Shown here: positions 1-64,000 of the stretch, piece after piece | How the letters are laid out: each line of letters opens with the position of its first letter | Numbering within the stretch: position 1 is the first letter of the stretch | Source: Yuukianura sp. NJ FZ-2021 | Lineage: Eukaryota | Assembly (NCBI GenBank): GCA_046563655.1 | Contig: CM102289.1 | Coordinates: 8,804,001-8,868,000 of the forward strand | Direction of reading: 5' to 3' | DNA length: 64,000 nucleotides | Program-made: the position numbers and the translations under genes | Notes under the pieces: model-generated | What the model saw: only the letters and a program-made list of their open reading frames with translations | Database searches by the model: none | What the model was told of the DNA's origin: nothing

Positions 1-390
1 GGGGATGAAAATAATAATAATAACTCCAACGACGCCGACTATTATTTCCTCGACACAATGCAACTCTGGGCTGTTAGGGTTTGCTTTTCTCAGGGGTTTC
101 AAAAGGGAAAACTTCATCAAAAATCATGGGAGTTTAGAGTTTAGAAAGTGTGGGGAAGCATATGGTTTTAATTAGGGTGAAAGTGTTTTCGGTTGTTCCC
201 GGCCGCTCTTTTCAAATAAAGTCCAAAAAGTTAAGAGCTACGAACCAAATTGACTGGGAAGGTTGAACTTGTGTCCCTTATTATGAGAAGACACGCGTCT
301 CTCCCTGCGCAACTTATGCATTAATAATTCCACTAATCCATTTCACTAAAGTTTTAGATTAATAGACACAAACCAGTTTTGGAGTAAAAG

Positions 391-455
391 TTGGTCGGAG
401 GAGGATTTGAACCCAGGGAGACCCAAAAACAAGCTTAACACTTCGCCACACGAAC
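391..455 (-). pseudogene. tRNA-derived element (SINE head or degenerate tRNA pseudogene)
   Basis: Minus strand reads GTTCGTGTGGCGAAGTGTTAAGC...GGGTTCAAATCCTCCTCCGACCAA. It has a Pol III A-box-like TGGCGAAGTGTTAAG (448-434) and a B-box GGTTCAAATCC (413-403). No credible anticodon arm is present. Confidence 0.5.
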
Positions 456-1679
456 AACTTTCACTTTGTGCCATTTTGTTTTCACCGCATTCAAGACATT
501 GGCCACTTTTTTAAAAAATTCACCGTGTTTTTACGACTGAAGTAAACTGACCGAATCATGTTCGAATCTAATTGAAACGAAAGTAAAATTTTTATTTCAA
601 TGGCGGGAATTTTCAAAAAACATATTTAGAAAAGACGTTTTTTTTTGAGTTTAGAGGAAAAGAGAAAGGGTTAATTTTTCTCGTCACTTGAGTTAGCACT
701 CGAATGATTTTTTTTTGGCTTTCTTTTTTTTTTTTTTAGTTTTTTTTTTTTAGAAAAGTTTTCCATTTTGGTTTTTTCTTGGGCTCTACTGGTTTTAGTT
801 GGAGAAAGTCGGGCTGGTTTCGAAGCTTAGTTTTTCAGCTTTCCAGCGTTCTATTTGCTATGCATGTAAAGTAAAACGAGAAAAGAAGAAGGTTAGGTTA
901 AAGCTCTACGACGTCAGTTGAAAGACTCATTCTGCCGGAATTCTACCCAATTTACATTATTCACGTGAATTCAAATGAGGGTGGCATTCTAGTACTTACT
1001 AGAGACGTAGAGCAGCACACTAGACACTTGAGGACTTTCAGAATTTCAGAGTTGAAGAGAAAAAAAATTGGAGAAAGTTCTTAATGCATGAATTCTTTCT
1101 CCTCCTGCTAGCTACTGCTTTCGCTTTCAAAAAAAATCAAGGAAAAAGGCTTGGAGGACTTCTTAGCTTTTGGCAAAGAAAAAAAAAGCTCTCTTCTTTG
1201 TCAAGATTCAAAGACGAAGAAGATGAGGACGAAATCCACTTCAACTTTAATCAAACTTGGCGCATTTTTTTTCAAAACGTAAGACAGGCATGTTTATTTG
1301 ATTTAAAATGTCGACTTGCTCTCACCTTCTACTTTCTCTCCTACTTTTTTTCTTGAGTGAACGTTTGATCTCTGAAGCGTGATATTAAAAACTTCCCAGT
1401 TGAGTCCCTCTCTCCAACGCACTTTAATCATAAAAATTCTAATTTGCCCATGGCTGAATTTTAAACATTTTTGGAGGTTTCTTTCTTTACTTTCATTATT
1501 TCCGCTTCACAGAATCACTTAATTAGAGAAAGTAAACCGCTCATTAGACGCCAGAAAAAACTCAAGTTTTCACTTTTTTGTTGGAACAAATGTTTGACCT
1601 CCTTTTTATTCAAATTCTTTTAAAACTCTGCATTTTTTTTGACTTTTTTTGAATGTTGATAATTCCCGCCATTTCTTCT

Positions 1680-3539
1680 TTACTTTTTAGTCGAAACCGG
1701 AGCGACCTCTCCCGGTTCTATAATCTTCACACGCATAGTGGAATCAGGACGACGATGGAGTATGCTTGACTTTGGCGTTGCCGCTAAAGAACCAATTGAT
1801 TTGTCTTCAAAAATTGTCTTATTGTCCAGGTTATCCAGATTTTCTCGTTTCACTTTCGTGTCTGCTATGGTTTGTTTCATTGGATAACGTTTTGGATTTC
1901 GCAGAACTTGAAAAGCCTTGATAATTTCTGCGCCGATAACGACATCACGGAATGCTTTTCTGGTCTTCCTAACTTTCCGAATGATTTCAAGTGTTTGAAA
2001 AGCAGCGGCCTCTCGGAGTCGAAATTTACTTTGAAGAAAAGTAGAATCACGCAGACGCAGTTCATTGTTCAAAGGTCGATCCAGATGAATTTCTGTTGCT
2101 AATGCTCTGAGTCTCATTGGAAATGGATTGTTCAATTTGTAGTACCGAAATAACACGATGCCCATTTGGATCAAATCTATCGGCAGCCGCCACCATAGGA
2201 AGCTGAAAAATGTTTTGAAAAAGTGCGGTTTGAAGCGGGATCGAAAAAAGGCTTCCAAAATCACTGCAAATATGAACAAAAATTCAAAGATTTTGGCAAA
2301 AATAGATTTCTGGAGATTCAAAAATTTCAAAATTTTTAAATTTGGTTTGAAATTGTACGTACTGAGGCATGTACGGATAGACTGACAGACGAGCCAGTAG
2401 ATACCAAAATCCGAAGTGTTTTTGTCCTCCATGTACAACAATGTTGCAGAAAATAGGCAGTGAATGCAGTCGGCCCAAATGAGCCAAATGTCTCCGTTCC
2501 CAAACATTTTGTCACAGTTGTAAATTTGAGACATAAACAGATACTCAATCTATCCAAATCAAAAATTTTTAAAAAACTATAAAATTCTGGCTAAAATTCG
2601 CATTTTTTGCCAAAAAATTAATGATTTTTTGCAAAATTAAAAATTGCTTTCACTTAACCTGCATTTTGCGTGTCAAAATAGTAAAAGTGTCTTGTGCCGA
2701 CAAAATGACATCAAAACTTGCAACAAGGTGGACCATCCACTTGGCTATTCTCTGAGTCCTGGTCATCAGCACATCATCTTTCGAAATATGTAAAACATCA
2801 TCTTGGTCCGAATCGGGCTCATCTTTCGACAGTTTCTTCTTCGCTCTCCGCCAACAACTTTTTTCTTCCTCTTCTTCTGGCTTGTCATCTCCAAATCCAC
2901 GCATGATATCAATCACTTCGGCTTCTGATCGAGCCAAATCCAGTAAATCCAACTTGCGATGCTTGGATTTCGTTTTGGCCTCCTGCGCAACCGTGGCCAT
3001 GGAGTCATTCAGAAGAACTTTTTTAAGTTCGACGTCCAAGGCTGACGCAGGCGTGAAACCAAGCTTTGGACGTTCTTTGTGCTTAGTGGGAACGCCAATG
3101 GAGGAAATCCGGTACCGAACGCCTGGAACTGCCAAGAAAAATTCAATAAATTAAATTACTTTTTATCATAATTAGTTTCAATATGAGTTTAAAAATTTTC
3201 AATGCGCTTGTGCTGCTCTGATTACCGCGGCCGCCTCTTTCTTCATCCTAGAAAATTCAAACAGTTTTTAAAAATACATGTGTAAAAAGTGTAAATCTAA
3301 AAATGTTTTATAGTTTTTAGTTACTCCGGAACTTTGACTGCCCAAGTTCTGCTTCTTTTTACGTTTTCTACAAAAACATAGTTTGAACGGCATTATTTAC
3401 ATTGAATTTTTCAAATTGCTTTGAAATTATTCCAAGTTTGGACATCTTACTTTAACTTTTTCTTCTTTTTGGGGTTCGGTTTAACTTTTTCTTCTTCTTT
3501 TTCAGTTTTCTCTGCCTCGTTTGCCGGCGTTTTCTCCAT
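1680..3539 (-). CDS. Uncharacterised multi-exon protein with a Lys/Glu-rich N-terminus and a hydrophobic, probably membrane-spanning, central part
   Basis: ATG at 3539 (MEKTPANEAEKTEKEEEKVKP). Exons ~3539-3451, 3367-3325, 3247-3226, ~3128-2659 and 2549-1680 join in frame through GT-AG introns and link ORF-track ORFs 2650..3135 and 1680..2534. No family recognised. Confidence 0.7.
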
Positions 3540-3985
3540 GTTTTTAGCGCGTGGGCTTTCAAAGGAACGTTGACACGAATAACTGTACTGACGTTGTCAA
3601 TGTCAAAAACAAAGCAATCCAAATCGGATTAAAAAACGCATCACGCTGCTGATAAAAAGGTGGACCATTATGCATTGCTTTATTTGTTTAAAACCAGAAT
3701 CGAAAGAACAAAGCAGTTGTTACAGGAGCAGCAGAGAAGCTAAAAACAAAAATGTTTTGAATTGAAAGTCTTTCGCAATTAGTTGCCATGTCGAACTCTC
3801 CGATTTGAATCAATTCAAAACTTTATTGGCAAACAAATTCGACAAAAAAGTTGTGAAAATCGAATCAAATTCTACTTTTATTTTGGTAAACCATTTTTGG
3901 CAATTGGTCAAAAAACTTTGCACAAAATTTTTTTGTTCAGTTATGGACAGACAAAGAGTCTTAGTTTAGTGACATTGAATATAAG

Positions 3986-5974
3986 ATGGTGACAAATGCT
4001 GGACGAAAGCGACGGCTAATCATAATGTTTACGTTAACGTTCGTGTACATGATTGCTGAACTGGTTGTGGGATACTGGACAAATACGACGACGCTTCTGA
4101 CCGATGCGTATCACATGCTCAGTGATGTCATCGCTCTGGTCATTGGCTTCATTTCAATTCACGTAATACAAAAAAAATATTTTTTGAAATATTTTGGTTT
4201 TAATTTAAAGCATGATTGTTAAAAACTAATACCTGCAACATTGAGAAATTCAAAATTCGACAAAATCCTTTTGAATTTTCTGATTTCAAATTTTTTTGAA
4301 TTTCCAGCTTTCGCCCAAAAAGTGGGAAAAAAACACTTTCGGGTGGGCTCGAATGGAAGTTTTAGGTGCACTGGTGAACGCCGTGTTTCTTTTAGCCCTG
4401 TGCTTCACAATTGTGATGGACTCTATTCAGAAACTGATCACCCCGGAGCCCTTGAGGGAACATGTTGTCATCCTCATCGTCGGAGGCGGAGGACTTCTTA
4501 TGAATCTGATTGGCCTGGTTGTTTTTCACGGTTTGATTAATTCAGCAACTTAATTACAAATTTATCCTAAATTTTCAAAATTATCTGCACATCACAGAAC
4601 ACACTTCCAAAGAAAACGATGCGTCCGAACCTGTTCAGCGCGAGAGAACCTCGTTGATTCAAAATCAAAATCGACTTACACGCATCATCGTTCCCCAAAT
4701 TGTTCCATCTACGATTCCCACGGATGACATCAAATCAAGCGCGTCGCCTAAAACGTCTGATGGGTCACCCGTAAAAAAACAGTCTGTGGACGGACCGAAT
4801 TCGGTGAAGACAGATTCCGGCAAACTGGAAAATTCAGACCATTCCGCGCCAACGGTGCAAGTCAACGATGCAAAACCTCCACACATTACTAGAACTTCAA
4901 TAAAGAAGGCCAAGAAGAAGAAAAACGTAAATTGAAATATCAAATCCTCAAATGATCTTAGTTTTTATGTGATTTTTGAATTAGATGAACATGAGATCTG
5001 TTTTTCTGCATTTGTTGGCTGACACTGCAAATTCCGTTGTTGTGATGATCGCTGCGGGAATCTCTTATGCAGTCCACCTGAAAATTGGAGCAGATTACAA
5101 TCAATCTGTAAAATGGAAGTGGGTGGACTACGTTGATCCGGTTATGTCCATCATCATCGTTGCTCTCATTTGCGCTTCAACTTATCCATTGAGTAAGCTC
5201 ATCAAAAAAAAATTAGGCACAACTTTTCAAAAAAAAAAAGTTTCAAAACGATACTCGACTGCTAAATACTTTAGGCAAAACATTTCAACGCTCATTTTGT
5301 TTTTCAGTTCAAGAAACTTCCAATATTTTGTTACAAACTGTTCCCTCACATGTTTCCGTAAGTGTCTTTTTTCAAAATATACGTTTTTGAAAAAAAACAG
5401 GGAAATTTTTTTTTTCAGATGAAAGTCTTAACCGAAGAGTTGTTGGCCGAAGTCAAAGGGATTTCTGGTATTCACGAATTCCATGTTTGGCAACTTGCTG
5501 GAGACAACTTCTATGCTTCCATTCATGTCAAGTGAGCACTCTAGTACAATTTTTGGAGATTTACAGTAACGGATTACCGTAAAGTCTCAATTTTTAACAA
5601 TTTCTGTAGCTCTATAGTGACAGATTACCGTAAAGCCTCAATTTTTTTTGAATTTTTGGAGGTTTACAGTGACAGATTACCGTAAAATAAAAAAAATATG
5701 CGCTAATCCTTGCTGTTTTTGTTTTAGATGTAAAAGTTTAACAGACTACGAACGAATCTCGAGTGAAGTCAAAACGTTTTTCCATCGACGCGGGATTTAC
5801 GAAACTACGATTCAAGCTGAGCTTAAGGGCGATAGTGTGATTCATGGAGTGAGCAGTGACTTCTGTTTGGTCATTCCAGACCCAGATCCAGAAACTCAAG
5901 GAATCCAGATCAATTTGACGCCATCTTTAAAACAACAGGGACCCATAGTAGAGCCAAAATTAAATCAAAAATGA
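3986..5974 (+). CDS. Cation diffusion facilitator, ZnT1/SLC30A1 (ZnT63C)-like zinc exporter, paralog A
   Basis: Exons 3986-4162, 4308-4530, 4598-4926, 4985-5192, 5308-5357, 5419-5531 and 5728-5974 join in frame. CDF motifs: TDAYHMLSD, NTFGWARMEVLGALVNAVFL, NMRSVFLHLLAD, YVDPVMS, IHEFHVWQL. Confidence 0.93.
5560..5685. repeat. Three copies of a ~23-bp motif (TTACAGTGACAGATTACCGTAAA-like) in the last intron of ZnT paralog A
   Basis: Copies start near 5561, 5613 and 5664, a period of about 51 bp. Confidence 0.6.
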
Positions 5975-6049
5975 GTTAACTCCTGTTCCAAATTTTAAGT
6001 TCAATAAATATCGAATAAATTTCGAAAAAATCAAAATTGGCGGTTAGCG

Positions 6050-6063
6050 TCACAAGAGGGCGC
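6050..6063 (+). promoter_or_regulatory. Candidate CTCF-like site between the two ZnT paralogs
   Basis: TCACAAGAGGGCGC resembles the CTCF core CCASYAGRKGGCRS. Motif match only. Confidence 0.3.
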
Positions 6064-6309
6064 CTCTTTTCAAGTGTTTATTTGGGTTGAGAGGTAATTA
6101 TTTTTACAAACAATGGAAAATTAGTATTTAATGGAGCAATTTAGGCAGTTTTAGAGCCAAATGCACGTGTAAACAAAGGTGGTGGAAGCCCATTGAGTTT
6201 CAGAATTAAGCTTTTAGTTTGTGACCTTAAACAGTCGAACCGAGATTTCTTTTTTGTTTAGCGAAATTCAATTTTTTTTTGAAAAGTTCGTTCAATAAAG
6301 GAATTCTAA

Positions 6310-7902
6310 ATGGAGTGGAGATTTAAACTTGGAAAACAGAAGCGTTTGGCCATAATGTTTCTGATGACTGGAAGTTTCATGTTGACTGAGCTTGTGGTAG
6401 GCTACTGCGGAGATTCTTTGACGCTTGTGGCCGATTCGTTCCATATGCTAAACGACGTCGCAGCACTCGTAGTGGCATTTGTGACCTCAAGTTTATCCAA
6501 AAAACCTTGGGCCAAAAGTACTTTTGGATGGGAACGCGCAGACGTGGTGGGAGCCATGGTCAACTGTGTATTCCTTTTGGCCCTGGCTTTCTCCATTTTA
6601 GTAGAGGCAATGAAGCGGTAAAGTTCAAAATTTTAAAAAATTTAACATTTAACACGCTTTTTTTTAAAACATTGTTTTTATACTACTAGATTTGTCCATC
6701 CTGAACCAGTGATTGAACCACGGTGGGTTTTTTCCGTCGGAGTCTGTGGATTAGTCATCAACCTGTTAGGACTTTGCTTGTTCAAAGGTAAGGTATGTAA
6801 ATTTACAATAAGGTAATCTTAATTAGGACTAAAAAGTCAATTATGATAACAGATCATGCGCATAGTCATTCTACCACTACTGCGCAGCTTCCACATAAAC
6901 ATGATCCTGCACAGGTAGCGTCAAGTACACCATCAACTATTGTCATTTCAGCTGAGCCAGTTGTTCCGCAGCATCAGCATTCACAGGTACAAAATTTAAA
7001 TAAACATGGATACACTTTTTTTTTTATATTCAAGTATTTTGAAAATTGGACAGATGAATATGCGAGGTGTTTTTCTGCATGGTATGTTTTATTTTTGAAA
7101 ATTTTAATTTTGAAAGTTTATAAGGCTTCGGTTTATGAAGAAATTCTCGTTTTTAGTTTTAGCAGACACAATGGCATCTATCGCAGTACTAATTTCTGCA
7201 GCATTCGTGTGGGGCACAGAAGACATGCGCAGAGAAGATCCAAATTGCTGGAAGGTCATTGACTACATTGACCCTGCGCTGTCTGTTCTCATTGTCTGTC
7301 TCATATTTGTATCTACGTTGCCACTTTTATACCAAGCAGGGCTCATTTTACTTCAAGCGTTTCCTTCAACTTTAAATGTAACGCAGATCATAAAGTTATA
7401 TTAAAAACTTTGTGCAACTTCAGTTTTTATGAACATTATAACAAAAAACTAATTTTTTGAAAATGTAGATCGATGACATAAAGCGGGAACTTGAAAAAAT
7501 TGAAGGAGTTTCAACAGTAGAAGAACTGCACATTTGGCAGCTTACGGGAACAAAAGTTGTGGCGTCGACACATCTCAAGTAAAAGTCGTAAATCGGATTC
7601 GTAAATTCGTAGTCGTAAATCCGTAAATTTCAAAACAAAAACAAAACTCACATTTTTTTGGTTTCCCAGTTACACTGACCTCAACGAATACAACCGAATA
7701 AAAGACGAAGCCACGAACGTGTTCAGAGCGCATGAAATAAATTTCACCACCATTGAGGGCAACTTGGTCGTAAAAAATGGCGACTCTAACCATGTAAGAG
7801 TGCGATTACGGTATTCTTGACGCAACTTTTTAACAAAGTTTCACCATTTTGAAATAATACTTTTAGGAGTTGTTGCGGACTCAGAAAGTAACCATTGTGT
7901 AA
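6310..7902 (+). CDS. Cation diffusion facilitator, ZnT1/SLC30A1-like zinc exporter, paralog B
   Basis: Exons 6310-6617, 6690-6787, 6853-6986, 7054-7081, 7157-7377, 7469-7578, 7670-7793 and 7867-7902. Motifs: ADSFHMLND, STFGWERADVVGAMVN, His-rich loop DHAHSH...HKH...HQH, NMRGVFLH|VLAD, YIDPALS, VEELHIWQL. The last exon is less certain. Confidence 0.92.
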
Positions 7903-8969
7903 AAGATACAGTCGGCACTCCACAAACTGCTTTAATATTTTACATGTAAGAATCGTTTTGTATTAATTTGTAATATAAATATTAATTAATTAAAATAAGT
8001 AATTTCCCAAATTAAACCATAAATTTATTAAGAACCAAAGAAAGCATTATACATCGAGATATGTTAAGAACGACAACTACTTTCAGAACCTCAAGGACAA
8101 CCTTCTCCCTTCCATCAATTAATTCATCGATTAATGCCACTACAAGCATACTAAACCATAACCCTCACCTACGACAGCTTAAATGAGCCCATGGCTTTAA
8201 GTGTACGCGGGAATCTTGAAATTTTTTGAAATTTGAAAGTTTTTGAAAAAGCAAAAAACTAATAACCCCTCAATCGAGGGTAAAAAAGCACAAATTAAAC
8301 TGGAACAAAAAATTAAAACATAAAAGGAGCAAAATGAAAATTAAATCAAAAATATTTTTCCCCTGCCAAAAAATGCATTTACACTCCTCAAGTTTCGTTT
8401 TTTCAAGAAATCGTATGACAATTTCACAACTTCGATTCCAAATCAATCCAAACTCAAAATTTGTATAGTAAGCAAGGGAAACCTAATTAACACGGAGGTT
8501 CTGCCAGGGTTTTAACAGAACCTCAAAAACGTAGCAGTAACGTAAATTTACGCGCGAATAAAGTGAAGGATTTTGTTGCCTTTGCAATGTTCTTTCAGTT
8601 AATTTTGTAGTTCAACCCCGCTCCATTCTCTCCCGCCATCTTGTCGCTGCTTGTTCCCCTCCTCAGTGTAGGTGAGTTTTCCGCTGCACTTCGGAGTCAA
8701 GAAACCTTTGGTAAGAAAGAGCCTGGGGTCATCCACTAGTCCACGGTGGTGGTGAAGCATGTGCAACCACCGCAGAGCATCACTGAATCTGAAGGGGATC
8801 TTCGTTTTTAAATAAGTCCTCGCACATCTCATTTCTGCACGATCCAAAATTCAAAAAAAAAAATCATTGATAATGTTAACGATTACCCAGAAATGCAAAC
8901 TCAACTTTTTTGTAGAATTTAAAAAAAAACATGAAGTATTTAGCAACCTAAATCAACAAACCTTGTCTG

Positions 8970-11900
8970 TTAACCGCCATTGTGCCCGTTAGCCTTGTTC
9001 TTCCGATTCCGATTTCGACCACGATTTTGATAGCGAGAGATACGATCTAAGAAGATGTCTGCAAAAAATTGAAAAAACTCTGCACAAAACATCCTTTAGG
9101 TAAGAGTGGAAGTGGAACTTACAAGCAGATCGACAAATTGCAATTGGGTTGAAACCTCGATCCAAATCAATAGTAGAATCCAGCAAATCTTTAGCTCCAG
9201 TCAAGTAAAACACTCGGTAGTTGTCTCGCGTGTCATTGAAAAAGTTGACATCCGGTCTGGGACGTTTGATCTTCAACTGCTCCCGGATGTAGTTGCAAGA
9301 TTCGAGTATATCGAAAAATTCACTGAAAACAAAAGTCCGTTATCATCACTGCCAACATTTTTTAAAAACATACTGAACTAACCGTGACTCCTTGGTCTGA
9401 ATCATAGGATACTGTATGTTGTCAACTGGCACTTTGTCTTCCTTCCGCAACAGTTGAATGGCGTTTCTGTATGAAGCATTGGAGTTTCTCTCCAACCAAC
9501 GATTCGCAATACGAGCAATTCTGGATCCCTCTTCATTTCCATCCTTCAACTCATCCAATGCACGACTAACTGCAAGTTGATGGACAAAGGAAGAATTAGT
9601 TTCACAATTTCATAAATTAGCAATACTCTATGTCAACTTACCGGAAAATGGGAGCACGATACGGAATTTGGAGTGACGAGACATTTTCTGAATGATTCTC
9701 AAGTATTTCAAGACTGCACTCAGATCAAAGACCAGATAGACTTTGTCATCTTGATTTCTGGAATGATTATTGTATTCCCGACGAAGACGGCGCTGCTGGT
9801 ATTTCCCATTGATATTTTTCCCATCATCGTCTTCTTTATCTTCCGGAAATATCTATTGAAATTAACACACAGAAACATAAACCATCATGCTTTAAATCAT
9901 GCAACATAAATAATGTAACCTTACCTTGTTTCTCAATCTGCGACTAAACTTTTCCATTTGTATTTTCTTCATGTGTCTCTTGTATTCTTCAACTGATGGA
10001 ACGAGAAAAGTTTTCTCTGATCGGATCACCGCAAAAGCCTCTGTTCCAACCAGCCATTGACCAAATACCAAAAGTCGTCCAATCCTCGTCACCATCTGAC
10101 AATTGAATTAGTTTAGTTTAGTGTTAATTTAAATTGCATATTATTATAATCAATTAACTTACCATGCTGTTCTCCGTGATGCATTTTGCTGGAACGTTGT
10201 TGCTAGGCATCAGATGATTCCAGCCCAACATGCTCAAGTCCTCGGGTAATTCCAGTGAAAATAAATTTTCATCCAATTTTCCATCAGCCAGGCTTTTCCA
10301 ATCCCGGACTAATCGCAACTCAATTTCCTTCGCAGCAGCACTCTCTTCTCCTGTAAATTCATGATTGTTCCAGTTTTGTTTCAAAGCAGTACTCCAATTG
10401 GTAGATTCCAGTAGGTTGAACAGCTGACAGAACTCTTCCATAACTTCCTTTTCTGTGGAAGCAGCCAAAGCATGTTGAATGGGCAGCCAAGATTGTAACC
10501 AGCGTGTAAACGGCAGAACAGCAACAATAAGCGGCTCCACTTCGGCCCAACATGCTTGCAATCCATCCACTTCGATAACATTCTTCAGTTTCATGCTTGA
10601 GTCTTTGCCATTGGCATAGCCTGGCATCACTTCGTCTGAACTTTGTGACAACTTCAAAGCAGCAGCCTTGCGCTCTATTTCGATATCCGCTTGGTAAGAA
10701 ATGTCTGAAACTTCCGAAGAGTCCAATCGTCGTCTTGTCTGTGTGTAATCAAAGTGACTTTCCTCCAAATAGCAGTTCGGTTCATCATCGTTTTCATCAT
10801 CACTTTGTCCTTCATCTTCACTTTCAGCGTCACTCGAAGGCAAAGAAGAACCACTTCCGCGCAAGTAATCCGTAGATTCGCTGGCGTTGTCGTTCCAGTC
10901 ACTGTTGTACTCATCTTGGTGTATGAACGAATAGTAATCGTCTAATTCTCTCGGACGATTTCTTAAGACTCGCCTTTTCCCAAAACGTTGACCTTCTTGC
11001 TCCACGTCAAGTTCAACAGTGGACGTGTGATATTGATCTTTTGCGTCTGGAGGAAGTGAAGATGAAGTGGACTTGGACAAAGATTCTCCAGTTCCAGCAC
11101 TGTCGTCAGCTGAATTCGTATCGTCTTCCTCCAGTGATGAGATGTCCATGACTTCTTTCACTTTGCTATGACGTTTGAGAATGGCGGTCAAACGTTTCAT
11201 CGTGTGAACGAATATTCCAATTGCAAAGCACACAGCTTTAGACGTAATTGTGGATTCTGTAAAGGAATATACTCATTGCTAAGTAATCCAACGTACAACG
11301 TATCTCTGCATAGTCATTAGTCTATGAATGAACATCTTACTTGTTGTCAAGAGTTGCCACACAGTCATCATGCAGATGCTTACAATACGGAACATAAATC
11401 CTTTGTCCAAAGTTGAAACTCCATCGGCAAGAAGCAACACAAAGCTGGTAATAGTCTCTTCACACAACTAAACATTTGAAATAACAAAGAGTTAAGGAAA
11501 ATATTGACTTTCAACTCAATGTATATGTTGCTAGTTTGCTACCTTTTCACACTTGCCAAACGGTGCTGGCGTATCGCTGAAAAACTGGTTCAGCATCTTG
11601 ATGAAGTTGTGAGAAAATGTGTGTACAGGAGTATAAACAAAGGATCCCGATAAGGTTGCAAATGATACAAGTTGAGATTCCATCAGCTGACGAAGGTTGA
11701 CGAATGCCCCTGGGCACGGAGATTTCGCTGCCAAGCTATAAACAAACAGAAAAAAAGTTAGTAAATTTAGAACAGTAATATAATAACTTATTATTATAAG
11801 TTATTTTAATAACTTATCATAACTTACCTGTACAGAAAGTAGTAAATAGAGTCCAATCCGTTGTTCCTTTTCATGCTGAGATTGCCTAGCTGGTTATGGG

Positions 11901-12907
11901 CAAATCCTGACTCGGGATTAATTAGATATGCCTAGACAAAATAAACCAGGTTAGTTGAAAGTTATTCCGATTTGGAGTGAAATCAATAAAATAGTATATA
12001 TAAGCAATAGTTTACCTGTGTGTAGTAATCCTGAGCACGGTCGTAGTAACTCAAGTGAAGTTCCGGGTTATCCTCTTGGTGAAGATCACAAAGGTAGCGA
12101 CACAAGTCACCGATGTTTAGTAGCAGCAAGCGGTAAATATCCGCGGCCCATTCTTGATTATCAGAAGAGGATTCCCCTAAAGATAGAGTAAACATTAGTA
12201 CAAGATATGAGACCAGTTATATCATTGTGTTTTCGATTTAGTAACATACCAGAACTCCGTTCGTCGATCATAGATATGGGCATAATGTTGTCAAGTCCAT
12301 CCGGACAAAAACGGAGCTTCACGTGCTTAGTGTCTTCTTCTGTTTGCAATTTCAGCATTAGTAGGCTCAGCTGTCCAATTCCATTCATCATGTGTTGTTT
12401 CAAGTAAGCCTTGTCCAGTAATGACCACTTCGTTTTCTACAGAAATAACACAAAACTAAGCAATTGAATTGAAACCTTTGAGAGTATTCAATAGTTTCAC
12501 ATACCTGCTTCAACCGTTTGGCTCTCGATATTGGTTCGTAGTAAACGTATCTCCATAGCTTTTCTCTCCCTGGCACCCCGTTGGTCTTTGGTGCCTCAAA
12601 CATGTACTGTTCACAGATGGTTTTCATCTTGTTTCTACGAGATATAAGGTCAACGGCAAACAGCGACTCGACAGAATTACATTTCGATGTCGCGTAATCC
12701 AATTGTCGTGCCATCTCCTGCATCGATCTACAGACAAGCACAACTTTAGTTACACTGTGTTTAGTAATAAATAATCCTTCATATACAAAATGAATCGTGT
12801 AAGTTAGCTTACTTGATGCCATTTTTGGGGGTCTCATCTCCAGCTTTAGAATTAAGGTTGTTGACCTGTTCTATCTCTGCTGGTTCTGCCTTCTTAACGA
12901 CACCCAT
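8970..12907 (-). CDS. SMG5: SMG5-like nonsense-mediated decay factor (EST1/14-3-3-like domain, acidic insert, degenerate PIN domain)
   Basis: About 12 exons. EST1-like N-terminus (REKLWRYVYYEPISRAK; SGFAHNQLGNL) and a long acidic insert (ORF 10154..11233). C-terminal PIN VYLVFDLSAVLKYLRIIQKMSRHSKFRIVLPFS/VSRALDELK...ARIANRWLE lacks the SMG6-type Glu. Start ATG 12907, or 13017 via an upstream exon. The stop at 8970 assumes an intron at 9122-9059. Confidence 0.85.
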
Positions 12908-13938
12908 CTCTCCAGCTGTTGTAATTTTCAACTGTTAGTTGAATTCAAAATTCAATTCACTGAGAATTTAGACTACAAGTTACCAGTAATCGTAAACGTT
13001 GAGACTTGGAAGCTCATCACTCAAGTGGCATATGCTATTTCAATGTAAGTTGTATAATGTTATTTCCTCCAGTAGTGAATCCAGAACCCTTCATAATGAA
13101 TTGAAGAAGTTCCTGGATTGTTCTCGAATCTCTGTTCGTGTTCCAAATCGCAATTCACTGAATACTTGATAAATTCAAAGACTCTCCATCTGGGAAAAGA
13201 AACAAATGATTAATTTAATGACTAATGACGTAACAGGAAACTTAAATAACTGAAAACAAATGACCTTACGTTTGATGTAACCACTTTAGTTGTTTACTAC
13301 ACTCAAAAATTCTTCAAATGAGATAAGGCAACTAAACGTAATAAGTTCTGGAAAAGTCATCATAGTCATAAAATCACCCTATACAAAAAATTTGGTCTGA
13401 CTAAAACACAAACTTGCAATACAAATTCACCCAAACAGGGAGGTGGGCAACAGTAAAATTAATTAAGCTTGGGTATTGCAAACACTAATCGGCATTGATA
13501 ATGACTTGTTGCTTATAAAAAAAATTAAAAATTATTAAGTAAATGAAACTACTTAACAAAGTGAAGCAACATCACTAACTAATTGCTAACTTAATTGCTA
13601 TTTGATTTCTTAATTTAAGTTTTTGCCCAACTAGGCATGGTGACAGTGGGTAGTGTGAACATTATATTTTGATGGACGAAACGAATGAGTAGTAAAATCA
13701 AATAACCCTGAATTCGAAATTGCCGCGTAATGTTTACAGTTTGGCGTCCTTTTGAAAAATACTTTCTTATAGCTACGAAATTCGAAATTGGTTTAAACTT
13801 CTGCGTAGAATCAAAACCTTATATTAAAGATTTTTTGAAAAAATAGTTTATTTTGAGCTAAATTTTTATCTTGTTGTAATTTTATAAAGTATAAAATGAC
13901 AAGTAGAGATCTCTGTTTATTTTTTCTAAAACAGCAAG

Positions 13939-14481
13939 TTATCTTCGTCCGTATCCTGACGAAGGAGGTGGTCCATATCCCCCTTGTAAACCTTGTTCTA
14001 CAAAGTTTGCCACCAAAATTCCTTGGTTGACCTTGCCAAGTTGAATGTTGCCACCTTTAGGTGGGCCATACGATGATTGTGGTGGGGCCCCATAAGATGA
14101 TGATGGTGGGGCACCATAAGACGATTGTGGTGGGGCACCGTAGGATGATGATGGTGGGGCACCGTAAGAACTGGAAGCTCCACTGTATCCACCTCCCTGT
14201 TGTTGCTCTTGTTGGTTCAAAATGGCCGTAATTCTGTCCAGAAGAGCTTGGTCAACGATGGCTCCAGGAATTTGGCCTTCGTTGCCCTGGTCTCCCCCAC
14301 CACCATAACCGCCACTGACTGGTGGCTCACAGGTCACTGCTGCCACGATGGCTAAAAGTATAATCTAAAAACCAAAACAGAAAAAAATTAAGCAAATTCT
14401 TCACATCAAGCTCAAAATTTCAGAATTTTGAATTAAATATGTGTTAAAAAAAAGAAATTTTGAACTTACGACTGTACGCAT
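13939..14481 (-). CDS. Secreted Gly/Pro/Tyr-rich YGAPP-repeat structural (cuticle/extracellular matrix-type) protein
   Basis: Exon 1 14481-14470 (MRTV) plus exon 2 14364-13939 gives the signal peptide MRTVIILLAIVAAVTC followed by EPPVSGGYGG. It has four SSYGAPP[S/Q] repeats and no R&R chitin-binding motif. Confidence 0.88.
14063..14172 (-). repeat. 27-bp coding tandem repeat encoding SSYGAPP[S/Q]
   Basis: Visible periodicity of GATGATGGTGGGGCACC-like units on the + strand. Confidence 0.8.
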
Positions 14482-14564
14482 GTTTAAGTCTGTGTTGAAA
14501 TTAGCTTTATTTTGCAAAAATTTAAATTTTGGCACACCAACGGCCAGCGATGTGGGTAATCTTG

Positions 14565-14602
14565 GACTGAACTAGGCTAGGTGTACTGATTCTGCTTTTA
14601 TA
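14565..14602 (-). promoter_or_regulatory. TATA box plus arthropod initiator of the YGAPP gene
   Basis: TATAAAA at 14602-14596 and TCAGTC at 14570-14565, about 85 nt upstream of the ATG. Confidence 0.6.
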
Positions 14603-15606
14603 GAGTACAGTTTTGTCATTGACCAATTTGGACGGACATGCACTTAATTGACTTGTAAGTGGCAACAATTCCCAGGCTTGCGCATGAGCAATCCGCAACA
14701 CTTTTGCTTCACCGATTGACGAATAATTGACAAAACTAAAAAATTACTTCAAATGACAACAACGTTAGTTCTGTAACAATGCGTTGCAAAAACTGTCAAC
14801 ATTTTAAACCGCCATGAAAATCAACTTCAGCCGACAAAAAACTTTGTTCGCAAAAGTTGCTCACGCAGTTTTTAAATGTTGCAAATTGCTTTGCGTATTT
14901 CCTAGTTTCCTATTGGTTAGATATAGCCATAAACTAATTGTACAGCGAGAGTGACAAGTCAAAACATCACAATGTCCATTTCGTGTTTACTTGCAGTTAA
15001 ATAGAATTGGGTTGATGGTCTCAATTGAAGTGAGTTACGAAAAGCAGAATTTAAATCAGGATGTATTTGGAAACAGCAAAAATTTTAACAAAGGGCTTCT
15101 CTAAAGTGCTGTGAAGGATAAAAATGTCTAAAATAATTGAAGTTTCCAAGGGTGTGAAACTAAAAAAATTTCATAAGAATTTACAAGGAGGGAGGAAAAA
15201 GAAGTTAATTGTAAATTGCAAATTGCTCTGTCATCGCCAAAATGGTGCAAAAAGAGAGACGTGAAAGATATAACTAAACCAGAAAATTGTGGGTTAGTTA
15301 CGCTATTCATTAAAATGCAAAAAATAAATTATTGATGAAATGCTGATCGATTTCAACACTCTACTCGTCAAGGCCGCAGTGTTGAAAATTGTGAACAACA
15401 AATTCAGTCAGGACCACACCAAATTGTCACGTCGTCAATTTACGACGTGATGGCTTTCACGTTATCACTACCACCTTCATACAGTATGTCAATATTAATG
15501 AAAACAATAACATGGAAATGGAGAAAATGGGGAGATAATGTTGTTGAAGTGTTGATGTTCAGAGAGAAATTTTGGTAGTTTCTGCGTCGTGTTGCGTTCT
15601 TGCGTT

Positions 15607-15613
15607 ATAAAAG
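15607..15613 (+). promoter_or_regulatory. TATA box of orphan gene copy A
   Basis: TATAAAA in a context conserved with copy B (TATAAAA..AAAAGTC..GGGTATTTGGCAC). Confidence 0.55.
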
Positions 15614-15810
15614 CAAAAGTCGCGGGTATTTGGCACAAGCATTCCACAAACAGAAAAATCGTGTTGCATTCTTGCATTCAGTTCTACTAATAACCGCGTT
15701 AGCCAACGTCAATTTCAACTTTTGTGACATTTTACAAAGTTGCATAGAATTCGAAAGTATCAAGGTTTTGAAATCTCCTTTACACAAATACTTCTCCGAA
15801 GCCTTCCTAA

Positions 15811-16217
15811 ATGATGGACTTTGAACTGGCAGGAGCCATGGGTCACGTGGTGAGTTTAGTTTAATTAATTTTTTAGATTTTTTGGAAAATTTTAAAAATG
15901 TTAAACAATTTGAAGTTATTTTGAATTGTTTTTAGGTGTGGCCTGCTGGATTGTTGAGAAACCAGAAGCAGGTTGTAAAGATCCTGCAGAAAACTGCTCC
16001 AGAACATACGCCTGTCCAACGGAACTCGCCGCCTTCCGAGTCCGAGTCACCTATTGCCAGTACTAGCCAGCAGCGTCAATCAGAAAGTGACCAAGGGGAG
16101 TACAGTGGCACTGAACATAGACTTTCAGTTAGTTCAGAAGGTCAGCGCTACTTGGCCCAAAACGGTGGAAAACGTCACAGTTCCCGGGACTCCTTCGCCA
16201 TTATGGCCTTCACTTAA
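15811..16217 (+). CDS. Small (~106 aa) Ser/Gln-rich orphan protein, tandem copy A
   Basis: Exon 1 15811-15849 (MMDFELAGAMGHV), a GTGAGT...TAG intron, and exon 2 15936-16217 (VWPAGLLRNQK...RHSSRDSFAIMAFT). Frame, intron and stop are conserved with copy B. Confidence 0.8.
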
Positions 16218-16961
16218 GAGGGCATCACAAAACGTTCACTTTGCCACCGGAAGTAGCACAGTGTCCACAAAGTTTAGTTTCCAAAGCCAGTTTTTTTTAT
16301 ATTTAATTTATTTTTTCAACTTTGACCTTTGATTTTATTAAAATTATTAAAGTTGATTAATCATTAAATTAAACAATAATAAATTAAAGTTGGTGTAAAA
16401 AAAATATAAATTGCGTTGATGATGTTTTTTTTTTAAACAATTGACATTTTGTTTACGCTAAAAATTTGATTTTTCGGAACACTAAAATTGGAGTACCGTG
16501 CCAGTTGTGAACATAATTTTTGATTAGTAGCTTAAAAAATTTTCAAGTCCAGAAAATTTTCGAACCACACAATGTTGATACTTCTACACATCAAAACATA
16601 TGCAAAAGTTGTTCAGCGCGCGATGAGAGATGTGAACAACTTTATAAAGTTGGTGACGAACGTATTGAACATTGTAGTTGAAGCATATTTAAAGTGAGCA
16701 TTCTGCACCTAATATTTAGGAATACCAAAAATTTCTTTTTGATCATTGTTGATATGCAGTTGACTAATCGCGTTAGTTTAAAATGTTGGTCAATTAAATT
16801 ACGACCTTAACGTTATTAATAGCCCGGTCATATCTTATGTCAATATTAATAAAAACAATAACATAGAAATGGAGGAAATAGGAAGATAATGATGATGAGT
16901 GTTGGCGTCTGAATTGCTAAATACAAAGGGAAATTTTTGTGGTTTCTGCGTTGTCTTGCCT

Positions 16962-16968
16962 TATAAAA
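16962..16968 (+). promoter_or_regulatory. TATA box of orphan gene copy B
   Basis: TATAAAA at the position homologous to copy A. Confidence 0.55.
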
Positions 16969-17158
16969 ACAAAAGTCGGGTATTTGGCACGAAGATTTCA
17001 CAAGCAGAAAAACCATCGTTGCATGTTGTACACCTCCAACTAACCGCATTGACGAACTTGGAAATCTACTTTTGACATTTTGCAAAATTGCACAAAATTT
17101 TGAAAGTCTAGTTTTTGAAATTTCCTGCATATAAATACATCTCCATAGTCTTCGTCTA

Positions 17159-17549
17159 ATGGACTTGGAACTGGCAGGAGCCATGGGCCATCCGGTGAGT
17201 TTGAAAATCTTTCAAAAATTTAAAGTGTTTAAACGATTGCGTGTGTTTCTAGATATGGCCTGCTGGATTGTTCCGAAAGAAGAAACAGGTTATGAAGGTC
17301 ACAGAGAATACGGCTCCGGAATCTACGCATGTTCAAATGACCTCGTCGTCTTCCGAATCCCAGTCACCAATTGCAAATGCTCCAGCGATTAACCAGCAGC
17401 GTCAATCAGAAAGTGACCAAGGACAAGGAACATACAATGGCACTGAGCACAGACTGTCCGTTAGTTCAGAAGGTCAGCAGTACTTGGCCCAAAATGGTGT
17501 GAAACGTCGTAGTTCCCGGGACTCCTTCGCCATTTTGGCATTCTCTTAA
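17159..17549 (+). CDS. Small (~110 aa) Ser/Gln-rich orphan protein, tandem copy B
   Basis: Exon 1 17159-17194 (MDLELAGAMGHP) and exon 2 17253-17549 (IWPAGLFRKKK...RRSSRDSFAILAFS). Indels relative to copy A preserve the frame. Confidence 0.8.
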
Positions 17550-17894
17550 AAGCGCGTGACAAAAAGTTAACTTTGATACCGAAACTTGTATAATGGCCAC
17601 AAAATTTACTTTCTAAATCCATTTCTTTTCTATTTAATTTATTATTTAACCTTTGACCTTTGACCTCTGACCACTGACTTTTAGAATTATTAAAGTCAAT
17701 TCAAAAATAATTTAATATTTGTTGATGCCCATATCTGTATTTGTTGAAAGCGGGCTGTGCGAGTGTGTTTTTGTGAAACCCGTCAGCTGGTTGTGTTTAT
17801 GTTTTCCAGTTTTTCTTGCGCACATTGAATTTATAGAGTAATCGATTAATCAAAGTGTTTTTAATTAACGAAACAGTCAACTAGTGAGTGCTAA

Positions 17895-18996
17895 ATGACG
17901 ATGATTAGGCTGACCAGATGCCCCAGTATACAAAAACGTTTAGTTGGATTCCTTCGACGTAGTGATACGCTAGTTTCGGCAAGGGAAAACCACCATTGTC
18001 GTCGGCAGTTCGTCTACCCGGGTAATTACTGTATTGGATGTGACAGCGAATCTCAAGCAGTTAGACAGTATTCTACAAGCAGGAGAGAGAACTTTGTGCG
18101 TGTCAAGTACGGTACCGGGATTAAAGTGTTAGGTCGATACGAATCATTGACGATTCGGTACCAGGACGTGACGCAGGTCACTAATTACTTTCGATTGTTT
18201 CATATGGGGAGATGTAAACGACTGACCGGTGAAAAGGGCTGACTCCCCCTAACATTAAATTAGGTTAGGTTTTGTAGGGGTTGGGTGGTCGGGTGGTCAA
18301 GCTAAAATCTATTTTTAGCCCACTAGTCAGCTTTTTTCTGTAGGTTAGGTTAGGAAAGTCAGCCCTTTTCACCGGTCAGTCGTTTACATGTCCCCTTTCA
18401 TATCGACCAAACCTTGCCCAATTCACAGCGAGTTCCTGTCCAACCTCCCACTCTCAATACCAGCGAAATCAGGTAACTTCAGTACGGCTCCATTCCTTCT
18501 CGGTAGTGAATTGATAATCCAATCTTTAATTGAGAATCTCTAGGTATTTTGCTTTTTCTTTTTAGTGCATCTGAATACGAGTACGCAGTAGAAGAAACCC
18601 TCGATTCCCTTACGGCTTACTTCGACGAGCTACTGGAATCTTCTTCCATAAAAGATGGAGATGTGATGTACAGTGTAAGTACTGTCGACATACACAAAGT
18701 ATCAAACTTACTTTAGTTCTAGTATGATCAATGTTTACATTGGACAGAGTGGAGTGTTAACTGTCAAGCTCGGGAAGTTTGGAACCTATGTCATAAACAA
18801 GCAAACTCCAAACAGACAAATCTGGTTTTCAAGTCCAACGAGCGGCCCCAAACGCTACGATTTTATAAAAGGAACGTGGATTTATAAGCATGATGGAGTA
18901 TCTTTACATAGTGTACTAAATACCGAAATTCCCAAAATCCTGGATGTGGCCAACATAGACTTCCGAAAATGTCGATTCGGAAAACCTTCTGAATAA
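17895..18996 (+). CDS. FXN: Frataxin, mitochondrial Fe-S cluster assembly factor
   Basis: Exons 17895-18176, 18429-18472, 18566-18674 and 18748-18996 join in frame. Arg-rich presequence, then [19 protein letters not shown] and the signature [38 protein letters not shown]. Confidence 0.96.
18206..18395. mobile_element. 190-bp MITE with 39-bp TIRs, an 8-bp TSD and internal TTAGG motifs (frataxin intron 1)
   Basis: TIR GGGGAGATGTAAACGACTGACCGGTGAAAAGGGCTGACT (18206-18244) matches 18357-18395 with 1 mismatch. TSD TTTCATAT at 18198-18205 and 18396-18403. Confidence 0.93.
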
Positions 18997-19027
18997 AGAT
19001 AAGTCCGAATTCCACAGTGCAGGCAAA

Positions 19028-22000
19028 ATGCTTGGCTCCAAAGTGAATAATTTGTTACTGGGTGAAAAGAACTTGGTTGATTTCGTGGACAAGAACTTAG
19101 GACAAGAGATGGAGAGACTACTTGGGAACGAATTGGAATTTGAGCAAGTTTGTCTTCATCTTCAAGGCGGATCTTCGTTCCTCGATTATCCTAAACTAAT
19201 TTCTCATGATTTTTGTGATATAACTTCAGCATTTGATATTTATATTCAAGCTTTTACTAGATCAGCTACATCCAAGATTCCTCAGAGATTCGGCACTGGA
19301 ATTATACACGATCAAGCGGATACCAAGAATGAACGAATGGCCAAAATGCCATTTAAAGGAAACGAACTCAGCGAACGACAATTTGTCAATGCCTTTTTTC
19401 AAGCATCGGTCAAAATTCGTACCCATTTGATCGATTGTGTACAAGAAGCGACTGTTTCTGGACGAGTGGATGTCATGTATTTGCTTACTTCAAACATCGC
19501 GATGATTCGGAATTACATTTGGTTGTTTCAACAAATCTTCACTCTGGAGTCGAAGTAAATTGCACTAAAATCTTGAATAATCAACATTTAACTACAATTT
19601 AACTTAACTTTTTTTGTGATTAGGGCTGCAGATAAGCTCAAAACAGAATACAGTGAATATGGCGAATTTCTGGAAAGCGTCAGCGATAGACTCATTCAGT
19701 GTCAGATGAATCTTCTTACTACTTACGTCATCCACGACGAGACGTCGCAGAGCTGGACGTCAACTCAACCGTACTATGAAGGCCTGCGCAGTTCGCCTAC
19801 AATTCAAATGTGGGCCTACTTTTTGAAAGGTTAGTTAATTCAAAAATTATGTTTTCAAAAAGTTGGAAGGAAGCTTACAGTTTGTTTGAAAAGGAACGAA
19901 GCAAGAGATGTGGAGGATCATGCCTCCTCGATTGGCGCAACGCATTCTTACCATGTTATTGAACAACTCTATGGGAATATTAGTCGGCAGATATTCACAG
20001 GTGACGAAATTTTGAAAAGTACTGATGTGCATAATTTTTTGAAAATGATGTTTTGATGTTTAGATTGACCCGTCAGAAGAAACGAAAATGCAGTTCTGTG
20101 TTGACATTTTGAACATTTTGGAAACCGCTTACGAACTTCTTTTTAGCATGTGCACTGATCGGGAGGAATTTTGCGGCGACATTGACCTGTCGACAAACAC
20201 TACAATTAGTTCGATCCACCTCAAGTGTGAGTGCTTGACCATAACATTGGTGCTAATTGGAGCTCCAATTGAAGTCCTTTATAAGGTAACGTTGACAAAA
20301 CGTAATGAAAACGATATTTCGGTGCGCGTTATACGCAAGTGCGAGGTATACGGCGATAAATAGGGCAAATGTTTTATTTCTAGACATTCAGGAGAGGCAT
20401 TTCATGCTGCCCTCTATTGGAGAAACAAGATATCAACGAGGAAATGCTGCAACCAATGTGGATGCAAATTTTGGCCACACTTTGCCCCAAGTACCATCCA
20501 AATCTGGATACAGAAAAATTTAAACTAGCCGTCAACTTCCGACTACTCTGTGGTCAACCGACTGTCAACTGGACATTGTTGTACAAGGTACGATGAACTA
20601 AAAATTTTTTAATATGTTGCCGCATTTGGCTACAGCTCCATTGCCAAAACGCCACAGGGAACGTCATAGCTCGATTGGTAGAGAGCATTTTCCGGATTGG
20701 GGACTTATGGGTTCTAGTCCCACTAGGTCCATTAATTTTTTACACTGTTATTCTTTGTCTCTCAAACCCATGTGATCTCTGAGCCTCCCAATATGATAAT
20801 TGTACTTTGAGTCTGAGTTACATTAATATTGAATGCTGTTTTTAGGTAATTGTTCTGAACAACTTCTACATCAGCAGTTTGATCTTCCAATTGTTCCCGA
20901 CAGTGGCCATTGCACCTTCGAATTTTCTTCTTGAAGCAAGTGGATTCAAAACATGCTTCAAGGCTGGATGCTTCAACTCCAAGTGCCATTCTCTGGACAA
21001 ATCCATTTCAAAGTACCACGTCCCTTCATCTCTGTTTTATATCCTGGCTCATACAATTCCCAGAAGAAAACTCGCTGCACTTTATCATGAGTTGCTGCCA
21101 CAAATTGACGACTGGACCGTTCTGGATCGAACCCAAATCTGGACTTGTACAAAACGTCCAATTTGGTTTCAAAGTCTGATTGATCTGCTACTTCCAATAT
21201 TGAAAACTTGCGTGCAAGAACTATGTTTCAGCTTAATTAGAAGAAGAGGGGATGAAGACACGACACAATTCGTTATCGGACTACTCAACTCCTGTAGCGA
21301 CATTCTATCAATCATACCTAGAGCCTTTTTTCTAATTTGTGAAGAAATGGATGACTTGATTCCACGGTCGATCTACCCCGTTCGAAATTCAGTTCCAGTT
21401 CACTTTTTAGTGACGACGTTGTACCAGCTTCTCAACTTGGGTCCAGGAATTGTCTCTTCGGTAGAACTGATTTTGAATAGCATTCCAGAACTGAGTGATA
21501 CTTATCCGAAGACGTCAGCATCTTCAGAGGAAGATGTCAAAGGCCTTTTGCCTATTTTGTCTTCTACTGCCGAGCGGCTCTGTCATTTGGATGATTGCAT
21601 ATTTGATCAAACGATACACCGCTTGACTTCACAAATTGAATCAATGTGAGTTTTTTTTTCTCAATTTTTATCAAAATCAGTGATTCATGGTATATTTTTT
21701 TCAGGATGAGACAAACACAGGCTGAATCTGAGAAGAAAGCTGTAGAAAAATCTGAATTCCTAGTGACAACGGACACAGCGACGTTGAAGATCAATTTCCT
21801 TTTGCAAGAAGATGAAGGTCAAATGTCTCTGTGGATTTTGTATTGGTTTCTTATAACAAACTCGGATGCTATCCAAGAGGCCATTCAGCGCTGTGGCACG
21901 ACGAATCAAGTTGGAAATGAGACCTCGGCAGCTACAACAGTCACGACTTCAGCGAATCGAACACAACCTCGAGCACATTCGTCAAAGGTGGCTCCAGCCC

Positions 22001-22414
22001 CACCAACCACGAGCCACCAAACCGAGAACAAAGTGATCCTCCCCACCGCGCCGACCATAAAAACGTTCTACAGGAGCCCAAGTACTTTACAAAGTTTTTT
22101 GTACGTGAATCAACGAAGAACGTTTGATGAGGTACGAAAGTCGTTTTTTAGTCACAATTTCTGTTTTGAAATGTGTTTTGGATGTTTAGGTGCTTTGGAA
22201 CTTCGATAAAGACTTGGACTGGGTTTCTACAATTCGGCAGTGCAAGATGGGACTCCACAAGCACTTGATCCTTCGTCAACTTCAGCGCAGGTCTGAATTT
22301 AATATGGGAAGCGAAATCGTTTCGGAAACGTCTGACGAGGTTTCGAGTGAGAAGGCTCTGCTGCTCCAGAAGATGGTTACAGAAATTACTGCGCTCTTGT
22401 CCGTCAGAAGTTGA
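19028..22414 (+). CDS. KIAA0825 / DUF4495-like uncharacterised conserved protein
   Basis: Exons ~19028-19554, 19624-19829, 19894-20000, 20064-20286, 20384-20587, 20846-21645, 21705-22131 and 22190-22414. The segment HDETSQSWTSTQPYYEGLRSSPTIQMWAYFLKGTKQEMWRIMPPRLAQRIL resembles KIAA0825 from recall; this was not searched. Confidence 0.75.
20658..20731 (+). pseudogene. tRNA-derived element (SINE head or tRNA pseudogene) in an intron of the KIAA0825-like gene
   Basis: A-box TAGCTCGATTGGTAGA (20667-20682), T-arm TGGGTTCTAGTCCCA with a B-box-like GGTTCTAGTCC (20710-20720), ending GGTCCA followed by a T-run. The anticodon arm is degenerate. Confidence 0.55.
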
Positions 22415-23987
22415 ATCAAGAATACTGGCAGATTTCGTTAGCATCTTTACGAATTTTGATGTCTTACAATGTTTTCCATGTTCTTGAAAGAATTTTTTGG
22501 ATTTTTAGTTAACAGGATATAAGCCCGTACCACGCAGACGCTTGCAGGATCTTTGAGACTGATGGATTCGTGGTTGTGGTCGTGTCATGTCAGTGTCCAC
22601 GATGACTTACTTCCTGAGGTTCACATGACATGCTTGACCTTCGATCTTCTGTTTAGACTCTGCATCTGATCATTCACATTTAATGATTGCGAACTTCGAA
22701 CTTTACTATGAGTACTAGTAGTAGGAGTTTGTTTTGACAGTAGTGAGAACGAGAAGCAGTAAAAATACAAAAAGAATGACGTTTGTGCTCGTTACAGTGC
22801 TATTCTGCGAAAAACCAGACGCTTAAAATTGTTAACATTGTAAAATCGTCAAACTCCGGGGAAAATCCTCTGTCAATTCAAGTTACGGAAAAGGAGGGTT
22901 GACGAAAACTATTAAATTGTATCATTTTTCAGTTTTCATTGTGTCAATTCCTGCAGTTAAAATTGACAGAATTCTTGTAATTTTTTGGCGCTAGGTTTTT
23001 GGTGAACTTCACTGTATGCGAGTATGATGTCAGAGTGAATTTCGTGGTAATAAATTTATTTTAAGCTGTTGCACTTGCAGGCTTTTTCTGTGATCACAAG
23101 AACAATACCAACCTGCCGATTTGCAAAACCAAATGACCTGTGCTGGTATTGCAAATTGCGAAATGAACGAAATAGCCTGGCGAATTCAAACTGGTTAAAA
23201 TACGAAATTTTTAAGTTACTAACCAAAGGATTATTAATTTCAATTTTTTTTCAGCTATTGAATTCAAGTTTTTTGGGATCTAAGAACAAAATAAAACGCC
23301 AAAACCACTGGTTTTGCAATTGTATTGCAGTATGGAGTTATTCGTCGCAGCGAAAATCAAACTCGAATGTAATGTTTTATCAAAACTAATGTCAAACTGT
23401 ATCCGTGATACTAAAAGTATATGTGATTTTGTTATTTTATAAGTACGGAATTTTCTGCAAAGCTTATAAAAATAGTTTTTCACCCAACTTTTTTAGTTTT
23501 TGAAAATATGTACATATTATAATTATAACTGGCGTTTCTACTCTATTAATACAACGGTAGTAATAAGTAGATCAGGAGATAACAAAAGTAAAAACGTAGA
23601 TTACTTGGACGTATAATTAATTATCTCAAAGTAAAAAAAACGAAATTCAAATTATTCATAGTTTCGTATTTTGTCGTTTTGCACTTTGTGCTAATCAGAC
23701 GAATCGGAACTGCCATTGCGGTAATTGAGACTACAAAACTCCGTCTCCTTTTCCTCCTGTGTCCTCCCCCTGTTATTTGTGAAATTGAATTGAAATCCAA
23801 CCATACGATGGGATAAGCACTACTGCTGCTACTTGCCTCACATCGACACACAACGACTTGCAGTCAGTTCAGTCTTCTACCTTCCAATTCCCTTTCCATT
23901 TTAGCAGGAGGTGAGGAATTAACCATACTCAATTCCTCCATTAGTTATTAAGTTTAAGTTAACTTTAACATTAGTGTAGTGTGAGAA

Positions 23988-26900
23988 ATGGCGCTGGTGG
24001 AAGGTGTAAGGTATGGACTCGCTTCGGACAATAATAATAATCCCAGTTGTTCCTCCAGTAATCCTGGTAAATCCACTAATCAATCTTACACTGGTACTTC
24101 CAAATCCGTGATTTTTGTGAAATTGACTGACTCCGCACTCAAGGCAATTGATGACTATCTCAAGAGTCAGGTAAGTTTATGAAAATTCTAACTTTTCACC
24201 AATTTTTACATGATTTAGATAAAATTCTGTGCAAAAAGTGCATTTTTGAGGTTGAACGGTGCTTGTGAAGGTTAAAAACGTCTGGTCATAGGTTAAAGTT
24301 ACAATCAGTAACGGTTACATCATCGGAAGAACGCAAGAGGGAATGATTGTGCAAAAATTTGCGAATTCGGGATACCCGGTTCTCCATATTGAGCTTTGTG
24401 AAACGTGCAGATTGAAATGTTGACTAAATTGACTCCATTCCATAGAATTTATACGTAAAAGTTAACGTGAGCTTCCCTAAATTGCTGACGTTTGTTTGTG
24501 ATCTCATAAACAAAAGTAGTAAAGTTATTCTACGGATAAAATTTATGCAAAGTCAGTACTAAAGGTTATTATTCTTTGCTAAAATCCAAATTGCGACGTT
24601 AGCAAGGTAAACTTTATCGTCTCTCATCTTGGTAAATTTCGAAATTCCTTTTGGCGAAAAGTACAAGGTCGTTGCTGAAATATTTTGGGCTGTAAAATGA
24701 ATTGAATAGAAAGCGTTTTTTGAAATTAACAGATGGAAACTGCAATTACAATGGAAATTAATTAAAAGTGCATCTAGGGGTTTGTGCAATGTCATTTTAC
24801 AATTTCCAGCGCAGTGATTAAAAGTCATAAGTGGCGTATGGTTGGCTACTTGGGCAAAAATGTTATCGCTGTAAGCAGTGGTAAAGTTAAGCTGTAGCAC
24901 TGAAGATTGTAAGTCAATTCCCTGAAATGCATTACAACTAGCTTATACAAGTATTTCCAAGAACAATTAAGTTAGTTAATCGAGGTTAATTAACTTTTGT
25001 ATTAATACGGTTTAAGTTTTTGCTAAAATACTTCAGAAAAGGCTTCAAACGGTAAAATTTCGTAGTAAATTTTAAGTGGATGTGGTTTTTACAAGTTTAA
25101 TTTTCATCCTATCAAAAAAAAGTACGCTAGTTGGCAAAATATCTGCGGCCGTAACCTCCAGATAACCTTTTAACCATAGCGCGCAGTGCTGGAAACTTTT
25201 TTATTTTGAAAACTATTATTGAATTTCAATCTTCCCAAAAAATCTTTCTGTTTTGTTTATCTTTCCTGTGAAAAATTTCGTTTTACATACGGAATTTTAT
25301 GATTCCAATAATAACTTGGTCAATTTCTAGCTAACCTGCGAAGTCTGTTAGGGTAGTACGAGGGCATGCAGGTCACAGGTCGCAGGTTTATGCAAAAACA
25401 GTCTCTATTAGGATAATTACGGTATCATCTTTAGAACAGGATGATCCTATTACTCCATAATTGACTTGCCTCTTAACGTTGTCGTCATTGTTCTGAATTA
25501 TTCATATCGTAAAAAAATAGTTTCTGACGACAGTTCGGTTTTTATTGTACGCGGTATGTTTGTTTGTGCTGCTTGGGGAATGATTGATTTCATTTAAAAA
25601 CGGCAGGATCTGCACTGTATCCTGCTTTGCTGCATTCACAGTGGTGCATTTTTAAGAAAAATTTGCCAAATTACAAAGAAAAGTACTAAAAATTTGGTTT
25701 TAGCAAGGTGTTTATTACGGTGTAAGTTGTTGAACTTTTTTTTGTCAAAAAACATTAATTTCTTGTTGTAATTTTTTTTTCAGCACAAGACTGGGCAGCA
25801 TCCTGCAACTTTACAGTTCCTGGGAAACGAAGGGGTGAGTCAATTCATTTTTGTATCTCTCTTTTTATTAGCTTTGCTTTACGTTTCTAACGATTCTGCT
25901 ACGTTTACAGTCAGCCATTACGTTAAATTCGAAAGGGAAATTTGCACTATTAAATTTTTATTGAAACGTAAAGCGAACATTGTGCCATTAAAACGTTGTT
26001 GATGGGACACACTTCAGATTCCACCATCAAAATTGCGTTGAAACTAAAGTTAAAGTTTATGAAGAATTCGAGAAATCGATTTCCACAATTTCACTGATGA
26101 ACTACAATTTTGCAAATTTGGAAACAACAGTTTTTTGAAAAGCGTTAATAAATTGTAATCAGTTCGGAGAATCAAGGATCATCATTAGTTTAAATAACTT
26201 TCCTGTTCATTAGTAAATTGTTCTCACTTTTTATCAGAATCGGCTATGTTTGGTTTATGACCATGATGGCGGGTGTTTGAAGTAATTTTGAACACTTCTT
26301 CCTTGTTTTCAATTTTTTGTGTGCGTAAATTGCAACTAACGTTCAGCATAATCTGCGTTCTAATTTTCTAAATTACATTTTCGATTAGTCTCAAATCACA
26401 GCATAAAATTGTCCGTTTTTTGTTTCACGGGCAGCCTTTTTTTTCTTTTGTTTTAAAGTAGAAGCGGATGTTGTGAATCAAAATTAAAAATTTGGTTAAT
26501 TTAAGAGAAAGCCTTGACTGAATTGATTAACTTGCTGTAAAAATCCCCTTGAGTTTCAATCAGCCAAATCCCCACCAAAAAATTTTTTTGGTGCCAATTT
26601 TGAATTGGCAACCCTCTAACCCCCCAAACCAAAAAAAAAATTCATCGTCCTTCATTTCATATGCACAATGCACATGATGTTTGAGTTTTCGTTCGCGTCC
26701 ATTTTTTTTAGAATTAAAAAAAAAACCATAACGCCATTTTCCAAGTTTTTGAGAGGGGATTAATGATTGACTTAAGTATTTTAAGCGAAATAGGCAGGTT
26801 GTGATGCTTTAGAATGATTGTAGTACAATCTACAATGACATCATTTGATTACGATTGCTGAGATAATTGTATCATCATGAGTTCAACATGCAGGTCACAT

Positions 26901-29900
26901 CAGAATGCACTCAGGATTCACCGAATTCGCAATTGGCAACTTCGTACGTGCCTGTCGATCTGTTCAACAACCTTAACCTTTAGCAATCTGTGCGATATAG
27001 ATAGATTTTCATTTTCAGTGAGCACTTCAAACTTTTTTTTTTATAGGCGTTTTGGACTTTATAGACTTTTTATCATGACCAGGACAGTTCTAGAGGCTTC
27101 TGTGCACAAAGGTCATGAAACCCACGAAATGCGGTTGACTGACAACTAAATTTCAGTTTTTTGAAGTGTCAAAAGTGTACTTTGCTACTTACTGCGAACC
27201 ATGTCAGTTTGATGTAGTTTTCATAAGGATACAAATTCACACTTTTTACAATACAAAATGAACAAAAATGCTGTTTTTTGACTTTTTGTCACATTTTTTG
27301 CACAGTGAGAAATTTATTGAGGCTACTCAAAACACAATTTTTAAGCAAAATTTATGAATGTGAGTAGCCGGTTATTGAAAATATTTGCCAGTATTTCCCA
27401 TGAACATAACGAAAATGATGCCTACTACGAGATAATTAACGGTACTCTATAACTTGATTTTACAATGAAGAAAGAGTGCATCCGGATGATGATGAGTTTG
27501 GCGTACAAATGTGCTTGGCAGTATGCTGTATGCTGCCAGTATTCTTACCTATATGGCTTTTGAAGCGAGCAATTCATAAAAAAAATGCTTTGTTATTTTT
27601 TGCATTACATTTGGGAAGATCAGTTAGACTGGACTGACAAGACACGACGACAAGACTTCAAAGTAGAATTGCAAAGAGAAAGTGAAATCTTTAACAAAAA
27701 AAGGCTATGCATAAGGACTCGTTTTGTTCATCAAGACGCACGAAAGATGTTCAAAGTGATTGAGAACTTTAAAATTTTTGGTATGCTTTTGAATCCTGTT
27801 TTTGTCCATAGGGTTTTTCAAAATTTTGAAATATAACAATGTTTTTCATTGTCTTTGCCACTTGCTGCGGAGTCTATTTTTAGAACATCGACTGTACATG
27901 CTTTTTTCCTTTTTGCTTTTGAGAGTAGACCGTCTCGTGAACCTCGTCTACAGTCTTAGATTTTGAAAATTTCTGAATCTTTTGACTTTTGACTTTGGAA
28001 ATATTTGAATTTTTGAAAATTTTGAAGTTAGGAAAAGGAAAATTTGGGGTAGGTTTTGAAATTGTTAGGAATGAAGTGGGAATTGGGCAATTTGAGATTC
28101 AAAAATAAGAAAATGGGTTTTGAAATGGAAAAGTGAGGTTCTAATTGTGTGCCATTTTGTGGAGGAGGAGGTAGGTGGATGACAATCTGGGAAAAACGGA
28201 GTATAATAGAGGGGTTGCGGCACTTACTGTACAAAGTGTTGACTGACAGAATGCAATTTTTAAATTTAATTGTTATGTTTTAGACTATAAAAATTTCAAT
28301 TTTTACTATGTTTTTTGTTTTGACGACACAGAATGTGGTTTGAAAATTTAACGAGTGACTTGTTAATATTTTTGAAGTTCGGAACTAAAAGTTTCTCAAA
28401 ATTACAAGTTGTCAATTTGTAAAAAGGTTAAATTTTGAATATTTACCACCGTTTGCCATTTACCGTTTTCATCGACTTTTTAGTTAATAATAGGTCACTT
28501 GGTTGAGTTGGCGGTAAGTGCAATTTTGAAATTGCACAAATTTGTGCCAAATAGGTGTGTTTGTACATCCTTGCAGTTGGAATTGAGAATAAAGTTTTGT
28601 AGCAGGTTATAGTTAGTTGGGTTGCCAACAATAATCTGTTTTTACATTGGTAAAAGATATATTCTTAGAGATCAGTTCAAGGTGAACTAGCCGTTCCTAT
28701 TATCACGCTTTCAATTAATAATTTTATAATCTCCACTCTATTCAGGGTCCTTTTACTATAAGAAGTCATTGCAAAACTGTTTTCTATTATTCACTTTTAC
28801 AAATTAAGTCAACTATAAAAGTCAATTTTTCTCATTTTACATTTGACTTTGAGTCAACCAGACGTGGCTACTTGGGTGCTTTTTTTCCAAGGGTACTTGG
28901 CCATAAGAATAAGTTGAATGATGAACCTTGACTTTCTGTGACTACTCAATAGGTTTTGGTTTTAACTTTTGAAAAAATATGTTACACTTTATACCCCCCT
29001 TAACGTTTCTCCTTGGTAGTACGTGCAAGGTGCTAAATGTGAAATTCAAAATGGAAAAGCCCACTTGAGATATCATAAGTATAGGCTAGGCTATTCTGTG
29101 CTTGAGTAGAAATGGATTTTCCATTTGGCTTACTATTTGTTCTTGTGTTTTCAAAATCCTGGTTTGATTTTTTGAAATTTCGAATTTAAGGGTAGGGTTA
29201 AGGGTCCGTGCTTTTGCGAAGGGCTAAAGTGTTTGTGGCCCTTAGATTTTGAGGCATTTTGAAGCAAAGGCCCTAGGTGAAGGACTTTGTAAAGTAAAGT
29301 TTTGAAGTGGGAAAGCCAATAATTGTTAGTTACTTATGCTGAGGAAGGTCACTTATCCTCATTTCAAAACAAGTAGACAGCTTTTAGTTTCAATATTGAT
29401 AGGTTGAGAGAGTTGAAAGATGTTGGATGTGCTGGCTACTGGGGCTCATGCACTGCAAAAACTAAATTATGCAAACCTGGTTCTTGATGTGTAGGAGCTT
29501 AAAGTACAAAAGTCGAGACACTGTGCACAGAATAGAGAGATTCGGCGATGCATATAAATTGTGAACGTGGCAGAGTAATTAAGAGGTCAAGATGAAAAGT
29601 AGAAAAATTTGACAGTGAGTTTTTCCAAAAGGTCGAGTAGTGGAGTTGCTAAGGATGAGTTTGTAACGAAGGTGATTAAAAGTACAAAGTTGTGTGCCCG
29701 TGTAGCACAAGATGTCAAAGTTGGTCCATTTGAGTTGAAGGTCAAATGGAGACAATGTTTTGAAGCCTATCTGCTGTATATACTAATGAAATTTACAGGG
29801 GAAGTGTTAGTTTGTGACGGAGGGAGTTTAAGCCTAGGTGATCCTGATCACTACCTGGAAAGAGCATAATAGATTTTGAAACAACGTTCTAACCTTAACC

Positions 29901-32900
29901 GGTGACTGACATCTGCATCCTGCCATTAGTCTGTTCTTTTGAATTGCAACTGCGCAATAAGCGGTGTGTTGCTAAGGGAGAAGAGCCAATGCGGAAATTA
30001 GGGAGCAGAATTTAAAAATTGGGCATTACTAAGGTTTTTGTCGGCAAAAAAAATTGGTGCATAGGAAATTCGATTCTGTGCTGCTTGGGTTTTCCTTTAA
30101 GGCTAATTTTAATCCGAAACGAACAACTTCGTTTTATGGTATCACGGAAGTCTTATTTTTTTTAAAAGCGGCTGAATGAATCATGACTTTTGGAGCAGGA
30201 CTGAAAAGAAAATGTAATAGGTTTTTATTATTTTACGCTTAGAATTCGAAGTGTTGGAGACAACGGAGGTTGCATGACTTTTTTTAAAAGGAAAAGAAAA
30301 GTTTTCTTTTAGGCTGTTTGTCTCCCTCGTGTAGATTCTTATGTAAAATGCGGTGACAGAATATTTGTGTCAGTTGGATAACTGGGGGCGGGGAGGAGGC
30401 GGTGAATGTCGTGTGGAATTTAGTGTAATATTTTAGTTCTTTTTAAATATGCGCCCAAGAAGCATATGCGTTCAATGTATGAATCTTGTGTATTCGTTTC
30501 CAGAAAATAGGAAAGGTTTTGCTATGACTGTAATCTTAGAGAATGACGTCAAATCGCTTATATTGAAGAAGTTTTTTTTTAAAGCTGGAACTTTTATGCT
30601 GCTTCAACTGGTGGTCAGGAGGATGAAAGTGGAGCGCGGAGATTTAAAGGATGAGTTGAGGGCGGGTGGATCCTGGAAAATGTGGTTCCAGAAGACGCGT
30701 TTTCGTTGTGACGAAAGACGTGGGTGACGCTGGATTCAATTTTTTGTGCTAAATTGACGTCCGGAAGTAATAGAGGATTTATTTGTGAACGGACGTAGAA
30801 GAAATGTTTTCTATGGTTTCGTCTAAAAATAGAAACATAATTTTCCATAAATCCAGTAAGCGTGGAGAAATTGGTCGTCACGCGTATTAAAGCCGTTTTG
30901 ATTCACAACTTGTGAAATGACGTCCTAAAAACGAAATCGATTTGCACCAAAACAGCCATTTTTTGCTACTTGGGAAAAGTCACGTAGCGAGGGGTTTTTT
31001 GCTACCTGGGGTTTCCCTGGATGGAAAGCTGTTAAATGAGTTTTTTTTTTAAATTTTGCAATTTATGGAAAAAAATGTGAAGTTGTGAAGTGAAAGGTCA
31101 CATCTGTTGGCAGGGGCTAGTTGGAAGTATTTTGATATGCATCTTCATGTGTTCTGACATGACAAAAGCAAGCTTTGCCTCAAGCCTTAATACAGCCTTT
31201 ATACACGTTCATGTTCAGTGCAAAAAAGTAACGTGATGGAGAGAAGGTTTTCATGATCCGGTTCCTTTTTGACAGGAGGTTGTGAGAAACTGCTTATGCT
31301 TGAATTCAATCTTTGAGTTTAGTACAGAAAAATAAGCGGTGGGGAACGAAAACTTTATGGTAGGTATGGACGAAAAGTACGAGTATAGGCATAAGTTAGG
31401 GAAAATTGTATTTGAAGTGTACGGGTTTTGAAGAAGAGCCAGTTTTTAAAATGTTTTCGAATCCTACACAGTAGTGGTTGTGTTGGCGGGGGAAGTGAGG
31501 AGGTGGCGTACTCGATTTTTGAGCCACTCGACTTGGTATATAAAGGGTCGAGGATTCAGTCAGTCTTTGCCGCGGCTTGGCACTGTGAACTAGCTTCACT
31601 TTACCCAGCTAGCCATGGCGTTCCATTCCCCTCCTGCTTCAATTCCCCACTCCCTACCACCCACTTAATTCCCCACTACCACTTTTGCACTAAACTCCGC
31701 CTCTACTTCCTCCTCTTCAATGTAAAAACAAAGCTTTTGCAATATTACCCCTCTCTAACTTGATCGTTTTGCATTTAGGTTGTCAAACTACGTATCTGGC
31801 CCAAGCAACCAATGCGCGAACTGCTCCAAGCTCTCTCTTTCAACCACCAGATTCTTGACATTACTTGTTGCCAACTTTTTTCTTTGTCTGAGCTGGTGGC
31901 AATTTTGGGGGATTTTAGTTAACCAATTGACTATAATTTGGTAGGAAAAGTACCTAGTTGGACAGGATTTGCAATTTTTTGTACTGAACGTGCTAAATAC
32001 TGAGACTTTGATGCAAGGGCGGCTGTTTTCTGCACGGCTCAGGGCTATATCTGGAAGGTTTTGGTTCAATCAGGGGCGAAAAACGATTGTTCTGGTTGAG
32101 TTCAAAACAAAAGCAGGGAATAACCTATTGTCAAAGTGTCGAGAGATAAAGGTGTGTACAGGTTGAGTCCAGTTTCCAATGACTTTTGCTGAGTTGATAC
32201 TGCTACTAGGGTTGAGAGACACAAGGAGATAATGACAGGGAATTATGCTTTAAAAAAAAGTACGACGCAAAAGGATTCCCCTTGTTCAAAGTCAATCATC
32301 TGCTGGATTGTTGTTGCTATGCTTCACATTTTCAACGAAGTTGTTGGTAGGGCAAAAGTGTGGAAAAACAGCTGGAAGGTTTTATGGACCAAATCTTCAT
32401 GCTTTGTAAAAGAACTAATATCTATAGACCTATTTTTCTAACAATCTTAATGGGATTCTTGCGTGCAATTAATATGAAATTAGGGAAGAAAAAAGTAGAC
32501 TACGTGATCTGTTTTTTTTTGTGGGCGAGGTCGACACTAGATGTGTTCTAATTCCAATTTGGACTTGAGCATCTTTGGATCATGATTCCACTTTGCTAGG
32601 TTTTGGTACTATAAGGTTAGGTTTTGTTATATGGACACGTACCAGTTTGGTACAAGAGATGAGATCCCTCTACGCTAAATTGAATCTCGAGCTATTTCTG
32701 GATTCTGGTTGAATCTTTTCTAGAACCTGGCAACAGTTTTTTGTTCGTCTTTTTGCGTTGCCATTATACTGAAGTGTCGTTTTCCTTGAATTTGACTCTT
32801 GAAAGATTCGGAATTGAATGGAAATGATGTGCTACAGGCTAAAAATGACGACGTCAGTGAGACGGCCTTTACTGAACATTTTTTCTCCTTTCCTGGTAGC

Positions 32901-35900
32901 TTGGGGAGTCGAAGAATTTGGTTCAATGGCGACCCTGAAACTTTTTTTTCCTTGTCCAATTTTTAATTGTATTGAATCCGGATGTCCTTCAGGTAGGGAG
33001 GAGTAAAAGCGTTAGCTACAGACATGGAAATTTTAGTTTTTGAAATTCAATGGGTCATAATTCTTCTATTGTAAAATGGAAAAAAAGTGAACGGCGACGT
33101 ACCAAGGCAAGTCTAACGAAATAACAATCAATGGAAAATCTCTCTGCCTGAGGGCGCATGAGCAGGAACTGCTCTCAAATTTATTCTTTTCAAAATTTAG
33201 ACTTATTTTTGAACCAAGTGCAGAAAAAAAAGGAAAAATTGTTGTTAATTTGGGAAATTTTTGGATTCGAAAGTTGCACATGAGATTTTAAGGGAGAAAA
33301 TTCCGTTTTTGGATAAATTTTGATGAAAATTTTTTAGGTGAGATGTGAAATTGGAATTTGAGTTTTCATAATGAAAATGTCAATCAATTTGGAAATTGGT
33401 GAGGTTTTTGAGAAAGTAGGGTGTGGGTGTTTTCTGAATTGTGATTGATTTTGTAATTTTTAACTTAGGTTATGTTTTTTTACTTTGTTTCGCTTCTTGA
33501 ATTTACAGAAGCTTTTTTTGACTGGTTGAAATTAATTTTTGATGAAAAGTTTCAAGTTGAAAGTTTGAAGTACCGTAAATAAGGAGAAGTGGAAGAAATT
33601 GATTAAATTGTTAAAATTTTTAAGTTAAAATGCAGTTTTGAATTGCTCAAAAAGTTAAAAGTTGTTGCAATTTCCGAGAGACCGTAGCGAGAAACCTAAA
33701 GTGTGTGTAATTTTTGTTTTCCTGTTGAACGATTGTAGAGCTTTTTGGCAAAGATCCGCAATTAAAGACCTTGCCTTCCTTGCTCGTTCGTTTAACTCAA
33801 AAGAGTTTTATTTTTTAGCGCTTTGTTGATTTTACTGTTTGGACTTATTTTACTTTAACTTGTTTTTTTCAACCACCCAAGGATTGTTGGTTTTTTGAAA
33901 TTTAATTTACCTTTTCTCTCTCTTTTCTAACTTAAAATCAAGGTTCGTAAACAAAAACTTTTCCTACACCAGGTTGTCCAATAACTCGGGTTGGGGAAAT
34001 TGGGGGAAAGAGTTGTTTAATTTTTGCAAGATTTTTGAAAACCCAGAGTTATTGGACAACCTGTTGCAGGAAATACAATTCGGTTGTCAAGGAACCTTGG
34101 TTGAAATGTTAAAATGCGAACTAAAAGTTAAAGTTAAAGTTAGTTTGGTCGTATTTTTTTCTGCTTCTTAGCTTGGAAGAGGGCTAAAGAATTTAGGTTT
34201 GATTTGGTAATGCTTGTTGCCATTGCCATAATTAGTTTTGTTGGCTTTAGACAAGCGTATCACCATCTTACTGCCAAATTGCCAAGGAGTTGAGCCGTGA
34301 GGGACCGCAAAAGGCTGGAAGTTAAGATGAAACGCGGTCATGCTTTATCGTTGCTTCATTGCAATTGAGGTTGATGCGAATTGTTTTTTGTGTGCTAAAC
34401 TTAACTTTTGGTTAGGTCTTAGACTATGTTGAAACCAAGATGAAATGACAAAAAGTAGTTAAAAGACAGGCGACGGCTGTTAAGTCTGTGGTCTTTTTAG
34501 GTTTTTTTTAGTGTTGTTGACAAAACCAACTTTTTGTGTTTAGTTTGAACCAAAAGTGGGAAATGGGCTCGTAAAAAAAGTAAAACAAAGATGTTCAAAT
34601 GATTAGAAACTTTTTGGGATTTTTTTAGATTTAGGAAATTTACTTTTGGGATTTTTGAAATGGGAATTTTACAGTGAGATTAATTTTAGATTTTTTTTTC
34701 TTCTGTTTGTTTTTTGACAAACAGAAGGATTTCTCTGACCTGTTCTAGTAATTTTGAATTTTTGACCTGAAAAGTTCGAATTGTTTGTAAACTTTTGAAT
34801 TTGATTTTTGTTGAGCCTTGGTTTTATGTTTAAAGTTGAGTTGAAAAACAAGGAAGGGCCAAAAAATATTGTTTTTGGGGCCTAACTTCCTGGATTTTTG
34901 GAGGTTGACGTGTTTGTTTTTGAACTTTTTTGGGTAGTAAAAATTTACAATCACTGTTAAAGTTGATTTGAAATGTTTAGTAAACTAACTAATAATGAGA
35001 ACATTGAGATCAATTTGGGCGTGTCCTTGCCATGTGAAAGTGGTTGTTGATGAATTTAAGGTGATGGACTTCCGTCTCTTTTCCGTCATTATAATAATGT
35101 TGTATAGTTACCGTAAAATCCCAAACAGTGCCCCCCTATGAATTATTCCGTTGACATGGGGGTACTACTAATCAGGAGATAGATGGGGGGTGCCAATATA
35201 GACGTGGGGGTACTTTTTGGAAATTTACGGTAAATGTATTGTTGAGTGAGGCCATTGGGGAACTCCAAAGTACTTCCTAATTTCATTGTCTTGTGTGTTG
35301 AGAGGGATATTAAGTAATGGGAAGGAAGTTGTAGGAACCACTGCACAAGTATCCTCAATGAAATGCAGTAATTACACCTCTTAATTGTTCAATTTACACC
35401 TAACAATGAAGACTTAGGCCGATTTTTGACATGAGACGGTCCTGAAAATAAATTTTGAAATTTTTCTGAGAAATCTGAGAATTAGTGGTATTCATGGCTT
35501 CGTGGAAGGACGAGGACGAGGTCACTGTTGACACTTTTACTACTGGATTTTCCATTATGTAATTTCTCAAATTCTGTGTTTGTTTACTGTTTACATGGAG
35601 GGCTCTACGCCAAAAAAAAGTTCTGCGAAATACGATAATTGACTAAATTGTGGATTTCGATTGCAGGATTGACAAAAAAAAATTGATTTTAGGGAAAAAA
35701 ATCTTTTTTCTTTTTTCTATTTAGGCCGATTTTTGGTTAGCGTGTGAAATCTGATTGATGGAATGGACAAATCAATGGATTTGGAATTAGTTTTGGGTAA
35801 AATAGATTTTTTTTTGTAAGGGAATTGAGTGTAATTGGACTAAAAAGAGGTTGGAGTGGAAACTTGGTTGGTTTGGCCACTTAATTTGTGTTCCCAATTC

Positions 35901-38900
35901 TTATATGGATCCTTGTGCCTGAAAGTAGGTTAGGGAAGAACAGGATTACGACTAAAAGGCGACGGGCGACAAGGAACAACGGACGAACGACGGAGTGATG
36001 CAATGGCCTCTCTGCAACTTCAACTTTCGATGGTCATTTCGTATTCAGGGACGGTAACAACAGGCGAAATGCTGTTTTGGAATGCGCAAGACAAGGAGAG
36101 TCTGCGCATGCCCATGCTATGTTGTTCAGTTGTGGTTGTGGTGGATTTTGAATTCCGCTGAAGCATGGCCTCTAATCACATTTGAATTGGAATTGGGACA
36201 ATACACAGTTAGTTTCCCTTTGGAATGTGTTCGGCATTAGGTTTAGCATAATTTTTCAGCCCGAGTAACAAAGTTGGATGAGTAAATTAAAAAAAAAGTT
36301 AATTAATTTTTTAAATAAAGCTTTGATGTTTTTAGTCTCGCTTTTCCGTGCGTTTTTTCAGATAAAGTTTGGATCTGAAAGATGATGATCTGTAACTGTA
36401 ATTTCTGAAATTTGATCTGTATGGGAAATGTGAAGTCACAATTTGATCTTAGTTAGGTCGAAAAAGTCGGAAGATCTGTTGGAATTGGGTTGCTGGAGGA
36501 AGATGATGAGAATTGAGTAGGGTAGTTGTCAGATCCAGAATAATTGGAGCATGATTCCTGTTTCTGACACGGTGGCAGATGGAAAATTTATTGTTTGTGG
36601 CATCCGAACTTTACCCGGGTTAGTCCAGGTGAAAATTTCAACATAGGGTAAACCTATGGTAAAGCACATTTCATGAGCAGACAATGGATTTCAGTTGTTC
36701 TTGGCAAAAAAAAATGGATTTTGGACCTATGTGAATAGAGGAGTCCAACGGCTGCGTTAAGCAGTTCATTTGCCCTACCCTGCCTTAGGTATACTATGTT
36801 AGGTTTTACTTACAACATGTAAGTATATGCGAGGTTAGGTTTGCTTTTAAACTGTAAAACTTCAGCTGTCTTTTGGCTCAAACCTGGTATTTTTTGTGTT
36901 TTTGACGAGGTGATAGGAGGCTCTTTACCTTTTAAACTTGAAATATGCTCAGGTTAGTTGCTATTCGGAATGATTTTTTGGTGTTTTGTGGCTATGTTTT
37001 GGCAGTCTGAGCATCATGCTTTTCCATTTCTTCCAAAAAAGATGTTGGGGTCGAAGACTTTTGATGCTGAAATGCTTTTTTGAATTTGAAACGTGAAAGT
37101 ATGACAAAAACGAAGACTTTTCCGTTTTCCTGTTCAGAACAACATTTTTAGTAGGGGGAAGATGTCACACGCGATTAGAAAAGAGAAGGGTGCAGTGGCC
37201 CTATGGCATTATTGTTTGGCTAGTCTTAGAATACCGTAGGTTTCCAAATAGAACATCTCTGGTGCTGTTTTTGAGGGTTTGGGAGGACGTGTTATTTGGA
37301 TGTGGTGTAATATTTGGAAATTTACGGTAATTTATTGTAAAATACTTTTGAATAAAGAAAGTAAGTTGTTGCCCTACAACGTTTGCTCACAAGGAACTTT
37401 GAAGTTTCGCGCCCTTCTTCTTTTCCTGTATTTTAAATTATTAATGATAGGACGAAAATGTCACTTTTTGAAACGGGAGAAAATTAGCACATTGTTGTTA
37501 GGGGTTGAGAGAAAGGAGGCCATTTTTTGAAAAAATGAAATTGAAAGGAAGGATGTTGTTCGTTTTTTACAAATTGATGATGTACGATTTACGGTTAGGA
37601 TTTTTGCAATTACGGGATTTACAACAAATTAAGTTGGCGTGCATGAGAAATTCTGAATTTGTAGGAATTTGAGTCATAATTTTTAACAACAATTTTATTT
37701 GGTTCAAATTAGTTGAGAAATTGCGTTTTTATTTCCAGTTAAAGTTAAACTTCATTTTTTTTTCGCTTTAATTTTTTTGTTTACAATGTGACCTTTAGTG
37801 TGGTTTTGAAACTGCTTATGCCCTTGTCACTTTTTTTTTCTGCTATCTGTCAAATTGTAAATTTTAGCAATTCTAAGAACTGGTATTGCTGGGAGGAAAT
37901 TTTTTAGTGAATTTGCTAGTGGCGTTTTTGCTTAAACTCACCTGAGAGAGTGCAAAAAAAGGTTGGGAAATGATAAGGGGTGGGGGATTACGAGAGGTTT
38001 TCCAGTATTGGACCACTAGAAAATTTCCATTTAACAAGTGACGTCAGCATGAGTCTGTTTTTTTGTAACTACATCTCTCAGGACGTAAATTGAACAAACC
38101 TATTGCGTCAAATAGACTTACTAAAAGTGCTATTTGTTAAGCAAAAAATGACCTTTAGCAATCTACGTTCTTTTTTTAGCAATCGACGAGTTTGAATTTT
38201 AAAACTTGGAAGATGACCAGTCAATCTTGGTGTAAATTCACGTTATTTTGTAATGACAGTAATTTTGGAAAACGAAGGGAAAGAAAGTTAAAATGAAGAG
38301 TTATTAAAAACTAATTTTTTTTTGTTTTGCTTTTTACTTTTTTGAAATTGGAATTTTGCTTTCTGGGATTTTGACAACTAATTCTTAAAAAAGCAAAGCG
38401 CTTTGTTTATGAATTTTGCGCTGCTTTACCTGAAGAGGGGGCGTTGTTTTTTCAAAAGTGTTGTTTTTGTTTTTGTTGTGTCTGAAAAAAAAGTGCATGC
38501 ACTTCAGATTTAGCACGAAATTGCGACGCTACTGTTTGGGAAAAACAATGTCTTGGAAATATTTTTAGCGTTTTAAAAAATAATACTAATTCTGTTTTTC
38601 TATTTTCATTTTTTTTTTTTTTTTGCAGAATATTTAAACGTCAAAGATTAGAATATGCTGTCCTCCCTGTTATTAAGTTGGTGATTAATTATGATGAATC
38701 GGTGATTTTAAGTTTTAATGCATTTAAGGATCCATCAATCAGCACACCTTCATTTTTTCAAGTATTCTGTCAACTTACATGTACTTTATGAGACTAAATA
38801 CTTTTGATGTGCAGTTTAGTACTTATAACTTAACTTTAAGTTAAATTAAGCTAACCATATTTGACTTGATGGAATGGAAAGTAATTAGTCAAGGAGTAAA

Positions 38901-41900
38901 GCACTATGGGATTGGACTTTTAAATTGTGTCAGGCTCAACAATGACTTCACAAAAACTAAGAATTTAGGCGATGAGAAAGTCTGTGTAATTTTTTTTTGA
39001 ATGGAATAACTTGATCGTTCATACGGTCCTTTGCACTTCCTCGATACACCGTAATTGGCAATGCACAAATGAAATGCAAGTGGAATTGGCAACTTTTTTG
39101 TGCAAGCGGAATATTTTTTATACCTTCAATTCGCCTGATTTCAACGTTTAGTTTGGTCAAATTATTGTTTGGGTTAGACTACTACGCTATTAACACCATA
39201 AGGAAAGTGATATGTTGTTGCGGGACTGTTGAAGACTTGATACAAAGTTGTGATTTCCGTAAACTTTTTTTTATCAGGCATTGTACTCTTTTTTTTTTAA
39301 ATGACGTTTTAGTAGTATACAAAAGATAAACTGTCATTAAGGCCTCATAGAACGAATACCGTAAATTTCCAAATAGCACAACTGGTGTACGAATTGTGCT
39401 TGAGGGCTGTGTACCTTAATAGGAAGATTGTGTGGTGTGCTAATAGGAAGGTTGTGCATTATATGGAATAATATACTAGGAAGTGGTGTACGAGAGATGC
39501 TATAGTATTCAAGGTTCCTTGACAACCGAATTGAATGTCCTACAACAGGTTGTACAATAACTCGGGGTTTGCAAAAATTTTGCAAACCCCGCAAATCTAA
39601 TTGCTTTACATGAAAATAATTACATAGGAATTTTTTTTATAAATTATTTAAGAACGAGTTATTGAACAACCTGGCGTAGAAAAAACATTTTTTTTTGTTT
39701 ACGAACCTCGATATTATTTGCGAAATGGTACACCATCTTGGTACACCGCTGCTAAATACATTTAAAGGTGGTGTGCTATTCTGAATCCTATTTGGACGTG
39801 GTGTACTAAAATGGTGTGCTATTTGGAAGTGGTGTGCTATTTGGGACCGTACGGTAGTAACAGGAGGGATTTGATCAGTTAAATAAATTGTAAATGGGCA
39901 GGATGAGGTTGATTTGAGGAGTGTCAGCAATGTAAAGTACATTTTTTCTGTTATGTTACTTGATATGCGAAAAACGGTGACTGTATTGTAATTGTGTATG
40001 GATTGGAATGAGGAACTGCAAAAAATTGTTGCTGAAGATCAAAACCAAGTGCCTTTAGGAAGAAAACCTTGTGGAAAAGGAACTTTAGCAAATGGGGAGA
40101 AGTATTAGTATTTCAACCAGGTTTGAGGTCATGCACATGGGTGGATCCACTGTATATTACCAATTGTTTGCGAAAAAATTTATGATGATCATCAAGATTA
40201 CGAACTAACTACTACTAGTATTGTAAATGAGCAGAGATGGAACCGTGACTTTGTGATTCTGGATGAAAAGAGAAAATTTTCATTTTTACAAAAAAAAAAA
40301 TACATTAGGCGAAATACTATGTATTTCGCCTTGAGTTGACCCAGAATTATAATGCGTACTTTTGGAAAGTGAAAAAGTCAAGAGCAGCAAGACAGGCATG
40401 GTTTTGCTGAGTGCTGAAAATGGCAATTTGTCCAGAATCCTGAATTGGCGTGACGTGATTGATAAAAACCAGAATTTGAGGCATGAAAAGTTTTTATGGA
40501 GGTCATCTGTGACATGATCTCTCTTTTCTAAGCACATAACTACCCATTTCCTTACTTTTTTTAAAGTTCACAGATTTATAACTTAGTTTTTAAGCTGTGT
40601 CAGAGAAATACTGCTGGATAACAGGCCATTGACAGCACTCGAATCCACCAAAATCGGAAATGTGATGTGGAAATGGATCATTTTAAAAGCTAGCATCAGT
40701 TTTTTCAAAAACTTTTTTTTTGTAGTTAATTTTTCCTTGATCAAAGTTCTTAAAACTTTCCTTTCCCATTAGACTAATAATGACCAATCTAAGTTCTTTG
40801 GTTAGTAGTCAGGCCATGGGCTTTGAAAATAAAATTTGTGTTTAGCGGATGTTGGAATTTGGCAGAATAAAAATTGGAAACCTAATGACCCTGCCTTGAG
40901 CAAATGTATGTATGTGCTGGCAGTACTTACTGTGGAGGCTTTTGACAAGTGATGCGGTTAGCGCGGTTGGCCTCAGCTGAAAAATGCCTGCGGTTTGCAG
41001 AACAACTTGTTGTGAAAATGTGCCGGACGAGGAACACACAGCTTTATTTGACAAAATTGCAGAGATTGATTTTGGTTTTGGCAACATCAGCAGCGCCATT
41101 TAGCAACAAAATATGAGCAACATTGTTCAGGTGACCCAATAAACGAGAAAAAATGATGATGACGAGATGAAATTTTTGAAATATGGTCGGACGAATTTTG
41201 AAATTTTAGAATATGGTCGGAGGAATTTGAATTTCCTGAATATGGTCGGACGAGTTTGAGGTTTTTGAAAATGGTCGGCGGAGTTTTGAAATTTTTGGAA
41301 GATGGTCGGATGGTCGGGCAATTTTTGAAATTTATTGATTATGGTCGGGCGAGTTTAAATTTAGGTTGCTGTTTAAAATTTCGAAATGTAAGAATGACAG
41401 TGTCCAAAAATGACAGTTTAGACTTGGTTTGTAATTAATCTGCCTCATTTTTGTTTTCACTTCCAAAAGACCTTGGTCTATTTTTGCCTCTTTATGTTTC
41501 GTAGTTGAGTTAGACCTGTGCACTCAATTTATGAAATGAGACCAACACGACACTACGGTGATTTTGAACCTTGGCTTTCATTTTTCTCTGTTGTTGAAAT
41601 TACGATATGAAATTGTGACATGAAATCAAGTGCTAAAAAGTTCCTTGGGAACTGTCATTCTTTTGAGATATTTTTATGGACATGTCAATAGTCATGCTGC
41701 GTAGGTGTTATGGTTAAAGTACTCGCGCAGTGTTAAAGTTAAATGAACTGTTTTTTTTTACTTTGGCATTTGTCATCAAAGGAAAGTGTGTCTCCAAAAG
41801 AGAAAGTTAAATAGACAGTTAGTTAACGATGACTTAAGAGTTAGCACATTTTTTTCTACATATTCGTGGCATACTTTTTTGTATGAATTCATTGGAGTGC

Positions 41901-44900
41901 GAGCAGTAGTCTACTTAGGGTGTAAATTTTAGTAAAGAATGCGAATTGCGAAGCTTTTTGCGTTTTCAGTCCGCCATTCATAGTAGTAGGTTTGTGTTAC
42001 TTTACAAAAAATACCGTTTGTTTTGTGTACAAAGGAAATACAAGTGTGTTTGAAAAGTACAATGTAAGTTTCAATTGCAAATTTTCCTTTCGAGTTCTGG
42101 TCTGGTTGATTTTGGCTAACTTACTAAAATTTACAATACAACTGGAACGAAAATAACAATGGAGTGGAACATAACATAACAAGAAAATAGAACTTGCGCA
42201 AAGAGTCTAATTGGAGCAGAATAGTGTGATGATGATTTTGATGATGATGAAGGTGATGATTTTGATGATGATGATGAGTAATATTGTGTTAATTTGGGGT
42301 TTTGTTTTGTTTTTTAGCGTATTAATATTCCATCTTCCGAAGGATCCAATGGTCGCTTTGACTTTAGTCTCTCCTCGAATGCAGACATTGAAGGACCGCA
42401 GGGAAGTTTCGAATGCATTCAACAATGTGGCTCAAGGTGAGACTACTCTTAAAATATTTTGCAATTGCCACAGTGAGTAATTGGATTTTGCAAAAACCAG
42501 TACAATAGAGATTAGATGAATAAAAGATTTGATATATGGAATATATTACATATAGTAAAAATATTTTCCATGAGAACTTGTGATATAAGATGCATATTCC
42601 ATCAGGATATTTCGTATATTAATTTGGTTTAAGTGAACATGAGGTGTGAATTTATTCATCAATAGTCAATCGAACTAAACTAAAGTATGAAAGAGAAGGT
42701 TTCTGAAATCTACATTATGATGAACATAACAATTTTGGATGGGATGGCCTCAATTCAAAGGATAGAATATGTGGGAAATTTTGAAGTAGTGTTGGATTGG
42801 ATATAATTGTGACAAATTGCCTTGAGAATTTATTGTTGGGTTGATTGCTGCACAGATTCGATGGGTTTCAGAAGTACTTTTTATGCACCTAATAATTGTA
42901 ATTGTAGCAGCATACAAATTTTTAGTTAGTGGTTTGGCTACTCTTGATTTGCAATTTTGTATGGACGTTCTGACGTTCTATTCTTACCAAATATTTCACA
43001 AAGAGAAACTGCTCAAGGATTGCTTCATCGTATAGCTTATAGCAAAAAGTGGTCTGTGATGGTTGGAGGAACGGCGGCGCAATGACCAACCTAACAAAGT
43101 TTAGCATTGTAACATTGTACATAGTGTACTACTAACTTAATGCAGTATACTGTTTGTTTTTACTACCAAAATTTAGCAAATCGTTAACTGCTCATCCATC
43201 TAAAGAGACCAAAAATAATTACGGCTTTTGGTGGAATCAGTCCGCTAATTTTGCCTTTTACTACAATGTTTTTAAGTTTTGTAGCTTAAGGGGCGGAGCC
43301 TAATGTTGCATTTTTTGATACGAAATACAAATGGCGTTTTTAAAAAATTTCATCGAAGTTTGTCATAGTTTGGAGTCAAAAAAGGCAAAAAATGCAGTTA
43401 TTTATACCAGCACGTTGTGACTAAAAAATTTACAACAAAAAATTTACACTTTAAGTTTCTGTAAGGTTGTTTTATGCACGAGTGACTTTGGCAGTGGGGC
43501 AATGCAGAAACGTAAAAAAAAATTCAATGATGTCTCAACACCACCAAAATTTGTTCTTTTTTCATCATTGCTAAAATGTGGGTTGTTTTAAGAAAAAAAG
43601 AACAAAGAAGTTGAGAAATTTGTGATTTGTCGCACGTTTGAGAAATTCTGAGACTTACAATGTATCGGTTGAACAGTTTTTACGTTGGTGGTGATGAATG
43701 ATATAGGAATTTGAGAAGTAGTTGCTATTGGAAGCCTAATATAGGAAATGCTTGGGCAGTATGCAAGGATACTGGCAGTATCCTTGTCTTCGGACACTTA
43801 TGAATTACCTTGTAGTTAATTGTAATTTACAAGGAGAAACAAGAGTTGATTTTAATATTCATTATGGATTTTGTATTTTTTTAGCTCATTGAAATCAATG
43901 GGGCCGGTGCCCTTCAAACTGAGGATCAAAGCCAAAGATGATGTTTACGAAACGACTCGGCAGAGGATGAATGCTCTTGAGGAGACAAGGAAACATGACT
44001 GGTGAGAGAAATCAAAATTTTGAAAATTTTTATTTAAAGAAACTGATAGAATTTGTGTTTTGTTTTTGCAGTGCTAAGGAAATTAAGCCAAATGGTGCTG
44101 ATATTGGGCGACGAGTCAAGAAGAAGTTGCCGAGATCCGCCATTCCGCCAATGTCCCACCAATCTCAGCCTCCGAACCGACATTCACTGAACTTTAACAG
44201 CTTCAACAATCAGTCAAAGGTCACGAACAAGCCAATCAACGGATACAATCCACCGCCTTTTCATCCCTCCTCAAGAACTAACAATCATCACTCTTCTTCT
44301 GGAAATATGTTGCCAAACAATCATCATCCGAATCCGGGTAGCAACGGATTCAACCGAAGTCCGGGAAATGGTCCACCCGCCAACGGAAACAATGCCAATA
44401 AACCCGTAGGCGGTGGAAGCATTACAAGGAGACCGCTGAGGTAAGGATATTTCAAATTCATTTCAGTTCACTTGAAACTAAGGGTGTAAATCCGGATTTT
44501 GACGAAAAATCCGGATTTAAATCCAGATTTTGACGAAAAATCCGGATTTAAATCCGGAGATTTGACGAAAAATCCGGATTTAAATCCGGGTTTTGAAGGA
44601 TTTTCTTCAAAAATTTGGATTTAAATCTGGATTTTGACGGATTTTTTAAAAATCTGTATGTAAATCCGGATTTTTTAATCAAAATCCGAAATCCGGATTT
44701 CTAAAATGTCGTGACGGATTTACACCCTTACTCGGAGCTGTACATTGTGCTGAGAACACAATGTACATAACATATTGTACACATTGGTACTAAAATCCTG
44801 ATTTTTTTTCCACAGGGATCGCCTAATTCACTTGTTGGCTCTCAAGAACTACAAGAAGCCGGAACTCATTATGCGACTACAGAGAGGTGAGTTTTTTTCC

Positions 44901-46843
44901 TTGAATTTTTGAAATTTTTGAAATACACGGTTTGACATTTTTTTTTTTGAAATTTCAGATGGAATGTCTGAAAAGGACAAGAAACTGCTGATGCCGCTTC
45001 TTGCCCAAGTGACTGCCTTAAAAAACAATGAGTACATTTTGAATCGTGGGATTTGGAACGATATTCAGGAAGACTGGCCTTTCTATTCTGAGCATGAGAA
45101 ACAGATATTGAAGCGGTAAGAGTGAGACTCAGTTTGTTAATTGACTAACTCTAGTTAGTTAATTAGTGAACGAACTTAGTTTCTCATGGTTTTTCTTGTG
45201 TATGATCATACACAGACGGAAACCTCAAAACCTGACTCCGCCTGGAAGTGACTGTAGTGTAGGAAGTGGTGGGAGTTTGAGTAGTTTGTCTCCAAGAAGT
45301 TCCGTCTCTAATCATTCTGGACAGTCTCCGCCTGGATACTCGGCCAAGTCTCTTGTTGGACAAGGTGGAGAGCCATTCCACTTGCCTGGAACGAAGAGGC
45401 CGCCTGGACATGACTTTGACCTGGAAGATAACGCCAAACGACCGCGAATCTCACATTTTAAAAGACCAAACTCCTCTTCCACGACTAACCAACAGAATCA
45501 ATCCAATATTCCAACTGCCAATTCTCGGAGTGACAAAGAGTATCCGTACCATTCGCCTTCTTCCGGAATACAAAACCGGAATGTGCCGAACGGTCATGCG
45601 CCGCGCCTTCCAAATGAGAGGTTAAGTCCGCCCGGAAGTTCGTCGCAAAGTTATAACCGAAATGGTCCACCGGAGATTGGTTTGTCACCGCAGTCCTACG
45701 AGTATCCGTCGTATCCATGGCAAGGAACGAAACCCATGGACCATTCGGGCTATGGTCCAGGAAAAGTGCCTGACGATGAGACGGATTCAATTGACAGTGG
45801 AAATGGTGGCAGTAGTTGCAGTAGTGGGAGTGGGAAGTCAGACTACAGTAATGGTAGCTTGGCAGGAAACTATTCTGGAATGGGCAAATCTACACCGGAT
45901 CCTGGCCAACACTCTCCGTTGACAAATGGTTACCTCAATGGAACTGCCACGGTTTCATCATCTTCAGCTAAACCAGAACCGGAGATTTTTGAAAATAGTG
46001 TGCAGGATGAGTTTGTACTTCCGGAAAAGTCGCGTAGTGTGGAAGAGCCTAAAATTTCCAAGGAAAAAGAGGTCAAAGGGCGTGGGAAAGAGAGGTCACG
46101 AGAAAAAGAGGCCAAGAAGGAAGCCAAGTTGGAAAAAAGTCGGGAGCGGAATGGAGGTGACGACAGCAGTAACAAGCAGTCACCAAAGTACTTGATGTGA
46201 GTTGAAAAACTGATAATTTTGTTTTCCAAGTATCAAGTATAGAAGTGACAAGTACTGGATGGATTACGGTAATCGGGAATTTTTATGTTTTTTTTTTTTT
46301 TTTGTGGTCGCAGGACATTTCTTCCAATTCGTACTCCAGAACAACGGGATCGGTACAAAGCTGAATTCACAGCTGATCACAAGGAATACATGCGGTTACA
46401 CTCTGTGATAGACAAAGTTTCCAAATTATTTGCTCATCTTGACGAAAGACTGCGACAAGCGGAACATGGAAGCCAGGAGTATAATGTAAGCACAGAAAAA
46501 ACTAAAAATATTTGCTGCAAGTGTGATTGGAACCCATGTCTCTTCAATCCGGGAAGTCCTCTAACCCTTGAGCTATGGGATTACTGGCGCTAAACGCCAC
46601 AAACCTTTTCAATTTTTGCATAAAACCTAACCTAATTCACCAATTTTTGTTTTGTTTTAGATGTTGAAGGAAAGGATTATCCAGGAATATGCTTCCAGCA
46701 AAGCCAATCCGGAGTATGAGTCTGCTAGACAAAAATTTCAGTACTTGCATGGGAAGTTGTCTCACATCAAACGGTTGGTGTTGGAATACGACTCTTTACA
46801 TTCCAACTCAGACTATGAGTCACAAGGAGAAGACAATGAATGA
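23988..46843 (+). CDS. ELL: RNA polymerase II elongation factor ELL (Drosophila Su(Tpl))
   Basis: Exons 23988-24170, 25784-25834, 42318-42436, 43885-44001, 44072-44440, 44816-44886, 44959-45115, 45216-46196, 46314-46485 and 46661-46843 join in frame. Motifs KSVIFVKLTDSALKAI, GPQGSFECIQQ and RRPLRDRLIHLLALKNYKKPEL, plus a C-terminal occludin/ELL domain (EQRDRYKAEF...YLHGKLSHIKRLVLEYD). Confidence 0.95.
33939..34099. mobile_element. hAT-like MITE, copy 1 (CAAGGTTC...GAACCTTG)
   Basis: 8-bp terminal inverted repeat plus a ~30-bp internal inverted repeat (TCCTACACCAGGTTGTCCAATAACTC / GAGTTATTGGACAACCTGTTGCAGGA). Flanks CTTAAAAT/GTTGAAAT match 6 of 8. An inverted homolog lies at 39510-39710. Confidence 0.75.
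35111..35230. mobile_element. TA-flanked CCGTA...TACGG MITE (Tc1/mariner-pogo/Tc2 type)
   Basis: TA|CCGTAAAATCCCAAA ... TTTGGAAATTTACGG|TA. Confidence 0.7.
37234..37327. mobile_element. TA-flanked CCGTA...TACGG MITE
   Basis: TA|CCGTAGGTTTCCAAATA ... TATTTGGAAATTTACGG|TA. Confidence 0.7.
39359..39854. mobile_element. TA-flanked CCGTA...TACGG MITE carrying a nested insertion
   Basis: TA|CCGTAAATTTCCAAATAGCACA ... TGTGCTATTTGGGACCGTACGG|TA, with internal GGTGTGCTA repeats on both sides of the insert. Confidence 0.75.
39510..39710. mobile_element. hAT-like MITE, copy 2 (inverted relative to copy 1, nested)
   Basis: CAAGGTTCCTTGACAACCGAATTG ... GTTTACGAACCTCG. Flanks ATAGTATT/ATATTATT match 7 of 8. 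Confidence 0.78.
41170..41352. repeat. Degenerate ~30-bp minisatellite (AATATGGTCGG core)
   Basis: ATGGTCGG recurs about 7 times, mostly ~30 bp apart, with TTTTGAAA spacers. Confidence 0.75.
42227..42277. repeat. Interrupted (GAT)n microsatellite just upstream of ELL exon 3
   Basis: TGATGATGATTTTGATGATGATGAAGGTGATGATTTTGATGATGATGATGA. Confidence 0.8.
44481..44728. mobile_element. TA-flanked MITE with 14-bp TIRs and an internal ~31-bp tandem array (ELL intron 5)
   Basis: TA|AGGGTGTAAATCCG ... CGGATTTACACCCT|TA. The interior is tandem AAATCCGGATTTTGACGAAAAATCCGGATTT, built from the palindrome AAATCCGGATTT. Confidence 0.88.
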
Positions 46844-49800
46844 GACACATATCGCTGAAATCGCTGATTTCTACTGAGTACACAACCGCAGCGCCATTTT
46901 TCACAATTGCACACTCTAATCTTCGACCTCTCCATGGAAAAGATGATGAAGGAGAAGATTTCTAAGTCATTTGCTTTTCACACTAAAAATACTTGTCACT
47001 TCTTGGAATACTGCTGACGACGTCTCGACGACGACAACTGTAATTCGCTCATCAACAAACTCAACTTTCGGTTTATTTTTCTTCAAACTACCCGGGCTCT
47101 GCTGGCAGGCAACTACTACGTTAAAAGGAACGCAAACTACTGGAAGTACTGGAAGCTTAGTTAGAAGTACTGGATACTGGAAGAGGCAAAAGTCCTTTGT
47201 AGTCAGTCTCATTTCCGGAGATTTTTAAAAAGGAGGAATGTCATGATTCTTATACTTGTACTTTCGACCGGAACACTTTGTCCAGGAGAGAAGTTTTGGA
47301 GTGATGGAATTGAAAAAAAAAGTGGAACTTTTTAGAAAAAGTGTCATTGAAATTCAATTTTCCACTTTTTGCCAAGGTTATTTTAAAAGGTCAAGAGTTT
47401 CTCCCAAGACTGCTAGCAGCACACAGCGCCGCCTCCTCAAACACCATCACACCAGAAACTGGAAGAAATCAAGAAATAATTTTAATTGTACATTTAGTAG
47501 TGGAACTTTTTAGTTTTAATGTTAATTTAAAGTTAAGATTTTTTTTTCTCGGAGGGCAGTTGAAACGAGGATCACAAGAATTCCCATAACTTGCATTTTT
47601 TTTGACATTTGAATTGTTCTTTTATGAGATAGAAAATTCAGATGATCTTTGACCCAAATGAAATAACACATTGCACATTGTACCTTTTAATCCTCACTCG
47701 TCTAAATCAATGTTAATCCAAGTCGTTTTTTTTTAAATTCGTTTCGATTGTCTGGATTGTCGATCAATCCTTGTTGAAAAATCGCACTTATCCGGAAAGT
47801 ACTCTAAAAAATAATGAAAAATGACACGCAAAGTCTCGATCTTTTTAGTATTCTCCAGTCAAAAAATGCAGGACATGATTTTAATAGTAATGGTAATAAG
47901 TTAAGTTATAATTTTTTTTTGAAGTAAAAATTAATCGCAGATGCATGTACTATGCATAGGAAGCATGGAACAGAGTTTTTGTGGCGCAGTTGCTAAAAAG
48001 TGGAACGAAATGGCTGTGTAATTTCACTTTTGTGATTTTCCTGAATTTCGTGCAGTAATGAGAGTTCGGATGGCGCTTTTAAAATGAAAATCTCCCTGCA
48101 GTGGAGACTTTCATGGTTTTTCATGATTTTCATGGAAAGGATTTTAGCACTGGAGGAAGTTTTGGTTCAAAACGGACTTGTTTTTGCTACTATTTTTGCG
48201 AAACATCTCAAACAGCTCAAAAAGGCGCGAAAAATTTTGAATCCAGTTTTACGAGAACGCCAGCGGCCATGTTTGTTTCTGCGCCTGCGCACTTGAAGCC
48301 TGTTCTGAATGCCTTATTAACTGCAGAGGAGACCAATAAAATGCACCCTACTCGTCATAAGGTCAAACCGACATTGGTTCTAAGAAGTTAAGTTTAAGTG
48401 GTCTAAAATTATTAGAAATTATTAATTAATTATTAAGTAAAAACAGTTTAGAAAAAGTTATAATGTTTAATGTGAAAAAATAATTTAAAGAAACGTTATA
48501 AAAAATCATATAAATATTTTTCATTGATAAAAAAAAAGAAGACTGGTTGTTTCCTAATAAGAAATTGTACTGAAAAAATATTAGGGAAAAAAATGGTATT
48601 AATTCGTTAGAAAAATTTTATAAAAAAGTTCAATGAAACTGAACCCTATGTTATGGACTTCTGTGGGAAGGGAGACATACTGAAAAGTACATGTTAAAAA
48701 CCTTACTGATTTAACTGCCTGACGAATACGGGACTATACCTAGTATTGTACTAAAAAAAACTTAATCTTAACTTACTAAAAAAACAATCACAATTCAATC
48801 CTTTTTTTTTCTTGTTTTAACATAATTAGTTCTTACAAAAAATGTATTCCAGCCTTAAATGTTAGTGTTTTCTGCTGAGCTTTTGGTTTTTGGGGTTTTA
48901 AAAATGCAGCAAAAAGTGATGCGGTATTAGTAGTCAAATGGGAATTTCAAAATTTCAAATTGAATTTCAAAATTTCAGTCAAATCCAACTCCCGATTGAT
49001 AAGTTTTCATGTTTAGTTAAAATCTGTTTCTTCCTTGCATTTAATTCTCTTGTGATTGTCTTCGTTTGATGTTAATCAACTTTGTATTTGCTAAGAATGT
49101 TTAGTAATTCAATGTAATTCAAAGTAATTATTGCCGAAAATACTCCATTAACTTCTAGAAAACAGCATTTCTGACTTCAGCAATAGCAAAAGGCTCCATT
49201 TTAGCATGATGTGCCAAGTCCACTTCAATTAAGTTTCTATGCAAATCGAGTTAAACAGTTAACGTTTCTAATTAATTTAAGTCTTGATTTCCTTTCCAAC
49301 TTTTCAATTTCTGTTCGTTTTCCAATTTTTTTCTAATCAGTTGCATAACGATTTTCAAAAATCCAGTCAGTTCAACCTACCTCAGTGATTTCCGCAGTGA
49401 AAAATTTAAGCACAGACAGCTTCTTCCTCTCCTTTCGGTGAAACTCTTTTTAAATGTGGGCGCCATTTTGTTGATTTTGGTTAGCCTATGTTTGACTATA
49501 CACAGAACTGAGAGCTCAATTGTTAAACTTAATTAACGTTTAGTTGTTAATTACCTACCGAATTCTAATTAACAGTTAGGTACTTGTAAGTGTCCTTCCA
49601 TTCTCATACAGCTTAGAATTTAAGTTCCTTTTTTGTCCAGAAACTAGTTAAAATCTCTTTTTTTTTCGACAATTTTCTCTTGACTTACTAAAATGACACA
49701 GCGACTATCGTTTTTTTTCTGGACTTTGTTAAAAATTTGTCTCCAACATACTCAAGAGTTGAAGCAAAATGCAAAAATTTTGTTGTGCTATAATAATTAG

Positions 49801-50582
49801 GTTCATACTCTGCTTTAAAAAATTTCAAATTTGTAAATTAGGAGTTTGGAAATTAGAAACGAAATTCCCTTTTAAGTTGCCAAAAATTTGATAGATTTCG
49901 CGTGTTTTTCAGAATCTTTGTGTTTAAATTTCCAAGTTTAGTCAATTGGGTGTAGTAGATTTTTCAATAAGTGCTAATTATTATACGTACTTGAGAACTG
50001 ACATTATGAATTGACGACGCTTTACTTTGATTCCAACAATTAAAGGTTTTATGAGGGAGGGGTTCAGTTTTTGTTGAAATTTGTTGGCAAAAGAAAACCT
50101 AATTTAAAAAGCAGTTTTAAAAACGAATTCTTTTGGTTGGCCGAAGTAAAAACTTGAAAAAGTGACGAGATGGTGGGTGATTCTTAAAGAAAAATGGAAA
50201 ACAGAAAAAGGAAAAAATGGCTCCTCTTTAGATGTTAAAAAATCTAAAAAATTACGAAAAAAAAATCAAATGTAAAATTATATTTTAACCTTGTAACTGT
50301 TTACAATTTTCGATAGGTTACACTTACAAATTGTACTTCATCCAGCATGTCACGGATTTCAGAAAAAGAATAAATTTTGGAAATTAATTGCAAACGAATT
50401 GCAAAAATCACTCTTCTTTCTTTTACATCTGTTTTAGTACATGTGTTAAGCGATACTTAATTGAAAGATGAGTTAATTGTCGAGTGTAATTACTAATTAT
50501 GTTGCTAGTTCTCAATATTTAACGTCAAATCCTTATGTTAAAAGGAAAGAAGCGTTGGTAGTGTGAAAACGCCTGGATTAGT

Positions 50583-50598
50583 AGCCACATCTAGCGGC
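50583..50598 (-). promoter_or_regulatory. Candidate CTCF-like site between the ELL 3' end and the next promoter
   Basis: Minus strand GCCGCTAGATGTGGCT resembles CCACTAGATGGCGC. Motif match only. Confidence 0.25.
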
Positions 50599-50870
50599 GG
50601 GATTTCTTAACAACCGCCGCAAATTTTCAAAATAGCAAAAGTGTTTTCCCTCTTTTTTCCTCCTTTGTCTTCCTTTGCTGCTTTCTTCATTCGTCTTTTG
50701 GAGCTCGGAGTGTACGGACATCGAAATTTTTCCTTGATTGATCATTCTCGTTATTCAACAATCAATTAGTTGAGAAGGTAAGTTATTTTTTATGTAATTT
50801 TTACTATAACCCTTTGGCTAATCGTAATGTGGCTCTTTGTGTCACAGATCCGTATTCCCTCAGCGGCAAA

Positions 50871-51819
50871 ATGGCAACTCATGACGATGACGTCGAGGTT
50901 ACGACCACGATTGGAGAGGGCGACGGTGACGGTCCAGCCGACCGAAATTGCTACATACTTGATCTGGAAGAGTTCGACGGCAAAGAAGTATTCTGGTCTG
51001 GCGGGGAACTGGGACTGCGGCCGTCGATCGTTCTTGAACTCAAGGAACGGGATATGGATGTTCCGCTTTCGTCGATCTTGAGTGTTTACGTTGTAAGTGT
51101 TATAATCATTTGGATTTGTTAAGTTTAATTTGGTAATGGATTGTTGTGAATTGGGTATGTTCTACATAGCCGAGAAAAGTATTGCGGAAGGCAGTTGGTG
51201 GTCGGCATCTCGAGCTGGTCGGAACTAAGAGACAGGTAAAACTCGACGATCCTGTTAGACTGATTTTCGAGATGAAGAACGGGAGGGAAGCCAAACTTTA
51301 TCTTCATTTTGGATCTGGATATCCATCTGACGGTAATTGAACACTTAAGAATATTCGTCTGAGTCGAAATCTAAGCTGCAGCGACCTAACAGTTATGACT
51401 TTTTTTTGTGATGGGTTTCAGGTGACAAGGAGGACGAGTTTCAAAAGGACACTGAGAAGTTGACCAAAGTGCTCGGCATTCCTGGATTCCTCCGTAGCAA
51501 AAACGGAATACAGTGTAAGATCAACGTCATCTTATGATATATTTAGAAATTACATTACAGAAATCTAACACCCTACCGTATTTTGTTTTCAGTTCAAAAG
51601 TTGATGTGTGAAATTGATGAAGAGTTCAAAGCTTCGGCTCCTGACCACTTCAAAATTCAGGAAAAATTAAACGCTTTGAATGGATTGGTGGATGCAACGC
51701 TGGAAAAACATGAGGCCCGAAAAGGTGGTACAGCTCCTGCTCAACGGAACTACATCGCTTACTTAGCATATGGTGCGCTGCTTGTTGTTGCAGTAGCTTA
51801 CTTCATTTTCAAAGATTGA
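50871..51819 (+). CDS. Orphan protein (~235 aa) with a C-terminal transmembrane tail, paralog 1
   Basis: Exons 50871-51092, 51170-51332, 51422-51514 and 51593-51819 join in frame. Probable 5' UTR intron 50778-50847. Ends YIAYLAYGALLVVAVAYFIFKD. Confidence 0.8.
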
Positions 51820-52118
51820 AAATTACCTTAATTCAATTCTCTTACACTTCAAATCATACCATCAAAGTTGTTCGTTAAGTTAGCTTCTAAACGCTGTAGT
51901 ATTACATTATGTCCGTAAATCTATGTGAAATCAATAGATTAACCAAGCAGCTGATAGGTCAATTAAGTAAAATATAAATTACTACATATTCAAAAAATCC
52001 TAAAGAGATTGTCATAGTGACAGTAGTTAACGTTTAACAAACGCATCTCTAAACCTGCAAGTACAAACTGTAAGCATTATACATTGATGCCTTATTCAGC
52101 AGTATTATCGCAGTTGCG

Positions 52119-52895
52119 ATGTCCAGCAATCCAGACAGCCCGTTCTCCAGTTCTGAAGATGAGGTTGACCTTGTCTTTCGGGACAAAGACTTCAAGAAGC
52201 ACTGTGTCATACTACAAGGTAAACGTGTATAACAAAACCACTGAAATTATCGATTAAGAATTAAGTTTGCTTGATTGTTAACTTTCCATAGAATTTGACG
52301 GCAAGGGCGTCTTCATATTGCCAAACGAAGAAACTCCATCCGAACCTGTGCTCGGGTTGACGCAAATCATCCACTTCATCCGACGACCTGCTCTGCTCCG
52401 TCATCCACATACAATCAGAGACATTGTCAGACGTTATGTTGTAAGTATTCTACGTTTACCAATTCAATTTCAGATACTTGCGTCAACTCAAATTCCAATC
52501 CAAATCTTCCATTCCAGAAAGACGTGTCAATCTTTGAAGACTCTACGGACAAGATGAACTTAATCACAAGTGTCGGAGTGCGAATTAATTTGGGCGATCC
52601 TCCAAGCACTCTGTTTCAAAACGACGAAACCGTTACGCTGTACTTGCAAAACAGGGAGTATCTTTCTGGAAGAGAAGGTTTAGTACATAACTATTTCTTA
52701 AATTACCAAAATTCTGACCAATCGGTATCAAGTTTGCCTAATTCAGAATCTACGACGTCCGAGACCCAGAAAGTATCATATATAGACTGGTTGATTATCA
52801 CTGGATGTATCGCTTTTCTAACAGTCACTCCTTACGTCCTGTTCTGGCTAATAACAGAAGAAAAACAGGTCATTGCTTCGCTGAAATCTACGTAA
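52119..52895 (+). CDS. Orphan protein (~208 aa) with a C-terminal transmembrane segment, paralog 2
   Basis: Exons 52119-52218, 52292-52440 and 52518-52895 join in frame. TM segment WLIITGCIAFLTVTPYVLFWLI. AATAAA at ~52982. Confidence 0.78.
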
Positions 52896-53032
52896 AGGCA
52901 ACAATTTTCCAACCAGTGTATCCAAGAACATCAAACGTGAAACACAACCGAAAGTATCGCAGACGGGGTTTAAAAGAATTTAATAAAGGATTAATAATCT
53001 TTAGTTTTTGATTAACTACAATTAAAAAAGAT

Positions 53033-57820
<4,788 letters not shown>

Positions 57821-59644
57821 CTTTTAGTCCAAAACAGGGGAAGCTTGGTCTTGGACGCAACACAAAACAGTACAGGCTAAAATAAGTTCTGAAATACCCT
57901 TCCTTTATAAAAACATAAAATGAAACACAACTGTAACATGTTTTAGTTGGAATTGGAAAATCGAAACTTGAATCGTACCTGCTGGCTTATTCGGTTCAAC
58001 TGATGTAACAGTAACGTAGTACTCTTCTAAATCGAATAACCTGCAATGATTCAACACCTAAGTACACTCAATAACGTCAACAATCGTCGGCGACATGAGG
58101 AAGTGAACAACTCTTGCTGTTTTGCAGATTAGAAAGAACAAATTCGCAACTTTTCGTTTTCGTCGTAGTAAACATAAACCAAGAACAGCAAACACTTTCT
58201 CGAAAAAAACATGAAAAATTTTCACTGGTTAGACAAACAGCCACTTTCATTCTCTTCTGCTTTCACCCGGATCGTATATGGGCAGGTTTTGCAGTTCTCA
58301 AAAACTTTTGAATAATATTTAATTTTTAATTTTGAAAACTACAATTAAATTACAATCCATTAAATTTAATTGATTTCCGGATATTTTCGCTTTTATTTTA
58401 TCTTTCACACACTTTCGTCCCACACCTTTGTAAATGTCAATGTACTTAACAAAATCACTGAAAATTAAAAATATGTAATTAAATCAACTTAATTTATGGA
58501 GTCATTAATTTGTTTCAACTTGTTCAACCAATAAAATTTCAACTAAAATGTTCAAAATAACAATAAATTCACACATTCGTACGCTTTGTTTTTTCAAAGA
58601 TGGCTTGCATTTCACCGAGACAGGTAAGAAAAATTTTCAAATCAGAATTTATAATAAGAAATGAAAATTTTTGAACAAACCAATGACTGTTTTTTGGCTT
58701 TGGTAAATTTTGATTTTACTTGAGCACCTCTTTTATGTTTTTAACTAAAAATCATTCGCACCTTGTCGTTTTAAATTCATTTTTGTTGGGGTTTGGGATA
58801 AGGCTAGTTTTGGGTTCTAAATCTACACTGTCATAAATAGGAATTATGTGATTTCTAAACAAGCTAAGGTCAAAGGTACACTTATTATAGCTGCACCTTC
58901 CAGAACATTTACAGGGTTGTTTTTAGGATCACAGGTGAAATGACAACTCGTCTTTTAATTAACTTAGTTAATTACTAACTAATTACTAAGTTAATTACTT
59001 AACATTTAGTAATCTGCTATAGAAAATCCCACAGGGAAACCAAAAATATCAGTTGCCGTTACAAATTACACACATTTTCCATATTTTTGCTTTCTCTTTT
59101 TACACATTTTGATTTCCTCATTTGTTCTTTTTAAGCGCTCGCACTTTGTTCATTCAAAATTTCAAATTTTCAAATTCAGCACCTTCATTTTCAAAAACTT
59201 TGACCTCTCCAGAAAAAATCTCCAGGTATGAAATCCATTGCAAAAGGGTCATGCTAAACCCTAACCTACGTTGAATTAAACTTAAATTTAACTTAATCTT
59301 AATTTGTAACGTTAATTGACTAAATTTTGGTGAACTTTGTTATTAGTGGACTAGTGTTTTCTGACTTGTTCGAAGTTTTATAAGGGTGACAGTTCAGGTT
59401 AAGGTCAACCTTGTGTCTGTCTTGAGTCTTAGAAATAACTATTGCTTTTATTTGTTATTAGGAAAGGCTTTCAAAGGATTTTGGACTTTTACGATCCTAT
59501 CTGATCAATGATCAGTCTTATCTGATCATTGATCGGTGATCAGAGACTGATTGCAGAGCGTAGTTTTTCAATTTCTTTCAAGTTTCTTGTCTTCTTTTGC
59601 AGTCGTTTCACATAAAGTATAATTTTTCAGCAGGTAAAATGTTT

Positions 59645-62600
59645 TCACTTTTTTGATTTTGTAAGTGGTGATGGAACTACAGAAGGAGATTTGATGGGAG
59701 TAACAGATGTCGCCGCTGATGTCGCTCCTGATGTCGTAGCTGATGTCGCTTTCATCGGCTTCACTTCTGGTGTCGTTGGAGATGGACCCGTAATGCTAAC
59801 GCTCACTGACGGAGGTTCTACTACTTGGGGGAGGGGCAGGGGGGCAACAGTTTTGGGGGGTTGGTGCTGTTGAAACTGTGCAGTTACTATGGGCGTCGGA
59901 TCTTTTTGTGGTGGGGCAGAACTCGACCCGCCACCAATTTTCTTCACAGGAGCTGTTTGCCCCGCCGTTGTACCCGCCGCACGTATATTTGCAATGTCAT
60001 TGTATTTGGGCGGTGGTGGGTCAGCCTTAGATGGTGCTGTTGTACTACCGGAATCCAGCGGATGTGATGCACTACTAACTTTTTCAGTTGTGCCGCCGAG
60101 GCTTGACCTCGGTGACCTTGAGATGATCTTGGACTCGGGCGGGGAAGTTTGATTTCGTGGTGCAGGGTCAAATTGAGCAGTTGAGGGGGGAGATGAGTAC
60201 ATAAAGGTCAATGGTTTGGATGTGCTGGGGATTGCTTGATTTGGTGTTACGGGTGTAGTGTTATTTGGTGATTTGGGGTGACGATGATCCAGATTCTCCA
60301 GAGACAGGAAGCAATTTTCAGACTTTGGTCTTGGTAGATTGACTTTGGCTAAAGCCTTCGCCAGGTTCTCGTACTTGTCTTTGTCTTTGTTTTTCGTAAG
60401 TGGAACTTCCTCGAGATCTATTTCGTCGTCTTCATGATCCGCCTGTTCCGAGAGGGCAGTAACTGTAAAGTAACACAAAAGTTTAGAAAAATCAACTTTT
60501 TAAAAATTCATTAAGAAAACGACAAAAAACAAGCTTTGTTTAAGAAACTTCTTACCGATTGCAGAAACGCTTTGATCCTCTCTCGAAGCAGCCACGAGGT
60601 TTGGATTTTTACCAATTTTGTTTAATCTGTTGAACAAAATCGAGAAATTAGCTAAAAGTTGTATTAAATTTTGTGATCCTTTTTGAAAATCGCTCTTTTC
60701 TGTAAAATTTTTGACTTTTTTGTTGTGAAATGGTCCTCTTTTTTGTGAAAGTAAAAATTACGGAAAATCTTTTTAGGAGAGCTAAATCTCAGAACTGAGA
60801 GTTCAGTAGCTTCTGGGTCAAAGGTCATCTGTAATTTCTGACTTTTGTTTGATAAAAAGTGATTTTCCTTGGATCAAACAACGATACAATTGAAGGTATA
60901 ACCAACGGCTTAACAAAAAGTGAAATCTTGGAATTGAAAGAGAAAGCTACCGCGAGGTCTTAAAGCTCTCTGCTCCTTTTAATCTCTTTTTTCATTACAC
61001 TTTGATTAACTTTCACATTTGTTCTCAAGTGTAAAGAAATTGGAAGAGAAACCGCATCAAAAGAAACTCTGTTCTCCACTCCAAAACTTTGGAAAAGGAA
61101 CTGGATTTCTAAAGTGTATCGCAAAAGCTACCCAATCAAAAGTTCAAGAAGAAGGCTTCTCATTCTACATTATTTTCCACAAAGAAAAAAAAACTAGCTG
61201 AGAAAAATACACAAATTTCATAAAAAAAAAAGCTCCGAGAAGTATCAAAATGTTTTATAGAGTGTAATTTTCACTTTTTACGATTTCCCTGCCCAATTTA
61301 ACCTAAATTTTCCGACGTGTATTTATTAGTGCAATTGCCCAAACCACTCACCTCTCGGCTGCAACCGACTCCATCGTTCTCCTCATTAGGGGATACTGGT
61401 CCAGAACGGAATTGAAATGTTCCACACTCAGGGAAAATAGGTTACAGTAAGTCTCTGCCCGCACGCTCGCAACTCTCCTGCAAAAACACAAAAGGAAAAT
61501 TCATCAGCTCAGGAAATCCTGCAAGAAAGCAAGAACTTTCTCCGCCCTTGAAATCTTTTAGAAAAAGACAAAGTCCCTTGGCCGTATTGTCTTTGAAGAT
61601 GAAGGGATGGGAAATTGGAAGATTGAGATGACAGGGATAATGCTCATGCTCCCGCCAAATTTAATATCTTCACTTCTCCAACTCCTCTCCTGCCGCCCAC
61701 GATTTATCGCTCCACTGGCAGCTTACATTCTTCTTTTCAGAAAAAGAAACTGAAGGGGTCAGGCCCTGCACACTTTAAAAGTGACTTTGTCTTTTTTGAA
61801 GTTTCAAAGGCCAAAAGTCCCGCTTTCTCTCCCACTTTCTCTTTTCTAAGAAAGGAATTAGAACCAAGGAGCTAAGCCTAACGTTAGGTTTTAACCAGTG
61901 CTGCTGGATACCCACTTTTTCGACATTTCGTCCAGGGCTGGATATCCAGTGGAAGAAATGGACGAAATGAAGGAATCCAAATGCTTTACCCGAGGGATTT
62001 GAATTAATTAAATACCACAAGTATAAACAAGTCAAAATACCATATAAAAACGAAGGAAATGTTCTTTGTATGAGTTTTAAATAATCAATTTTAACGATGA
62101 AACTAATTTTTTATATAATTTTGTAATTTTGAATTTGAATTTTTTGAATTTCGCGCTAAATTCAAAATTTCTGCCATCCACTAAAAGTTCCATCCATTTC
62201 GGGTGCATTTCTTCCAGTGGATAACCAGTGGAAGTGGCAATTAAGCCACTGGAGTTTTAAGCGTCCAGCAACACTGGTTAGGTTTTAACCTAACAAAAGC
62301 CTAACCTTGCGTTCGTCAGAAGACAAATCTCTCCAAAATAGGATCCATCGGACAGAGATGTTGCCACATCGCCCGAAGCCATCACAATGTCCACAATCCC
62401 TTCCTGGATAAAGTACATTTTGTTGCCAATAGTTCCCTCTTTGATGATTATGTCACCTGGAACGACACAAAAACAAATTTGTTAGGCTAACATTTTCTAA
62501 AAGAAACGATTGAATTCCGTCGATTTTCCGGCAGTTAGGTTTCTCCATAACAGTTTTCCGTTAGGTTGGCAAACTTAAAGCCCCTTATTTATGCAAAAGT

Positions 62601-63963
62601 GGATAGTTTTATATTTTTTTTTTCCTTTTCAGGTTAGGTTTGATTAGGTTAAGAGCATAGTCATGTAATTCTCTCATGGAACGTTAAGATAAGGATTTTG
62701 TTTTCTTCTGGAAAATATTTGCTGACTTTTCTAATGTAATTAGCTTCAGTTCTTCTGAACAAAAAAAAAGTGAAAATGTAGCGAAAGCTCTCATCGCTTC
62801 AAGCGTAGCGCAAAAAAGTTGCTGGAATCCCTGGAAACGCGTAGGCTGTTGTTCCGGGATGAGAATACTTTGCAGTGTTCTCGAAATTTGATTTTTGGTG
62901 GGTTTTAGCTTAGTTTTAGTTTTGGATTATTCCCTTCAGCCCTTCATTATTTCCGCCTGAGGTGACGAGTTAATTAGCACACGGTGAACTTTTTCACCCA
63001 AAAAATTAGCGGGAAGAACATTATTCCCGCTTTTTTTTTGAAACTCGAAACGCGCCATTCTGGAGTTACTTTAGCGTGTTACCTGGCTGGAAGACTTCGT
63101 ACTGGAGTTTCGTGACGACTTCTGACACAAAATCTGGGTCAGCATGGGCAAAGAACGGAACGGATGCAACCAGAGATCGACAGTTGTAGTTTATGACATC
63201 CTGAAAAAAACGAAAAACGACAGTTGCAAAAACAAACGAAAAATTTTTCTGTTTTAAAAAAAAACTGTTCCAAAAAAGAAGAAAGTTTTCTGTTTCTGTT
63301 GTTTTGTCCAAAAAGAGCAATTTCAAATCAATAGACACTCCTAGTGACTTTCTCCTGCTTTCCCCCATTTGAATTTCTCCACACCCCACTTTATAGCCTA
63401 AGGCAAGAGTAACGTTAGAGATCGATCTTTGTGAGAACTGCTGAGCTTGTGCCGAATGTTCTTTTATCTACACAGTAGAATACTTCCCCAGCACATTTCT
63501 CATTTTGTACAGAACAAAAGGCTTCCGTTTTTATTCAAAACCAAGCACATTTGGCGCTGATTTTTCCAATTCTGATATTTTTTCTGGTGTGACAGGTGCG
63601 TATCAGTTCCAGAAGACAAAAAAAGACAACGGAAGCTTTTTTAGCAAGGAGCCGCATGCTGTGCGTCTCATACTAAATATACCTTAAAATATATTATATA
63701 CTTCATATGTATTGTGATACACTTTGTACATATACTTACCTCCCGTAGTTTCTCTGACAGTTCGCCCAGTATGGCATCCTCGTCAAAGAATTTCCCTTGG
63801 TAGCGATGCTCAAAGTACTCCGTGATTCGAGCCTAGGAAGAAACATATTTAAATATGACAAGAATAAAGAAATATTATAATATGTAAATATGCCTAGCAA
63901 TATTCATACCCGCATATTTCTTGGAAGTTTGCGATATGCCATGTACTCTTCCACTTGCTTCAG
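59645..63963 (-). CDS. Ih: Hyperpolarization-activated cyclic nucleotide-gated channel (HCN/Ih), 3' part: C-linker, CNBD and C-terminal tail; 5' part lies beyond the window
   Basis: Exons 63963-63910, 63832-63740, 63200-63083, 62456-62306, 61477-61352, 60626-60556 and 60462-59645. Sequence includes [58 protein letters not shown] and [31 protein letters not shown]. Confidence 0.96.
61896..62276. mobile_element. 381-bp CAGTG...CACTG non-autonomous element in an HCN intron
   Basis: TIR CAGTGCTGCTGGA / TCCAGCAACACTG (1 mismatch), subterminal CCAGTGGA repeats, and a flanking direct repeat GTTAGGTTTTAAC (61883-61895 and 62277-62289). Confidence 0.75.
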
Positions 63964-64000
63964 CTAGAAAACGATGACAGAGAAACAAAAAAGATATTAA

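What the first reader, a model, noticed from the sequence alone, without database searches (positions are those of the whole stretch)
17895..22414. Frataxin and the KIAA0825-like gene are 31 bp apart on the same strand: candidate dicistronic or shared-exon unit
Seen: the frataxin stop ends at 18996 and the next long ORF starts at ATG 19028, leaving little room for a 3' UTR plus an independent promoter. The two frames differ, so simple stop readthrough is excluded. An AATAAA overlaps the frataxin stop (18992-18997). A possible acceptor TTCCACAG|T at 19017/19018 has the same phase as the acceptor of frataxin exon 3, so frataxin exon 2 (ending AG at 18472) could splice in frame to give ...SEIS-AGK-MLGSK. 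Inference: the downstream gene may be (a) the second cistron of one transcript, (b) an alternative splice form sharing the mitochondrial-presequence exons, or (c) driven by a promoter inside frataxin. Option (b) would suggest a mitochondrial location for a conserved protein of unknown function.
Basis: partly seen in the sequence, partly recalled or inferred. Interest (0 to 1): 0.72.

Follow-up and report, generated by a model that had tools for sequence, protein, structure and literature searches.

The report
Conserved springtail frataxin–KIAA0825 tandem gene pair
Frataxin and a KIAA0825-like gene lie head to tail only 31 bases apart in this springtail-like genome, and distant springtails keep the same tight arrangement, but the two genes encode separate proteins rather than a fused mitochondrial one.

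Summary
Frataxin ends at TAA 18994-18996, overlapped by AATAAA at 18992-18997. A clean 8-exon, 905-aa DUF4495/KIAA0825-like gene starts at ATG 19028, 31 nt downstream on the same strand.

New here: the head-to-tail pair is conserved.
- All 4 of 4 related metagenome loci carry frataxin's last exon directly upstream, with spacers of 69-166 nt.
- Allacma fusca and Orchesella cincta have the two proteins under consecutive accessions on one contig; O. dallaii has both on one contig.

The shared-presequence splice form (option b) is not supported.
- All 9 of 9 homologues start at the same Met.
- Three of 4 relatives have an in-frame stop 0-5 codons upstream of that Met.
- The 19017/19018 acceptor is the weakest of 10 compared, and its phase match is expected by chance.

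Dicistronic mRNA versus an own start site could not be decided, because no RNA data could be reached. A canonical poly(A) signal at the frataxin stop in 3 of 5 loci, 12 AUGs in the frataxin ORF and initiator-like CAGT motifs favour separate, overlapping transcription units (about 0.5). Uniformly short, ATG-poor spacers keep a dicistronic unit alive (about 0.3).

In passing: a 190-bp MITE interrupts frataxin's first coding exon.

The parts
17895..18205 (+). Frataxin first coding exon, part before the MITE. The N-terminus looks like a mitochondrial presequence: 9 K+R and 2 D+E in the first 40 aa.
   Evidence: ORF; residue composition; continuity with 18404-18472 once the element is removed in silico.
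18206..18395 (.). 190-bp MITE with 39-nt terminal inverted repeats (97% complementary), flanked by an 8-bp duplication TTTCATAT (18198-18205 and 18396-18403). It is inserted in frataxin coding sequence.
   Evidence: With the element retained the ORF stops after ...[14 protein letters not shown]. Without it a 245-aa ORF reads ...NYFRLFHIDQT..., matching the FHIDQT motif of L001, Orchesella and Allacma.
18404..18472 (+). Frataxin first coding exon, part after the MITE. It ends in a phase-2 donor, AG|gtaact.
   Evidence: L001, L002 and L004 have the same phase-2 AG| donor.
18566..18674 (+).
18748..18996 (+). Frataxin last exon, including the TAA stop.
   Evidence: PF01491, E 9.1e-26; 83% amino-acid identity to L001.
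18992..18997 (+). AATAAA poly(A) signal overlapping the frataxin stop codon.
   Evidence: A canonical signal lies near the frataxin stop in 3 of 5 loci, against a shuffle mean of 0.59 (P about 0.013).
18997..19027 (+). 31-nt spacer with no ATG.
19028..19554 (+). KIAA0825-like exon 1, with the conserved start MLGSK.
19624..19829 (+). KIAA0825-like exon 2.
   Evidence: PF14906, E 1.5e-15; gene model.
19894..20000 (+). KIAA0825-like exon 3.
   Evidence: Model; collinear with L001.
20064..20285 (+). KIAA0825-like exon 4.
   Evidence: PF14906, E 1.2e-14.
20384..20587 (+). KIAA0825-like exon 5.
20846..21645 (+). KIAA0825-like exon 6.
   Evidence: tblastn to L001 at 62% and to L002 at 42%.
21705..22131 (+). 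KIAA0825-like exon 7.
22190..22414 (+). KIAA0825-like exon 8, including the TGA stop.

Best explanation
These are two separate genes forming an old, conserved head-to-tail pair in springtails. Frataxin mRNA is cleaved and polyadenylated in the tiny spacer, using the AATAAA that overlaps its stop codon. The KIAA0825-like protein is made from its own conserved Met (19028) and carries no frataxin presequence. The downstream gene most likely has its own capped mRNA. That mRNA would start at an initiator-like site in the spacer or the last few dozen bases of frataxin's last exon, so the two transcription units overlap. The downstream core promoter would then sit on frataxin's 3' end. With no neutral DNA between the genes, rearrangements cannot separate them, and that preserves the linkage. 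Shown here: the gene identities, the separate conserved start, the conserved linkage and short spacers, and the enrichment of poly(A) signals. Inferred, not shown: where the downstream transcript starts.
For: Separate proteins:
- 9 of 9 homologues start at the homologous Met: the window, L001-L004, P0001, P0002, P0123 and P0131.
- In-frame stops lie 0, 1 and 5 codons upstream of that Met in L003, L004 and L002.
- Of the representative-library hits, the three that reach the first residues align 1 to 1 or 3 to 3, and a fourth aligns 9 to 14.
- The first 40 aa of the KIAA0825-like protein are acidic (8 D+E, 4 K+R), unlike a presequence.

Frataxin has its own 3' end: a canonical AATAAA or ATTAAA lies within -12 to +40 nt of the stop in 3 of 5 loci, against a shuffle mean of 0.59 (P about 0.013).

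A dicistronic mRNA would translate poorly: the frataxin ORF holds 12 ATGs, which excludes leaky scanning. Reinitiation after an ORF of about 245 codons is generally inefficient (established knowledge, recalled).

An own start site is plausible: CAGT, recalled as the core of the arthropod initiator TCAGT, lies on the sense strand in 4 of 5 spacers. There are 6 copies, against 1.43 in shuffles and about 2.2 from the window-wide rate. Three published springtail annotations call two separate gene models.
Against: - In the window the spacer is only 31 nt, so any promoter must lie within frataxin coding sequence.
- No conserved non-coding block, and no excess conservation at synonymous sites, was found in the spacer, the last intron or the last exon.
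- All five measured spacers are short (31-166 nt) although flanking intergenic DNA runs to kilobases.
- The spacers are ATG-poor: 3 observed against 9.1 expected, P about 0.014. Both this and the short spacers also fit co-transcription.
- The CAGT enrichment is post hoc. It is inflated because the AG dinucleotide is itself enriched, 41 against 23.75.
- No transcript data were available.
Confidence: 0.5

Rival explanations
1. Conserved dicistronic unit. Part of frataxin transcription reads through the weakly placed poly(A) signal. The KIAA0825-like ORF is then translated from the second position of that mRNA by reinitiation or internal entry.
For: - Same strand and order, with spacers of 31-166 nt, in 5 of 5 sequenced junctions.
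- The gene models are adjacent in Allacma fusca and Orchesella cincta and share a contig in O. dallaii. These species span two springtail orders.
- Spacers are ATG-poor, and the 3 ATGs present open only 1-7-codon ORFs that close before the main ATG.
- No recognisable conserved promoter block was found.
- L002 and L004 lack a canonical poly(A) signal in the tested interval.
Against: - A canonical poly(A) signal lies at or next to the frataxin stop in 3 of 5 loci.
- The upstream ORF holds 12 AUGs.
- The junction shows no structure signal (z -0.5) and no Rfam family.
- Short spacers alone make separation by rearrangement unlikely, so conserved linkage does not require co-transcription.
Confidence: 0.28
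2. Shared non-coding leader. Both genes use the frataxin promoter. A donor in the 5' leader, just upstream of the frataxin ATG, splices to an acceptor just upstream of the KIAA0825-like ATG and skips all frataxin coding exons. This resembles the ChAT/VAChT locus (recalled).
For: - A consensus donor-like A|GTGAGTGCT lies at 17883-17892, ending 2 nt before the frataxin ATG.
- The identical 10-mer lies about 7 nt beyond a helicase-exon ORF boundary at 54545-54554 on the minus strand, where it looks like a splice donor (my reading; splicing not shown).
- L001 has GTGAGA 2 nt upstream of its frataxin ATG.
- GTGAG occurs only 0.61 times per kb in the window.
- AG-ending, acceptor-like sites exist upstream of the ATG in all 5 spacers.
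- In-frame stops do not matter for a non-coding leader.
Against: - A strong donor upstream of frataxin's own ATG would endanger frataxin expression.
- The motif may instead mark the transcription start.
- L002 has no GTGAG there, and the 5' regions do not align.
- The window acceptor is the weakest of the 10 compared.
- This reading is entirely post hoc.
Confidence: 0.08
3. Operon resolved by spliced-leader trans-splicing. The acceptor upstream of the ATG receives a capped leader, as in nematode or tunicate operons.
For: The architecture matches: a poly(A) signal of the upstream gene, then an AG acceptor-like site and the downstream ATG within 31-166 nt. AG is enriched in the spacers, 41 against 23.75.
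Against: Spliced-leader trans-splicing is not known in hexapods (recalled). Searches for 'springtail' plus 'spliced leader' found 0 papers. 'Folsomia' plus 'trans-splicing' found 1 paper, whose title and abstract opening in the listing concern maternal senescence. No other such pair is visible in the 64-kb window. No SL RNA family was hit in Rfam.
Confidence: 0.04
4. One reading: an alternative mRNA joins the frataxin presequence exon (donor after 18472) to 19018. This would give a mitochondrially targeted KIAA0825-like protein.
For: The join is in frame in the window. An equivalent in-phase AG|T exists in L001 and L002.
Against: - It is impossible in L003 and L004, where a stop lies 0-1 codon upstream and there is no in-phase AG.
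- The in-phase match is expected by chance, since 1 of 4 AGs fits.
- The site has the lowest pyrimidine content of the 10 acceptors compared: Y 9/20 and T 4/20.
- All 9 homologues start at the Met.
- No PF01491+PF14906 protein appears among the 120 listed frataxin hits or the DUF4495 hits. A fusion with exon 1 alone would lack PF01491, so this last point is weak.
Confidence: 0.04

Closest known systems
Insect dicistronic genes such as Drosophila stoned A/B (recalled, not looked up)
   Same: Two non-overlapping ORFs lie on one strand with a spacer of tens of bases, and the arrangement is conserved among related species.
   Different: No transcript carrying both ORFs has been shown. A canonical poly(A) signal sits between the ORFs in 3 of 5 genomes. 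The two products have no known functional link.
Spliced-leader operons of nematodes and tunicates (recalled)
   Same: The upstream gene's poly(A) signal is followed within about 30-170 nt by an AG acceptor-like site and the downstream start codon.
   Different: Trans-splicing is unknown in hexapods. It could not be tested here, and this is the only such pair in the window.
Cholinergic locus ChAT/VAChT, with a shared leader exon and one gene nested in the other's first intron (recalled)
   Same: Same-strand linkage is conserved over long evolutionary time and could reflect one promoter with alternative splicing.
   Different: No shared exon is demonstrated. The donor-like motif upstream of the frataxin ATG is seen in only 2 of 3 genomes with that region.
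Ordinary overlapping tandem transcription units (3' end of one gene overlapping the promoter of the next)
   Same: The upstream gene has a poly(A) signal at its stop, there is an initiator-like motif in the spacer, and the two proteins are separate and conserved.
   Different: The spacer is far shorter than other intergenic distances in the same window. The arrangement has persisted across springtail orders.

Membership tests
Frataxin (Pfam PF01491) | Match to the frataxin/CyaY domain above the curated cut-off | tested here: met
   Last exon: 90.5 bits against a cut-off of 21.3, E 9.1e-26; 60-83% identity to springtail and metagenome frataxins.
Frataxin (Pfam PF01491) | Intact reading frame from a presequence-like N-terminus to the stop | tested here: inconclusive
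   A 190-bp MITE interrupts the first coding exon and brings a stop if retained. In-frame GT..AG pairs that would remove it exist but are unverified.
KIAA0825 / DUF4495 (Pfam PF14906) | Match to DUF4495 above the curated cut-off | tested here: met
   Exon 2: 57.5 bits. Exon 4: 54.6 bits. The cut-off is 25. A profile of the two closest homologues (P0001 Orchesella dallaii, P0002 unnamed) hits a mammalian 'KIAA0825 homolog' at E 2.4e-38.
Dicistronic gene | Two ORFs on one strand separated by a short untranslated spacer, conserved in relatives | tested here: met
   Spacers of 31, 69, 134, 166 and 126 nt in 5 of 5 junctions; adjacent gene models in named springtails.
Dicistronic gene | One mature mRNA carries both ORFs | not testable with these tools
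Dicistronic gene | No functional poly(A) site between the ORFs | tested here: inconclusive
   A canonical signal is present in 3 of 5 loci and absent from the tested interval in L002 and L004. Whether the signal is used is unknown.
Spliced-leader operon | SL RNA and trans-splicing exist in the taxon | not testable with these tools
   No genome or RNA data were available. Literature searches found no report for springtails. No Rfam hit in the window.
   Present in the window, L001 and L002. Impossible in L003 and L004. The phase match is at chance level and the acceptor is weak.

The most novel reading that the evidence does not exclude
The frataxin and KIAA0825-like pair is an ancient operon-like unit of springtails. 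The downstream gene would have no promoter of its own and would be expressed from frataxin transcription. That could be as a true dicistronic mRNA or after processing (a shared leader or trans-splicing). Expression of a conserved protein of unknown function would then have been coupled to the iron-sulfur cluster gene since before the springtail orders split.
Probability: 0.3. Interest if true: 0.6.

Novelty: new member of a known kind. Interest (0 to 1): 0.36.

Why it matters
Same-strand gene pairs that stay within 31-166 nt across orders of an ancient hexapod class are rare. They are natural test cases for how animals express closely packed genes. If the downstream gene depends on frataxin transcription, this would be a conserved polycistronic unit in a group where none has been described. 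It would also give a first regulatory clue for KIAA0825, a protein of unclear function linked to human polydactyly (titles and abstract openings in the listing). If the gene has its own start site, this is simply an extreme but ordinary case of overlapping transcription units. No paper in the searched library mentions frataxin together with KIAA0825.

Tried and rejected
- RNA evidence: the look-up of sequencing runs listed no RNA holder for 17500-22700, so read laying could not be used.
- The window's own genome is not held.
Whether it carries a frataxin 3' end is unknown.
- A scan of genome contigs with the exon-1 alignment found no relative.
- Earlier findings of this scan: nothing by place, by words or by sequence.
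- Search for a conserved promoter or IRES-like block: no convincing non-coding conservation. Compared were the spacer (L003 against L004, window against L001), the last frataxin intron and the frataxin 5' region. Synonymous sites of the last exon show no excess conservation.
- RNA structure at the junction: z -0.51, with 61 of 200 shuffles folding at least as well. No Rfam family in the whole window.
- Stop-codon readthrough is rejected for the window: the frames differ and a second stop follows. In L001 the two ORFs happen to be in the same frame with 23 open codons after TGA. This is not shared by the other 4 loci, so I treat it as chance.
- Fusion proteins: none with both PF01491 and PF14906 among the 120 listed of 1,621 frataxin hits, or among the 2 and 4 DUF4495 hits.
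- Literature: 'frataxin'+'KIAA0825' gave 0 papers. 'frataxin'+'dicistronic' gave 3, none relevant by title or abstract opening in the listing. The Collembola/polycistronic/dicistronic/bicistronic search returned 1,549 papers holding at least 2 of the 4 terms; among the 10 listed, the only Collembola paper is on a mitochondrial genome. 'Collembola'+'microsynteny' gave 10, none on this pair by title.
- Coordinate slips (stops in the requested frame) were corrected.
Full report
**Observation**

- The frataxin stop TAA is at 18994-18996, and AATAAA at 18992-18997 overlaps it.
- The next ORF starts at ATG 19028, leaving a 31-nt spacer (18997-19027).
- An AG at 19016-19017 is followed by T at 19018.
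- The upstream exon ends AATCAG|gtaact after 18472.
- The two frames differ by one base, and the frataxin frame meets a second TAA at 19000-19002.
- Joining 18472 to 19018 reads ...TSEIS-AGK-MLGSK in frame.

**Gene models**

The last frataxin exon (18748-18996) matches PF01491 at E 9.1e-26.

For the downstream gene I built an 8-exon model: 19028-19554, 19624-19829, 19894-20000, 20064-20285, 20384-20587, 20846-21645, 21705-22131 and 22190-22414.
- Every intron is GT-AG, and the model gives an uninterrupted 905-aa ORF.
- Exons 2 and 4 match PF14906/DUF4495 at E 1.5e-15 and 1.2e-14. The other five exons tested matched no family; exon 3 was not submitted.
- A profile of the two closest homologues (P0001 Orchesella dallaii, P0002 unnamed) hits a mammalian 'KIAA0825 homolog' at E 2.4e-38.

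**Organism**

The nearest named relatives of both proteins are springtails: Orchesella dallaii, O. cincta and Allacma fusca. Exon 1 of the KIAA0825-like protein is 54-56% identical to theirs. The window is therefore from a springtail-like hexapod that has no protein of its own in the searched collection.

**Start codon**

All nine available homologues begin at the homologous Met.
- Window: MLGSK.
- L001: MFGAK. L002: MLGVQ. L003 and L004: MSAFK.
- O. dallaii P0001 and O. cincta P0131: MLGSK.
- An unnamed transcript-like ORF, P0002, and Allacma P0123: MLGAK.

In-frame stops lie 0 codons (L003), 1 codon (L004) and 5 codons (L002) upstream of that Met. Only the window and L001 are open for 23 codons.

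The exhaustive representative search found 6 hits. The three that reach the first residues align 1 to 1, 3 to 3 and 3 to 3, and a fourth aligns 9 to 14. One of them is the gene call of L002 itself.

The first 40 residues are acidic, with 8 D+E and 4 K+R. The frataxin N-terminus has 9 K+R and 2 D+E.

**Conserved linkage (new here)**

A scan of metagenome contigs with an exon-1 alignment returned 4 loci that encode a relative. In 4 of 4 loci, frataxin's last exon lies directly upstream on the same strand.

Distance from the frataxin stop to the KIAA0825-like ATG:

| Locus | Spacer (nt) |
|---|---|
| Window | 31 |
| L001 | 69 |
| L002 | 134 |
| L003 | 166 |
| L004 | 126 |

These genomes are far apart: exon-1 identity is 49-68% and whole-protein tblastn identity is 35-48%.

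In the named species:
- Allacma fusca: CAG7815086 (frataxin) and CAG7815085 (KIAA0825-like) are consecutive accessions on one 14,323-nt contig.
- Orchesella cincta: ODM93096 and ODM93097 are consecutive on one 58,053-nt contig.
- O. dallaii: CAL8098799 and CAL8098796 share a 2,559,721-nt contig.

Allacma belongs to Symphypleona and Orchesella to Entomobryomorpha. No genome examined contradicts the linkage.

The surroundings are not compact.
- Other Pfam-recognisable genes in the window are kilobases apart. They are two cation-efflux genes, an EST1-like fragment, ELL and a DEAH helicase.
- The nearest block shared with L001 ends about 2.7 kb upstream of frataxin, and none lies within 3 kb downstream.
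- This gene map uses only ORFs of 70 aa or more plus Pfam, so it can miss genes.

**Spacer features**

- Poly(A) signals. A canonical AATAAA or ATTAAA lies within -12 to +40 nt of the frataxin stop in 3 of 5 loci (window, L001, L003). The shuffle mean is 0.59 loci, P about 0.013.
- ATG depletion. The 526 nt of spacer hold 3 ATGs against 9.12 +/- 2.80 in shuffles, P about 0.014. CAT occurs 6 times. All three ATGs open ORFs of 1-7 codons that close before the main ATG.
- Initiator-like motif. CAGT, which I recall as the core of the arthropod initiator, occurs 6 times, in 4 of 5 spacers. That compares with 1.43 in mononucleotide shuffles (P 0.0036) and about 2.2 from the window-wide rate of 4.16 per kb. 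The complement ACTG occurs 2 times against 1.38. AG is itself enriched (41 against 23.75), so the shuffle P is overstated and the test is post hoc.
- No conservation. No non-coding block is conserved in the spacer, the last intron or the 5' region. Synonymous sites of the last exon are not unusually conserved.
- No RNA signal. The junction has no fold signal (z -0.51). No Rfam family is hit anywhere in the window.

**The three options**

Option (b), a coding fusion with the presequence exon, is not supported as a conserved feature.
- It is impossible in L003 and L004.
- All homologues start at the Met.
- In the window, 1 of 4 spacer AGs has the required phase. Chance would give at least one such AG about 80% of the time (my arithmetic).
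- The site has the poorest tract of the 10 acceptors compared: Y 9/20 and T 4/20, against 10-17 and 7-15 for the other nine.
- An in-phase AG|T does exist in L001 and L002 as well, so a minor isoform in some species is not excluded.

Options (a) and (c) cannot be separated without RNA.
- For separate mRNAs: the poly(A) signals; the 12 AUGs in the frataxin ORF, which exclude leaky scanning; the generally poor reinitiation after long ORFs (recalled); and the initiator-like motifs.
- For co-transcription: the uniformly short, ATG-poor spacers, and the lack of room for a promoter outside frataxin coding sequence in the window.
- Conserved linkage does not discriminate, because a spacer of about 100 nt offers almost no target for a rearrangement breakpoint.

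My estimates are: own start site about 0.5, dicistronic about 0.28, shared non-coding leader about 0.08, trans-spliced operon about 0.04, and coding fusion about 0.04.

**A post hoc lead**

A|GTGAGTGCT lies at 17883-17892, ending 2 nt before the frataxin ATG. The identical 10-mer lies about 7 nt beyond a helicase-exon ORF boundary at 54545-54554 on the minus strand, where it looks like a splice donor (splicing not shown). It also occurs in L001's spacer at 4197-4206. L001 has GTGAGA 2 nt before its frataxin ATG. This could be a leader donor, a start-site motif or chance.

**MITE in frataxin**

In L001, L002 and the named springtails the first coding exon is continuous through a conserved (F)HIDQT motif. 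In the window a 190-bp element sits inside it.
- The element spans 18206-18395 and has 39-nt inverted ends that are 97% complementary.
- It is flanked by an 8-bp duplication, TTTCATAT.
- If retained, it brings a stop. Leaving out the element and one copy of the duplication gives a 245-aa ORF, close to the 242 aa of O. dallaii.
- In-frame GT..AG pairs that could remove it exist, for example 18196/18380, but none is verified.

**Novelty and limits**

No paper in the searched library holds both 'frataxin' and 'KIAA0825'. Searches on springtails with spliced leader, polycistronic terms or microsynteny found nothing on this pair. For those papers, and for the KIAA0825 papers, I saw only the search listings.

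The arrangement is a new, well-conserved example of a known kind of thing: a very tightly linked tandem pair that may be dicistronic. The expression mechanism is unshown. Human FXN and KIAA0825 lie on different chromosomes (recalled, not checked here).

Noticed in passing
window 18198-18403: A 190-bp MITE is inserted in the first coding exon of frataxin. It has 39-nt inverted ends (97% complementary) and an 8-bp TTTCATAT duplication. Retained, it truncates the ORF; left out, a 245-aa frataxin is restored. There is no other copy of the arm in the window.
   Followed up: partly
L001 4164-4238: In this relative the frataxin TGA stop and the KIAA0825-like ATG are in the same frame, with 23 open codons between them. 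Stop-codon readthrough would fuse the two proteins there. The other four loci do not share this.
   Followed up: partly
window 17883-17892 (+), 54545-54554 (-); L001 4197-4206: The same 10-mer, AGTGAGTGCT, which looks like a splice donor, occurs in three places: ending 2 nt before the frataxin ATG, about 7 nt beyond a helicase-exon ORF boundary, and in L001's spacer. Two copies were found in the window against 0.05 expected.
   Followed up: partly
window 3965-5419 and 6310-7401 (+): Two tandem cation-efflux (PF01545, ZnT-like) genes lie on the plus strand, each split over several exons.
   Followed up: no
window 53036-56785 (-): A DEAH-box helicase gene with S1, Helicase_C, HA2 and OB_NTP_bind domains (DHX8/Prp22-like).
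   Followed up: no
window 46273-46590 (+): An exon with the occludin/ELL homology domain (PF07303). A 345-aa open frame with no family match lies just upstream at 45163-46197.
   Followed up: no
window 13993-15217; L001 186-1331: The upstream neighbour is conserved with L001, and its best-matching frame is on the minus strand. It has no Pfam family. Synteny with L001 therefore extends beyond the gene pair.
   Followed up: no
P0002 (protein from a 2,722-nt assembled contig): A 790-aa intron-free KIAA0825-like ORF ends in what looks like a retained last intron. It appears to be a transcript assembly from a relative and could show whether frataxin sequence precedes the ATG. It could not be fetched.
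   Followed up: no
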